Source: Tricharina praecox (Eukaryota). Taken from it: DNA of 56,456 nucleotides. The stretch is from contig NW_026250461.1 of assembly GCF_024521635.1 (NCBI RefSeq), positions 1-56,456 of the forward strand, read 5' to 3'. Positions 1 to 56,456 of this stretch are shown piece by piece; the stretch's first letter is position 1; each line of letters starts with the position of its first letter. The notes beneath the pieces were generated by a model, which was not told where the DNA came from, did not search any database, and was given only the letters and a program-made list of their open reading frames with translations. The translations under genes and the position numbers were made by a program.

Positions 1-66
1 GAGGAGCTGAGAATGGCCAACTACAAGGCTGGCTGGAAGTTTCCTGACCAGAAGTGGAGGGTCTAG
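1..66 (+). CDS. 3' end (partial, window edge) of a GLEBS-motif small protein, paralog of the array genes
   Basis: Translates EELRMANYKAGWKFPDQKWRV*, nearly identical to the C-terminus EELRMADYKAGWKFPEMKWR* of ORF 31930..32463(-). Confidence 0.8.
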   Translation, partial: EELRMANYKAGWKFPDQKWRV

Positions 67-253
67 GCCCTAGGGGGTGGGATTGCGTTGCGGGTGAGTT
101 CCTTTTTTGTTTTAAAAGTACGAGATACCAAATAAATCTCTTTTTTTCTTAACGACTTCTTCTTGTAATGGTGATATTGTAGGTACATACATGTCGTAAC
201 AGCCAGCCATACCTTCCAACCTTCCTTCCCCACTGTGACATACGCGTGCTATT
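1..253 (+). repeat. Inverted dispersed copy of the 3' part of the GLEBS-gene repeat unit
   Basis: Bases ~95-253 (e.g. 'tgtaatggtgatattgtag', 'cagccagccat', 'ttccaaccttccttccccactgtgacatacgcgtgctat') are the reverse complement of ~31741-31910, with similar segments at ~27260-27420 and ~29860-30000. Confidence 0.9.
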
Positions 254-286
254 ACTCTGTGGTCCCCAATCCCACCCATCCACTCC

Positions 287-911
287 CTACACCCCCGCTC
301 CCGCCCTCGCCGCAGCCACCTCACCCATTCTCGCAAACACCGCCGACGGATCCAAAAAGATCTGCATTCGCTGTGCCCTCATCACCCCGCCCTCCCCCTC
401 CGCCTCCTCGGGCCAATCACACACGGCCAACCCACGGACCGTAAACACCTCCCTCTTCGGATCCCCCTTGACGACGTACGTGATATCGGCCGCCTGGTAT
501 ACCCTGCCAGTGCCAGGGACGATATCGAAGTGCACTACCTCGTGCTCCATCGAGTCGAGTGCGGCAAAGGTTTGCGTGAACATCTGCTCGTGTTAATAAC
601 GTTTGGAAGGAGGGACTCAGGAATGACCTGGGGACGGATAGGGGAGGGATGATGGGGGGAGGGGACGGGGGAAACCCACGGCGAGGATGTTCTCGCGCCC
701 ACTCACGGGTGGCAGGTTGCCGAAGTGGATCGTCGCCGTGGGCGTGAAGAACTTGTCGACGTAATTCTCTGCGTCGAGGGCGGCGCTGGTCGAGTGGAAC
801 TGCTCCACGTTAGCTGGTTAGCTGGTGGAATAGAGGCCGTGGGTGGGGAAGGTGGACGTCAAGAAGCCATTGGTGGATTTCCTCGCGGGACGGTATGGCG
901 GGCGGGGACAT
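287..911 (-). CDS. SnoaL-like / NTF2-fold small protein (3 exons)
   Basis: Spliced model with exons 911-858, 799-680 and 583-287 (GT-AG introns 800-857 and 584-679). Gives MSPPAIPSREEIHQWLLDFHSTSAALDAENYVDKFFTPTATIHFGNLPPVSGRENILAMFTQTF...; the 'FFTP.A.I.FGN.P...GR..I' pattern is typical of SnoaL_2. Confidence 0.8.
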
Positions 912-1304
912 TGCTTGGGATTGTTCGTATTGTGGGATGGGGCGGATGGATCGTATCGTAGTTTATCTTATCTTGCTTCACAGTTACATACCTGTACAAT
1001 GTACAGTGCTGCGAGTGATGGATGAATTACTAATCAGCAACCTGGTAAGTTGATTTCAAATGGAGACGATGCCCCGCAGGTAGTTAAGTGGGACCTGGAT
1101 GAATACTAGCCCTCGATCCAGTCCCTATCGTGCGAGACCACTCACACTGCCCCGGGTACATGCAATAACAATCAAGCGGTGCAAACAATTCCCAATAACA
1201 CAAACCAGATGTTCAAATTTAGAGTAGACCGACTCAAACGCCGAAGCATCGAAAACCAACCCAGAACAAAAAGACAGAAGCAATTAAACAGGAAGATGGT
1301 TCAT

Positions 1305-2330
1305 CTAGTATACACTCGGCAAACCCAGGAACCTCTTAAGGAGGATTGCAGTCAACAGCACGACCAACGCAAAAATGATCCGGTCCAGCCAGAATGTCTC
1401 TTCACGTGCTTGCTGCTGCAGCGGGGGTGCAAAGCGCGGATCTAGATATGGCGGTAATGCTCCTTGCAGGTGTGCGGGTACTCCGTTCTGCTCTCTGCCG
1501 GGCGGAAGATGTCCGTTCATAGGTGGTGGGGCTTGTTGCGGTTGCGGTTGTGGTTGCGGCTGTGGCTGTGGCTGCGACGGCTGCTGCTGTGGCACCGCCG
1601 GCTGGGTTGGGGTAGGAGTTGCATCTGCCGCCGGCCCATCGCCGTTTGTGCCGCCCTGAGCCCCTTCACCCTCCTCCTTCTTGACCTTGAAACCGATCTT
1701 GAGCTCAGCTGGAGTTTCTTCCTCCACCTTCGCATCCAATCCCATTTCCTTGGCCGCCGCTTCGCTCTCCTTCAGGATCTCGACACTGCTCTTTCCGCAC
1801 GTCTCACACTTCCACTCCCCGCTCGTCTCGGCAATCTTCCTCCGCTGGTCGTCACTGCACTCCAGCGCACCGACCTGTCCTTGAGGCTCACTCTCCATGA
1901 ACCCACGTAGCGCGACCACCGCCGTCCGCACCCCCCACGCCGGCAGCCACGTATCCTCATGGTGGTCCGAGATGCTCAGACAGATCTCACGGTTGACCTC
2001 GAAGCGTCCGCTGGGCGAGAGGAACCTAAACGACGGGGGGCGCATGGGGTAGGCGGAGGGCAGGTTTATCCGGCCGTGGTAGATCCCGTTCGCGTAGGGG
2101 GACTCCGGCGGCCCGCGCATCGTGAAGTGCCATTCGAACAGGTTGTTCTCGAGCGGTGCCGCAAAGTAGTCCGGCGACGGCGAGTTCGCTAATTCGGCGG
2201 CTTCGCGCACTGTGCAGCGTTAAGTAAGTAACTGTGTCCCTGGCCGGGAGTGCGCGTGCGGGTGCATACGAATCCGCTTTATCGTCGGCGACTTTTTGTT
2301 GTAGGTTGGAGTTTCCGAGCTGCTCGCCAT
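1305..2330 (-). CDS. UBC6: ER-anchored ubiquitin-conjugating enzyme E2 (Ubc6/UBE2J1-like)
   Basis: TIKRI|LREA start with intron 2210-2269; motifs EWHFT.RGP, YP..PP and SGRFEVNREICLSIS (catalytic Cys; SGRF variant of the J-class E2s); PQ-rich linker and a C-terminal transmembrane anchor. Confidence 0.9.
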
Positions 2331-3108
2331 GCTATGTAATGAGCTAGGCTTGAGCTACCTCACGGTTGCTGACTAGATGGTGCCTTGTCGGCTAACGATG
2401 ACGTTTAGGTCGGGTTCTGGTTGGTGCTTAGCTGCTCGACGTTGCAGCACGGGGGAGCAGGAAGGATGGATAATCGGTCTTGGGGAGTTGAACTGGAGGT
2501 CGTGATTGGGATCAGGTAAGGTGTCCTGTTTCGGATATGCATCTGCAGCTCTTCTATGATGCGAGGCCGCCGGGTAATAACGTCATGGCTGGCGGCTGAA
2601 AGAAACTCTACTAGGTATACCCTAAGCCCTACTAGAATTTGTCTACCTAGTACTACTTACAGGGACAACCATCTTCCGAGACGATATTTGGGTCTGGATA
2701 ATCACTTCATGTTGAGGAGTGCAGACGTCAATGCGTAGTTAATCTGACGAATCGCCGAGTTTTCAGATTTCCCGCTGGGTCACAAAATTCGCGAGTGACA
2801 AACTGTGATTGCCAGAAACTGGGGGCACATCATGTGAATACTTCAAGTGCTTGCTTTAAGCACCCAATATTGGTGAACGAAACCCACCCAACCAATCATC
2901 GCGCCACTATTTGTTGGGTACGAATTCCGCACAAAATTCACAGGATCTTCATTTTAGGGTCTAAAACATTATGTGTTCATGAATCCGGAAATGTAAAACC
3001 GAATTGAAAAAAGCGTATCATCTAGGTAAGAGGAAGTAAATCTATGAATTCTAGCTTCAGATCGGAGTATCACCGAAGCTACGGAAAATCAGTAGATCGA
3101 TGGAGCGG

Positions 3109-5442
3109 TCATCTTAGATATGTCAGAAAATATCTTCCCAGCAGCTCCCCCTCGTCATGACCGGGCATAAGCGCCACCTCGGGGGTTGCCTCCTCCTCCT
3201 CCTCCTTGTAATAACCAGGCATAAGCTCCATCTCGGGGGTTTTCTCCAACTCCGCCTCCCACCAACTTCCCACCCCTTTTATCTCCTTCTTCTCCTTGAA
3301 TATGGGTTCACCATCCTCACCATCATCGTCGAAACTCTCAATCTCCCGCTTAGGTCCCATGAATCTGACTCTAAACAGCTGGCCAATGTGTTTTTCGCCG
3401 GGTATTTCCAGAGTTCCCTCTACCTCCGCCGACTGCGGTAGACACAACTCGGGACGGGGGCCTTCGGTGTGAGCGACCCATTCAATGACGGTATCGAATT
3501 CACCTGGGTGGCCCGAGAGGACTGATTCCGAGGGGGAGCTGGAGCTGGAGCGTTTCACCGGGGAAGGCAAACGGAACTCCGGGTTCTTGGGCTTGGGAAG
3601 AACGATCCTATCGGCATCGCCATTGGAAGATCCAGCGTATTCGTCATCATCAAATACATCCGGCTCGTCCGCGAGTTCAAATTCGTCAAATTCGTCGTCA
3701 AACTCGTCGACTTCTTCGTAGGATCCGTAGTCGTTGGTGTCTTCGTCGAAGATGACACGCTCCAGCTTTACCGGCTCTGCCCAGGGCTCTTTGGGGATGG
3801 GTCTTCTCTTGGCCGGAAAGCTGGCCGTAACGACGGTTTTGTCGTCCTCCTGGCTGAGCTCCACTTTCATCTTGGTGTTTTCTACGAGGACTTCCGGTGC
3901 TGCAAACATGGTTAGCTAGTTTCGTCTCAACAGAGAACTAGGGAGCTCACTCTTCTCCGTCGCCTTGATGCTGCGCATGACATCCACAAATGCCTCGGGT
4001 CTGAAATGGCAAGCTCTGCGCAGCTTGAATGACCCCTCCCACAACTTGGAAGCGTCCAGGATTATCTCGACACATTTGACCTCCCAGACCCTGCCACCAA
4101 GGCTCGCAAAAATCCGTTCCGTCTCCCGCAGGGCCTCGCAGCGGAGCTTCCTCCAATCTTGTTTGTCCCACACGTTCTCCCTAGGATTGAATGAATTCCC
4201 ATATTTCTTACGGAGAAACATATCCTTCTGAATTTCGCTGTCGTCTCTGGTCCATTCTTCTCGGATGAGCTCCGGGATGAGGTGCAAAAGCCGTTCACTC
4301 ATCAGTAGTCTAAGGACTGTTTCGAGTGACGGCGGGAACTCCTCAGTCGTGTACTGATAAGAGTGATGCTGCACCAGTTTCAGTCCGTCACTGCAAGCCG
4401 TGTACGGCGCGTTGATGTCGCTGTCCGACTCCTCCTGTGGTTTCAAGACGAAAACTGCGATCTGCGAGCAATCCCCAAAGGCCTTCCGAAGGATGTCCAC
4501 TCCCTTGTCGTCGTCATCGACGTCGCAGACAATCCCCTTCAGTTCTCCCCATTTATCCGTTCCCTTCAGGAACGAATCAGGGCTTCCACAAGCCTCGGCC
4601 GCCTCCCGCAGCACGTCGGTAGCATTCTCCCCGCCCACCTCTCCCATCCCCCTTCCGAGACCACCCACACCACAGAACTGTACATCGTACCCGAACTCCT
4701 CGGCCGCCTGCAACGCCCAGGATCTGAAATCCTGTCTCGTCCACTCGAAGCGATGGTCGTGGTGCCTCATGAGATATGGGACCCCGTCGCGACGGTACCT
4801 CTCAGCCGCCGGCGCGTTGGGATCCAGGTTCGACAAGAAGTCGAAGAGCGCATTGAACTCTCTATTCGGCGTGGTGACGATGCAAACCTTCGGTTTCAGC
4901 TTTCCCAGCAGAGTTGGTGCAAACTGCGAGCGTGGGCCAGGGTCGAGATGTTCAAGTACTAGACACTCCTCGTTAGTTTCTATGTACCCTTTCGATTGCG
5001 GGGAAATTAGGTTGCGCCCACCTTCGGCAGAGACAATCACCTCATGGTAGCCGACGTCCTCGATCCGCAGCGCTTCGAAACTTCCTTGAAGCAGCCTAAT
5101 GTCGAGACCACGCCATCTGTCCTCTTCGTCCCCAAACGGCTGTTCTAGAAACATCCAACTCTTGCTCTGCGCAACTTCGTCATCGATGTCGACACCTGTC
5201 ATCTGCCCCAGAGGCAACTCGTCTTCACACGGGACCAAACGACGGATGAAGGTTGCTTCGCCGCAGCCAACGTCAAGAAGCCTGGGGATGTTTCCTGCGA
5301 ACCGCGGAGTGGCAGCAATTGAGCGCAGAATGTCGTGGATGGCACGCTGTCTCTGGATCTGAAGAGGTGGTTCAAATACCAGATATGGAATATCGGGAGG
5401 AGGGGGCGAACCGTCTTCCGACGGTGGAAGGGGGATGTCCAT
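3109..5442 (-). CDS. HEN1: HEN1-family small RNA 2'-O-methyltransferase with an acidic C-terminal extension
   Basis: Motifs FEPPLQIQR, LLDVGCGE (SAM binding), AE|VLEHL, VTTPNREFN and RHHDHRFEWTR. Introns 4959-5021 (in frame) and ~3900-3950 join ORF 3916..5442 to ORF 3109..3909. Confidence 0.9.
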
Positions 5443-5745
5443 GGTGTTTTGTCGCTGTTTTCTTTCTTGGCGTTGGGTGGATGTTATTGGATGGAGTTGA
5501 AATACGGTTGAAGCGGGATGTAGAAGTAGGATGTTGCCGACAACCCTAATTGGTGATCGACATGTGCACTAGCTAAACTTTATCACATCACTCTATAGAT
5601 TAGAGTGCACATAGGGCTGAAGCCTCAGGGGACATCTAGTGCCGGAGTAAGTGAACATTCGGATCGGGGGAATTAAAATCCAAATGCGGTAATATACTAG
5701 CATTTATTTATTTTATTTTCTCACGCTCCATGGCCCCGCAGAGAC

Positions 5746-5969
5746 CGAAAATCACAATATTTCGGCCAGTTCTTGCCCGTTTTCTTCGATAAAACACTCT
5801 TCTGGATCGCATGAGCACGCGCATTCTATTGGTTCTATTCTTCAACAGGTCTGTCACTAATACCATTGACCGCGCTTCCGCAGCCTACTCTAGAGCTCTA
5901 GCGCTTCAGCGCTCGACAACCCCGCCGGGAACGAATATCACAATTTCTCGGCCAGTTCTTGCCCATTTT
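5746..5969. repeat. Pair of ~38-bp imperfect direct repeats
   Basis: cgaaaatcacaatatttcggccagttcttgcccgtttt (5746) versus cgaatatcacaatttctcggccagttcttgcccatttt (5932). Confidence 0.75.
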
Positions 5970-6329
5970 CCAAAGCGCAGATGTACAAAGCTCATCAACA
6001 GGTTAGCGATAAGTCAGAATTGTAGTAGATTGTAGGTAATTAGTTTCCATTTATGTACAAAATATCCTTTATCACGGCAATTAGCCACCATGTTGTGGTG
6101 CCAAGACGTCCCAATCGGGCAACTGGGTGTTGCAAGACTGCCCAATCGGGCATTGTGGCTGTTCAGCTGCTGGACATTCCCAGGGCCTCTCCATACTAAA
6201 TCTTTTTTCGTCTATTTATTTTTAATTTTGGTTGCCACTCAACCACAACGTTTTTTTTAAAAAAAGGGCGCTGTATAAATCATCTCCTGCCTCTTCTCTA
6301 TCACTGTACAGAGCTTTTTTTTTTTAAAA

Positions 6330-7214
6330 AAAAACGGCTTTTTACCCTCGTGCACCCCTCCGGCGCTGAAATAGCGCCCATGTACCCCCCTATCCTCGAT
6401 GTACCCCACGCAAAATTTTATAATTAAAGTACGGTAATTGTTTACCGCAACAAAACAGATTTACTCCTCCACCACCACCATAAACCAGATTTTAGTTCAA
6501 TTAAAGTACGGCAATTCTTCACCACAACAAAATAGAGGCCCTTTCTTATGGCAAATGGGCCGAAATCTACAAAGCGGCTGTGACACCGTTCGACTGGGAG
6601 GGCTTCAACAAAATCATCAAGGAGGACTCGGGCTCAGACTCTCCGCGCCAGGCAGAAGAGACTAGAGAGAACCGACTTCAGCTTCAATCCTGCAAGCCAC
6701 CATTGACCAAGATACCGCGGGGTAGACCGGCAAAAAAGCGAGTACAGAAGGGCGACATGCGGAGGAAGGGGTACACTCCTAGCAATGGTGGATCTAGTCT
6801 GCCGGACGTGTCTAATAAACCTCCGCCACGCTGTAGCATCTGCAGTGGTGTTGGTCACTATGCGCCCAAATGTAGGCAGCCACACAGGTAAGCAATTACT
6901 GAAAACCCGGAAAAAGAAAAAACGCTGCTACATACGTGGTTCTGGTGGGTAGAACTACAATCTGGCTTTTAGTGGTGGAGAAATAAATCTGTTTTGTTGT
7001 GGTGAAGAATTGCCGTACAGTGACAAAAAAATACATACTTTAATTGAACTAAAATCTGGTTTTTGGTGGTGGTGGAGGAATAAATCTGTTTTGTTGTGGT
7101 AAACAATTACCGTACTCTAATTATAAAATTTTGTGTGGGGTACATCGAGGATAGGGGGGTACATGGGCGCTATTTCAGCGCCGGAGGGGTCCACGAGGGT
7201 AAAAAGCCGTTTTT
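6330..7214. mobile_element. Non-autonomous Mutator-like (MULE) DNA transposon with ~200-bp terminal inverted repeats
   Basis: 6330-~6536 is the near-perfect reverse complement of ~6985-7214 (aaaaacggctttttaccctcg...cgagggtaaaaagccgttttt). The TIRs contain internal sub-repeats and enclose a transposase-like fragment. No clean target-site duplication can be resolved in the A/T-rich flanks. Confidence 0.85.
6580..6891 (+). pseudogene. C-terminal remnant of a MULE-type transposase (RGRP motif plus CCHC zinc knuckle)
   Basis: PPLTKIPRGRPAKKR...RCSICSGVGHYAPKC (C-X2-C-X4-H-X4-C). No DDE domain and no ATG start; lies between the TIRs. Confidence 0.75.
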
Positions 7215-7466
7215 AAAATTAGGTTGTTAACTAACCGAACGTCAAAACGGGAGTGAAACACTCCGGTTTTAGATGTCCCCAACATACAAGGTGTTTTCGG
7301 GGCTTTTGAATATCTTGGCACCTCTGTTCTACACACAATTGGTGAATACCCGATTCGGCTCGGCAGCCCACGGTGACTGTCGGCCAAATAAACACAGCGG
7401 GTTCTATCACCTCCAAGTCGGAGAAACAAGGTCGGGTTCTATCCGGATCCAGAACAGCAACCGCAA

Positions 7467-7500
<34 letters not shown>

Positions 7501-7554
7501 CCCGGTGTTCCCTCCGCCATCTCACAACCTACCCTCAACTTCACAAACCAAGGT

Positions 7555-9192
7555 ATGCCGGTCAAAAATCAACCAGAGTTAAAGCAAAAGAAGCCCAACC
7601 AGTAACGAAGGTGGTACCATGCCCGCGTAAGTACATAGCTCCCACAAGCTCCCATTCCGCAACCGAAATTAACCCGCAGCGGTAACTACAGTCCGTGCTA
7701 CTCTTCCGACCTGGAGGAGGGGGAGGTGGTTGTGAATCCCTCACCTTCCGTCAAGTGCACCCTATATGTATCAAGGTGTTCCGTAATGAGGACCAGATGA
7801 GGAGCCACAAAGAGAGCGCCGACGACCATGCGTACTGTCGGCTGCACAATATCGACTTTCGTTCGTGGGAGGAGCATTGCAAGCACCGCGTTCTCAGTCG
7901 TGGGCATTTCACTTGTCACATCTGTTACAAGGACTTCAAGAGTCAGCGCGGATTGGCGATTCATGCGGATCGGGTATGTTGCTTGCTTGCTGATGCGCGG
8001 TGTGGACCCGAGTGGTGTTGTTGACCAAGCCGCAGGTACACAAGCCCATCGAATATGTGACCTACTTTGTGTGCCGACAGACCTTGAAGGGCAGCAAAAA
8101 CGGGCTCACAATGCACTCGGAGAAGAACTGCAGGGGAGGAATGGCCCACGGAGACTCGATGCACCAGAACGACCATGCCATGAGACCCGGAGCAGTCCAA
8201 CAGTGGGTGATGGATCTCAGAGCTATGGACGACGATGGTTTCCCCACCCAGGACAACATCCATGCCTCTCAGCGCTCAGTCCAGCCACCGACGATCACGC
8301 AGAGAGATATGGGCGGCGACGGCTTTCCCACGCACCACAGAAGCAACAGCTATTCCACTCAGGCCACTGGAAAGTTCCCCACGCAGAACTACAACCAGAA
8401 TAACCACCATGGCTCTCGGCCCGGAGTCCATCAGGCGATGACCACTCTCGGAGATTTGCCCGGCGGAGGTTTCCCACCCAGAACAACAACCGCAGCAGAA
8501 GCAACAGACTTGCCTCTCAGCGCGCATTGAAGCCGCCGATGAGCACGCAAGGAGTTGTGGGCGGCGGTAGCATCCCCACGCATCACAGAAGCAACAGCTA
8601 TTCCACTCGGGCCATCGTAGGCTTCTCCACGCCGAACCACCCCCCGAACCGCCCCCCGAACCACCGCGCCAGACGTGCCGCTTAGCGCGCATCCATGCAG
8701 TGGATTAAGACGCAGGGAGAAGTAGGCGGTGGCGGTGGCAGCGGCGGCGGCTTCCTCACGCACCACGCCCGCAACAGGGTCGACACCACCAGCACCGCCA
8801 GCAACAGAGCCGCCAACGATCTCGGCATCGCCCACCACGAGATGTACAAGTACTTCAACCAGGTTCACGGAAAGTACATTTGCCCGTGCGGCAGCAAGAT
8901 GAATACGTACAACGGCTTGTGGCAGCACCTGGAGGGCCCCGCACATACCCGTCGCAAGGCTGTGTATGAACCCCCCATCCCGTCCATCCCATCCCCCCCT
9001 TCCCCGACGGCTAGAATTGAAGCTGATATGTTGTGTAACTACGTAGCTGCCCCGCCTGCAAGAGGGAATTCAACGCCCCCTCGGCGCTGATCCAGCATCA
9101 AGAGCGGCAGGTGCGGACGCCCAACCGCCCACACCACGGCCGGTGGATCTTCGAAGGACAATAACGAGGAGAACCAGTGGGCTTCCTGGTAA
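7555..9192 (+). pseudogene. Disrupted multi-C2H2 zinc-finger gene
   Basis: Fingers C..C.KVF...H, YCRLH...H, CHICYKDF...H, CPCG...HLEGPAH and CPACKREF...H sit in different frames, with GT-AG introns at ~7627-7679, ~7974-8035 and ~8964-9045. Frameshifts near 7762 and 8472 and an in-frame TAG at 8683-8685. The ends are approximate. Confidence 0.7.
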
Positions 9193-9646
9193 ACGGGTCA
9201 AGGACGAGATCTTTTGGTACGTATATGGCCTCTCATCCCATCCCATCCCATTCCCGGATAGGTACCGAGCTAATATGTTGTTGCACTCCAGGCTTCTGCG
9301 CATTTGAGGTTAACATTTCTTACCATTTCTCTCATTTCATTCACTTCTGTCAGTAGGATGGCTGCACAGTTGTTTGGCGCATTGTCATGGGTTGGGCGTT
9401 TGTACTAGCTTCTTGAGATAGACTGAATCAATGATATCACGAGTGACCTCAAATGACCGATCACCTTTTCCTAGTAGTAGTCTGTTCATGTTCCCGTGGA
9501 CCAGTTCCAGCGAATCACCGTGAGTTTGGTTCACCCATCCATAGCCATACCGTAGACCGTCCCCATACCCATCCATTAAACCCCATCCTATATAACCAAA
9601 AAAGTGTACAACAACCCCCCCCCGCCCGCGCCCCCTTCCCCCACCC

Positions 9647-12063
9647 CTAATCCTCCCTCAACATCCTCAGCAAAAACTCCCTAAAGCTCCCTTTGGCGAC
9701 CTCGACGACCTTCGCACCGACAGACACGCCATACTTCTTCTTGAAGACCTTCTTGACCCTTCTTAGGTGTCTCGGGTCCCAATGGATCCTTGTGGCGCGC
9801 GAGATCAGCAGGTCCTCGCGGCTCTGCTCCACTACCGCTACCAGCGCTTGCTGCAAAAGCTTCGCGTCGCGCAAAGGCCGGTCTGTGACGCCTGAGAGAA
9901 TGTGGAGGAGTGTTTCGCCCTGTGTGTGCATGTGTGAGCGGGGGCGCGGGGGCGGGGTGGGGGGTTGGGGGAAGGGGGGGTAGCTACCACAAGGTTCTTG
10001 GAGTGCTTCATGACAGCCTTCGCCAAGTCGCGCTGATAGACCTGTCTATACAGCTGGGCGACGGCGAGGAGCCATCGATCGGAGCGGTTAACAATAATCC
10101 CGACCATTTCGGTTTCACCACCCGCGGCGCCATTAGTGCGCTCCAGGATCGTGCCAAGTCTTTTAACGTCCTCATGGACGCCCGCTTCTACGAACGGCGC
10201 GGACTCGTCCATGCGGCCGCAGGAGAGCTGCGCCATCACCGCGACGCGGAACTTGTTGGCGGGCAGCTCCTCGGCGACTGCTTTCTCGAGCGACGAGTCG
10301 TATTTGGCGTCCTTGAAGCATGCCTTGATCGCTTCCGTCTCGGCGTTGGATTTGCCCATTAGCGCTTCGATCAGCAGCTCGTTGCGCGTCTCCTTTTTCT
10401 GGTACCAGCCGTTCGAAAACCACGCTTCGCTCTCGTAGGGCCCCAGGGCTACGGCGAAGATGATTTTGCCGAAGGGCGTGGACGTCGTGAAAACGGATTT
10501 TATGTGCTTGGCTAGGTTTACGCCCCGGTAGAGCGTCTTGTATTCTTTGCGCAGCGATTTGAGCTGCTGCGGCGTCAGAGTCGGCAGGATTTCTATTAGT
10601 GGCTGCGGCGAGGGTCGCGTGAATGTGTGTCGGAGCTCGTCGAGGATTGCTTTCGCGTCTGAGGCGGGGTTGTATGTGCGCTCGGGAGATGGGGAGCTGG
10701 CGCGGGAGGGGGCGACATAGGGGGAGGCTATCATTACGGGTCTGCTGTTTGAGGGCGTGTTGGGCTGGTTGTTGGATTGGCTGTGGCCTTCACCTTCGTA
10801 GCTGGGTCGGCCGTGGAAGCTCAGTGATGGCTTAGCGAATGCCGGTGGGCCAATGGAGAAGGAGCCGGATGCCTGGTGCTTTCCTATACCGATGGATCCC
10901 GAGGCGGAGATCAGCGAGTTAGGCTGGGCGGCGAAGACAGGCGACGGCATGGGCGAGATGGACTGGTATGTTCCGTGATAGGGCAGCAAGGCGGGTGAGG
11001 GTGGTGGCAGAGTTCCCGCTGCGTGTGCACTATGGCCGTTGCTACCGCCGCCCGGCGACAGAGAAAGCTTCGACAACGAAGGAATCCCGAGCTTTCCCAG
11101 CTTGCCGGAGAAGCCGCTTCCGTTTGGCTTGCCATTGCCCTCGGTGTAACTAGCATTCGCACCCATCCCGGTCGATGCCGATATAGATTGTGTCAACGAC
11201 TGCGTTGTAGTGGAGTCGGAGAGCACATGGTGGTAATAGTCGGGATTCTCAAACTGTGGTGGTGCCTGTCCGGGAGGATAGACCTTCCCGGCCCCCTCAC
11301 CCGGCAACGGCCCGGTCAGATTGTTCGGATCCAAGTTTGGCGGCATATCGCCGCCGTACGGAACGATCGCCGTCGGACCCCCCGTCTGATACTGGAAAAC
11401 AGTTGGGACGGTAGACTGCAACGCCGGTCTTCCCTGGCCAGACATCGGGAAAGAGGCCGTTTGCGGCGGCGGCGGGGCGGCAATGGTCGTATACACCCCC
11501 GGCTGTGGCGGCGGGAGCGCAGCAATCGAAGTGACACTGTAGGTCCCAGGCTGGGGCGGCGGCGGAGAGGGTACATGTCCGTAGCTGTTCTCGGGCGGCG
11601 GATAGCTAAGGTTGTATGCCACCCCCTGCGGCGGTTTCCCGACGCCATAATCCGCGGGCACATCCGGCGGGTACGACGAGTAATTCGCCGCATGCGTTGC
11701 CTGCGCCTGATTGGACAACGCCCCACCAGCACCGCCGTACACCCCCAGTGCACCCACTGCACCCACTGCAGCCTGCTCACCACCGTAGCCATAACTCCGC
11801 TCGCGCGTCTTTTCACCGGCAGCAGCATCCTTCCTCGCGCGCCGCCGCGCGCCCTCGCGCTCGGTCTCGCTCCCGCCCCTGTCGTCATCGCGCCGCGGTC
11901 CCCTGCTCCGGCTGCGATCGCGCCTGCTGTCGTCCCGCGGCGCGGCCAGTCTGGTCTCCTCGGCCCCGTCGGCCCCCTCCGCGTCCCGCCTGGCGGCTCG
12001 CGCGGCGCGCTTCTGCGCTTTGTGCGCGGCGTAGTCGGGGGAGTCTTTATCCGGTCGCGGCAT
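9647..12063 (-). CDS. ANXC4: Fungal annexin C4-like protein with a long P/Y/G-rich N-terminus
   Basis: Annexin-like core: DAKAI...PLIEILP.LT, VALGPYESEAW, NELLIEALMGKSN, GGETEM, KNLV|GETLLHIL, RDAKLL, RIHW. Intron 9920-9987. Confidence 0.85.
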
Positions 12064-13785
12064 TGTGTGTGTATGGGGGGGCGTGTGTTTAATTTCTTGC
12101 GTTCGTTGGCTCGTTGGCTCGTGAAGGTGATGGTGATGGTGATGATGATGATGATGAAGGCGAGGGCGAAGGTGATTGTGAAGGCAGGGAGATCAATCAA
12201 CGGGCGCGGGTTTTTTCCCGTCGCGCTCTACTTAAAGACTTAGAGTCTTAAGCCTCGACGGGCAGAGTCTGGTCGGTCGCATGCGGGCTGGCATTGGCAT
12301 TGGCGCCGCATACTGCTGCTTCTGCTGCTGCAGGTGGTGTAACAGCGAGAGGTGGCTGGCTGGCTTCGTGGTGTTTGTTGATCCAAGCGATCGACCGACC
12401 GACCGGGATTCTTCAGCTGGCATTGGCCCACTGCGGGTTTTGTTTTGTGTGCATGTGGCATGTGGGGAATCCGCTCCGGCAAATCGATATCGATGGACGT
12501 CCGTATGTGCAAATGTACCGACACGGTTGTTCCTCTACGATTAGCGATCGAGCGCCCTGCCTGCGCTGGGCTGTGGCTGCCTACGGCGGAATCGGAAGCG
12601 GATGCTGATGGCGCGATTGCGGATCGATGATCTGTCGAGACTCGGCGGACTCGGCGGAGCTGTGGAGCTGCGGACTGGACCCTGTAATACCGTACCAGGT
12701 AGCTGTGGCCTTTGAAGCTTGGGAAACATCACAGACAACAAAGCCTCCTCCATATGCTACTCTACATGGAGACCGAAGACTGCGGATCACGAAACGATTC
12801 ACTATGTTTCAACCTCTCATACCGGTAGGGGAACAGGCAGGAACACTGTTTTAATTCTACATACTGCTTCTGGACTAACCGAACAGGTAGATACTTCTTA
12901 ATAATCTATTAGTAAAACCACTCTATCCTGGTTTAGACATCGGGCCTGGACAGGGACGACATCGTGCCTCATCCTCTCCCCAGGGGTCCGGCGAAGGGCC
13001 GATATCTGAGGACTCATCATACTTTGGGTTTCAGCTTTTAAACCTATATATGGCAGGAAATAAGAGGGTATGAAGTATACGGAAAGAAAAGAAAAAGGAG
13101 CGGTATCAGTTGGCCAGATCGAAATGAAGAAAGTTCGAAACGCGAGATAAAGATATGAAGAAAAATACCCGAACGAATGCGTCTCAAACCAACAGACCCC
13201 CCTCCCTCCCTCCGAAGTATACAGCAAACTCATCATCACGGGTCATCAATTCTACTATAGAGGAGCGATAACGGTAACGGGGGGAGAAGTGAGTCTTGAG
13301 ATAAGTAGTGAAATAGTGTAACGGGAGAAGAAGAAAAACTACAAGAAAACCCCCTGAAGAAAGTTGAAAGTTGAAACATCCATCCACCACAACCACAACC
13401 ACCAATCGCGAGATCACCGCTCTGGGGGACATAAGTGGGTAGACAAACTGGAATACAAACAAAAAAAAGAAAGAGAGAGTGAAAGCAATAGAAATGTAAC
13501 CACACGTCGAGGTCAAGGGGAGGGTATTAGGAAATAGGGAAAGGGAAAGAGAAAACCCGGAAAGCTGTCACAGACGCAAACACAAGAAAAAGATAAAGGG
13601 AAAAAGAAGAAAAAACCGACAGATATAAAATCGCGGGCTCATCCAGATCCCGTCTTGCAAAGTAACCCCACAGAAGCCCAACTTGAGAGAAAGAAAAGAG
13701 AAAAAACCATCCCCACAGACTCCCAACCCAGAGCGCCTACCGCAATCATACAAACACATCCATTTTCGCTCCTGCCAGAGGTCGA

Positions 13786-15624
13786 TCAGAACCGTCTCCG
13801 CGTTCTATTTCCCGAGCCCAGCCTCTCGCTCCTCCAGTTCTCGTACCAGTATTCCCTGCTCTTTTCTCTGAGCTCGGCCCGCCACTCGCTGAAGACACTG
13901 TCTTTGAGCCTAGTGAAGTCGCAGTGGGCCTCGTTGTGTGGATCCGCGAATCCCCACGGGAAGTGGCGGCCGAGGGGCTCGCCGGGCTGGTAGGAATCCG
14001 GGGATATGATCGACAACGGGATGAAACACAGACCAGCGGTGATGCCCATGGGGCGTTGGAACTCAGCCGAAGAGTCAGCCGTGGCGGACCTATCTTCGTC
14101 GTCATCCCCAGCCGCAGTGTGGCCACGTGCAACGCCCGAATCTTCATCGTCATCGTGTTCCGGGCCTTCTTCATCCTCTTCCACCAATGAGCCTCGCTGG
14201 CCTGCCTTGTGGTGCTCGTCCTCCTCAACCTCCAGCTCCAGTGACTCGAGAGGGTCCTCGTGTGCCGCGGCAAGTCCCCTTCGGACGATGTCCTTGAGGT
14301 ACTCCATGTGCTTGGAGGTGCAGGTATCGGACTTGCTGATGACCGGAATCACCACCGACTTGCCATGGAGGGCTTTGAGGACCGAGATATCGAGGTCGGG
14401 ATCCAGGCCACCGGCCTCGTTGGATCCGACTTTGCCAGGGAAGTGGTTGTTGGGGGTCAATCTGGCAGGATCGAGGAGCAGGAATACGCAGTGGATGTGG
14501 GTGTCTCTAATTCCCGGAGCACGGATAACCTTTGTTTCCTCGGAGAATGTCTCTTGGAACTTGTCCTCGATGAAAGCGACGGTCTCTCGCAGCTGCAGGT
14601 CGACCATATTCTTTTCCAATCCGGCCGAGTCCCACAAAGTAAGACCAATGCGTTCACCGTCGATCTCCGTCTCAATGTACGTTGACTTGAAGGGACTATC
14701 GGAAGTAGTGCCAGTGTGATCGGTCTGAGGGGGCGTGTCTCCTGTATGACCGCGTTTCTTGAGGGAGAGCGAGTGACCCAGAAATCGCAGGAACGACGTC
14801 TTTCCAGAGTTCCTGGCGCCGATAACCAGCACACTATCGGTAGTCCGTCAGCATTGCTCGGGATGTATGCAGATCGTCACGATGGGGGCAGATGGGTAGT
14901 GCAGAGCTCACTTCCGACGGGAGAGTGCATGTAAGTTGGGACCAGCAGCCAACCAATTTACAAATACAACGGGAAGTTGCCGCACGACACCGAAAATCAG
15001 GGAAGAGACAGTTTGAGTCACTTACTTGAACGGAGTAGGGTCTTTCCTCCTTCTCACCCGTCTGGGAGAGTTGACGGTGCTCACAGCGCTACTAGCATAA
15101 CTGTATCTTCCGCGGTGTGCCATACTTCCGACATTCGCGTATGGGTCTTCCGAGATGGGTACCGAAGTACTCCTGACGTACTCGCCAGCCGGACCGATGA
15201 CCGAATCCGAGCTCTTCCTGCCGGGGACGAATCCGCCCATGGCTGCATGGTACTGTGGCTGTTGCTTCCTGTAACCGTTGCTGACGGTCTCCTCGCTGGC
15301 ATTGAACCTGCCGGAGAGGATGTCGACCGAGTCCCTCACGTCCTTGCCGAGAAGGTGATTGGGGTAGCTGCCGTTATTGGCGGAGCCATTGACAGGAAGG
15401 TCGGGAAGCTTGGGAGGGGAGGGGGCAACGACAGGCATCTTGCGTACAGGATCACCAGACTTACTGCGGCGGAGAAAACCGAGTGTGCGGCGGGAGGAGG
15501 CGGGAGTGGAGGAGGTTGTGGAGCGAGAGGGTATTGGGGGAACAGGAGGATGTTGGGGTTGCTGCTGCTCGGCGGACTTTGGAGTGGGCGGCCGCTTGGC
15601 GGATGACTGAGAGCGAGACGACAT
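13786..15624 (-). CDS. aspE: Group 5 septin (AspE-like)
   Basis: RRRKDPTPFN|VLVIGARNSGKTSF (P-loop), LWDSAGL, DTHIHCVFLLLDP, VIPVISKSD, GRHFPWG.ADP...HCDF. Intron 14834-15025. Confidence 0.88.
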
Positions 15625-16009
15625 TTCTGGTTTAGGTGAGGATGCGAACTTCCCAAAGCGTCAGTGAGTGCGTGTGGGCGAGTGGGCGTGCGTGAGTTTG
15701 TTTGTGTGTGTGAAAGCGTCGTGGAGGGGCGATGGGTGATGGTTCGTGCTGGGGACAGGCTTGCAAGCTGCGCCTCTACCGGGTGCCCTGGGGACCGAAA
15801 GATTGGGCGAATGAGATAGATGAAGGTTGAATTGAAGTTGCAAATCACCACTTTTGGCGAGAAAGACGGAGTCAAAGAGAGTGAGAACGAGAGTGAGAGC
15901 GAGAGTGAGAACGAAAGTGAGAGTGAGAGCGAGTGAGTGAGAGTGGGTGAGGGTTTCCGTGCTTGTTCCGTCGTCCGAGTGCGAATATATCGTCCGTTGA
16001 CCTGTCCGC

Positions 16010-16849
16010 CTAGCCGAGTAGGATGCGAAAAAAGATCGACTGACTATTAGCGATTGACCGCTGTGGATGTTCTCGATATATGTTGCTATGAAATTCTGCG
16101 CTCAGCGCTGAGGGCGGGGGCGGGAAGGGGGCAGTTGAAAGTGTAGCGACGATCTGTTGTCGTTGCGAGGCGGAACCGATGGATGTCCCTGGTGATGGCG
16201 CGGTCCTTCGAGCTCTACTCAAAACAGCCTCAGGTGACGAGTAATCTATTGCGAACAGCCCAAAATAAGCAGAAGCCTTTAACAACCCATCCCCCCCTTC
16301 TCCGCCCAGCCATCAGAAACACAACGACGAATGAAAAGAGGCACGAAGGAACGAAGGCAGGCAGGAACCCTTCGAATCCGCATCCTGCCTTCTTCTTCTT
16401 CCCTGCAGCAGCAGCAGCTGCTGCTGCTGCCCCTCCCCCTCCAGCTCCAGCTCCCCCAACCTCCCCACTCCTCCACCCCTCCCCATACAGCTGCAGCACT
16501 CAGGCTCACACACGCGTGCAGAAACCACACAAAGAACAATTCCCCACAAACGGATATTCGCCAAACGAACCTTTTCTTTCTTGCTTTCGTCGATTCAAAA
16601 CGACACCTGGTCCCTTTGCAGAATCCTTCTCCTTGTCCTTCTTCTTCTTTCTCGTCCAGCAAGCTAGCGAGACTTCTTTGTGCACGGAGGGCTGTTGTGA
16701 GACAGCAGCCTGGCCGGTCGACTTGGAACGAACGAGCGAACGAACGTGAGGAGAATGCGGTGCTTCAGCGGTGGAAGGATGGTGATGATGGGTCGCCAGG
16801 TCCCACCGAAGAAATAAATGGCAAGTTGAAAATGCACTCGAGTACTCAC
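16010..16849 (-). other. Possible ~840-bp 5'-UTR intron of the septin gene
   Basis: Consensus donor AG|GTGAGT at 16849, a GCTAAT branch point and a pyrimidine tract ending CTAG at 16010. Inferred from splice signals only. Confidence 0.4.
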
Positions 16850-17949
16850 CTAGCAAGCGGCTGTCGTGATTTGCGTGATGGCTCGGTTACGGACCTTCCA
16901 GAGGAGCTGCGAGCTATGTCGACCGACACTTACGATGAGAAAATACCAGGCTGAAGCTGGGCCGTGCTATGAGAAGGACGATGACGACGACGAAAACGAC
17001 GACGGCGACGGCGGGAAAGCGGCTGCGACGGGGACGACGTGATGCACTCGTGTTTCTTCGGCAGAGTACGTGAACGCGACAGAAAGATGGAATTGAGCAG
17101 TGTAGACAACACGCGCGGTACGTTCAGGTAGGTGGTGATTTGCAAAAACCCAGTTGCAGTGCAGTTGCAGACGAGATGTGGTGGAGGGAGGTTTGTTTTC
17201 TTCCTTTTTCCTTTTCCCCGTCCATTGGTCTCTGGTGGAATAGGGGGTTTGTTTGACCAGCCAGTAAAGGTAGGAGTGGGATGCGCTCATCTCCCTCCCC
17301 TCACCCTCCAAACCTGAACCCTTCCCCATCCAGCGCCATCTGATAAATTGCCGCCTCGGGCAACGCCATCGCGTCCCCCCCAATGATCGAACGGGGCTAG
17401 GTTTTATTTGGCGTGCGTGCGGCTACAGGGTCTCGGACTGAACTTTGAAGTCTGAAGTGCAGGGATCGACAGCTCAGATAATTGGGCCGCGAAAACACGC
17501 GGACGTCAAGAGTCAAGACTCAAGCCTCAAGCCTCAAGCCAGAGCTCTGGCTGTTGTTGCGGACCCAGCGCATGCTTACCAACCAGGAGCAGTTACCTAA
17601 GTGCTTAGTGTTGCTTGGTTAGTCCTGCAGCTAATTGTCCGTGATTTCTCGCAGACAGTGGGACACCCTAATTACGCCTGCAGCGCAACCTAGGTACCGA
17701 CTTACCTACGTCCTTACTTAAGTGGTGGTTACCTATGATGCGGTGGGCTTGACGGGTGGGGCTTCGCGGAGACCGTTCCCGTCGGCTCCCCCTCCAGAGT
17801 CCAGAGTCCAGGCGTCTGGCCACTTGCCCCGGCACGTCGCACGGCACATGAATGATGGTGCCTTTCTGCCGCCCCCCTCATCCCAGCCTCCATCTGCCTC
17901 TTCGCTATCTACCCGAGTACTCTATTCTATCTACTCTTCTCTACAGGAC

Positions 17950-18112
17950 TCTACGGTTACTCTACGGCTACTCCACGGTTACTTCCTACTCTACGGCTAC
18001 TCCACGGTTACTTCCTACTCTACTCTACGGTTACTCTATAGTAGCAGCGGAGAAAGCGAACGTTCTCATCAGCCACATGGGCCATCAGAGCTACATGGGC
18101 CATCAGAGCTCT
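17950..18112. repeat. Cluster of short tandem duplications (CTACGG-rich ~29-mer x2; 18-mer ACATGGGCCATCAGAGCT x2)
   Basis: Read directly from the sequence. Confidence 0.8.
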
Positions 18113-19251
18113 ACGGGAGCCCGTGACATCGCTGCGATCGTTCGCAAAACTGGGGTTGAAATCCAACTGCAAGCCAGCTATGCACCTGCGCTCCATCGCT
18201 CCATGTTCTCCTGTACCCTGCCCTTCGCTTCCCAAGAAAAGAAACACTGATCCATCACTCGGGTCTCAACTATATTCATCGCAGCCGCAACAGCCCCGAT
18301 GTCCATCGCGAATAGACTTCACGTCGACCAGGCTCCCGATCGAGATTTGTCTGCAACCGTTCCCACCTCACCGCCGTCAACGAACCGGGTGGATTGGCTC
18401 TCTTTGCGAGCGGTGAAGATCATCAGCCAAGCTAGAATGTTAACTGCCTCTTGCTCTCACAGACTAGCAAGTGGGGCAAGTCGTTGCAGCCCGATGATAT
18501 CAAAACGAGTGCATAGGCTAGTGCCCAAGCACTTATTGCCAGCCTCAGAATGAACCCCAGGAGTACGATCTCGACACGCGGGTCCATGGCCGCAGTCCCG
18601 TTTGGAAAGGCAGTGGCGGAGGGGGGTCAGGCGCTACCCAATCGAGCACAGGATAAATTATTGCGAGATATGATCTGTGATCTATTATCATGTACGATCA
18701 ACCCGAACAGATCCGATGCGATCCAGTCACAACCTCTCGCGGCTGCCCTGCGGGCCCACCCGTCACAAGTGCTGGCCTAGCCTTTGCCTCTACGCATCTG
18801 ATTCGCGCGGTATGCCCACCCGACAGACAAGCCATGGAAATACCTTTCGAGGCAAAAGACCCCCTCGAGTATCCGCCTTCCCCGTTTGGGTGGAGGCAGT
18901 CCCAGACGGTACAGACTCTATGTCATCGGCCACGACAAAGTGGTCGTATGTTTGAAAAGGGTATTCGTCCAGCCGGGCTGGTTGAACTTATAAGCTATGG
19001 GCCTTCGCCTCTGCTGCACCATCCCGCCTTCCAAGAGCCTGGTTCAGTATTGCCTCATTCCGGTTCCCTCCAAATACTCACTCCGCTGGTCATCTTCCAT
19101 CATTACACTATCCTCCTGGTCCTCCCGGTCATCCCCCATCACTGCACTATCTTCCTGTTCCTCCTGCTCCTCCTGTAACTATCCCTGATCTCCGCACTTC
19201 CCGTCCCACATCATACCCACCATCTCTCTCACCGGTCAGTCACCCGGCACA

Positions 19252-19953
19252 ATGTCCCGCAAAACGGCCACCTTCGTTTGCAACATCTGCGAGGTCCCCT
19301 TCCCCTCCTCCGGAGCCCTCGCCTCTCACAAAGAGGATCGCCATGTCCTGGGACGGTTCCTCTGCATATGGTGCGGAAAAGTCTTCCCGCTCAAGATGGA
19401 ACTGCGGGAGCACGGCCGACACTGTACTTCGGAGCCCGTGGAAAGCGGCACCGAATACTACCGTGCCTCCCAGCCAGAAAGGAAACGTGTCGAGGAAGCT
19501 TTTGGCGTCAGACACCAGACGGCTGCGCCCATGAAGCACCGCACGCCCTTTGCATCCTTCAACAATAACAACTATACCACCCAGAACGACAGACAAGTTG
19601 GTGGCGGCATGTACACCACGTTCTCGGTGGCACCTGCCAACCACAGCACCGCCGGTTCCTCCCAGCAGACGTACGAAGGGAGCTTCTATCCGCAGAATCC
19701 GTATGCGCTCCCCGGACCCGAGGGCATGCAGCACTATGCTCCCACCCACCCGCAGAACTCGGCTAGCTCCTCCTCCTCCGCTTCCGCTTCCCGCTGGATA
19801 GAGGAGCAGCAGCAGCCACGTGAGCAGCCGGGGTCCCTCGAGTACCACCAGGCCCAGGCCGCTGCCCAGTACATGGCCGGCTTACCCGTGAGCGAGGAGG
19901 AGGAGCAGCAGAGGTACTGGGCCTACGGGTATCCCCCCGCTTCGGGGGCCTGA
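19252..19953 (+). CDS. C2H2 zinc-finger protein (two N-terminal fingers, Q/Y/P-rich tail), 233 aa
   Basis: FVCNICEVPF...LASHKEDRH and FLCIWCGKVF...LREHGRHC; ATG in 'cacaATG' context after a pyrimidine-rich leader. Confidence 0.8.
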   Translation: MSRKTATFVCNICEVPFPSSGALASHKEDRHVLGRFLCIWCGKVFPLKMELREHGRHCTSEPVESGTEYYRASQPERKRVEEAFGVRHQTAAPMKHRTPFASFNNNNYTTQNDRQVGGGMYTTFSVAPANHSTAGSSQQTYEGSFYPQNPYALPGPEGMQHYAPTHPQNSASSSSSASASRWIEEQQQPREQPGSLEYHQAQAAAQYMAGLPVSEEEEQQRYWAYGYPPASGA

Positions 19954-20111
19954 GAGCCTGATTTGTGGCTCGTGATTCCGTTTCATTTCCCCTCCCCCTT
20001 ACTAAGTACCTATCCCTTCACGGCCATCATCAGATGTGCGTTCTGCATGTTTACTATGATCCCCTTGGTTCGGTTTGGTTCGGTTAGTCAGGTGTGTATG
20101 TATCGTCTATT

Positions 20112-20248
20112 GGGTTTTTACTCCGCTGGAGTTTGGTGTGCATCGTCTGCATCGTATCGTCTACATTATCATATAGGGTTTTACTCCGCTGGAGTTTGGT
20201 GTGCATCGTCTTTACATAGGGTTTTTGCTCCACTGGAGTTGGTTTGCG
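20112..20248. repeat. Three ~36-bp direct repeats downstream of the C2H2 gene (probable 3' UTR)
   Basis: gggtttt(t)actccgctggagtttggtgtgcatcgtct at 20112 and 20176; a degenerate third copy at 20219. Confidence 0.8.
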
Positions 20249-21000
20249 TTTTGATTTTTGGATTCTTTGGGGCTTGTTCGGATACTCTATGTACCTGCTA
20301 TATGTGTCCGGACGTTGTGTGTACTCTATACCTATTTGTTATTAGCTCGGTGGGAATCAAATGTGATACCTGTCAGCCATCCAGTCAGATACCTCCTGGT
20401 GCATTGCAAATCAAATCGTACTCACTGACTTTTCTCTCGAGCTGTTGCCACCCACCGCCCAACTGCCAAACTGCCAAACCAAACCGCCAACCCTCTAAAC
20501 GGTGGGGAGAGGGTAGAGTGTGAGAGTCTGATAAGAGAGAGTGAGAGGGTGAGACGGTAGAGGATGAGAGTGGCATGATAACATAACCAGCCTACCTACT
20601 ACCTAGTCAGTAAGTTAGTAGGCGGTGTAAAGCAGTGAGCACGGTACGATACGATACGGTAGTCCATATAAACCATGTGCACGCATGCCGATGCGTAAGT
20701 AGGTACTCCGCGGATATGTGCATACAAGTGCATTACTGGTACGGTAGTCTGGTAGAGTATTCTGGTATTCCTCGATCGCGCCACCGCCACAAGAAGCAAG
20801 CAGGAAGAAGCAAGCCACCAGTCTGAATCGCAATCCGCCTAGGTATGTACGGTATTCCATTTGATTCCATCGGATGGGATCGCTCACTCACTCGGGGCGA
20901 GTGCGGATTTTTGGTTTCGTTTATTCAGTATTCAGTAATTACTTGCGATCTGTCTAGGTGGATCATGGTAAATTGGTAATGTCTACCCGTTTCCACGCCA

Positions 21001-21050
21001 CTGTACAACTGTCCAACTGTCCAACTGTCCAACTGTCCAACTGTCCAACT
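21001..21050. repeat. (CTGTCCAA)n octamer repeat, about 6 copies
   Basis: Read directly from the sequence. Confidence 0.9.
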
Positions 21051-23281
21051 GGCTAACCCAACTTTCGTCGGGCGGCTTGATGTGACTCGGGGTGGCTTTT
21101 CCTGCTCTCCGCCGTGGTCTGTCCTAACGATGTGAGCGCACCAAGGAAGCAACACTAGGTAGGAGAGAGAGAGAGATCTTTAGTTTATGTCGGATGCAGC
21201 CCATCGAAATAACACTAGGAACAGATTCCATCGCATCGATCACTCACTCGGCGCGAGTGCGGAGCTGTGAGTGCAGGCAGAGATAGTGGAGTAGAGTAAC
21301 TATTTCCAGCCCGAGCCTGAGCCACCGCAAAGCCACAGCGGATAGATGCGTCAGCGGGGGGGCCCCCACGCTTCGCGAAGGATTTCGCGGGTCGGGGCCG
21401 AGCGGTTGGAACTTGGCGTTGGGCCGCGTTGGAACACAGTTGGCACACAGTTGGTCCGTGTTGGCAGTGGACGCACAGTTACACCGTCAGTTATACGATT
21501 ACACAGTGACACAGTTGCACGGTTGAGTTACAGTTACGTTTGAGGGCGGAACACAGTTACACGGTTACGTCTGGGCAGTTACGTCTGGGCAGTTACGTCT
21601 GAGCCTTTGAGTGACTGAGCCTTGAGGGCTTGTAGGTAGTGGTACGTACTGTAGATACTGTAGAGTACGTGCGATGTGGAACGTAGACAAGGCTTGTACC
21701 GTAGTTTTGACGAGTCGAAGGTTACTCTACCAAAGCTGCAGTTGCAAACTCTCAACTCCCCCGATGACCCGTTCGGCAACCCAGATGTTCAACAGCACGC
21801 CACACTTTTTGTGTGTATTGTGGCTCAGTTGACAATATGTATTATGCAGTGTCTCAAATTGTTAACTTGGGGTGGTGTGCCGAACGCGAACGGTCACCCA
21901 TCGCCCGGAAACTGGGGGTTTCAAACTGTAGATGGTAGCTCGGTTTTGTGTGGTGGATTCAAAATGCCGCTGGTAACTGAACAGGCCGGAAGTCAGTAGG
22001 CAGAATGTATTGTACGGCACTCTATGGGTACTGAGGCTGAGTACCCACTATGATACGGTTACTACGGTACCTGTTGCCTACCACCACGATGATATGAGGG
22101 GAGCGATATGTAGGATATGTAGGATAGATAGGGGGAGGAGATCATGAGCGATGGACGAGATTAGATAAGGAGGAGTGGCAGGCCGGATCAGGTGGCCCCC
22201 AGCAGTGGAGAGATGGCTCTTATGTAGAAGTTGAATAGAACCTCAACTTCTCCATCGTTCTTCATTTTCACCGTTCCCTTTGCTGGGCTACGTCACTAGG
22301 CGCCGTACGGCTACTACGGTACAGTTGCTAGCAGCTAGAGAGTGGAGCTAAAAGGTTTCGATGCACTGCGATGCGACGGGGCCGGGGACGGGGATGGGAA
22401 TGTCCACGCAGGCCTGAACGCGGTGCGGTACGGTGCGGTACTCCGTGTTTATTCCGCCGACGCGGTCCCCCTCCCCCGCCTCCCGTCCGCGTATTCTGCT
22501 CGTGTGCGTGTGTAGGCTGTCGTAATATGTAGACTCGTACCGTAGACTCGTACCGCAGGGGAAACGTTGATCCTGGAGACTGGACTCTGGAGTTCCCTGG
22601 AGCTCCCTTCCCTGTCTGCCCGGCAGCCTGGCATCCTGCAAAGTTCGGTCGTCTTTGCCCCCATCCCGCCCATCCCATGCCGCCCAAGCACAAATCCCTG
22701 GCTGGCCGGCTCGCTCGCTCGCCTCCACACGATACTACGCTCTGCTATGATAGTCTCCACGCGCTGGATAGGGCTTGCAGGGGCACGACGACCCAGCCGG
22801 CAACACCGAGCTCCACAACTCGGAGGAGCTGAGAGAAAACGGTGTGAGATCCCGAAGCCGTGCATGGGGTGAGGGAGGGAGGAGGGAGGAGGGAGGAGGG
22901 AGGAGGGAGGAGGGAGGAGGAGGGAAGGGAGGAGACGGAGAGGAGAGGTCTTGATCACTCTACTCTCACTCTCACTCTGCTCTGCTGCTCTGTTCTCTGC
23001 TCCTACATACTCTTCCTACGTACTCTTCCTGCGTACACACACTCTCTACACACACATACACACATCCCCCCAGAAACCCCCCGCCTCCCCCATTGCGCCC
23101 AAACCCCCGACGAAATAAGAACAGGAAGAAGAAGAACAGGAATCATCTGGCCCCCAGAACTGCGTGCGAGAAATTTAACATATTCTGCGTTTGGGCGGAG
23201 GAACCAACGTCTGGAAGAAAGGAGTCAAGAGAAAAGAGGAAAGAGAAGGAAGAAAAAAGGCTTATCACGCCCTGCAACTGG

Positions 23282-23491
23282 GTAAGTACGCATGCACACC
23301 CAACCGACCGACCCCAAGGAAGGATGGACCCCCTCCCAACCCAAGCTTTTCCGCGTGTCCCTGTGCCGGGAAACGACCACTGTTGATGGGTGGATGGATG
23401 ATCTGACTGGCCTGGCCTGGGGCCTGGCCGATGGCGCATCTTTGCGATTACTCAACTGGACTGAACTGAACTGACTGGCAATGCGACGTAG
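23282..23491 (+). other. Probable 5'-UTR intron of the Zn2Cys6 gene
   Basis: GG|GTAAGT donor at 23282, CTGAC branch at 23471 and TAG acceptor at 23491. Follows a CT/CA-rich tract at ~22960-23070 that may mark the transcription start. Confidence 0.6.
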
Positions 23492-23791
23492 TGCGGAAGA
23501 AGGAGAACGAGAAGAAGGGGAAGAAGAAGAAAGTAAAAAAAGAAGCGGAACAGCAGGGAGAAGTGGAAGGGCAGTTACTCACCCAGCAACAACCAGTCCC
23601 GCGCCGCTCCTACGCTTCCCGGCCCCACGCCCAGTGCCCACGCCCGCTACGTAACGCAACCACCCACGTCCGCCGCCCACCTCTCGCGCATATCCTCGCG
23701 TAGCACCAACGCTCCACCACCACCCACCAACACACACGGCGGGCACCCGTCGTAGTCGTCGTCGTCGTCGTCGTCTTTGTCGCCCGAGGCC

Positions 23792-26375
23792 ATGCATACC
23801 AACATATCGCCCGCGTCGCCCGCCTCGGTCTCGGCCTCATCGTCGTCGCGAAAGCGACCCTCCCCCCCCTCCTCCGAGTCCACCACCACCACCACATCCA
23901 AGATTCCCGCGCCCACGACGAACCAGGCCACGACGTTCACTACGCCAGAGGGCCGGAAGAATTCCCGCAGCGGCCCGAGCAATGGCTCCACCGTCATCAG
24001 CAGGAGCATCCAGGCGTGCAATCGGTGTCGTGCGCGAAAGACTCGATGCGATCAGCAGTTTCCGAGCTGCTCGGCGTGTTCGAAGGCCGGTGTTGAGTGT
24101 GTGGGTATCGATGCGGCAACTGGAAGGGAGATTCCGAGGAGTTATGTCGACTGGCTCGAGAAGAGGGTCAAACATCTCGAGATGGAACTGAAATTGGAGC
24201 ATCATGCGCCGGCACCGCCGGCGGCGGAGGAGGGGGACGGCCGTGGCAGGATTGATCCGATGCTGCAGCCGGCGGCTGCTTGGGGTGAGGAACGGACGGC
24301 AGATGGGGGAGGTGGAGGAGGTGGAGGAGGTGGATGCGGAGGCGGAGGTGCTGGGCAGACGGTGGACACGGATGTTGGCAGGATGCAGGCACACAGGGAC
24401 GATACACCCAGGGACGATAGGGACAGGAACGATAGTGGGGAGAGTAGAGCGCTGCATCTACGACCTGATATCGAGAATCTGGTGAATCAGGTCGGGCTGG
24501 TTGGCGTGCAGGGCACAAGTGCTCCGGGTTTCATGGGTGGAAGTTCCGGCATCTCGTAGGTGCTCTTCCTTTTGTGTCTGCGGGAGACACTCCCCGGGGC
24601 GTACAACTGACGCAGATTTCCAGTTTTGCACGACTTATGTTCTCGGCGGTCAAATTGACCAACAAGGACTCCGAACGAGGGGCGGGAAATCCTGCGCCGT
24701 TGTTTGCGCCTCAGAACTCAGCCCCGGACTCGATGAATACTCCGGATCCCGTCGTGTCGTCAACTGTCGTCCCGCGTAATCGACAGCGTGCAACGCCGTG
24801 TCCGTTCCCGACTCGGGAGGTTGCCGAACAGCTGGTCGAAATATACTTCCAACAGGCTAATCCGCAGTTTCCGATCCTGTTCCGGCCGACATTCGACGTC
24901 GTGTTCCGAAGGTTATGTGATCGTGTGGAGCTGGAAGGAGGCGCTACAGTGCCCGCCGGCAGCGGCAATCTCCAGACCGACAGGATCCAACACTGGGCGG
25001 ACCTCTACTTCGCATTCATGTGCTTCGCAATTGCTTCAGCAATGTCTCAGAGCACCGAAAACCTGCCGGAACGGTACCACGCATCTGCGATGCAGTACGT
25101 AGACTACCTCTTCATGTCAGCCTCGTTCTCGAGCAATAGGTTGGATGGGCTGAAGGGTGTTTTGCTTCTGGCTCTGTATTCCCTGATGAGACCTTGCAGT
25201 CCCGGTACGGAAGAGAAATCTATGCGCGATGCGCGAGTGCTGCTGTGTGGGGTCGGTTGCTGATGTTCGTTTATTCTCTCTCTCTAGGCGTGTGGTATGT
25301 CCTTGGATCCGCGTTGCGGCTGGCGGTGGATATGGGGTTGCACCAGGAGAACACGCCGAAAGCGGAGAAGACGTGGGATCCGGTGGCGCTCGACGAACGG
25401 CGGCGGTTGTTCTGGTGCACTTATTCCCTCGATCGGCAGGTGTGCGTGTACCTCGGCCGGCCGTTCGGAATGTCGGACGACGCGATAAAGACACCGTTCC
25501 CGGTCGACGTGGACGACGAATACATCACGGTCAATGGGATCCTGCCTCAACCGTTAGGCAGAAAGTCATCCCGTACGATCTCGTTGCACATGTTCCGGAT
25601 CCGGAGGCTGCAGAGTGAAATACAGCAAATCCTCTACCAGACCACCGAGATCCCGCGGAGGTTCCAGTCGCTCGAGGGTTGGCGTAGGGATATGGAGGCG
25701 AGACTGCAGCATTGGTACGATACCACGCCAAAATCGCAGGATGAGGCGGGCTGTGGGTTCAACCTTTCGTTTGTTGATCTGAATTATCAACAGACCAGGC
25801 TACTGTTGTATGGCCTGTGCCCTGCGGTTCCACTGCCTTCCTCGGAGGCATTCGAGATCATTGCGGACTCGGGGAGTAAGATCATCAAAGCGTACCGCCA
25901 TCTCCATCGGGAAAAGAGCATAAACTACACCTGGCTAGCTTGCCACAACCTCTTCATGGCCGGTAAAATTCCTCCCATCCCTTCCCATCCCCTCCGCAAA
26001 CTCACAGATCCACATAGGAACCTCATATCTCTGCGCGCTCTGGCAATCACCTGATGTCCGTGCCGCCACCACGATCGACCAGATCGACTTCCACACACTA
26101 GCCTGCATTGACGTGCTCTCGTCGATGATCGAGCGCTGTCCCGCAGCACAGACGTGTCGCGATGTGTTCGACTCCCTCGCCTCCTCGACTGTCCGCCTCT
26201 GCAGCGACGAGATAATGCGGCCGCGCTCGCAAACCTCGAACCACTCGCACTCGGGCCACAGAGCAAAGCGGTTCCGTGTCGACTCCCCCGCCCCCCAGCT
26301 GGAGTGGGACTACTCGGCCCCGCAGATCCCCGCCAGTCTCGCGAACCTGCTGCATCCTCCGCCCCCTCCGCCTCC

Positions 26376-26462
<87 letters not shown>

Positions 26463-26679
26463 GCAACAGCACCAACAAGAGTACAGATACGAATACCCGC
26501 AGCAAGAGCTCGACCCCATCTTCCGGATGCCGCTGGGTACCGTCGGCGCGGGCATGGACGGCAGCAGACTTTTCGAGATGATACAGGAAGTGGGAAGCAG
26601 CGGGGGCGTGGCGTATGGATTCGGTCTGGAGAATATGGGCGGACATGTGTGGGAGGGCACAGGGAGCGGGTGGGTGTAG
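23792..26679 (+). CDS. Zn(II)2Cys6 transcription factor of the UaY/Ppr1 type (purine/pyrimidine regulator) with Fungal_trans domain
   Basis: ACNRCRARKTRCDQQFPSCSACSKAGVECVGIDAATGREIPRSYV, G.ALRLAVDMGLH and RRRLFWCTYSLDR. Introns ~24557-24623, ~25206-25287 and ~25962-26017. Confidence 0.88.
26377..26469 (+). repeat. CAA/CAG repeat encoding ~31 Gln in the Zn2Cys6 factor C-terminus
   Basis: Read directly from the sequence; preceded by a poly-Pro run. Confidence 0.95.
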
Positions 26680-27496
26680 TGGGGGTAGGTAATGTGTGAC
26701 AACGGGAGGGAGGATAGCGGGGGGTGGTTTGATTTGGGAGTTTATGGTAGCTTTTTTTGTTTTTTGCGGTGCGGTTTATTTTCTTCATGGGAAGCGGTTT
26801 CTGTGGTTGTAACTATCTGCGGCGGTGGTGGTGATTCGAATAATTGAACAAACAAACCAACGTGAATGGACCATTCGGATTTTTTTCGGGATGGGATGGG
26901 AGTGCTCAGTGGAAGGCGGGGTTTTTTTCTTCTACGCATATGAAACTGGAAGAAAGTGATGTGCAGGTAGGTAGATTGATACGGTGTGATCTGCTTTTTT
27001 TGCTACCAAGTATGCCGCTATAGTGCATTCCTCGTCGTCCAAGATATTAGTAAGGTACCTAGAGGAGTTGTTCAGAGTTCTAGCTTAGAAGATTCCCAAG
27101 CGCCGCTGCCGGTATGTGACTAGCCAGAACTCATCAGCCCCGCCTGTACGTACGCCTGTACTTACTTACCTACATAAGTTCCCCTCGCCATACTCAAGCA
27201 CGGTCGATCACTCGCCATCACCTCGCCCTCATTGGGAATTATAATGTACTATATAGTAAGTAACACACGCGCATGCCATAGTGGGAAAGCCCGAAGGAAG
27301 GATGGAAGTTATGGCTGGCTGGCTGTTACTCCTAACTCCAATATCACCATTCCAAAACAAGTCGTCATTATGAAAAGCAATTTTATTTTATTTATCCGGT
27401 ATCTCGTCCTTTTCTTCAAAAAATTCACCCACTCCCACCCCACTCTTACCCCAATCCCGCCCGCCCAATCCCGCCCCCTCCCGCCCCCCCTCCCCT

Positions 27497-27856
27497 TCAC
27501 GTCGGAAACCTCCACCCAGCCCCATAATCCGCCAACCTCAGCTCCTCCATCGACATGCCCGCCCACGCGGGCGACATGCAGATGCTCTGGTAGGCCACGG
27601 TGGGAATGGCGGGATTACGCGAGGCCCAGTACACGCCCGCGAGGTGCGGGTGGGATAGGGGCGTCGTTGGGGCGCCCCGCATGCACGTGGATGGGGACTT
27701 GTTGGCTGGGCTGGTGGAGCTGGTGGAGCTGGATGAGATGGCGGGTGGGTGAGGAGGAAACTTGGGGAATGTGAAGGTGGCGGAGGTGGAGGTGGCGGAG
27801 GTGGAGGGGGTAGTGGAGGTGGTAGGCGGATCGTTATTGGTGGTGGGATGAGACAC
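27497..27856 (-). CDS. GLEBS-motif small protein, copy A (119 aa; start codon is GTG, possibly inactivated)
   Basis: S/T/P-rich N-terminus followed by YQSICMSPAWAGMSMEELRLADYGAGWRF. It has GTG where copy B has ATG. Confidence 0.6.
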   Translation of the reverse strand: MSHPTTNNDPPTTSTTPSTSATSTSATFTFPKFPPHPPAISSSSTSSTSPANKSPSTCMRGAPTTPLSHPHLAGVYWASRNPAIPTVAYQSICMSPAWAGMSMEELRLADYGAGWRFPT

Positions 27857-30074
27857 TGTTGATGGTGGAAATGTAATGTCGTGGAGGGGAGAGTGAGTTA
27901 TTTTGATTTAAGAAGTGGTGGTGGTGGTCGTGATGGAGGAGAGGAGGAGTGACGATGGTGGTGGAGGAAGAAGAGTTGTGGTGGAAGCCGAAGAGTTGTG
28001 GTGGAGTAAGAAGAATAGGAGTTGTGGAGAAGGAAGAGAAAGAGAAAGGTAAGTCAAGAGAGCAACCTAAAAATGCAGAGCACATGGAGTTCCAAGTCAA
28101 CACATCACCATCACTCGGCGAATACGCACACTAGGCTAGCCAACACTAGCCAACAGCCTTGGTGCCCAATCAACGACACCAACACCCACACAACCTCGAT
28201 CCAGCGCTACCTAGCCTAACACGATTCGTTGGGTGTGTAGCCGGAATCAACAACTTCGCTCCCGGAAACAAGCAACGTTGTGTCATTATAGCTCACTCGC
28301 GGTCGAGCGAGAACTTCGCTCGTGGGATGGAAGGTAACTAACTCTTACTCCCCACGCCAGCTCTCGTACATACCTACATACCATCGGAGAATGTACTCTA
28401 TCGGAGGCTTGCCATCCGTCCGTCTGGTAGTGTCACTGCAGCTGTATATACCTAGCATTGGTGGCATTTTTCTTCTCAACGCGTACCTACCTACCTACTA
28501 GTAGACGAGGCATCGAGGGTGACAGACAGATACGAGTACCTGTCTTAATAGCTGTTGAAAAGTGGTCTTGGAGTTGATAGGTGCACTGGTGGGAGGAAGG
28601 ATACAGACGATGATGATGATGATGTAAGAGATATCGACTTAGGTAGATACTTCTTGGTATCAAAGGAGAGTCCCATGCTATCCTCATAGCGCCCCGAAGG
28701 CTGCCAGCCACAGCGTTTCCGCAGCAGTCAAACATGGCAGTCAAACAAACAAACGAGTGACATCCCGTGAAGCACACACCTGATACCTACCTAATCAACA
28801 GTATGGATTGGTTGTGAAGGGCTGAAACAGTTGCGGTGATGTTGCTTCTATATAAAGGACCCAGTGGGGTTCTAATAGGCCAGCCACTGCATTGTTTGAC
28901 CAAGAAATTTCAAAAAGTAGTCGACTGGCGTTCAGGGCGGTCACAGAGACGGAGACGGCGGAAGGATGGCAGTGTATTTATGTAGGTGAGGAGTCATACA
29001 GAATCTACAGGGTGCTGATGGGTATAATACTGCCACAACCACCACGAAACTCCTCGAGTACAGGTGGGTATCTATAAGTTTGGAGTCAGCTCTAAATCCA
29101 GCTCTAAATCCAGCTGGACGGAACGAGTGAACTGCGATAGGAAAGAGATGGCCTGTCATTCGTCATCGACAGGCGCGCACATCATCATGTCCAGTCCAAA
29201 CTCCAGCTGCCATCATGGAATTGTCCTGAAAATGTGAAATAGCAATGTTAGATAGCAGTTGCAAACACAGAAGCCGCGGCGACATACATAAGACAAAGAC
29301 AAACCCACAGGGACACGGATCCACGCTTGGGGAGTATTATGGCACGGCTTTTTTTGGCGATATTCGCCACGAGTGACGAAAGTGGCCCGCAGGCTGCTGA
29401 GCTGCATGCATGGCCTTCGGGTTTGGTCCTACAGTCCTACATATGCCGCTACATTCCTCGTCGTCCAAGATATTGGTAAGGTACCTAGAGGGGTCGTTCA
29501 GGGTTCTAGCTTACATAGAAGACTCCCAACCGCCGCTACCAGTAACCAGGCAGAGCACATCAGCCCCGCCTGTACGTACGCCTGTACTTACTTACATACA
29601 TAAGTTCCCCTCGCCAGCAGCCATACCCAAGCACAGACGATCACTCACACTCACACTCACCCTCAGCTGTCAAAATCACGAACTTTCGTGTACCGTGCCA
29701 TGCGAGATCACTCTCTGTCTAGACGCTTCCGGTATCCGTTCCCACCTGAGGTGGCAAGAGGCCACTATTTGAGACATCCCCGCCTTGTTCTACATATGCC
29801 TTTCCACCGGGCGCGTGGGGTGGGATTGGGGATTACAACGCACTGCCTATATAGTAGTACGCGCGTATATATGTCACAGTGGGGAAGGAAGATTGGAAGT
29901 TATGGCTGTTACGGTTACAATTGGTATCACCATTACAAAACAAAACAAGTCGTCATTACGAAAAGCAATTTTATTTTATTTATTCGTTATCTCGTACTTT
30001 TGCAAATTCACCCACTCTCAACCCGCTCCTACCCCACTCTTACCCCAACCCCACCCCCCCACTCCCCCTCCCCT

Positions 30075-30437
30075 TCATTTCGGAAACCTCCACCCAGCCC
30101 CATAATCCGCCAACCTTAGCTCCTCCATCGACATGCCCGCCCACGCGGGCGACATGCAGATAGTCTGGTAGGCCACGGTCGGAATGGCAGGATTACGCGA
30201 GGCCCAGTACACGCCCGCGAGGTGCGGGTGGGATAGGGGCGTCGTTGGGGCGCCCTGCATGGACGTGGACGTGGACGTGGACGTGGACTTGTTGGCTGAG
30301 CTGGTGGAGGTGGTGGAGCTGGCGGAGCTGGCGGGTGGGTTCGGGGGCAACTTGGGGGATATGGAGGACCGGGAGGAGGAGGCGGTGGAGGTGGTGGAGG
30401 TGGTAGGTGGATCGTTATTGGTGGCGGGATGAGACAT
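30075..30437 (-). CDS. GLEBS-motif small protein, copy B (120 aa, intact)
   Basis: ATG in 'caacaATG' context; single exon; ends YQTICMSPAWAGMSMEELRLADYGAGWRFPK*. Confidence 0.8.
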   Translation of the reverse strand: MSHPATNNDPPTTSTTSTASSSRSSISPKLPPNPPASSASSTTSTSSANKSTSTSTSTSMQGAPTTPLSHPHLAGVYWASRNPAIPTVAYQTICMSPAWAGMSMEELRLADYGAGWRFPK

Positions 30438-30495
30438 TGTTGATGGTGTAAATGTAGTGGAGTGGAGTGGAGAGTGAGGTATTGTGACTTGAGAA

Positions 30496-30555
30496 GTGGT
30501 GGTGGTGGTGGTGGTGGTGGTGGTGGTGGTGGTGGTGGTGGTGGTGGTGGTGGTG
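30496..30555. repeat. (GGT)n microsatellite, about 20 copies, upstream of GLEBS copy B
   Basis: Read directly from the sequence; shorter or degenerate at the equivalent positions in units A and C. Confidence 0.95.
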
Positions 30556-31929
30556 GAGGAGGAAGAGAAGTGGCGATGGTGGTGGAGGAAGAAGAGTTGT
30601 GATGGAAGCCGAAGAGGAAGAAGAGTTGTGGTGGTGGAAGAAGAAGAAGAGTTGTGGTGGTGGAAGAAGAATAGGAGTTGTGGTGGAGGAAGAGGAATGG
30701 TAGTGGTGGAAGAGGAAGAGGAGTGGGAGGAGAAGGGAAAGAGGGAAAATGAAACTTACCTATCTACAGAGCGCTTGGAATCCCAAATCAACACATCACC
30801 ATCACTCGACGAATCGGCACAGGCTAGCCAGTACTAGCCAACAGCCTTGGTGCGCGCAAAATAAAACTGGAAGATCTCTCTCTCAGCCTTGGTGCCCAAT
30901 CGACGACGCCAACACCCACACCCACAACATTAATCAGGCCCTATGTACATAGCTCGACACGACTCATTGTGTTGAAAATATGCGGTAGTAAAGTACATCA
31001 GAAAATGTATCCAGACGATGATGACCTATGTAAGAGATATCGACCTACGTAGATTGCTAGGAAAAGAGAGTACTAGACACATATCGCTGCGCAGGCTGCC
31101 AGCCACAGCGTTTTTGCAGCAGTGAAATAAGGCAGTGAAACAAACTAACGAGTGATATCCCGTGACGTGAAGCACACACGTGATAATCAACATTGAACAG
31201 GATGGATATTATGAAGGAGTTGAAAGAGTTGTGGTGACGAGAGGATGTTAATTCTACATAAAGGATTCAGTGGAGTTCTAATAGGTCAGCCACTGTATGG
31301 AATTGTCAAATAGCAATGTCAAATAGCAGTTGCAAACACGCAGAAGCCGCGGCGACACAAGACAAAGACAAAGCCGCAGAGACACGGATCCACGCTTGAG
31401 GATGATATCATTGTACGGCTTTTTTGGCGATCTTCGCCACTAGTGACGAAAGTAGCCGGCAACCGAGCTGCTGAGCTGCATGGCCTTCGGGTTTGGTCCT
31501 ACCTAAGTATATATGCCGCTACATTCCTCGTCGCCCAAGATATTGGTAAGGTACCTAGAGGAGTCGTTCAGAGTTCTAGCTTAGAAGACTCCCAAGCGCC
31601 GTTACCAGTAACCAGGCAGAGCACATCAGCCCCGCCTGTACGCCTGTACTTACTTACATAAGTTCCCCTTGCCATACCTAAGCACGGACGATCACTCACC
31701 TTCACCCTCACCCTCAATGGGGATTATAATGCACTATATTATAGCACGCGCGTATGTCACAGTGAGGAAGGAAGGTTGGAAATTATGGCTGGCCGTATAG
31801 TTACGACTACAATATCACCATTACAAAACGAGAAGTCAAGAAAATTAAGAAAAAAAGAGATCTATTCGGTATCTAGGAACTTTTAAAGAGGGAAAACAAA
31901 GGAACCCACTCTTGCCCAAACCCCGCCCC

Positions 31930-32883
31930 CTACCTCCACTTCATTTCGGGAAACTTCCAGCCAGCCTTGTAGTCGGCCATTCTCAGCTCCTCCATCGACA
32001 TGCCCGTCCACTCGGGCGACATGCAGATGTTCTGGTAGACGACGGGGGGAATGGCGGGATCGGGCGAGGCGTAGTACACGCCCTCGAGGCGGGGGTGAAA
32101 GGCGGGAGACACTGGAGTGCCCTTTCCAGACGTGTACCTGTTGGCGTCATTGATGTCACTGGCGTCGTCCTCGTCGTCATCGAAGAACGTCGGCGGAATA
32201 CCCATCTGCCATTGGTGGTGCGTGTCCTGGCTGAAGATGGGACTTGCTTCGGGGGATGATGGAGCACAGATATTGAAGTCACCGGATATGGTAGGAGCAT
32301 TGAGAGTGTTGGGCCAGTGGCGAGTGCTGGTCGTCGAGCTCGAGGCCGAAGCGCCGCTTCCGGTCACCCAAGAACGTTTCGGAAATAGAAACAGGTTGTC
32401 GTTGATATTGTTGGCGGTGGCTGCAACGGTCGTGTTGGCCGTGTTTCCCGTAGTGAAAGGCATACTAGAGCCCTCACCCAGGCTTAGTGCTTCTAGGGCT
32501 TCGGTGATAGTCTAAATCTTGCAGATAGCAACTTGGACAGGAAGCTTGGTGACAACCATTAAAAAGTTAGCGGCGAGTAAAATAGGCTTGAACCAGCCCG
32601 CAGCTGCAGCCGAGGATGGGCCGGCCGGATTCTGCTGATCGGCTCGACGGAGGTGGTGGAAGCTGCGGGCGTCATCAGCGTCAAGCACGTGTATATATAG
32701 GAAATAAATACTGTACGTACCCTTGAAGCCCTCAGCGGAAGTATCGTAGTGTTCGTCTGTCGGCGTCGGACGGCTTTCCGGCTTCGGGGCTCGGTTGTTG
32801 GGGAATAGGGTGGACTTGAAGGTGGCGGCGGTGGCGGGGACGGGGATGATACTTAAATCGTCATCGGTGTTGGGATAAGCCAT
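31930..32883 (-). CDS. GLEBS-motif protein, copy C (longer form; exon structure uncertain)
   Basis: ORF 31930..32463 ends YQNICMSPEWTGMSMEELRMADYKAGWKF. The ATG homologous to the start of copies A and B is at 32883 (MAYPNTDDD), and an intron-like GTACGT...CTGATGAC..CAG lies at ~32663-32719. The join to the GLEBS ORF is unresolved. Confidence 0.65.
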
Positions 32884-35819
32884 TATTGCTGGTGTAAATG
32901 TAATGGGGTGGAGTGGTGAGTGAGTTATTGTGGTTTAAGAAGTGGTGGTGGTGGATGAGGAGTAGCAGTGGTGGTGGTGGACCAGGAGTAGCAGTGGTGG
33001 TGGTGGACCAGGAGTAGCAGTGGTGGTGGTGGAAGAAGAATGGGAGTGGCAGTGGAGGATGAGGAGTAGCAGTGGTGGTGGAGGAAGAGGAATGGGAGTG
33101 GTGGAGGAGGAAGAGAAGAAGAAGAGAAAGTCAAGAGAGCAACCCTAAAAATACAGAGCACACGAAGTTCCAAGTCAACACATCACCATCACTCGGCGAA
33201 TTCACAGGCTAGCCAATACTATCCAATAGCCTTTGTGCTCAATCGACAACACCAACACCCACACAACCTCGCTCCAGCCCTACCTAGCCTAATACGACTC
33301 GTTTTTTATGTACATAGCCGGAATCAACAACTACGGTCCCGGACACAAGCAACGTCGTGCCATGAAAGTTCACTCGCGGTCGATCGATAACTTCACTCGT
33401 GGGCTGGAAAGTGAACAGCCAATAAGTCATGCCTCACCACCTTTACGAATTATAAGCACAAGGTGAGGCACCACTTACCATCATACGAGTACATATCATT
33501 GATAGGCGCCGGTATCGAGCTCGCGGTCAGCGGTCGGAGACAGACGGATGGGAGGATGTGCCATTAGAAATATAGTGAAGTACATAAGAAAATGTATCCA
33601 GACGATGATGACTTATGTAAGAGATATCGACCCAAGCATCCTGTTATGGAAAGAGAGTCCTATTCACACAGCGCCCCGCAGGCTGCCAGCCCCAGCGTTT
33701 TCGCAGCAGTAAACCAAGACGGCGAAAACAAATAGCCGAGTGATATCCTGTGAAGCACACACGTGATAATCAACGTTAGGAATTGATTGTGAAGGGTTGA
33801 AAGAGTCGCTTTGACACGGTGATATTGCGGTGATGTTTCTTCTACACAAACGGTTTGGCGGGGGTTCTCATCGCCCAGCCGCCAGCCACATGGTTTTCCC
33901 CAAAAATTCCAGAAAGCGGCAGTCGACTGCAGTCCGTGCCGGCAAAATCTTGGACTCTTGTATAGACGGACTGACTATTATTTACACACACACCACTCTC
34001 CGGTTTTATGGGCTAGACGAGACTAGACTAGACTACCGGCAGAACTGGATGAGATGGAGGGAGGGAGAGAGGGAGGGAGGGAGCGAAGCCTGGAGACGTT
34101 CCGGGCGATCACGGGACGGATCCGGCTAGGGAGGGATGGCGGTGTGGCGGTGCGGCGGTGTGGCGGTGTATTAGGAGAGGAGTCAAATAGAACTTATAGG
34201 AGGCTGATGGGTATGCTATTGGTACTATGACAAGGGTACAGTCGATGTGCGGTGCTCGAACGCCGAGGAACAGGAAGAGAACTACTTAGGTGTTCTGTCG
34301 ACATGATTGGGAGGAAGGAGGTGTAGGACATCATGGCAGAGGCGGAGGGGTTTCAAGTTTGAGATAATTGTGCCGATGACTTCCCGGAAGTTGGAACCGG
34401 GGAGGAGAGACCAGCTGGAAAGAGTGGGTTCGCACGGATTGGTATGATATTTATGGTTGGTTGAAACTTGAAATTCAATAGCCAACTCGTACCGTATTTG
34501 GTGGTGGATCAGTGGCACGACGACTCGAGAGTGAAGCATTTGGCGAGAGGAATGTGTGTATTATTATGGATCACACCAGATAGCTGAACTTCCGTGTTTC
34601 GACTTTCAAGCAGTTGCGCAGACGCAATTCAACACAGGTGACCAGTGACCAGTGACCGCTCCAAGTGACCACCCCAAGTAACCAAACCTGAGTGCTGTCC
34701 CCCACGGCCCGTGTAGCTAAAATCAGATGTATCCACAATCCATCTACAAATAGCGCAGCCCTACCTATTCACCAGAACATCGGCTTCATGACCGGTCACC
34801 GCAACACCGTTGGGCATCTGGATTCTGACTGTGTCACTCGTCTGTTGAAACTCCCCGTCGTCTACAACCTTTCCCGTCCTCCGTCTTTGTATTACCATCC
34901 AGGGCTTTGTCAACCTGTCAACCTGTCAACTCGTCAAGAGAATAGGTACAAGACCCAATCCTATACATACTATACTTAGGTTTCAGCTCTAAATCCAGCT
35001 CTAAATCTACCTGGATGTCGGATGGATGTCCGATGGACGGGACTTGACGAGCGAATGGTATTCGTCGACAGGCGGGCACATCATGCCCAGCTGCCGTCAT
35101 GGGAATGTCAAATAGCGATTGCAAACACAGAAGTCGTGGCGATATAAGATATTAATAATTGATATAGTAGAGCAGTCATCCACAGCTCTACTATGATAGC
35201 TTAGAAGACTCTTGAGTAAGTGCCACTACCTACCAGACAAAGCACTCAGCCCCGCCTGCATGTACCTACACAAGTTCCCCCGAGCCATGACCGATCACTC
35301 ACCCTCACCCTCGCCCTCAGCCACAGCCACAGCCACTCGCCACGTGGACAGTGACTCCGCAACCAAACGCCGCTTACTCCACGCCCCCCATCAGCCATCG
35401 CCGACAGATAAAAACACTCACATTGATGCTGACAACGTCCGACTCCGTCACTGTACTGTACCGTACCGCAAGTTCTGATCTGACGTGACACCGGCGGCGG
35501 TTACGTGATTGAGAATTTGACATACTGTAGACATGCACATTTCGACCATACTTGGGCCATTCTCCTGGGGGGGGGAGGGAGGGATCGCAATGTTCAAAAT
35601 TCAAATCCGAGATTGCGTTTTTTTTTACTTTGGAAAGCGGGGATGCGGAATCTGCAGGTAGAGTTTCCCACGCAGGAATAACAATCCAACGACGAGCCAG
35701 CCAGCCGGTCAATTGGCTTTCCCTAGGGTCCCAGCGAGTGTTCGATGGAAACTTCCATTCGGCACATACTTTGGGTAGAGTATGTATCAGCGGTGGTGAA
35801 ACATGATTGGCGGCGGGGG

Positions 35820-35953
35820 GGCGGCGGCGGGGGGACATGACATGTGGGTATGTGGGCGGGGGGGGCGGCGGCGGGGGGACATGACATGTGGGTATGTGGG
35901 CGGGGGGGGGGCGGCGGCGGGGGGACATGACATGTGGGTATGTGGGCGGGGGG
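35820..35953. repeat. G-rich minisatellite, three units of ~45-50 bp
   Basis: (ggcggcggcggggggacatgacatgtgggtatgtgggcggggg..) x3. Confidence 0.9.
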
Positions 35954-38130
35954 TGGGTAGGAGAAGAGAGTGCTGACCAGTGCATGCAAGCAAGGTCAGC
36001 AACGAATACTGTATTGTACATATTCCACTATGTAGGGCAGCCATGACCCGTCTATACCCGTACATACTCTACTTACAGATGTAGGAAGTGTGTAGGAAGT
36101 GTGTAGACTTCCAAAGATCAAGAAATCAAGAGTCAAGAATCAAGAATCAAGAATCAAGATCGGTATCCGGCAGGATGCTTTGGCCATTGAGCCCAGCCCA
36201 CAGCCAGCCCATAGTCAATCAAGCCCGCCCATCCATCCATCCATCCATCTCTCTCCCAGTCTCAGCCCTCAGTCCTACGCAAGGACCACCAGAGTCCAGA
36301 GTCCAGACAGCCCATCCATCCCCCCTATGCATCCACATCTCTCTTTCAGCCCTACGGAAAGACGTGATTTCAGCCTCCAGAATCAAGATTCCAGATTTTA
36401 GATTTCCAGATTTTAGATTTTTTAGACAGCCCACGGTCACACTGTCACTGTCACACGGGTACACGGGCACACCCGCCTCTACTAGTGTTTTGTCCTCCTT
36501 CCGGGGAGCTTCCGGGGCGATCATTGGCACATACTCTACATAGCTGTCTGCGGAACAGAATTGGGGGGCGGGCCTCCCGCCCCATCCCATCACGAACCCC
36601 GTATGTAATAGGGAACTAGCTACTCTACAAAGACCACCAGCATCCTGAGGAGGAGAAGGGGAAGAGCAGATCGTCTGTGTTCATCATACCATATGCTAAG
36701 TAATCTTCTCCGCGATGACCGCACGCACAGTTTCGCTTGTAAGGCTGAAAGTTGCACCTGCGCTCTGTTTGCGGGGGATGGGGGGGAGGGGGGATCTAGA
36801 ACCGGGAGCACGCGGAGGAGGCATATCGTTTTCAGCATGTAGGGAGTGGTGGTTGTGGTCATGATTGTGGTGGAGGTGGAGGTAAAGGTGGAGGAAGTGG
36901 TGGAGGTGGTGGAGGATAGAAGTGGGGGAAGGGGAGGATGACATTTCGTTCTCAGCCCATCCATCCATCCCACTGCCCAAATGCCCACGACCAAAGCGGT
37001 GCGGAACACAGTAGAGCAACTAGAGTTGAGAGAGAGAAGATGTCGATTTCAATTGTTCTCACCATTTCTGGCCGCGCTGCACGCACCACCCGCACCGCAC
37101 ACACATTCCCCCATGATGTTTCAGCTGCAAGACGCTTCGCCAAATTAGAGTCGAAGGTAGGTCCTCTATGATGTCTCTCGTTCACCAGAGGGCTGGGTGG
37201 TTTTTATGTATAGTAGTACGTAGAGGGCATGGCCTCGAGTGCGGTCCAACTAAAGTTTTTGGGGTAACTCTTACGCCGGAAGCTGTCTAGACTGGTTGCG
37301 AGTAGTTACCGACATCTGACGGGCAGGGAGGGCCACGCACGCAGAGACAAGACTTGTCGGGGAAGGGGGGGGGGGGGGGGGGGGGGGGGCGGAGAGGGGA
37401 GCGTGTGGAAGGATGGATGGGCTGAGGACAGAATAGCGAGAGAGCGACTGGCCAACGACAGGCGAGGGAGGCGCAACTTGTGGGACTTCCGCACTGACTG
37501 GCTGGCTGGCCGCTGGCGGGGCTGGTTGGGCTGGGCTGGCTGGCTGCAGGGTAGGCGCGGGGGGAGCTTGGAATTGTGCTCGATTGTGCTTGGAAAGTGT
37601 GCTTGGAACTGTGCTTGGAGGGGACGAGCCAATTTGGAATGGCAGCAGTCCCGGTTCGTGCGAAGTTGTCCATTTCGAGTTATATTCAGAGTGAATAACA
37701 CAATAAGCCCGATGCCGAGAGCCCCAATGCAGTGTGGTCGGCGTGCTGCCCAGCGTCCCGGGGTTGGCTGCACTAAAGTAACTCGAGCAACCTTACTGTC
37801 GCTCGTCTTCGTCGTCGCGCGCTTTAAAGGGAGCCGGTCTGGCCAGCCGTGCGAATCTGATCTTCAACTCAAAATCAAAATCAAATCAATATCAAAAATC
37901 AGAAATCAAAAATCACGCTGCCCAAACACGGCAACTGTGGTAACTACGGCAACTACGGTACTATACACTCGATACGCAGACTCTCGTCTGCTCTGCCAGT
38001 TCAGCACACATCTCCACCGCCAGCTCCCCCGTCATTGGCGTTCGCTCCGACCACTCGCCATACTCTGGCCCTACACCGCCACCCGTCCGCCCCCAACACT
38101 CGCCCGCCGACACCCACAACAAAACACGGG

Positions 38131-39226
38131 ATGGCCTCATACCAGCACCAGCAGCCGCCATTCTATGGCCAGCACGGCGGCGGCCCACAGTTCCCGCCCA
38201 CGCCGAACCCGCAGGACGACTTCGCGATGGTTGGCACCCCAGCGCAGCCCCTGCTCCCGCCCCGCTTCACCACCACACCCCTTGCTAACCCCTCTCCGTC
38301 GCTCTATGTAGCCGTACTATGACGCCTCCTTCGCCGCCTCCTTCGGCCACCCCTTCGACCTCACGGGCGCCACCGGCACGCACGCCTCCGGAGGCATCCC
38401 GGCCATGGCGCGCGGGCCCTCGCCCACCCACGAGGGCAGCGCGAGCAGCACCGGCAGCGGCCACAACTCGCGGGGCGGCCGCGGGTCGAGCGAGGAGAAA
38501 GAACTGACGCCCGGGCAGAAGCGACGGAAGGAGCAGAACCGCGCCGCGTACTTCCCCCCTGCCTCCCCCTCTCCCCACCCCCCCCCCCCCCCCCCCCCCG
38601 CCGCACTAGACAGCTAACACACCCCCAGACAACGCGCGTTCCGCGAGCGCAAAGAGCGCCACGTCAAAGAGCTCGAGCAGCGGCTGGCGTCGCTGGAGCA
38701 AGCGAACACGCGGGCCGCCGTGGAGAACGACAAGCTCAAGGCGGCGCTGGAGAAGACACGGCTCGAGAACCGTTTGCTGCACGAGAACACGATTCGCGGC
38801 AGCGGCAGCAGCGGGAGCTTGGGCGGCGGCAGTGGCGGGCGGCACTCCCCGCCGCCTGAAGTCGGCCCCATGGCGTTCAAACCGCTGGACCCAGAATCGC
38901 TGCGCTCCAACCCGCCAGCGAAGTTTACCTCGCCGATATTTGGGCAGCACCCGAACCGCGGGCCGATCCATCGCATCACCACCTCACCGAGCACGGGCGA
39001 GAAGCTGCTCGGCGCGGGCGCCGCCTGGGACCTTATCATGTGCCACCCGCTTTATGAACAAGGCCTCGTCGATATTGGTGATATCAGCGAGAGGCTAAAG
39101 ACCCTCGCTCGATGTGATGGGCAGGGCCCCGTCTTCGAGGAGAGTATCATCCTCGATGTTATACAGGCTAGTCGTGGCAGTGGGAGGGACGAGCTGCTCG
39201 TCGATAGTGGGGCACGCGATTATTAG
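38131..39226 (+). CDS. Yap-like bZIP transcription factor (Fcr3/RsmA type)
   Basis: KRRKEQNRAA|QRAFRERKERHVKELE basic-zipper and C-terminal AWDLI..HP...VDI...L...ARCDGQGPVF. Introns ~38230-38310 and ~38548-38628. Confidence 0.88.
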
Positions 39227-39251
39227 GCGGGCCGGCGGGCGGGATTGTGCG

Positions 39252-39301
39252 GACTTGGAACTTGGAACTTGGAACTTGGAACTTGGAACTTGGGACTTGG
39301 G
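39252..39301. repeat. (GGAACTT)n heptamer repeat in the bZIP 3' region
   Basis: Read directly from the sequence; about 7 copies. Confidence 0.9.
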
Positions 39302-39574
39302 ACCGGGTGTTGGATAGGTTGGGATGGGATGGAGATTGGCGCCACTTCGTTTTTTTTCTTCTTTTTTTCTTCTTTTTTTCTTCTTTTTTTGTTTCTGCTT
39401 TTCTTGACCTTTCTGTCGTGTTTTCTGATTCTTTCGTTATGGATACCTTGCTTCATATGCTTACTTTTTCATCTGATCTGATCTGATTCACTTTTCTCTC
39501 TCGAGTCTGAGGAAAACAGTCAACAGTCAAAACGTCAACACTTCAACAGTCGTCAAATCGACAAATCGTTCTGA

Positions 39575-39851
39575 CACTTCTGGCACTTCTGGCACTTCTG
39601 GCACTTCTGGCACTTCTGGCACTTCTGGCACTTCTGGCACTTCTGGCACTTCTGGCACTTCTGGCACTTCTAGCACTTCTGGCACTTCTGGCACTTCTGG
39701 CACTTCTGGCACTTCTGGCACTTCTGGCACTTCTGGCACTTCTGGCACTTCTGGCACTTCTGGCACTTCTGGCACTTCTAGCACTTCTGGCACTTCTGGC
39801 ACTTCTGGCACTTCTGGCACTTCTGGCACTTCTGGCACTTCTGGCACTTCT
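39575..39851. repeat. (CACTTCTGG)n 9-bp tandem array, about 31 copies
   Basis: Near-perfect array with two G>A variants, at 39672 and 39780. Confidence 0.97.
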
Positions 39852-41055
39852 ACTCTACATACGGTACTCCTCACTCACTGTGTATCTACCTCCACCAAGA
39901 GTAGCTGTGGATATATCCCCCTCCCCTGCAATGGGTGGTGAGCCGGGGTAACCACATATTCATCTTTTCTTCTTGCACTGCCTCACTCGTTTAACTTTAG
40001 AGTCTTAGAGTCGGTACATAACGACAACTCTAAGTATGGTTGGGGACGCCTATAACCGGAGTGAATTGCGACATTCATTTTGGCTGACAAATCACGAGTG
40101 ATTATAGTGTGTCTACGCCAAAAATGGGGGGTTAATAAGTGCGCCGCAGGTAATTTTTCGAATACAGAGCAAGTAATTTTCGTAATTATGAAGATTTTTG
40201 GGCCGTATGGCCCCATTTTTGACCTATTTGGATGTGTTCTGAAGAGGTCCAAGTCGAATAGCACTCATGCGCGAGCTCAGTTTGGATGAGCAAGGATCAA
40301 TCCGCGCCAAGGCTCGAATAAGGCTCACTATATGTCACTCCTATCACCGCTGTGGGAAATTAAAAGAGTGCCAGAGCCTTAGTGCATGCTATTATTTGCG
40401 ACGTTCCAAAATCCTGCCCATACAAATCAATTCTTTTCAACCCGCTTAAATTAATTCATCACGCTTTATATTTTTATTTCGCTTCTATGGCGACCTACTT
40501 TAATCCTTCCTCTATCATGCTATAGAGCTCTTTTAATTTTACTGGGTGTTGAGGTTGAGTTAAACCGGGGGTGGAGTTGGGCATTTTTTCACTCCTATTT
40601 TAGGTGTCCCCAACCATATAACCTCCCTACATAATCTACCGCATCTTCGAAATTGCTTCGTGCGAGTACATAGTGCATTGATGGGGGGGGAGGGAGGGGC
40701 GACGATGATGATGACGGGCGGCATCGTGCACGGGGAATCACTCGTCTGCGCTCTCGGTCTGCTCTGCGGTCTCGGTCTCGATAGGTGTAGTAAGGGTGAA
40801 TGTTCTGGTCTTTTATAGCAGAGGAGGTACATAGCAGTAGTAAACAGACATGCATATCGGTCTAGACAACTCCCACCATATAAACAACTCAAGGAAAATG
40901 GTAATCAGAAGATGAACCTGAAGCGAAAAACAAAACAAACAGAAGCATGTTCTATCAATACAATACGCGTCCGCCTCTCATCCACGGTACATACATGGTA
41001 TCTATCTCCAAGATCCAGATACAAGCACCACCATCCCCGGGCCCCCTGTACTATA

Positions 41056-43153
41056 TCATATTCTATCATACTCCCTCCAGCTCTTCAACGGCAGAGCGCT
41101 CAGCCTCGTCGCGGCGGGCTTGATATATCCCCAGAAGGTAACAACACCGATGAGTATACACAACACGTTCGTGACATAGTACCCGTCCTGCTGGATGACA
41201 CATTTGCCGCCCTGGTCTATGCAGCGGTGCTTATCGAGTTCGAGGGCGCAGCTGAACTCCGCAAACGGGCTGGGGAAGGTGGAGGTCGGCTTCTCTGGCG
41301 GGAAACACGTCGCCGTCGTGAAGTAGTCGACTAGCTTCAGCACGAAGATCCGCGGGAAGGTCCCGCCGAGGTTGGAGACGCTGTGGTGGGTGGGGGGTTA
41401 GTAAGCGATGATGGGGAGGGCGGGGGGAAGGGGGACGTACGTGGCTAGGAGCGTCATGTACGTTCCGCCGATCTCGGGGTCGGCAATCTTTGCGTGGAAC
41501 GCAGAGATGGCGACGAACATGACGGTGCCGGCGAAGGTGGAGAAAATGTGCTCTGCGATGACGACGAGGAGGTACCAGCTCTCGACCACGCCGTCTTTGG
41601 GGAAGATGTACACCGTGATCTGGGCGAGTACGGCGGCGATGAGGCGGCCGACGAAGCCCCACATCCACAGCTTCATCGGCGGGAAGTACGCACACCATTT
41701 ACCAGCGTAGTAGCCGAGGGCGATCTCGAACGGGAAGTCGATCAGCACCGTCAGTGCCATGTCTTCCTGCGTGAAACCCTTGTCGAGCAGCTTGAGGTTG
41801 GTCACGGCGTCGTTCGCCTGGAAGCCGATCTTGGAGATCAGATGGATGATCACGAACGTCTGGATGTCTGTTGTCATGTGTCAGCATTGTGCCATGTATT
41901 TTCATAATAGCCTGGGAGGGTCGGGTACGCTTGAGCTTGAGGACGCTCCACATGGTCTTGTAGACGCTAGCGATGCCATCACGGTTGCTGGTTTTCTCTT
42001 CCTTCTTGAGGACCGCGAGACCAATCGTAACAAGCAGGTAGGCCCATCCCCAGAACTGGAGGTAGCCTCCAAGCGTGAAGAGGCCGTTCTTGAGGGGTGT
42101 CGAGCGGAAGTAGTGGTTCGAAAAGTCGGCCGAATTGAAGGCGAGGAACACGGTGTTCGACAAGAATTGGCCGGCGGTAAGTCCGACGGTCTGAGCGGTC
42201 GACGCATACGAGAGGTTCTCGGGGGATATCAGAGTTAACGCCCAGCCTGTCAAAGCACGTTAGTCATACGATCTCGAGCCAGATGGCGCCATGAAACCCG
42301 GGGTGCATATATGGGCTGCAGGCGATAGATGGCGCGGGTAATAGCCTCACGCTCGGAGGGAGAGGAAGGAAACATGCATACCGTCCACCGCAACGTCCTG
42401 CGTCGCGCAGAGCATCACCAAGCAAAAGAACACCCATGTGAAGAAGTAGAGCCTCGTGTTCGCCTCTTCCATCATCTTCTCCGCCTGCCCGCCCAACCAG
42501 AGCAACATGATGGCGCTGACCGCCTGCACCGGAACGATCCAACTCTTGCGCCGGCCCATCCGCGGGCTCCAGATTGCGTCGACGATCGGCGACCATAACA
42601 ACTTCATCGAGTACGGATACGACGCCAGTGTGAACACGCCAATCTCGCCGTACGAGAGCTTCGACTTGAGTAGGAACGGCACTGAGCCCATCGCCAGCCC
42701 CATCGGCACGCCCTGCAGGAAGTAGAGCAGCACCAGCAGGAAGAAGTTGCGCCTATCCTTTGGCGACAGGTCCATCAGCGACGCGGCCGCGGGCTTCGAC
42801 ACATCGTGATCGTGATCGAGCGAGAAGGATTCCCGAGCGATGAGGTGTTCCGTCTGCGCGGCCGAGGATTCCCCACCTTCCACCCCTACCTTCCCGCGCC
42901 GGAACTCGACCGACGACGAGGAATTCATGCCCTTGCGCTTGCCGGATGATGAGCCACCCCCTCGTCTGCTACGATTCATTCTCTCTCCCGATCGGACCGA
43001 AGCGGTGGTGGTGCTGCTGCTGGAGTCGGTGTCGTCAGTGTCTTCTACGTCTGGGTCGTACAGGGGCTGAAGTTCAAAGTCCTGAGTGCTGGTCCTGTTC
43101 GTCCGGAAGTAATTGTGGTCGGTGCTGGTAACGTGGAGAGGAGAGAAAGACAT
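41056..43153 (-). CDS. ER acetyl-CoA transporter (AT-1/SLC33A1, YBR220C-like MFS)
   Basis: LLVLLYFLQGVPMGL..GSVPFLL, SYPYSMKLLWSPIVD, GRRKSWIVP, ATQDVAVD|GWALTL, DP.IGGTYMTLLAT and DGYY. Three introns; an alternative start ATG at 42979. Confidence 0.92.
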
Positions 43154-44118
43154 GCACAGCACTGAGTCTAGAGTAGATGTGGATCTCCTTTGCTTCTAAG
43201 CTGCTCCCAAGCAACTAGGTAGGTGGAGATATCTAGGCCCTTCGAGAGGTAGTTGGGCGAGCGCGTCAAGACAGGGATTCGTTTAATGCTCCACCGTGTT
43301 CAGATGATGTGGTAGCAGGGACTAGTTTGGAGTAAGTAGTCAGAGTTTAGCAGAGGATTTCGACGAGGGTCCGGATCGGAAACGACGGGTGAGACAGATA
43401 AGATAAGATTTGATCGGAGATTTGAATGAGAACGACGCCGGGACCACGGTACTAGGTATACGCACGATTGGCGATTGGGCAAGGACGATCTTGGTCGGGT
43501 CCCAGAAGCATGTCTATACTCTGCAGAGGCGTGGCAATCGCAGCTATGTTTACGCCTTACTCCCTTCCGGTGGTTCACATGCATACAGTGGCTATCATCG
43601 GCCCTGCCACTCCATTGACTCTGCTAGGCGGTACATACAGCTGTTACAGACCGTCTTGGGTTCCCAGCTATCCGTCTGGTGGGTCGCTCCTTATACTCGC
43701 GATCATTGCAGCGCAAACTCGGTACAGTGTGCGGTCTCGTGCGATAGGTTGTGGGCACCTCCCTTTTCCGGAAGCGGAAGCAAAGGAAGCTCACGGTGGA
43801 GGCGGGCGTGCGTCTGATACGAACCATGTACAGCTCAGCAGCACTATTGGTGAGTGATCTTTGATGAATGATATCAATGGGAACGTGTATCTATGCTCTA
43901 GGTAGTACCAGCTTATACTTTCCAACCATGTTGGTGGATCTCAAGATGGTCAACGAACGGGCTTCCATCCTCTTGCGCACCCGCCTCACGGAATATCACT
44001 TCGATTTGACCGCCGGAGCACGCCAAGGACCCTGCCAATCCCGCGTCTCCAGGATGTGCACATCCACGACCGCACATCCACCCGCAATGTCTCCATCGGC
44101 AGCATCATCACCGCAGAA

Positions 44119-45679
44119 ATGGCCGTCACCGACACCGCCACATCCGACGCGCTCCCCTTCCACGAGCCGCCCATAACGCAAATCCTCGTGCACGTCTCCT
44201 TCCTCCTGCTCCTCAACATCGTCAACCACCTTCTCGATGCGCTTACCTATTGCGGGCTGGTCGGGCAAGTGCTCCTCGGCGTATTCTGGGGCACACCACT
44301 CGGCGGCCTCCTCCCACGCACAACCGAGAGCACCGTCGTAACACTCGGCTACCTGGGGCTGATCCTGATCGTGTACGAGGGCGGGCTGAACACCGCTCTG
44401 CGGCCGTTGATGCAGAATCTCGTGCTCTCGAGCATCGTCGCGGCCACTGGCATCGCGCTTCCGATCGCACTGTCGTTTCTACTGGGACCCCTGGCGGGCG
44501 CGACGAGCTTGCAGTGCTTTGCGGCCGGCGCTGCCCTCTCCGCAACGAGTCTGGGTACCACGTTTACCATCCTGGCCAGCGCGGGCATGGCGGATACGCG
44601 TTTGGGCACTGTGCTCACCAGCGCGGCTATGATGGATGATGTTATCGGGCTGGTGATGATTCAGGTTGTGGCGTCGCTTGGTGGGAGTGGGGGTAATGTC
44701 AGCGGGGAGGCGGTGGCAAGGCCGGTGGGTGCTAGTGTTGGGCTGTTGATTGCGGTTGTGATTGGGGGGTGGGGCCTGAAACGGACGCTGGGGACAGTCG
44801 AAGTGAAGGGGTGGGGGGAAACGCTGAAGGCGAAGGTGGTAATGCAGACGGCGATGCTACTCGCCGTGGTGACGGCGGCGAGTTACGCTGGTGCTTCGGT
44901 GCTTTTTGCGGCCTTTTTGGCGGGTGCTGCGGTGGGCTGGTGGGATGATGTCCGCACGAGAGGGAAAACGGGTGATAGAGTCTCTGGGGTACATGTCTTC
45001 GAGACCTATTACTCCCCCATCAACAGGCGGCTTTTGGCACCGTTCTTCTTCGTAAGTACCACCCACGCAGCAGTTTCTGAGGATGCCTTCTGATCAGCGA
45101 CAGGCATCAATTGGCTTTTCGATCCCAATCCGCCAGATGTTCGCCGCCACAACCGTCTGGAAGGGGCTGGTCTACTCCCTCCTGATGGTGCTCGGAAAAC
45201 TAGCTACAGGCGTCTGGCTCCTCCCCGTATCGCCGGTGCTGACAACGGTATCGCAACGGCTCCGCGAATTGCGGAAGCTGGGCGTCACACCCGCACCTCC
45301 AATTCCCCATACTCCCCAAAGCACTCCCACTACTACTACCACCGAACCCAAATCGTCGGAGGCCGCTTCCCCCGCAATCGCCGCCGCAGAAGACGCTAAA
45401 CCCCCGAAATCCCTCTACCCAGCCTCGATTCTTGGGCTAGCCATGGTGGCGCGCGGAGAAGTTGCATTCCTTATCGCATCCGTGGCCCAGTCCTCGGGGA
45501 TATTTGATTCCTCCGAGGGATTGTATCTCATTGTCGTCTGGGCCGCCATGGTGTGCACCATTGCCGGCCCGCTGGGCGTGGGCAGTCTTGTGCGCCGGGT
45601 GAAGGCGCTGGAGAAGACGCGCGCTGATACACGAGGCAATGGAGGTGTCAGTGTGTTGGGTGTTTGGGGGGTTAGTTGA
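44119..45679 (+). CDS. Sodium/hydrogen exchanger family (CPA2-type) antiporter
   Basis: Multiple transmembrane helices; LGYLGLILIVYEGG, ATSLGTT, SAAMMDDVIGL, PFFF|ASIGFSIP and MVARGEVAFLI. Intron 45052-45103. Confidence 0.9.
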
Positions 45680-46360
45680 TGCATGTACACAAGAGAGAGA
45701 GAACATCAATTTATTGTCGCATGCGGCCTTACGAGACTATGGCGACCAACCGATGTATGTAAACGGAGATCATATGCGAGGAATATATAGAGTCCGAGTG
45801 TTTATCCGTGATCCCGGGTCGAGAGCCAAACGCCCAATTTCGATCCCGACCATCCGGTAAAATATCCCGACGTTAAGCCATAGTTAACCTCACCCTCGTT
45901 TTACATACCTACCACGGCCCCCCTCCCTCTCGTAGATCGTTCGCCGGAACCCATTCCGTCCGTCTCACAGTCCTACATATGTACTTACTTTCTTACTTGC
46001 ACGCACGCATAGAAGGTCGTATTCGCTTCTTCAGCCGGGATGTTTTGCCTATGTAATCTACCGGAAAATACGAAGATATGCTTGAACGGCTCGTTAAACT
46101 GAAACGCGGCACCGTGACCCCGTGGTCCGACAGAACCGTTGCGCCGTCCATGCGCCTCTCACACAGCGCCGGAGTCCGGCGGATCAGCAGGATCTGTGCC
46201 ACGGAAGGGCGGGCGGGCGGCACCTGAGGGGGATCAAAGGGATGAAAGGGAGGGAAGAATGATGGAAGGGATGGAAGGAGGGAGGGAAATATATAGCCTA
46301 CACATGCCCACCTCCTCGAAAGCAAGCAAGCAAGACGGAAATAAAATAAAATAAGAAACT

Positions 46361-46807
46361 ATGTTGGCTGACAGCGAAATCGCGCTCCTCCTCGTGATCG
46401 GAAACTTCTTGTCGGCGTGCTGGAGCTACTTCTGCATCGTGTCCTCACTGAACCAGTACCGGTTCATGCGGCGTGAAGAGGTGGTCTGGGTATGTATCTC
46501 CTCTCCCCCCTCTCCCCCCAAAACCCTCCCCTCTGTGTTGTCTTGTTTGCTCACGATGGATACATAGTATGCGCTGTGGTACAGCTGCACCACCTACGCC
46601 TTCCTCGTGTCGGTCACGAATCTGGGCGTGGCGGCGTACGTAGCGGTGCGCCTCGGGTGGCGGGGAAAGGTCTTTGGGCGGGGGAGGGTGGCGCTACGGA
46701 TTCTCGGGGCGGCGGTGGCAGCGGTACTGGGGGCTATGCTGTGTTTCGTGCCGTTACGGATGACCATGATGCAGGCTGAGCGGGCGGGGGTGGGGCATTT
46801 GGGATGA
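46361..46807 (+). CDS. Small hypothetical membrane protein (~120 aa, 2 exons, about 3 hydrophobic segments)
   Basis: An intron GTATGT...CATAG (~46490-46567) joins ORF 46361 and ORF 46607 in frame (EEVVW|YALWYSC). Confidence 0.6.
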
Positions 46808-46907
46808 GATGAGATGGGATGGGATGGGATTTGTTTTTGCTCGGGCGTTTGGGTGTACTTAACCAAGGAGTATTTATATTATACGGTTCAATTCATTGAC
46901 TGGCGGT

Positions 46908-49331
46908 TTACAAAGGACGTATCCGCGCACTAACCGCCTCCTTCACGCCGAGCGTCAACACGGCGGCCTTCTGCGCCTCACCCACCGCCTCCTCCAGCGG
47001 CAGACCACGGACCATAGCGGCCACCAGAACGCCGAGGAACGTATCCCCCGCGCCATTAACGCTTTGCACGCCGTCCACTCCCAGCTTCTCAGCGGCAAAA
47101 TACCTCACCTCGACACCACCCACCTCCTCTCCCTCCCGTGCCTCCACAACAACACTCTCCCTAGACCTCCGCGGCTTCTCGCCCACCTCCAGCAGGCGCA
47201 CAACAATGACGCCCTGCTCGCCCAGCTTAACGAACAGCCGTGGGATGTACGGCAGCAGCGACACCGCCTTCTGGACGATTCCGCTCTCGGAGAGGTCGAC
47301 GCCGGTGCGCGCCGCCAGTTGGTCCACGCGGTCGCGGAACCCGCTGTCGATCGTGAGTGCATCGATCGTGGGCCACCACGGCAGCGACGTAGCGTAGAGA
47401 ATAGCTCCGCCGCTGTCGCCGCAGAGTACATGCTGTCTAGCTCGTGGATGTTGGGCGCCGCAAGGTACAGCGCACATGAAGGGTGCGAGGGAAGCGTGGC
47501 GTGGAAGATGTGTGCTGATTTTGCGGTGGAGGTGGGTTCGAAGATGGCTGGTGGGCACTCACTCGTTAGCTGTATGCACACGGTATCACTCGGGTTAGGA
47601 GGGACCTTTGATCCCGGATTTGAGACAGTATTCGAGCACTCCCTTTGTCGTCTGCTGTGATAGATTCCCGTCGAGAACCACCCACTCCGCATTCGCAGCT
47701 TTAATCACCTCGGTGACATCTGCTGTCCCCAGGTGCTCGATGACCCTCATGTCCGCACTAGCAACGAACAGCCCGCCGTTGGCATCGTTGACGGCAACAT
47801 ACCTCGCTGTAGCGCGGGCCGGGTCGGTGAAGATTCCCTCGGTATCCATCCCGCGCTCCTGTACGCGCTCGCGCACCCATGAGCCGGCAAGGTCTGCGCC
47901 GACGGAGGATACTAAGCGGGTCCGCACGCCGGAGAGGTGCAGGGCGTAGGCAACGTTATTGCCGACGCCGCCGAGGGACTCGGTGATGGTAGACGGGTTG
48001 GAGGTGTGCAGACTTGGAGTCGGCGAGGAAGTGTCGCAGTTTACGTCTACGGCTACACCGCCGACTACGACCACCTCTGGGGGCGGCGATGGAACTACGG
48101 GGTTTGCCTCCTCCTTCGGGCGTATCTGCGAGGGTGGGATGTGCGGCATATGTGTCTGCCTACGCTCGCTAAATACAAAACAATCAGGACCCATCGGTTA
48201 CAGTGGACGAAACTAAAAGCCAGCAGAATTCCCAGACCCAGTGCCCTCAAGCCTTGCCAGTTCTACGGCGACCTTTGCTCCCATCGCAGCGTTGTTCAGT
48301 ATCAGCCCACGATTGGCCTCGATGCTGCGACCACCGGTGCGCTTGAGTATGTCGTTGAGGATGAACGGCGTGACGTCTTTCCCGCTGGACTTCCCTTCCG
48401 CCACTTTCACCGACTCGGCAATGATGGACTGTATCTCCTCGTTCGGGATCTCGTATGCCGCCGGAATGGGATTGGTGAAGAGGTGGCCCGAGGTGAGGCC
48501 AAGGGAATGGCTTGCGTCTGGGGGGCACAGCACTCATGAGCACCCCTCACCATGGACAGTCACTCATTCATCGAACTCACAGATAATCCTGGCGGCCTCG
48601 TTCGCATCTTCCACCACGCTCGGCGCCTTGATACCACACCCTCTACTCCAAAACGCCGGAAACTCGACCACCTCCCCGGCATCCCTCCCATCCCTGAACG
48701 TGCCGACATAGACCCCCTCGGTCTCCAGATACTCCAGTGTCCGTGGCAGATCCAGGAACGCTTTGGAGCCCGCACATACAACAGCGACAGGCGTGCGTCC
48801 CAACTCCGTCAGATCCGCAGAAACATCCATGGTATTCTGAACACCCCTGTGGACGCCGCCCAGGCCACCAGTCGCGAATACCTTAATCCCGGCGAGGTGC
48901 GCAAGGACACTCGTGCCCGCGATCGTCGTGCCACCGATCTTCGTCGCGCCCGCGCCAGCAAGGAGATATCCCAGGTCTCGTCTACTCACCTTAGCGGTAC
49001 CGCTCTTCCCCGCTGCGTCAGCGAGCTGCTCGAGCTCCTTCGCCTCGAGCCCGATCCGCGCCTTGCCGTTGAGGATGCAGATGGTGGCGGGGACTGCGCC
49101 GTTCGCGCGGATGACGGCCTCGATCTCGCGCGCGAGCGAGAGGTTCGCCGGGTGCGGGAAGCCGTGCGTGTAGATTGCGGATTCGAGCGCGACGACGGGA
49201 TGTCCGGCCGACAGCGCCGATTGCACTTCCGGCGTGATCGACAGGTATTGCGATAATCGCGAGGAGGCGCGGAGGGTAGAGTAGTAACGCGGAGGGGCGC
49301 GGAGGCCGCGGCGGAAGAGGAGGGAGCGCAT
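46908..49331 (-). CDS. Bifunctional pseudouridine-5'-phosphate glycosidase / PfkB pseudouridine kinase (IdgA/PsuG-PsuK fusion), with a mitochondrial-type presequence and one frameshift
   Basis: PsuG motifs VVALESAIYTHG, ATGGLGGVHRG, DVSADLTELGRT and GKDVTPFIL; PfkB motifs GGVGNNVA, FEPTS and SVNGAGDTFLG. The frame changes at ~47385-47400. Confidence 0.9.
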
Positions 49332-49595
49332 TGGGGTGGTTGGTGGTGGGTGGGGTGGTGTGGAGTGGATCAAGAGTCGTGGGACCCTGGAGGGCCCGTT
49401 TGTCGGCAGTCTCCGATGTCACGAGTGCGGAGACTAACGAGCTTCGACACCAGCTTCTAGAAGCTCAGATGATAGGCTTTGAAGATTACACCGGGACTTT
49501 TCCATAAAGCTACAGAGCAAAAAACCCAAACACGAAAAGGCAAAAGAAAAAGGAAAACCCGACCCTGCGAACCCCTAAAAACTAACAGCGGCCCT

Positions 49596-51171
49596 CTATT
49601 TTCGATCCTCACATCGATCTTGCTGACTATCCACGAAAACACGAATACCGTCGACAGCGCAGTGAAGATGACGAATGGCTTCCGGAAGCCAGCGGTCTTG
49701 GGCAGATGGTAGGTCACGATCAGCTCCTTGTGGTGCTGCTCGTCAACTACGTTGGAAAAGCGCAACTTGAAGGCGGTGCGGCCAATAGTGTCCATGAACG
49801 TCTTGTGGAGGAAGTGCTCCTCTCCAATGATGGGGATGGGGGATGAGTATTTGACGTCGCTGGAACGGTGTTAGATATGGGTTGGGGTTGATAGGTGTGG
49901 GTTGGTGACTTACGTGGCACCTTCGGGCAAGATCACCCTAATCTCGACATCGCCGTAGACGACGGGCTCCTTAGGCCCCTCCAACAGCGGAACCCTGAGC
50001 ACGAAATCCTCGCCATTGGGCTTCGCCCGGACGAACTCCCTCAGATCGTGGTTTCCACCCAAGGGTGAAGGTGTAGTTCCAACCACCAAACACCGGATAC
50101 CTCGGCTTGATCTCCAGATGCGACTCGCGCATGTTGCTGCGGAAGCGGGAAGTCGAAACATTTCCAATCTCATCGGTGAAGTAAGGGCCGATCGAGCCCA
50201 CCTTCAAGTTGTAAGTGAGGGCCTTGATCGCAGACGTCGGGGGACCGTAGTAGCTGGCCGCCGCCCACTTGACACGCGAGAACTGGTTCTTAAGCTTCGC
50301 CGCGGCATTGGTCATGACGTATTTCTCCTCGAAAGCGATGTTGCCGCCCCAATGGGAGACCTCGATATCGCGCGTGAGCTTCTCCATCACGATGACGGGA
50401 TGCGTGTACTCGTATCTGATCTTAACGGTCTTTCCGGCGCCGCTCGACGGCTTCACGTCCTCGTAGGGACCGTACGTGAACGCTGAGCCGACCTTGGTGG
50501 GATCGGAGGTGCCGTCGGATTTCGCGGTGAGCTTGGTGAACTCGGGCGCTTCATTGTTGGGCAGCTTCAGCTTCGTCTTTTGCTTGTCGGTGACGTACGC
50601 GCTCGCCACGTATTGCGTGCCGGTCCACTGGAGGAACTGCTTCTCGACCTGCTCGATCTCGGCGGGAATGGGCTCGACGACGGTAGTCTTGCCGATAGCC
50701 ACTTGGAGGGTGATCTGGTTTCCGGGCGCGAGAGGTTCGGTCAAGAGAATGCGGTAGTATTGTGTCGGACTGTGCAGGTCTCCACATCAGTTCCAACTCC
50801 ACACCCACAAACCCCCAAAAAGAAAGGGCAAACTCCAGTCCGTAGCGCACCTTTGAGGATCGAACTCCACCTCATCGACCTTAAACTCTCCGAAGGGGGC
50901 CTTCTTGTCCCCGGCCTCGAAGAAGCTGACTTTCGTCACCTCGTCGGCCGCAAACGGCATATAATACTCGGTCTGCCCCTCTTCGAGACATTCTCGACGA
51001 TAACGGAAATGACTTCCTTCGAGTACGGTTTCGTCAGATCTATCGAGCGCAGTAGATTGATATTTCTGAAGACGGGCGCGGGCGCGAACGAGGGCAGGCA
51101 GGGATGAGCTTCGCATTGACGGTGGTGAGGACCGAGGAGAGGAGGAGCAGGGCTCCCGTGAAGGAACGCAT
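49596..51171 (-). CDS. OST1: Oligosaccharyltransferase alpha subunit (ribophorin I), with four apparent frameshifts as assembled
   Basis: Signal peptide, LLRSIDL.K.Y, IEVSHWGGNIAFEE, YFTDEIGNVSTS, PRYPVFGGWNY.F..GW, VILPEGA, KTFMDTIGR and a C-terminal transmembrane helix. Introns ~50770-50850 and ~49860-49913. Confidence 0.9.
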
Positions 51172-52727
51172 TTTCGCAGGCCGGGTGGGGGATGTGCTGT
51201 GGCCGAGCGGAAGAATTGAGGTAGGATCTTTGGTTTGGAGAAGGCGGGTCACGCAGCAAACAGCTCGAAGTTCACGAAACTACCCTGGGAACTGCTTTGG
51301 GTTACGTGTTGTCTTGACGAACCCTGGCGGGGCCGCGAATGACTTGCATGCTGGCGCTAGCGAGTCTCCGAGCCGCGAGAGAGCATGGTATGTCCACTCG
51401 GCGAGCCAGCCTGGGTGTTAAGCTTGAGCTTGAGCTTGAGCTTGACCCACGAGTTGAGGTTGGTATTGGGTGGATAAACTCCGCAAGAAAAGTCCTCTAG
51501 AAATAGCTTGATATAAATGGATAGCTATTACCTCCAGGCCACATCGATCCAGGGTCTTCCACTGGCATGCTAGGGCCAACAGTCAGCTTGTAGCTGCGGT
51601 TGGTGTCGGAATAGAGGGATTGAAAAGGGTCCAGTGGGCACCTATGTACTCGGTGAAAGGACCGAATGGATTGCATGAGCAGCCAGGTCGTATACACAGA
51701 GCAAGGACTCCCGTGGACCACCAAGCAGAGGGACGGGAGTTGACGGGGAAGTCTAGGTATTGGAATCCTATGGATCTCCCCGGTGCAAGATGTGAAGTAT
51801 CCAAACGCAATTAGAACTCGACCCACCCAACGGCGAGTACTAGGAAAACATCCGTGTGGTGACCACACGGTGTGTGGTCATTAGGCCAGCGCCACTTAAT
51901 GTAAAGTCATAAGTATGGCAGGTTCTGCAATACGCGGTATCATCGCTAGAGTGAGCTGGAGCAGGTACAGTAGGTTCAATCTGTAGATCTAGCGGCATCG
52001 TAACTTCTGCGGCATCATTCGAAATACGATCTTGAAACAGAGGCTGAGTATCTGCTTCCACGCCTTGTAGTGTTCTGACTCTTCGTCGTTGCCGTGGGCA
52101 GTCGTTGAACTTCCATCTAAAGAACAGTATTAGGGCCCGTTTGGATGGCCTCAGTTTTTCAGTTCCAGTTTTAGAGCGAAATTCAGTTCCCCGCCGGGAC
52201 ATCGAATACTGCCCAGTTTCAGTTTTCCGGAGAAACTGTGAGGTGAACAGAGTGTTGGGCAGTTCTCAGATTACTCAGCCATAAGTCTAAATAATAGGCT
52301 TCAACACAACTTTAATAGTGGACACATTGTGGCCCCGCTTTTTGTCTTCCCGTAAACCGTAAAGGGAGTTGAAGTTAAAATGCGATACTGAGTGGCGGTA
52401 AAGAAATGAATAAATTCCATTCTATAGAGTCCACGGAGATCTACAAATCTAGCAGTGTAAACGGCAGCGCAGTCTCTCCGCAGTATCGTCGCTAAAGCTC
52501 CTCCACGGCTCTGCTCCAAAATATTAGGGCTGGGCAGTCGCTTCGCTCCAAAATCCGACGGTCGGAAACTTAGGGTTGAGCCACGGAAATCGCCACACCA
52601 CTGCCCTTTATAGGAATAGATACGGGTTAACCCTATCGACCCCGGGTAATACATCCACTGCCCTCCCTCCCATCTACTTCAACCCCCCCACGCCTTCCCC
52701 CCCTCACCACGACCAACACGACAATCC

Positions 52728-53603
52728 ATGGCGACCAACCCGGCCATGGCCCCTCCTCCGACGACGACCAAGCCCGCGAAGGACGACGATGCCGGCACGC
52801 CGGCGACTACAAGCGGCGGCTCCCGTTCTCTCGTCGCCTGCGGCACCACATGCGGAACACCGCGAAACCTGACCGGCGAGCTCGTCCCCTTCGTTATGAG
52901 AAAGCGTCCTTCTCCGCTTTGCCCAACGTTGGGCGCACAGGTTTGATCGGGGTTCGGCGCACGCTCCCATTCCATGAGTTTAGTGACCGCAACTTTAGGG
53001 GCATGATGGAGAGACGTGCACGGTGCGGGGGGCGGCGGGCGGAGCGCCGCGGCCTCGTCATCCGCATCGGCAAAACGCTCGACGCTATCCCCCTCGACAG
53101 CTTGGCCGGCGATACTTCACACCGTCGAACAGGTCTGGATGACTTTTAAGGACGTGGATCAGGCGTGCTACATCGTCTACTACGAACAGGGGAGGAGGAG
53201 ATGGCTGAAGAAATTCTTCAAGATCATGCCAGACGAGGATATGACTGGAATGGTTAACACGCCCCGTCAGGCTCGTCGCATCGAGAGACAGGCGCGCATT
53301 CAAGTTCAGGCCCGCGCCGCTCGGCGTCAGGCTCTTCAAGCGGAGCTCCAGGCCCGCGCTGTGCGCCGTCACGCTCGTCAGGTTGCGATCCAGGGCGTCG
53401 CTCAGCGTCAGGCTCAAGTTCAGGCTCGTCAGCTTAAGACCCAGGCCCAGGTTAAAGTTCAACCCTGGCCCAGGTTAAAGTTCAGACCCAGGTTCCAGTT
53501 CCAGTTCAGGCTCGGGTTCATGTTCTGCTCCAAGCCCCGCGCCGCTCGGCGTGAGGCTAAAGTTCAGGCCCGCGCCGCTCGGGTCAGACCCGGCAGGACT
53601 TGA
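52728..53603 (+). pseudogene. Fragmented hypothetical gene with QAR..RRQA coiled-coil-like repeats
   Basis: Overlapping ORFs in three frames (52728, 52850, 53016) with coding-like composition; no recognised domain. Confidence 0.35.
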
Positions 53604-54115
53604 AGGCGTATATATACTGCGTAATACAATATACCTAGTCGGCAAGGACACAACGACGGATAACCTCTACTGGACTGGACTGGCATGTCGGCTTCTTCGT
53701 AGCTTTTTTCTAGAAAAAAAAGGACGAAAAAAGGGTTCACTTTCACTTTCACTATTTCTAGTTCGTCTATTTCTGGTTCGTCTGTTTTGCTCTATTTGCT
53801 CCGTGATTAGACCGGTTCCCGGTAATATGTAACACACCCAGTTGCACGCACCAGCACGCCCTCTAGGCTCCAGGCTCCGAGAAACCGGAGACCGAAGTCG
53901 GTGGCGGATCGGTACATAGGACAATCGCTTATATACACGCAAAAGGTTAACCCAATCCACCACATCATCCGTAATCCGAGTGCTTCCATGGTCCACGCGC
54001 TGCAGGTAGGTAGCTCAAGTTCATCGAGCAAAGCTCGAACAGGTATTATCAATTACGTTTATACCGTCTACATCGTCATCATGACCATCACCATCATCTT
54101 CCCATCACCTTCCAA

Positions 54116-56423
54116 TCACCTTCCCCTTCCCCTACCCTTCTCCCTCCCCGCATCCACATCCATCGTCCCACCAGCACTCTTCCACACGCCCTCCTCGACC
54201 CTAACGGGGACCTTCCCGCCCCTGAGCGCGGTATCGATGATCCACAGGCCGACCACCCACTCCTCCCTGCTGAGCCGTCCCTTCGCGCCTCGATCCACAA
54301 GCTGCCACACCTCGGCGAGCACACGGTTCTCGAGGCGACTTCGCTGCCACAGTTCACGGACGACATAGTTCTCGATATACTTGTACCCCGGGGAGTTAGA
54401 TGCGAACAAGCCCTCGTAGCGGCGTCTAGCAGCCGCGGGGATGGTGCGTGCCCACGTGTGGTTGAGCACTTCGTTGTGGCGGTGGCGGCGCGGCGGAGGC
54501 TTCGGTGGTGGGGGGGTGGGACTACGCGGTGGGCGCAGGGTCCGCGGGAGGGGGGGAGGGAGCGGCGCCGTTGCGGTGAAGGTTTGTGCGGCGGGCGGGG
54601 GCGGGTGGTTTACGTGGCCCTGGGGGGATGGAGCGCGAGGGCGCAAGGGAGGCGGCGATTGTGGCGGCAGGGCGGGAAGGGATGGGTGGTGGGATGGTGG
54701 GGAGGGAGCGACGACGACGGGGGAGGGGGGCCGGTGGTTTGCGGGTGCTGGTCGGGAGGAAGGGTTTTTTCTGGGGTGGTGGGGGTGGTCGGAGGACGAC
54801 GGTTGTTGCGATGGAGGCGCCAGAGGCGGAGGTTTCGGAGGTTGCCCGCGCAAACGAAGGCGGGTCAATGATCTTCCGTCGCGGCGGAGGAGTTTGGCCG
54901 TCCGACTTGCGTGGAGACGAAATGTGGGCCCTTGCTGCCGCCGTGGGCGCGCTGGAGCCTGAAGACGCTGAGGCCGTTGATGATGTGCGCGCGGGTAGGG
55001 TGGGTCGTAAGTTACTGGTGGAGGGAAGTTTCCGTGGTGGTGGGCGCGCTTTCCGCGGTAGTGGAGGCATCGGAGCCCCTCCTCCTCCGGTATTCTGCGG
55101 CCTCGAAGCGTGAGCTATCGTTGCCGCCGTCAAGGCGCTGGGCCGTCCCGAGTTGTGCGACACCACCGATTCGGTGTGTCTTACTGGGGAAGCGTCTCCT
55201 GTCGCCTTCTTCCTCGTCGGGGGAGGCAGCGGTGATCTTCCGCCCGTCGTTTGTGGAGACGGGAGTGCCGATGTGGGCCTCGATGATGCATGGGCTACCG
55301 TTGCTGCCGCCAGTGCGTCGTTCCGCGCTCCTACACCCGAGATTCCCGAGTCCAGTGATTCCGTCCGCGCGATCGGCGGCTTCTTTGGCGGCGGAGGCTT
55401 GGACTTGATCCGTTCCAAGTCATGCGAAGCGGCCGATTCCGTCCGTGCGATGGGAGACATGTCCACTTTCTTCTTCTTCGGTGGTAGAGGCGCCGGACTC
55501 GACACACCCGCCCCCACCGTGGCTGTCACGGGGGTTGTGCGCGCGGGGTGGGATGGTCGCACGTTGGTGGTTGTCGTGGGGGGTTTACGCCGCGGTCCAC
55601 GAGCCTTCCGTGGTAGTGGAGGCATCGGAGCTCCCCTTGCACCCCCACCGGTAGTCTGCGGGCTCGAAGCATGGGTCCTCGTTGCCGCCGACTCCCTGGA
55701 CTCCGTCCTTGCGATTGTAGGTCGGTCCAGATCTACCCTCTTCCACGGCGCCGGTCCTCCCGCTCCACCGGTAGTCCGCGGACTCGAAGCATGCGCGCGG
55801 GACGCCGCCGTTATCGCGCTGGAACTCTCCGAGTTCCTCGAAGCCACCGAGACCGAGGACGGTTTGGGCGCAACCGGGGGTTTCGGGCTCATGCTCGGGC
55901 TCGGGCTCTGACCAGCACTGGTTGCGACGATTGCGGCAGCCAGGGACGGGCTCTTTGCGGTAGTCTGCTGTTCGAACATCGATTTGAGAGAGGAGATGTC
56001 GTCGAGCGATGAAGAGTCGACTTTTTCCGGACTGCCGGGGCGCTTCCGCGCATGACTCGTCGTTGTCGAGGGTGATAGGGGGGTTTCGTCCGCTTCTCCG
56101 AATAGCTTCAGGCGCTGCCGCACCGCGAGCGCTTCTCCTTCCCCTGCCATGGCCGATGAAGAGGAGCCAGAACGAGAGTGTCGCGATGACCTGGTGTTGG
56201 AGCGCGATGTCCGCTGTTGTTGGCGTTGGTGTTGTTGTTGCTGTTGTTGTGGTGGTGGTGGTTGTCTCCTATCCCCCCGTTCGCGTATAGCTGGTGCTGG
56301 TGGTGGTGCAGGTGCTGGTTGCTTTTTGGCAAAGCTCAGCACTGCCGCGCGGAGAGCTGCAGAGTCCGGGGCCGGCGATGCCGTTGCATTTGCGGCTGGC
56401 TTTGGGGCCGCCCGCTTGTACAT
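54116..56423 (-). CDS. IRS4: IRS4/TAX4-like EH-domain protein with a long P/S/T-rich N-terminus and at least one apparent frameshift
   Basis: C-terminal RRRYEGLFASN...VVRELWQRSRL...LAEVWQLVD....GRLSREEWVVGLWIID..LRG.K.P (EH domain). The 633-aa upstream ORF overlaps it in another frame at 54522-54868. Confidence 0.78.
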
Positions 56424-56456
56424 GTCATTAAAATAGGTATCTAGTGCCGAAGCCGA

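Follow-up and report, generated by a model that had tools for sequence, protein, structure and literature searches.

Nucleoporins that bind the WD40 mRNA-export factor Gle2/Rae1 through a GLEBS motif dock it at a fixed place in the nuclear pore, a contact that is also a target of viral proteins. A short array of small genes on a scaffold of Tricharina praecox encodes a motif that resembles GLEBS, and this raises the question of what such a motif might do outside a nucleoporin. The window analysed was the entire scaffold of 56,456 bp, on which no WD40 gene was found.

Organization of the tandem array

A first-pass annotation, made from the sequence alone, had noted three ORFs between 27497 and 32883 and a partial copy at 1-66. 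The three ORFs do lie there on the minus strand, and the partial copy on the plus strand, but the array itself reaches from about 26981 to 33752. Its features are as follows.

26981..33752, minus strand: tandem array of three units of ~2.1-2.6 kb (repeat families D5-D19 and three-way unit alignment)
about 26981-29406, minus strand: unit A (three-way unit alignment)
about 29407-31476, minus strand: unit B (three-way unit alignment)
about 31477-33752, minus strand: unit C (three-way unit alignment)
27497..27856, minus strand: copy A (ORF listing and unit alignment)
30075..30437, minus strand: copy B, an intact 120-aa ORF from the homologous ATG
31930..32883, minus strand: copy C in its long form, from the homologous ATG at 32883
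30521..30749, minus strand: pyrimidine-rich repeats with a period of ~26 nt (repeat families D3 and D4)
1..66, plus strand: copy D, the partial fourth copy, comprising the last 21 codons and the stop (repeat pair I2)

Each unit consists of one small gene with homologous 5' and 3' flanks, the repetition extending beyond the ORFs; flank identity among copies A-C was 73-85% over aligned positions, and repeat families D5-D19 recur across the array at spacings of 1867-2691 nt. Pyrimidine-rich repeats of ~26-nt period, also present at 27941-28044 and 32890-33167, were found immediately 5' of every start codon and belong to the common 5' region in the unit alignment. Every unit codes for a low-complexity protein with one conserved block of 59-63 residues at its C-terminal end.

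The copies are not equivalent mini-genes: copy A has no ATG, copies A and B carry a large internal deletion (~600 nt in the unit alignment) and copy C has an in-frame stop. Copy A has lost its start codon, a GTG (27854-27856) standing at the homologous position. Its frame is open up to 27907, yet no ATG occurs from the upstream stop to the methionine immediately preceding the block, and the first in-frame ATG yields only 61 aa (27497-27682); the annotated model, BZA05DRAFT_422995 (P0002), reaches 156 aa by adding an upstream exon. Copy B has an N-terminus of 61 residues, 69% of them Ser, Thr or Pro, and its predicted structure had a mean pLDDT of 47.7 with no confident fold. No protein matching copy B was present in the database searched, which returned only annotated A, annotated C and P0071, a dispersed paralogue.

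Copy C is colinear with P0071 in a single frame except for an in-frame TAG at 32512-32514. The ORF 3' of this stop spans 31930-32463/32511 (177 aa for 31930-32463), and the annotated model, BZA05DRAFT_422997 (288 aa), avoids the stop by means of two introns and includes an extra exon at its 3' end. The stretch 32512-32883 is not a gene of its own: copy C starts at the homologous ATG (32883), and this stretch makes up its 5' portion. The middle region of P0071 (residues 91-130) was predicted to fold with low confidence (pLDDT 57-69); it is deleted in copies A and B and degenerate in copy C. Copy D is truncated by the end of the scaffold. Its DNA is 92% identical to the tail of copy C, and its 3' flank is homologous to that of the other copies for ~270 nt, to about position 330; because 3 of 20 aligned residues differ from P0071, it is a separate copy. 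As judged from its sequence, the array is made up of unlike copies, and in the regions upstream of the motif it is in part eroding.

The conserved block and its kinship with GLEBS

The blocks of copies A (27500-27676; GLEBS-like core 27500-27604), B (30078-30254; core 30078-30182) and C (31933-32121; core 31945-32049) were aligned without gaps over 59 columns, 40 of which are invariant, with a mean column identity of 85%, and the consensus reported in the first-pass annotation was thereby reproduced. The GLEBS-like motif occupies the last 33 residues of the block and lies 1-5 residues from the stop, with the pattern Y-Q-x-I-C-M-S-P-x-W-x-G-M-S-M-E-E-L-R-x-A-D-Y-x-A-G-W-[RK]-F-P. All copies retain the EE pair, L, R, D/N-Y and, further upstream, Q-x-I; M-E-E-L-R does not vary among A, B, C and P0071, and EELR is present in the truncated copy D.

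The view that these ORFs do not encode nucleoporins was upheld. Neither FG nor GLFG occurs in A, B, C or their annotated models (P0071 has one FG), and Pfam detected in copies or models no Nucleoporin_FG or other nucleoporin domain beyond GLEBS. Nor was an autoproteolytic or pore-anchoring C-terminal domain found by Pfam, the sole family common to the copies being Nup98_GLEBS (E<=1-10); aside from a weak Crystall_2 match in copy A, no second family was seen in copies or models. The idea that the ORFs might be terminal exons belonging to some larger gene already known, which had been named as a possible refutation, was also rejected: the annotated models (156, 288 and 323 aa) have no other domain, and the copies have a homologous start and upstream region in common.

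The GLEBS profile check by HMMER that had been proposed for this block gave a divided result. Of the Pfam families, Nup98_GLEBS (PF21240) alone matched every copy, but the scores of A, B, C, P0001, P0002 and P0071 were 13.1-15.9 bits (E 0.014-0.1), and none of them reached the gathering threshold of 27 bits. In a profile search of PDB sequences the top four matches were the Nup98 GLEBS chains 3mmy_B, 7byf_B, 4owr_B and 7vpg_B (E 0.10-0.14), all from structures of Nup98 GLEBS peptides with Rae1, and in the HMMER alignments the EE of the query falls on the EE in S-L-E-E-L-R of these chains. The pair thus aligns with Nup98 E201/E202, which, like Nup116 E154/E155, is described in PMC3783196 as forming salt bridges to Rae1/Gle2.

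When 1.84 billion proteins were searched with the block profile (hmmsearch), 67 matches were obtained at E<=1e-3, including annotated A (E 6e-38) and annotated C (E 3e-36) of the same species as well as proteins with GLEBS whose E-values go as low as 3e-13, and the match of the block exceeds chance. Fifty-one of the 67 were scanned with Pfam, the two self matches, 13 without a core-motif instance and P0059 being omitted; Nup98_GLEBS was found at E<=0.01 in all but one (35 at 27 bits or more, 15 below), with the FG-rich nucleoporin-like proteins P0014 and P0023 scoring 268.7 and 145.2 bits. Of the 65 non-self matches, 14 appear to rest on low-complexity sequence. Comparison of the block with 21 motif windows from six FG-rich proteins by hhalign gave a probability of 98.1% (P 7.5e-14) over block columns 26-58 (33 columns), a figure that is partly circular in that the comparison set was retrieved by the block's own profile; it is through proteins selected in this way that the strongest evidence comes. 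The likeness to the Nup98/Nup116 GLEBS seen in the first pass is supported by the sub-threshold Pfam match, the PDB chains, the EE alignment, the profile matches and hhalign: the array proteins carry a Nup98-type GLEBS-like motif that is kin to GLEBS.

Comparison with known GLEBS systems

With the GLFG nucleoporins (human Nup98, yeast Nup116, Chaetomium Nup145N; PF21240) the array has in common the core Q-x-I ... aromatic ... S-x-E-E-L-R-[LM]-x-D-Y-x-x-G/N-x-[RK], and the region that aligns matches Nup98 181-224, the minimal RAE1-binding fragment. Unlike those proteins, the array proteins are free of FG/GLFG repeats and of an autoproteolytic or pore-anchoring domain; they have a single C-terminal motif scoring under the Pfam cut-off, in which the conserved aromatic (Y/F) is W and the basic tail N-R-K-G is G-W-[RK]-F-P, and they are encoded by small genes amplified in tandem and restricted to one lineage. 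In the array block no counterpart was detectable for the N-terminal arm of the ~57-residue nucleoporin GLEBS.

A functional parallel may be the experimentally overexpressed free NUP98(150-224)/(181-224) fragment, a soluble protein that is essentially the motif alone; it titrates RAE1, and export of poly(A)+ RNA is blocked (PMC2133102). According to that report NUP98(181-224) alone binds RAE1, and overexpressing it depletes RAE1 from the nuclear envelope, with poly(A)+ RNA building up in the nucleus, an effect reversed by point mutations in the motif or by extra RAE1 (PMC2133102). That fragment was an artificial construct in human cells, whereas the array consists of natural multi-copy genes, for which a similar effect is predicted by analogy. 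As yeast Gle2 is described as binding nascent Nup116 co-translationally (PMC8907234), competition by a free motif could be blunted.

Selection acting on the motif

The earlier proposal that the motif is conserved by selection as the rest diverges was borne out by dN/dS estimates (Nei-Gojobori, with Fisher tests), although the values rest on few substitutions. Between A and B the block gave 0.12 (p=0.0098) and the adjoining low-complexity N-terminus 1.08; for core codons 26-59 the values were 0.27 for A-C (p=0.021) and 0.20 for B-C (p=0.003), and the N part of the block gave 0.55-0.81, which was not significant. Seven differences separate the A and B blocks over 177 nt, five of them at third positions, and none of the four blocks has a stop or frameshift, though the flanks diverge by 18-27%. 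Since pS in the A-B block is 0.115 as against a flank mismatch of ~0.18-0.20, gene conversion could have contributed to the low A-B divergence. By this substitution pattern the motif is under purifying selection and the N-terminus drifting.

Relatives in other fungi

Stand-alone GLEBS-like proteins are not peculiar to the array. Non-nucleoporin fungal proteins with 1-5 Nup98_GLEBS motifs, mostly short and otherwise featureless, include Pyronema omphalodes KAI5819966.1, Tulasnella sp. KAG8844278.1, a three-motif family of Postia placenta and T. praecox BZA05DRAFT_245889; all those named are labelled "hypothetical", "uncharacterized" or "predicted" at source, and a full-text literature search on GLEBS returned no paper describing such proteins by title and abstract. 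The same motif was found in fungal RING-finger proteins (P0006, P0028), in long non-FG proteins (P0005, P0018, P0030) and in a further T. praecox protein, P0026 (341 aa), with one C-terminal motif and an extended G-W-R-Y-P-E tail. The Pezizales members also have the G-W-R-[FY] tail. In contrast to the array proteins, most of these relatives score at or above the Pfam threshold and contain at least two copies of the motif each, and the two metagenomic relatives inspected are single genes and not arrays. The 1.84-billion-protein profile search and the other searches turned up no homologue of the whole block in any species but T. praecox: the 25 residues before the core were matched in no protein from elsewhere, the best non-self stretches beginning at profile position ~20-30.

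Proposed function

Our preferred reading, to which we give a probability of roughly 0.55, is that the array represents a lineage-restricted, tandemly amplified family of small disordered proteins whose C-terminal GLEBS-like motif binds Gle2 off the pore, in competition with the GLEBS of the pore. The motif would fold over the top face of the WD40 propeller in Gle2/Rae1, as the nucleoporin GLEBS does, with its two glutamates pairing with two conserved arginines. Lacking both FG repeats and a pore-anchoring domain, the array proteins would hold Gle2 away from the pore and compete with the pore's own GLEBS, and this competition would lower or redirect Gle2-dependent export of mRNA and pre-60S particles. 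We infer the expression of these proteins, their off-pore binding of Gle2 and the direction of the effect.

The lost start codon of copy A, the ~600-nt deletion in A and B, the TAG in copy C, the absence of copy B among database proteins and the lack of a whole-block homologue outside T. praecox would all suit recent duplicates that are decaying or were never translated, their conservation reflecting youth, gene conversion or ancestral selection and not a present function. We consider this unlikely, given a motif dN/dS of 0.12-0.27 (Fisher p 0.003 to 0.021) beside 1.08 in the adjoining N-terminus, the mostly third-position changes between the A and B blocks, and four blocks kept intact between diverged flanks. 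True GLEBS relatives might instead bind Gle2 as positive adaptors or chaperones, delivering or stabilising it elsewhere or with other cargo. The joining of the motif to RING fingers or to long non-FG proteins in other fungi suggests a use in partner recruitment, and P0026 with its C-terminal motif fits as well; yet beside the array motif there is only neutral, low-complexity sequence with no conserved second binding surface, and the middle region of P0071 is neither confidently folded nor kept in A, B or C, making a role of this sort quite unlikely.

The Bub3-binding motifs of Bub1, Mad3/BubR1 and BuGZ are likewise short, of GLEBS type and dependent on an essential acidic pair, and Bub3 is a WD40 propeller related to Rae1/Gle2. 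Binding to Bub3, with an effect on the spindle checkpoint and not on RNA export, had been raised in the first pass and was without sequence support: no Bub1/Mad3 Pfam family matched A, B or C at E<=10 (HMMER filters drop most matches above ~0.1 and may have hidden a very weak one), and every solved-structure match and, among the 51 relatives scanned, 50 belong to the Nup98 type. We regard this as very unlikely.

Should the array proteins compete for Gle2 as we propose, a broader possibility, doubtful at present, is that they are the fast-evolving, amplified branch of a hidden fungal class of soluble non-pore GLEBS proteins acting as natural titrators of Gle2, an essential export factor. Such titrators could provide a dosage-tunable, built-in brake on mRNA and pre-60S export during development or stress. 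Alternatively, they could form the "poison" arm in a selfish or conflict-driven element; a role of that kind would account for their amplification in tandem, for neutral drift everywhere but in the motif and for their confinement to a single lineage. If a free GLEBS is naturally encoded in several copies and kept by selection, competition for Gle2 would be a way in which cells, or genetic elements within them, control export. The many fungal proteins without a name that have the motif in a non-nucleoporin setting, some of them fused to RING E3 domains, would then deserve notice.

Organization of the array

Three minus-strand ORFs of Tricharina praecox (copies A, B and C) share a C-terminal block whose last 33 residues, the core, can be recognized on sequence grounds as a divergent Nup98-type GLEBS-like motif, GLEBS being the short Nup98/Nup116 motif that docks the mRNA-export factor Gle2/Rae1. 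A fourth copy (D) is cut by the end of the scaffold, the whole of which (56,456 bp) makes up the window. T. praecox belongs to the Pyronemataceae (Pezizomycetes).

Features of the array
27497-27682 (-), GLEBS-like ORF of copy A, near-identical C-terminal 59-63 residues
30075-30437 (-), GLEBS-like ORF of copy B, same C-terminal block
31930-32463 (-), GLEBS-like ORF of copy C, same C-terminal block
1-66 (+), last 21 residues of copy D, at the scaffold edge
28678-28770, 31073-31165 and 33660-33752, conserved intergenic unit segments (66-92% conserved)
26981-27087, 29407-29513 and 31477-31583, conserved intergenic unit segments (66-92% conserved)

The blocks of copies A, B and C were aligned without gaps and have 40 invariant columns. 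The repeat extends beyond the ORFs, as the array is a tandem triplication of ~2.1-2.6 kb units (~26981-33752) which also contain promoter-proximal 26-nt repeats rich in pyrimidines, and a 3' flank of several hundred bases; copy D has ~270 nt of 3' flank in common with the array. Identity of the non-coding flanks is 73-85%. The segments 29407-29513 and 31477-31583 are 92% identical, above their surrounding flanks, and lie in the region of the extra 3' exon of the public model of copy C. No Rfam match was found for the conserved intergenic segments and no Pfam match for the ORFs overlapping them, and Rfam and tRNA scans across the array returned nothing. A transposon was rejected as an explanation, the unit ORFs scanned having no Pfam match.

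The neighbours are ordinary genes (ubiquitin-conjugating enzyme, septin, annexin-like protein, Zn2Cys6 factor, Na/H exchanger, acetyl-CoA transporter, ribophorin I and others), and no WD40 gene was found in the 122 scaffold ORFs scanned (26 + 96). Just upstream of the array, after Zn2Cys6 / Fungal_trans ORFs (23756-26051), lies an ORF that contains a polyglutamine stretch of ~33 residues (26125-26679, +). Elsewhere, a tandem repeat with a 9-nt unit and at least 33 copies (39497-39900, centre 97-99% identical) is overlapped by an ORF (39477-39938, +) matching the Pfam Collagen triple-helix repeat at 48.1 bits; this fungal ORF has a collagen-like Gly-X-Y tract. A 179-nt inverted repeat (6330-6508 / 7036-7214, arms 97% complementary and separated by 527 nt), with a direct pair nearby (6972-7032 / 7069-7129), may be a small foldback element.

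Identity of the motif

The first-pass annotation had proposed that the block resembles the Nup98 GLEBS motif, and this resemblance was borne out by several lines of evidence. Nup98_GLEBS (PF21240) was the sole Pfam family common to every copy and model, with scores (13.1-15.9 bits) below the 27-bit cut-off. When the block profile was compared with all PDB sequences, the top four were distinct Nup98 GLEBS peptide chains (3mmy_B, 7byf_B, 4owr_B and 7vpg_B, E 0.10-0.14), with Y-Q-x-I...S-M-E-E-L-R-L-A-D-Y of the block aligned over H-Q-C-I...S-L-E-E-L-R-L-E-D-Y. These direct tests are weak yet one-sided, and the indirect ones strong. In an hmmsearch against 1.84 billion representative proteins, the profile gave 67 matches at E<=1e-3 (six at <=1e-10; numbered P00xx below), and most of these proteins contain one to eight instances of the motif according to a local HMM of the core. 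The core motif was absent from thirteen matches and fragmentary in P0059; all fourteen align with the Pro/Ser-rich front of the profile, probably as low-complexity noise. With the two self matches also set aside, Pfam scans of the other 51 assigned Nup98_GLEBS at E<=0.01 to 50 (35 at 27 bits or more, 15 below) and failed to do so for one (P0066). The carriers include FG-rich nucleoporin-like proteins, namely P0014 (268.7 bits), P0023 (145.2 bits) and P0017 from Entomophthora muscae. Alignment of the Tricharina block by hhalign with 21 motif windows from six FG-rich proteins gave a probability of 98.1% (P 7.5e-14, columns 26-58), a value that is not fully independent since the comparison set was retrieved by the block itself; the Pfam identity of that set is independent.

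All five Tricharina copies have the EE pair unchanged, and it aligns with Nup98 E201/E202. As related in the part of Occhipinti et al. (2013, PMC3783196) that deals with this interaction, the long GLEBS hairpin caps the top of the Rae1 propeller in the structure of Ren et al. (2010), conserved salt bridges join Nup98 E201/E202 (Nup116 E154/E155) to two Rae1/Gle2 arginines, and mutation of those arginines in yeast Gle2 broke the interaction. The Tricharina motif differs from the usual GLEBS in having W in place of a conserved aromatic Y/F, and a basic tail that reads G-W-[RK]-F-P; tails of this type also occur in further Pezizales proteins, among them T. praecox P0026 and Pyronema P0032.

Anatomy of the copies and selection

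Unit alignment and tblastn of P0071 (BZA05DRAFT_447638, 323 aa), a dispersed T. praecox paralogue on a different scaffold, against the window showed that copies A, B and C are not equivalent. Copy C is the long form, with an ATG at 32883 and single-frame colinearity with P0071 down to the stop, except for one in-frame TAG (32512-32514); its public model (BZA05DRAFT_422997, 288 aa) bypasses the TAG by two introns and has an additional 3' exon. In A and B a middle stretch of ~600 nt is absent. Copy B still begins at the homologous ATG and forms an uninterrupted ORF of 120 aa, of which residues 1-61 are 69% Ser/Thr/Pro, and the block-profile search found no corresponding database protein. Copy A has GTG where the other copies have ATG, and its first in-frame ATG lies two residues before the block; its public model (P0002, BZA05DRAFT_422995, 156 aa) adds an upstream exon. 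Stops and frameshifts are absent from all four blocks. Neither copy B (mean pLDDT 47.7) nor P0071 (mean 36.5, residues 91-130 alone reaching 57-69) was given a confident fold by AlphaFold2, which fits disordered proteins bearing a short motif. The ORFs were also considered as terminal exons of a larger known gene, a reading that was rejected, as was that of secreted effectors, the N-termini being judged by eye not to be hydrophobic.

By the Nei-Gojobori method, with small counts throughout, dN/dS over the core (codons 26-59) was 0.27 for A-C (p=0.021) and 0.20 for B-C (p=0.003), and over the whole A-B block it was 0.12 (5 synonymous and 2 non-synonymous differences, Fisher p=0.0098), as against 1.08 for the A-B low-complexity N-terminus. 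This upholds the earlier suggestion of a conserved motif in an otherwise drifting sequence. Values for the block front (codons 1-25; A-C 0.81, B-C 0.55) were not significant. Third codon positions hold five of the seven A-B block differences. Some A-B gene conversion is conceivable, because pS in the block is 0.115 as compared with a mismatch of ~0.18-0.20 in the flanks.

Relatives

According to the block-profile search, fungi commonly carry Nup98-type GLEBS motifs in proteins other than nucleoporins. Pyronema omphalodes, Tulasnella sp., a three-motif Postia placenta family and many metagenomic sequences contribute carriers of 100-500 aa in which one to five motifs occur; two further carriers are RING-finger fusions, and all named ones are labelled 'hypothetical', 'uncharacterized' or 'predicted'. 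In P0006 (342 aa) and P0028 (840 aa), three Nup98_GLEBS motifs are followed by a C-terminal RING finger, an architecture that looks like an E3 ligase with Gle2/Rae1 as a possible target; P0028 has FG-rich repeats as well. One family (P0013, P0020, P0027, P0034, P0041, P0045-P0049, P0055, P0058, P0060-P0062, P0065 and P0067), whose P0013 cluster includes Postia placenta 'predicted protein' entries, consists of proteins of mostly ~180-360 aa (P0065, 430). Their GLEBS-like motifs number three at most and keep a set order, from a short N-terminal form (ending T-T-G) through a middle form to a C-terminal one (ending G-R-x-L-[TS]-S). T. praecox itself has a second kind of GLEBS-like protein on a different scaffold, P0026 (BZA05DRAFT_245889, 341 aa), with one C-terminal motif whose tail, G-W-R-Y-P-E-x-W-R, is as in copy C; its long N-terminal part looks by eye partly charged and then Ser/Thr/Pro-rich. 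Two C-terminal motifs of this kind occur in Pyronema omphalodes P0032 (502 aa).

Beyond T. praecox, the 1.84 billion-protein hmmsearch, the protein word-index searches and the metagenome scan yielded no homologue of the Tricharina block as a whole, and in the hmmsearch the 25 residues preceding the core had no match in any other species. Word-index searches returned copy C alone with copy C as query, annotated A and C plus P0071 with the block profile at longer lengths, and P0026 alone, among 8000 scored candidates, with P0026. The metagenome scan with the block profile gave 92 pattern matches, of which 0 were confirmed; with P0019 it gave two loci, each a single gene with one motif and no array. 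An ESM Atlas search with the block gave no usable match.

Proposed function

FG and GLFG dipeptides number 0 in the array proteins, which also lack an autoproteolytic or anchoring domain and match no further Pfam family; as the first-pass annotation had held, they are not nucleoporins, and combine a docking motif with the absence of the parts that define a nucleoporin. In the portion of Pritchard et al. (1999, PMC2133102) on NUP98(181-224), this fragment by itself bound RAE1, its overexpression stripped RAE1 from the nuclear envelope and caused poly(A)+ RNA to accumulate in the nucleus, and neither effect was seen when the motif carried point mutations or when extra RAE1 was supplied. The fragment, as delimited there, encloses the part of Nup98 aligned to the Tricharina core. 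Because of this precedent for a free motif, and because the core aligns inside the fragment, we infer with a probability of about 0.55 that the array proteins are soluble proteins that would bind Gle2 in competition with the GLEBS at the pore, their expression, binding and direction of effect all being presumed. Counting against competition, Gle2 binds nascent Nup116 co-translationally, according to the relevant section of Seidel et al. (2022, PMC8907234), which could shield the pore-bound pool from competitors.

That the array consists of decaying or non-functional duplicates would agree with the lost ATG of copy A, the deletion in A and B, the in-frame stop in C and the restriction to one species; we consider it unlikely given the dN/dS values of the motif and the intact blocks. 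A positive adaptor or chaperone for Gle2 might be expected from the presence of the same motif elsewhere in fusion with RING fingers and other long proteins, and is quite doubtful here, where everything outside the motif drifts neutrally. Binding to Bub3, a related propeller, received no profile support in the Pfam scan and seems improbable.

Full-text literature searches covering a minority of subscription journals listed no paper on non-nucleoporin Nup98-type GLEBS proteins, as judged by title and abstract. The motif itself is already known, and what would be new here is its free-standing, amplified and selected setting.
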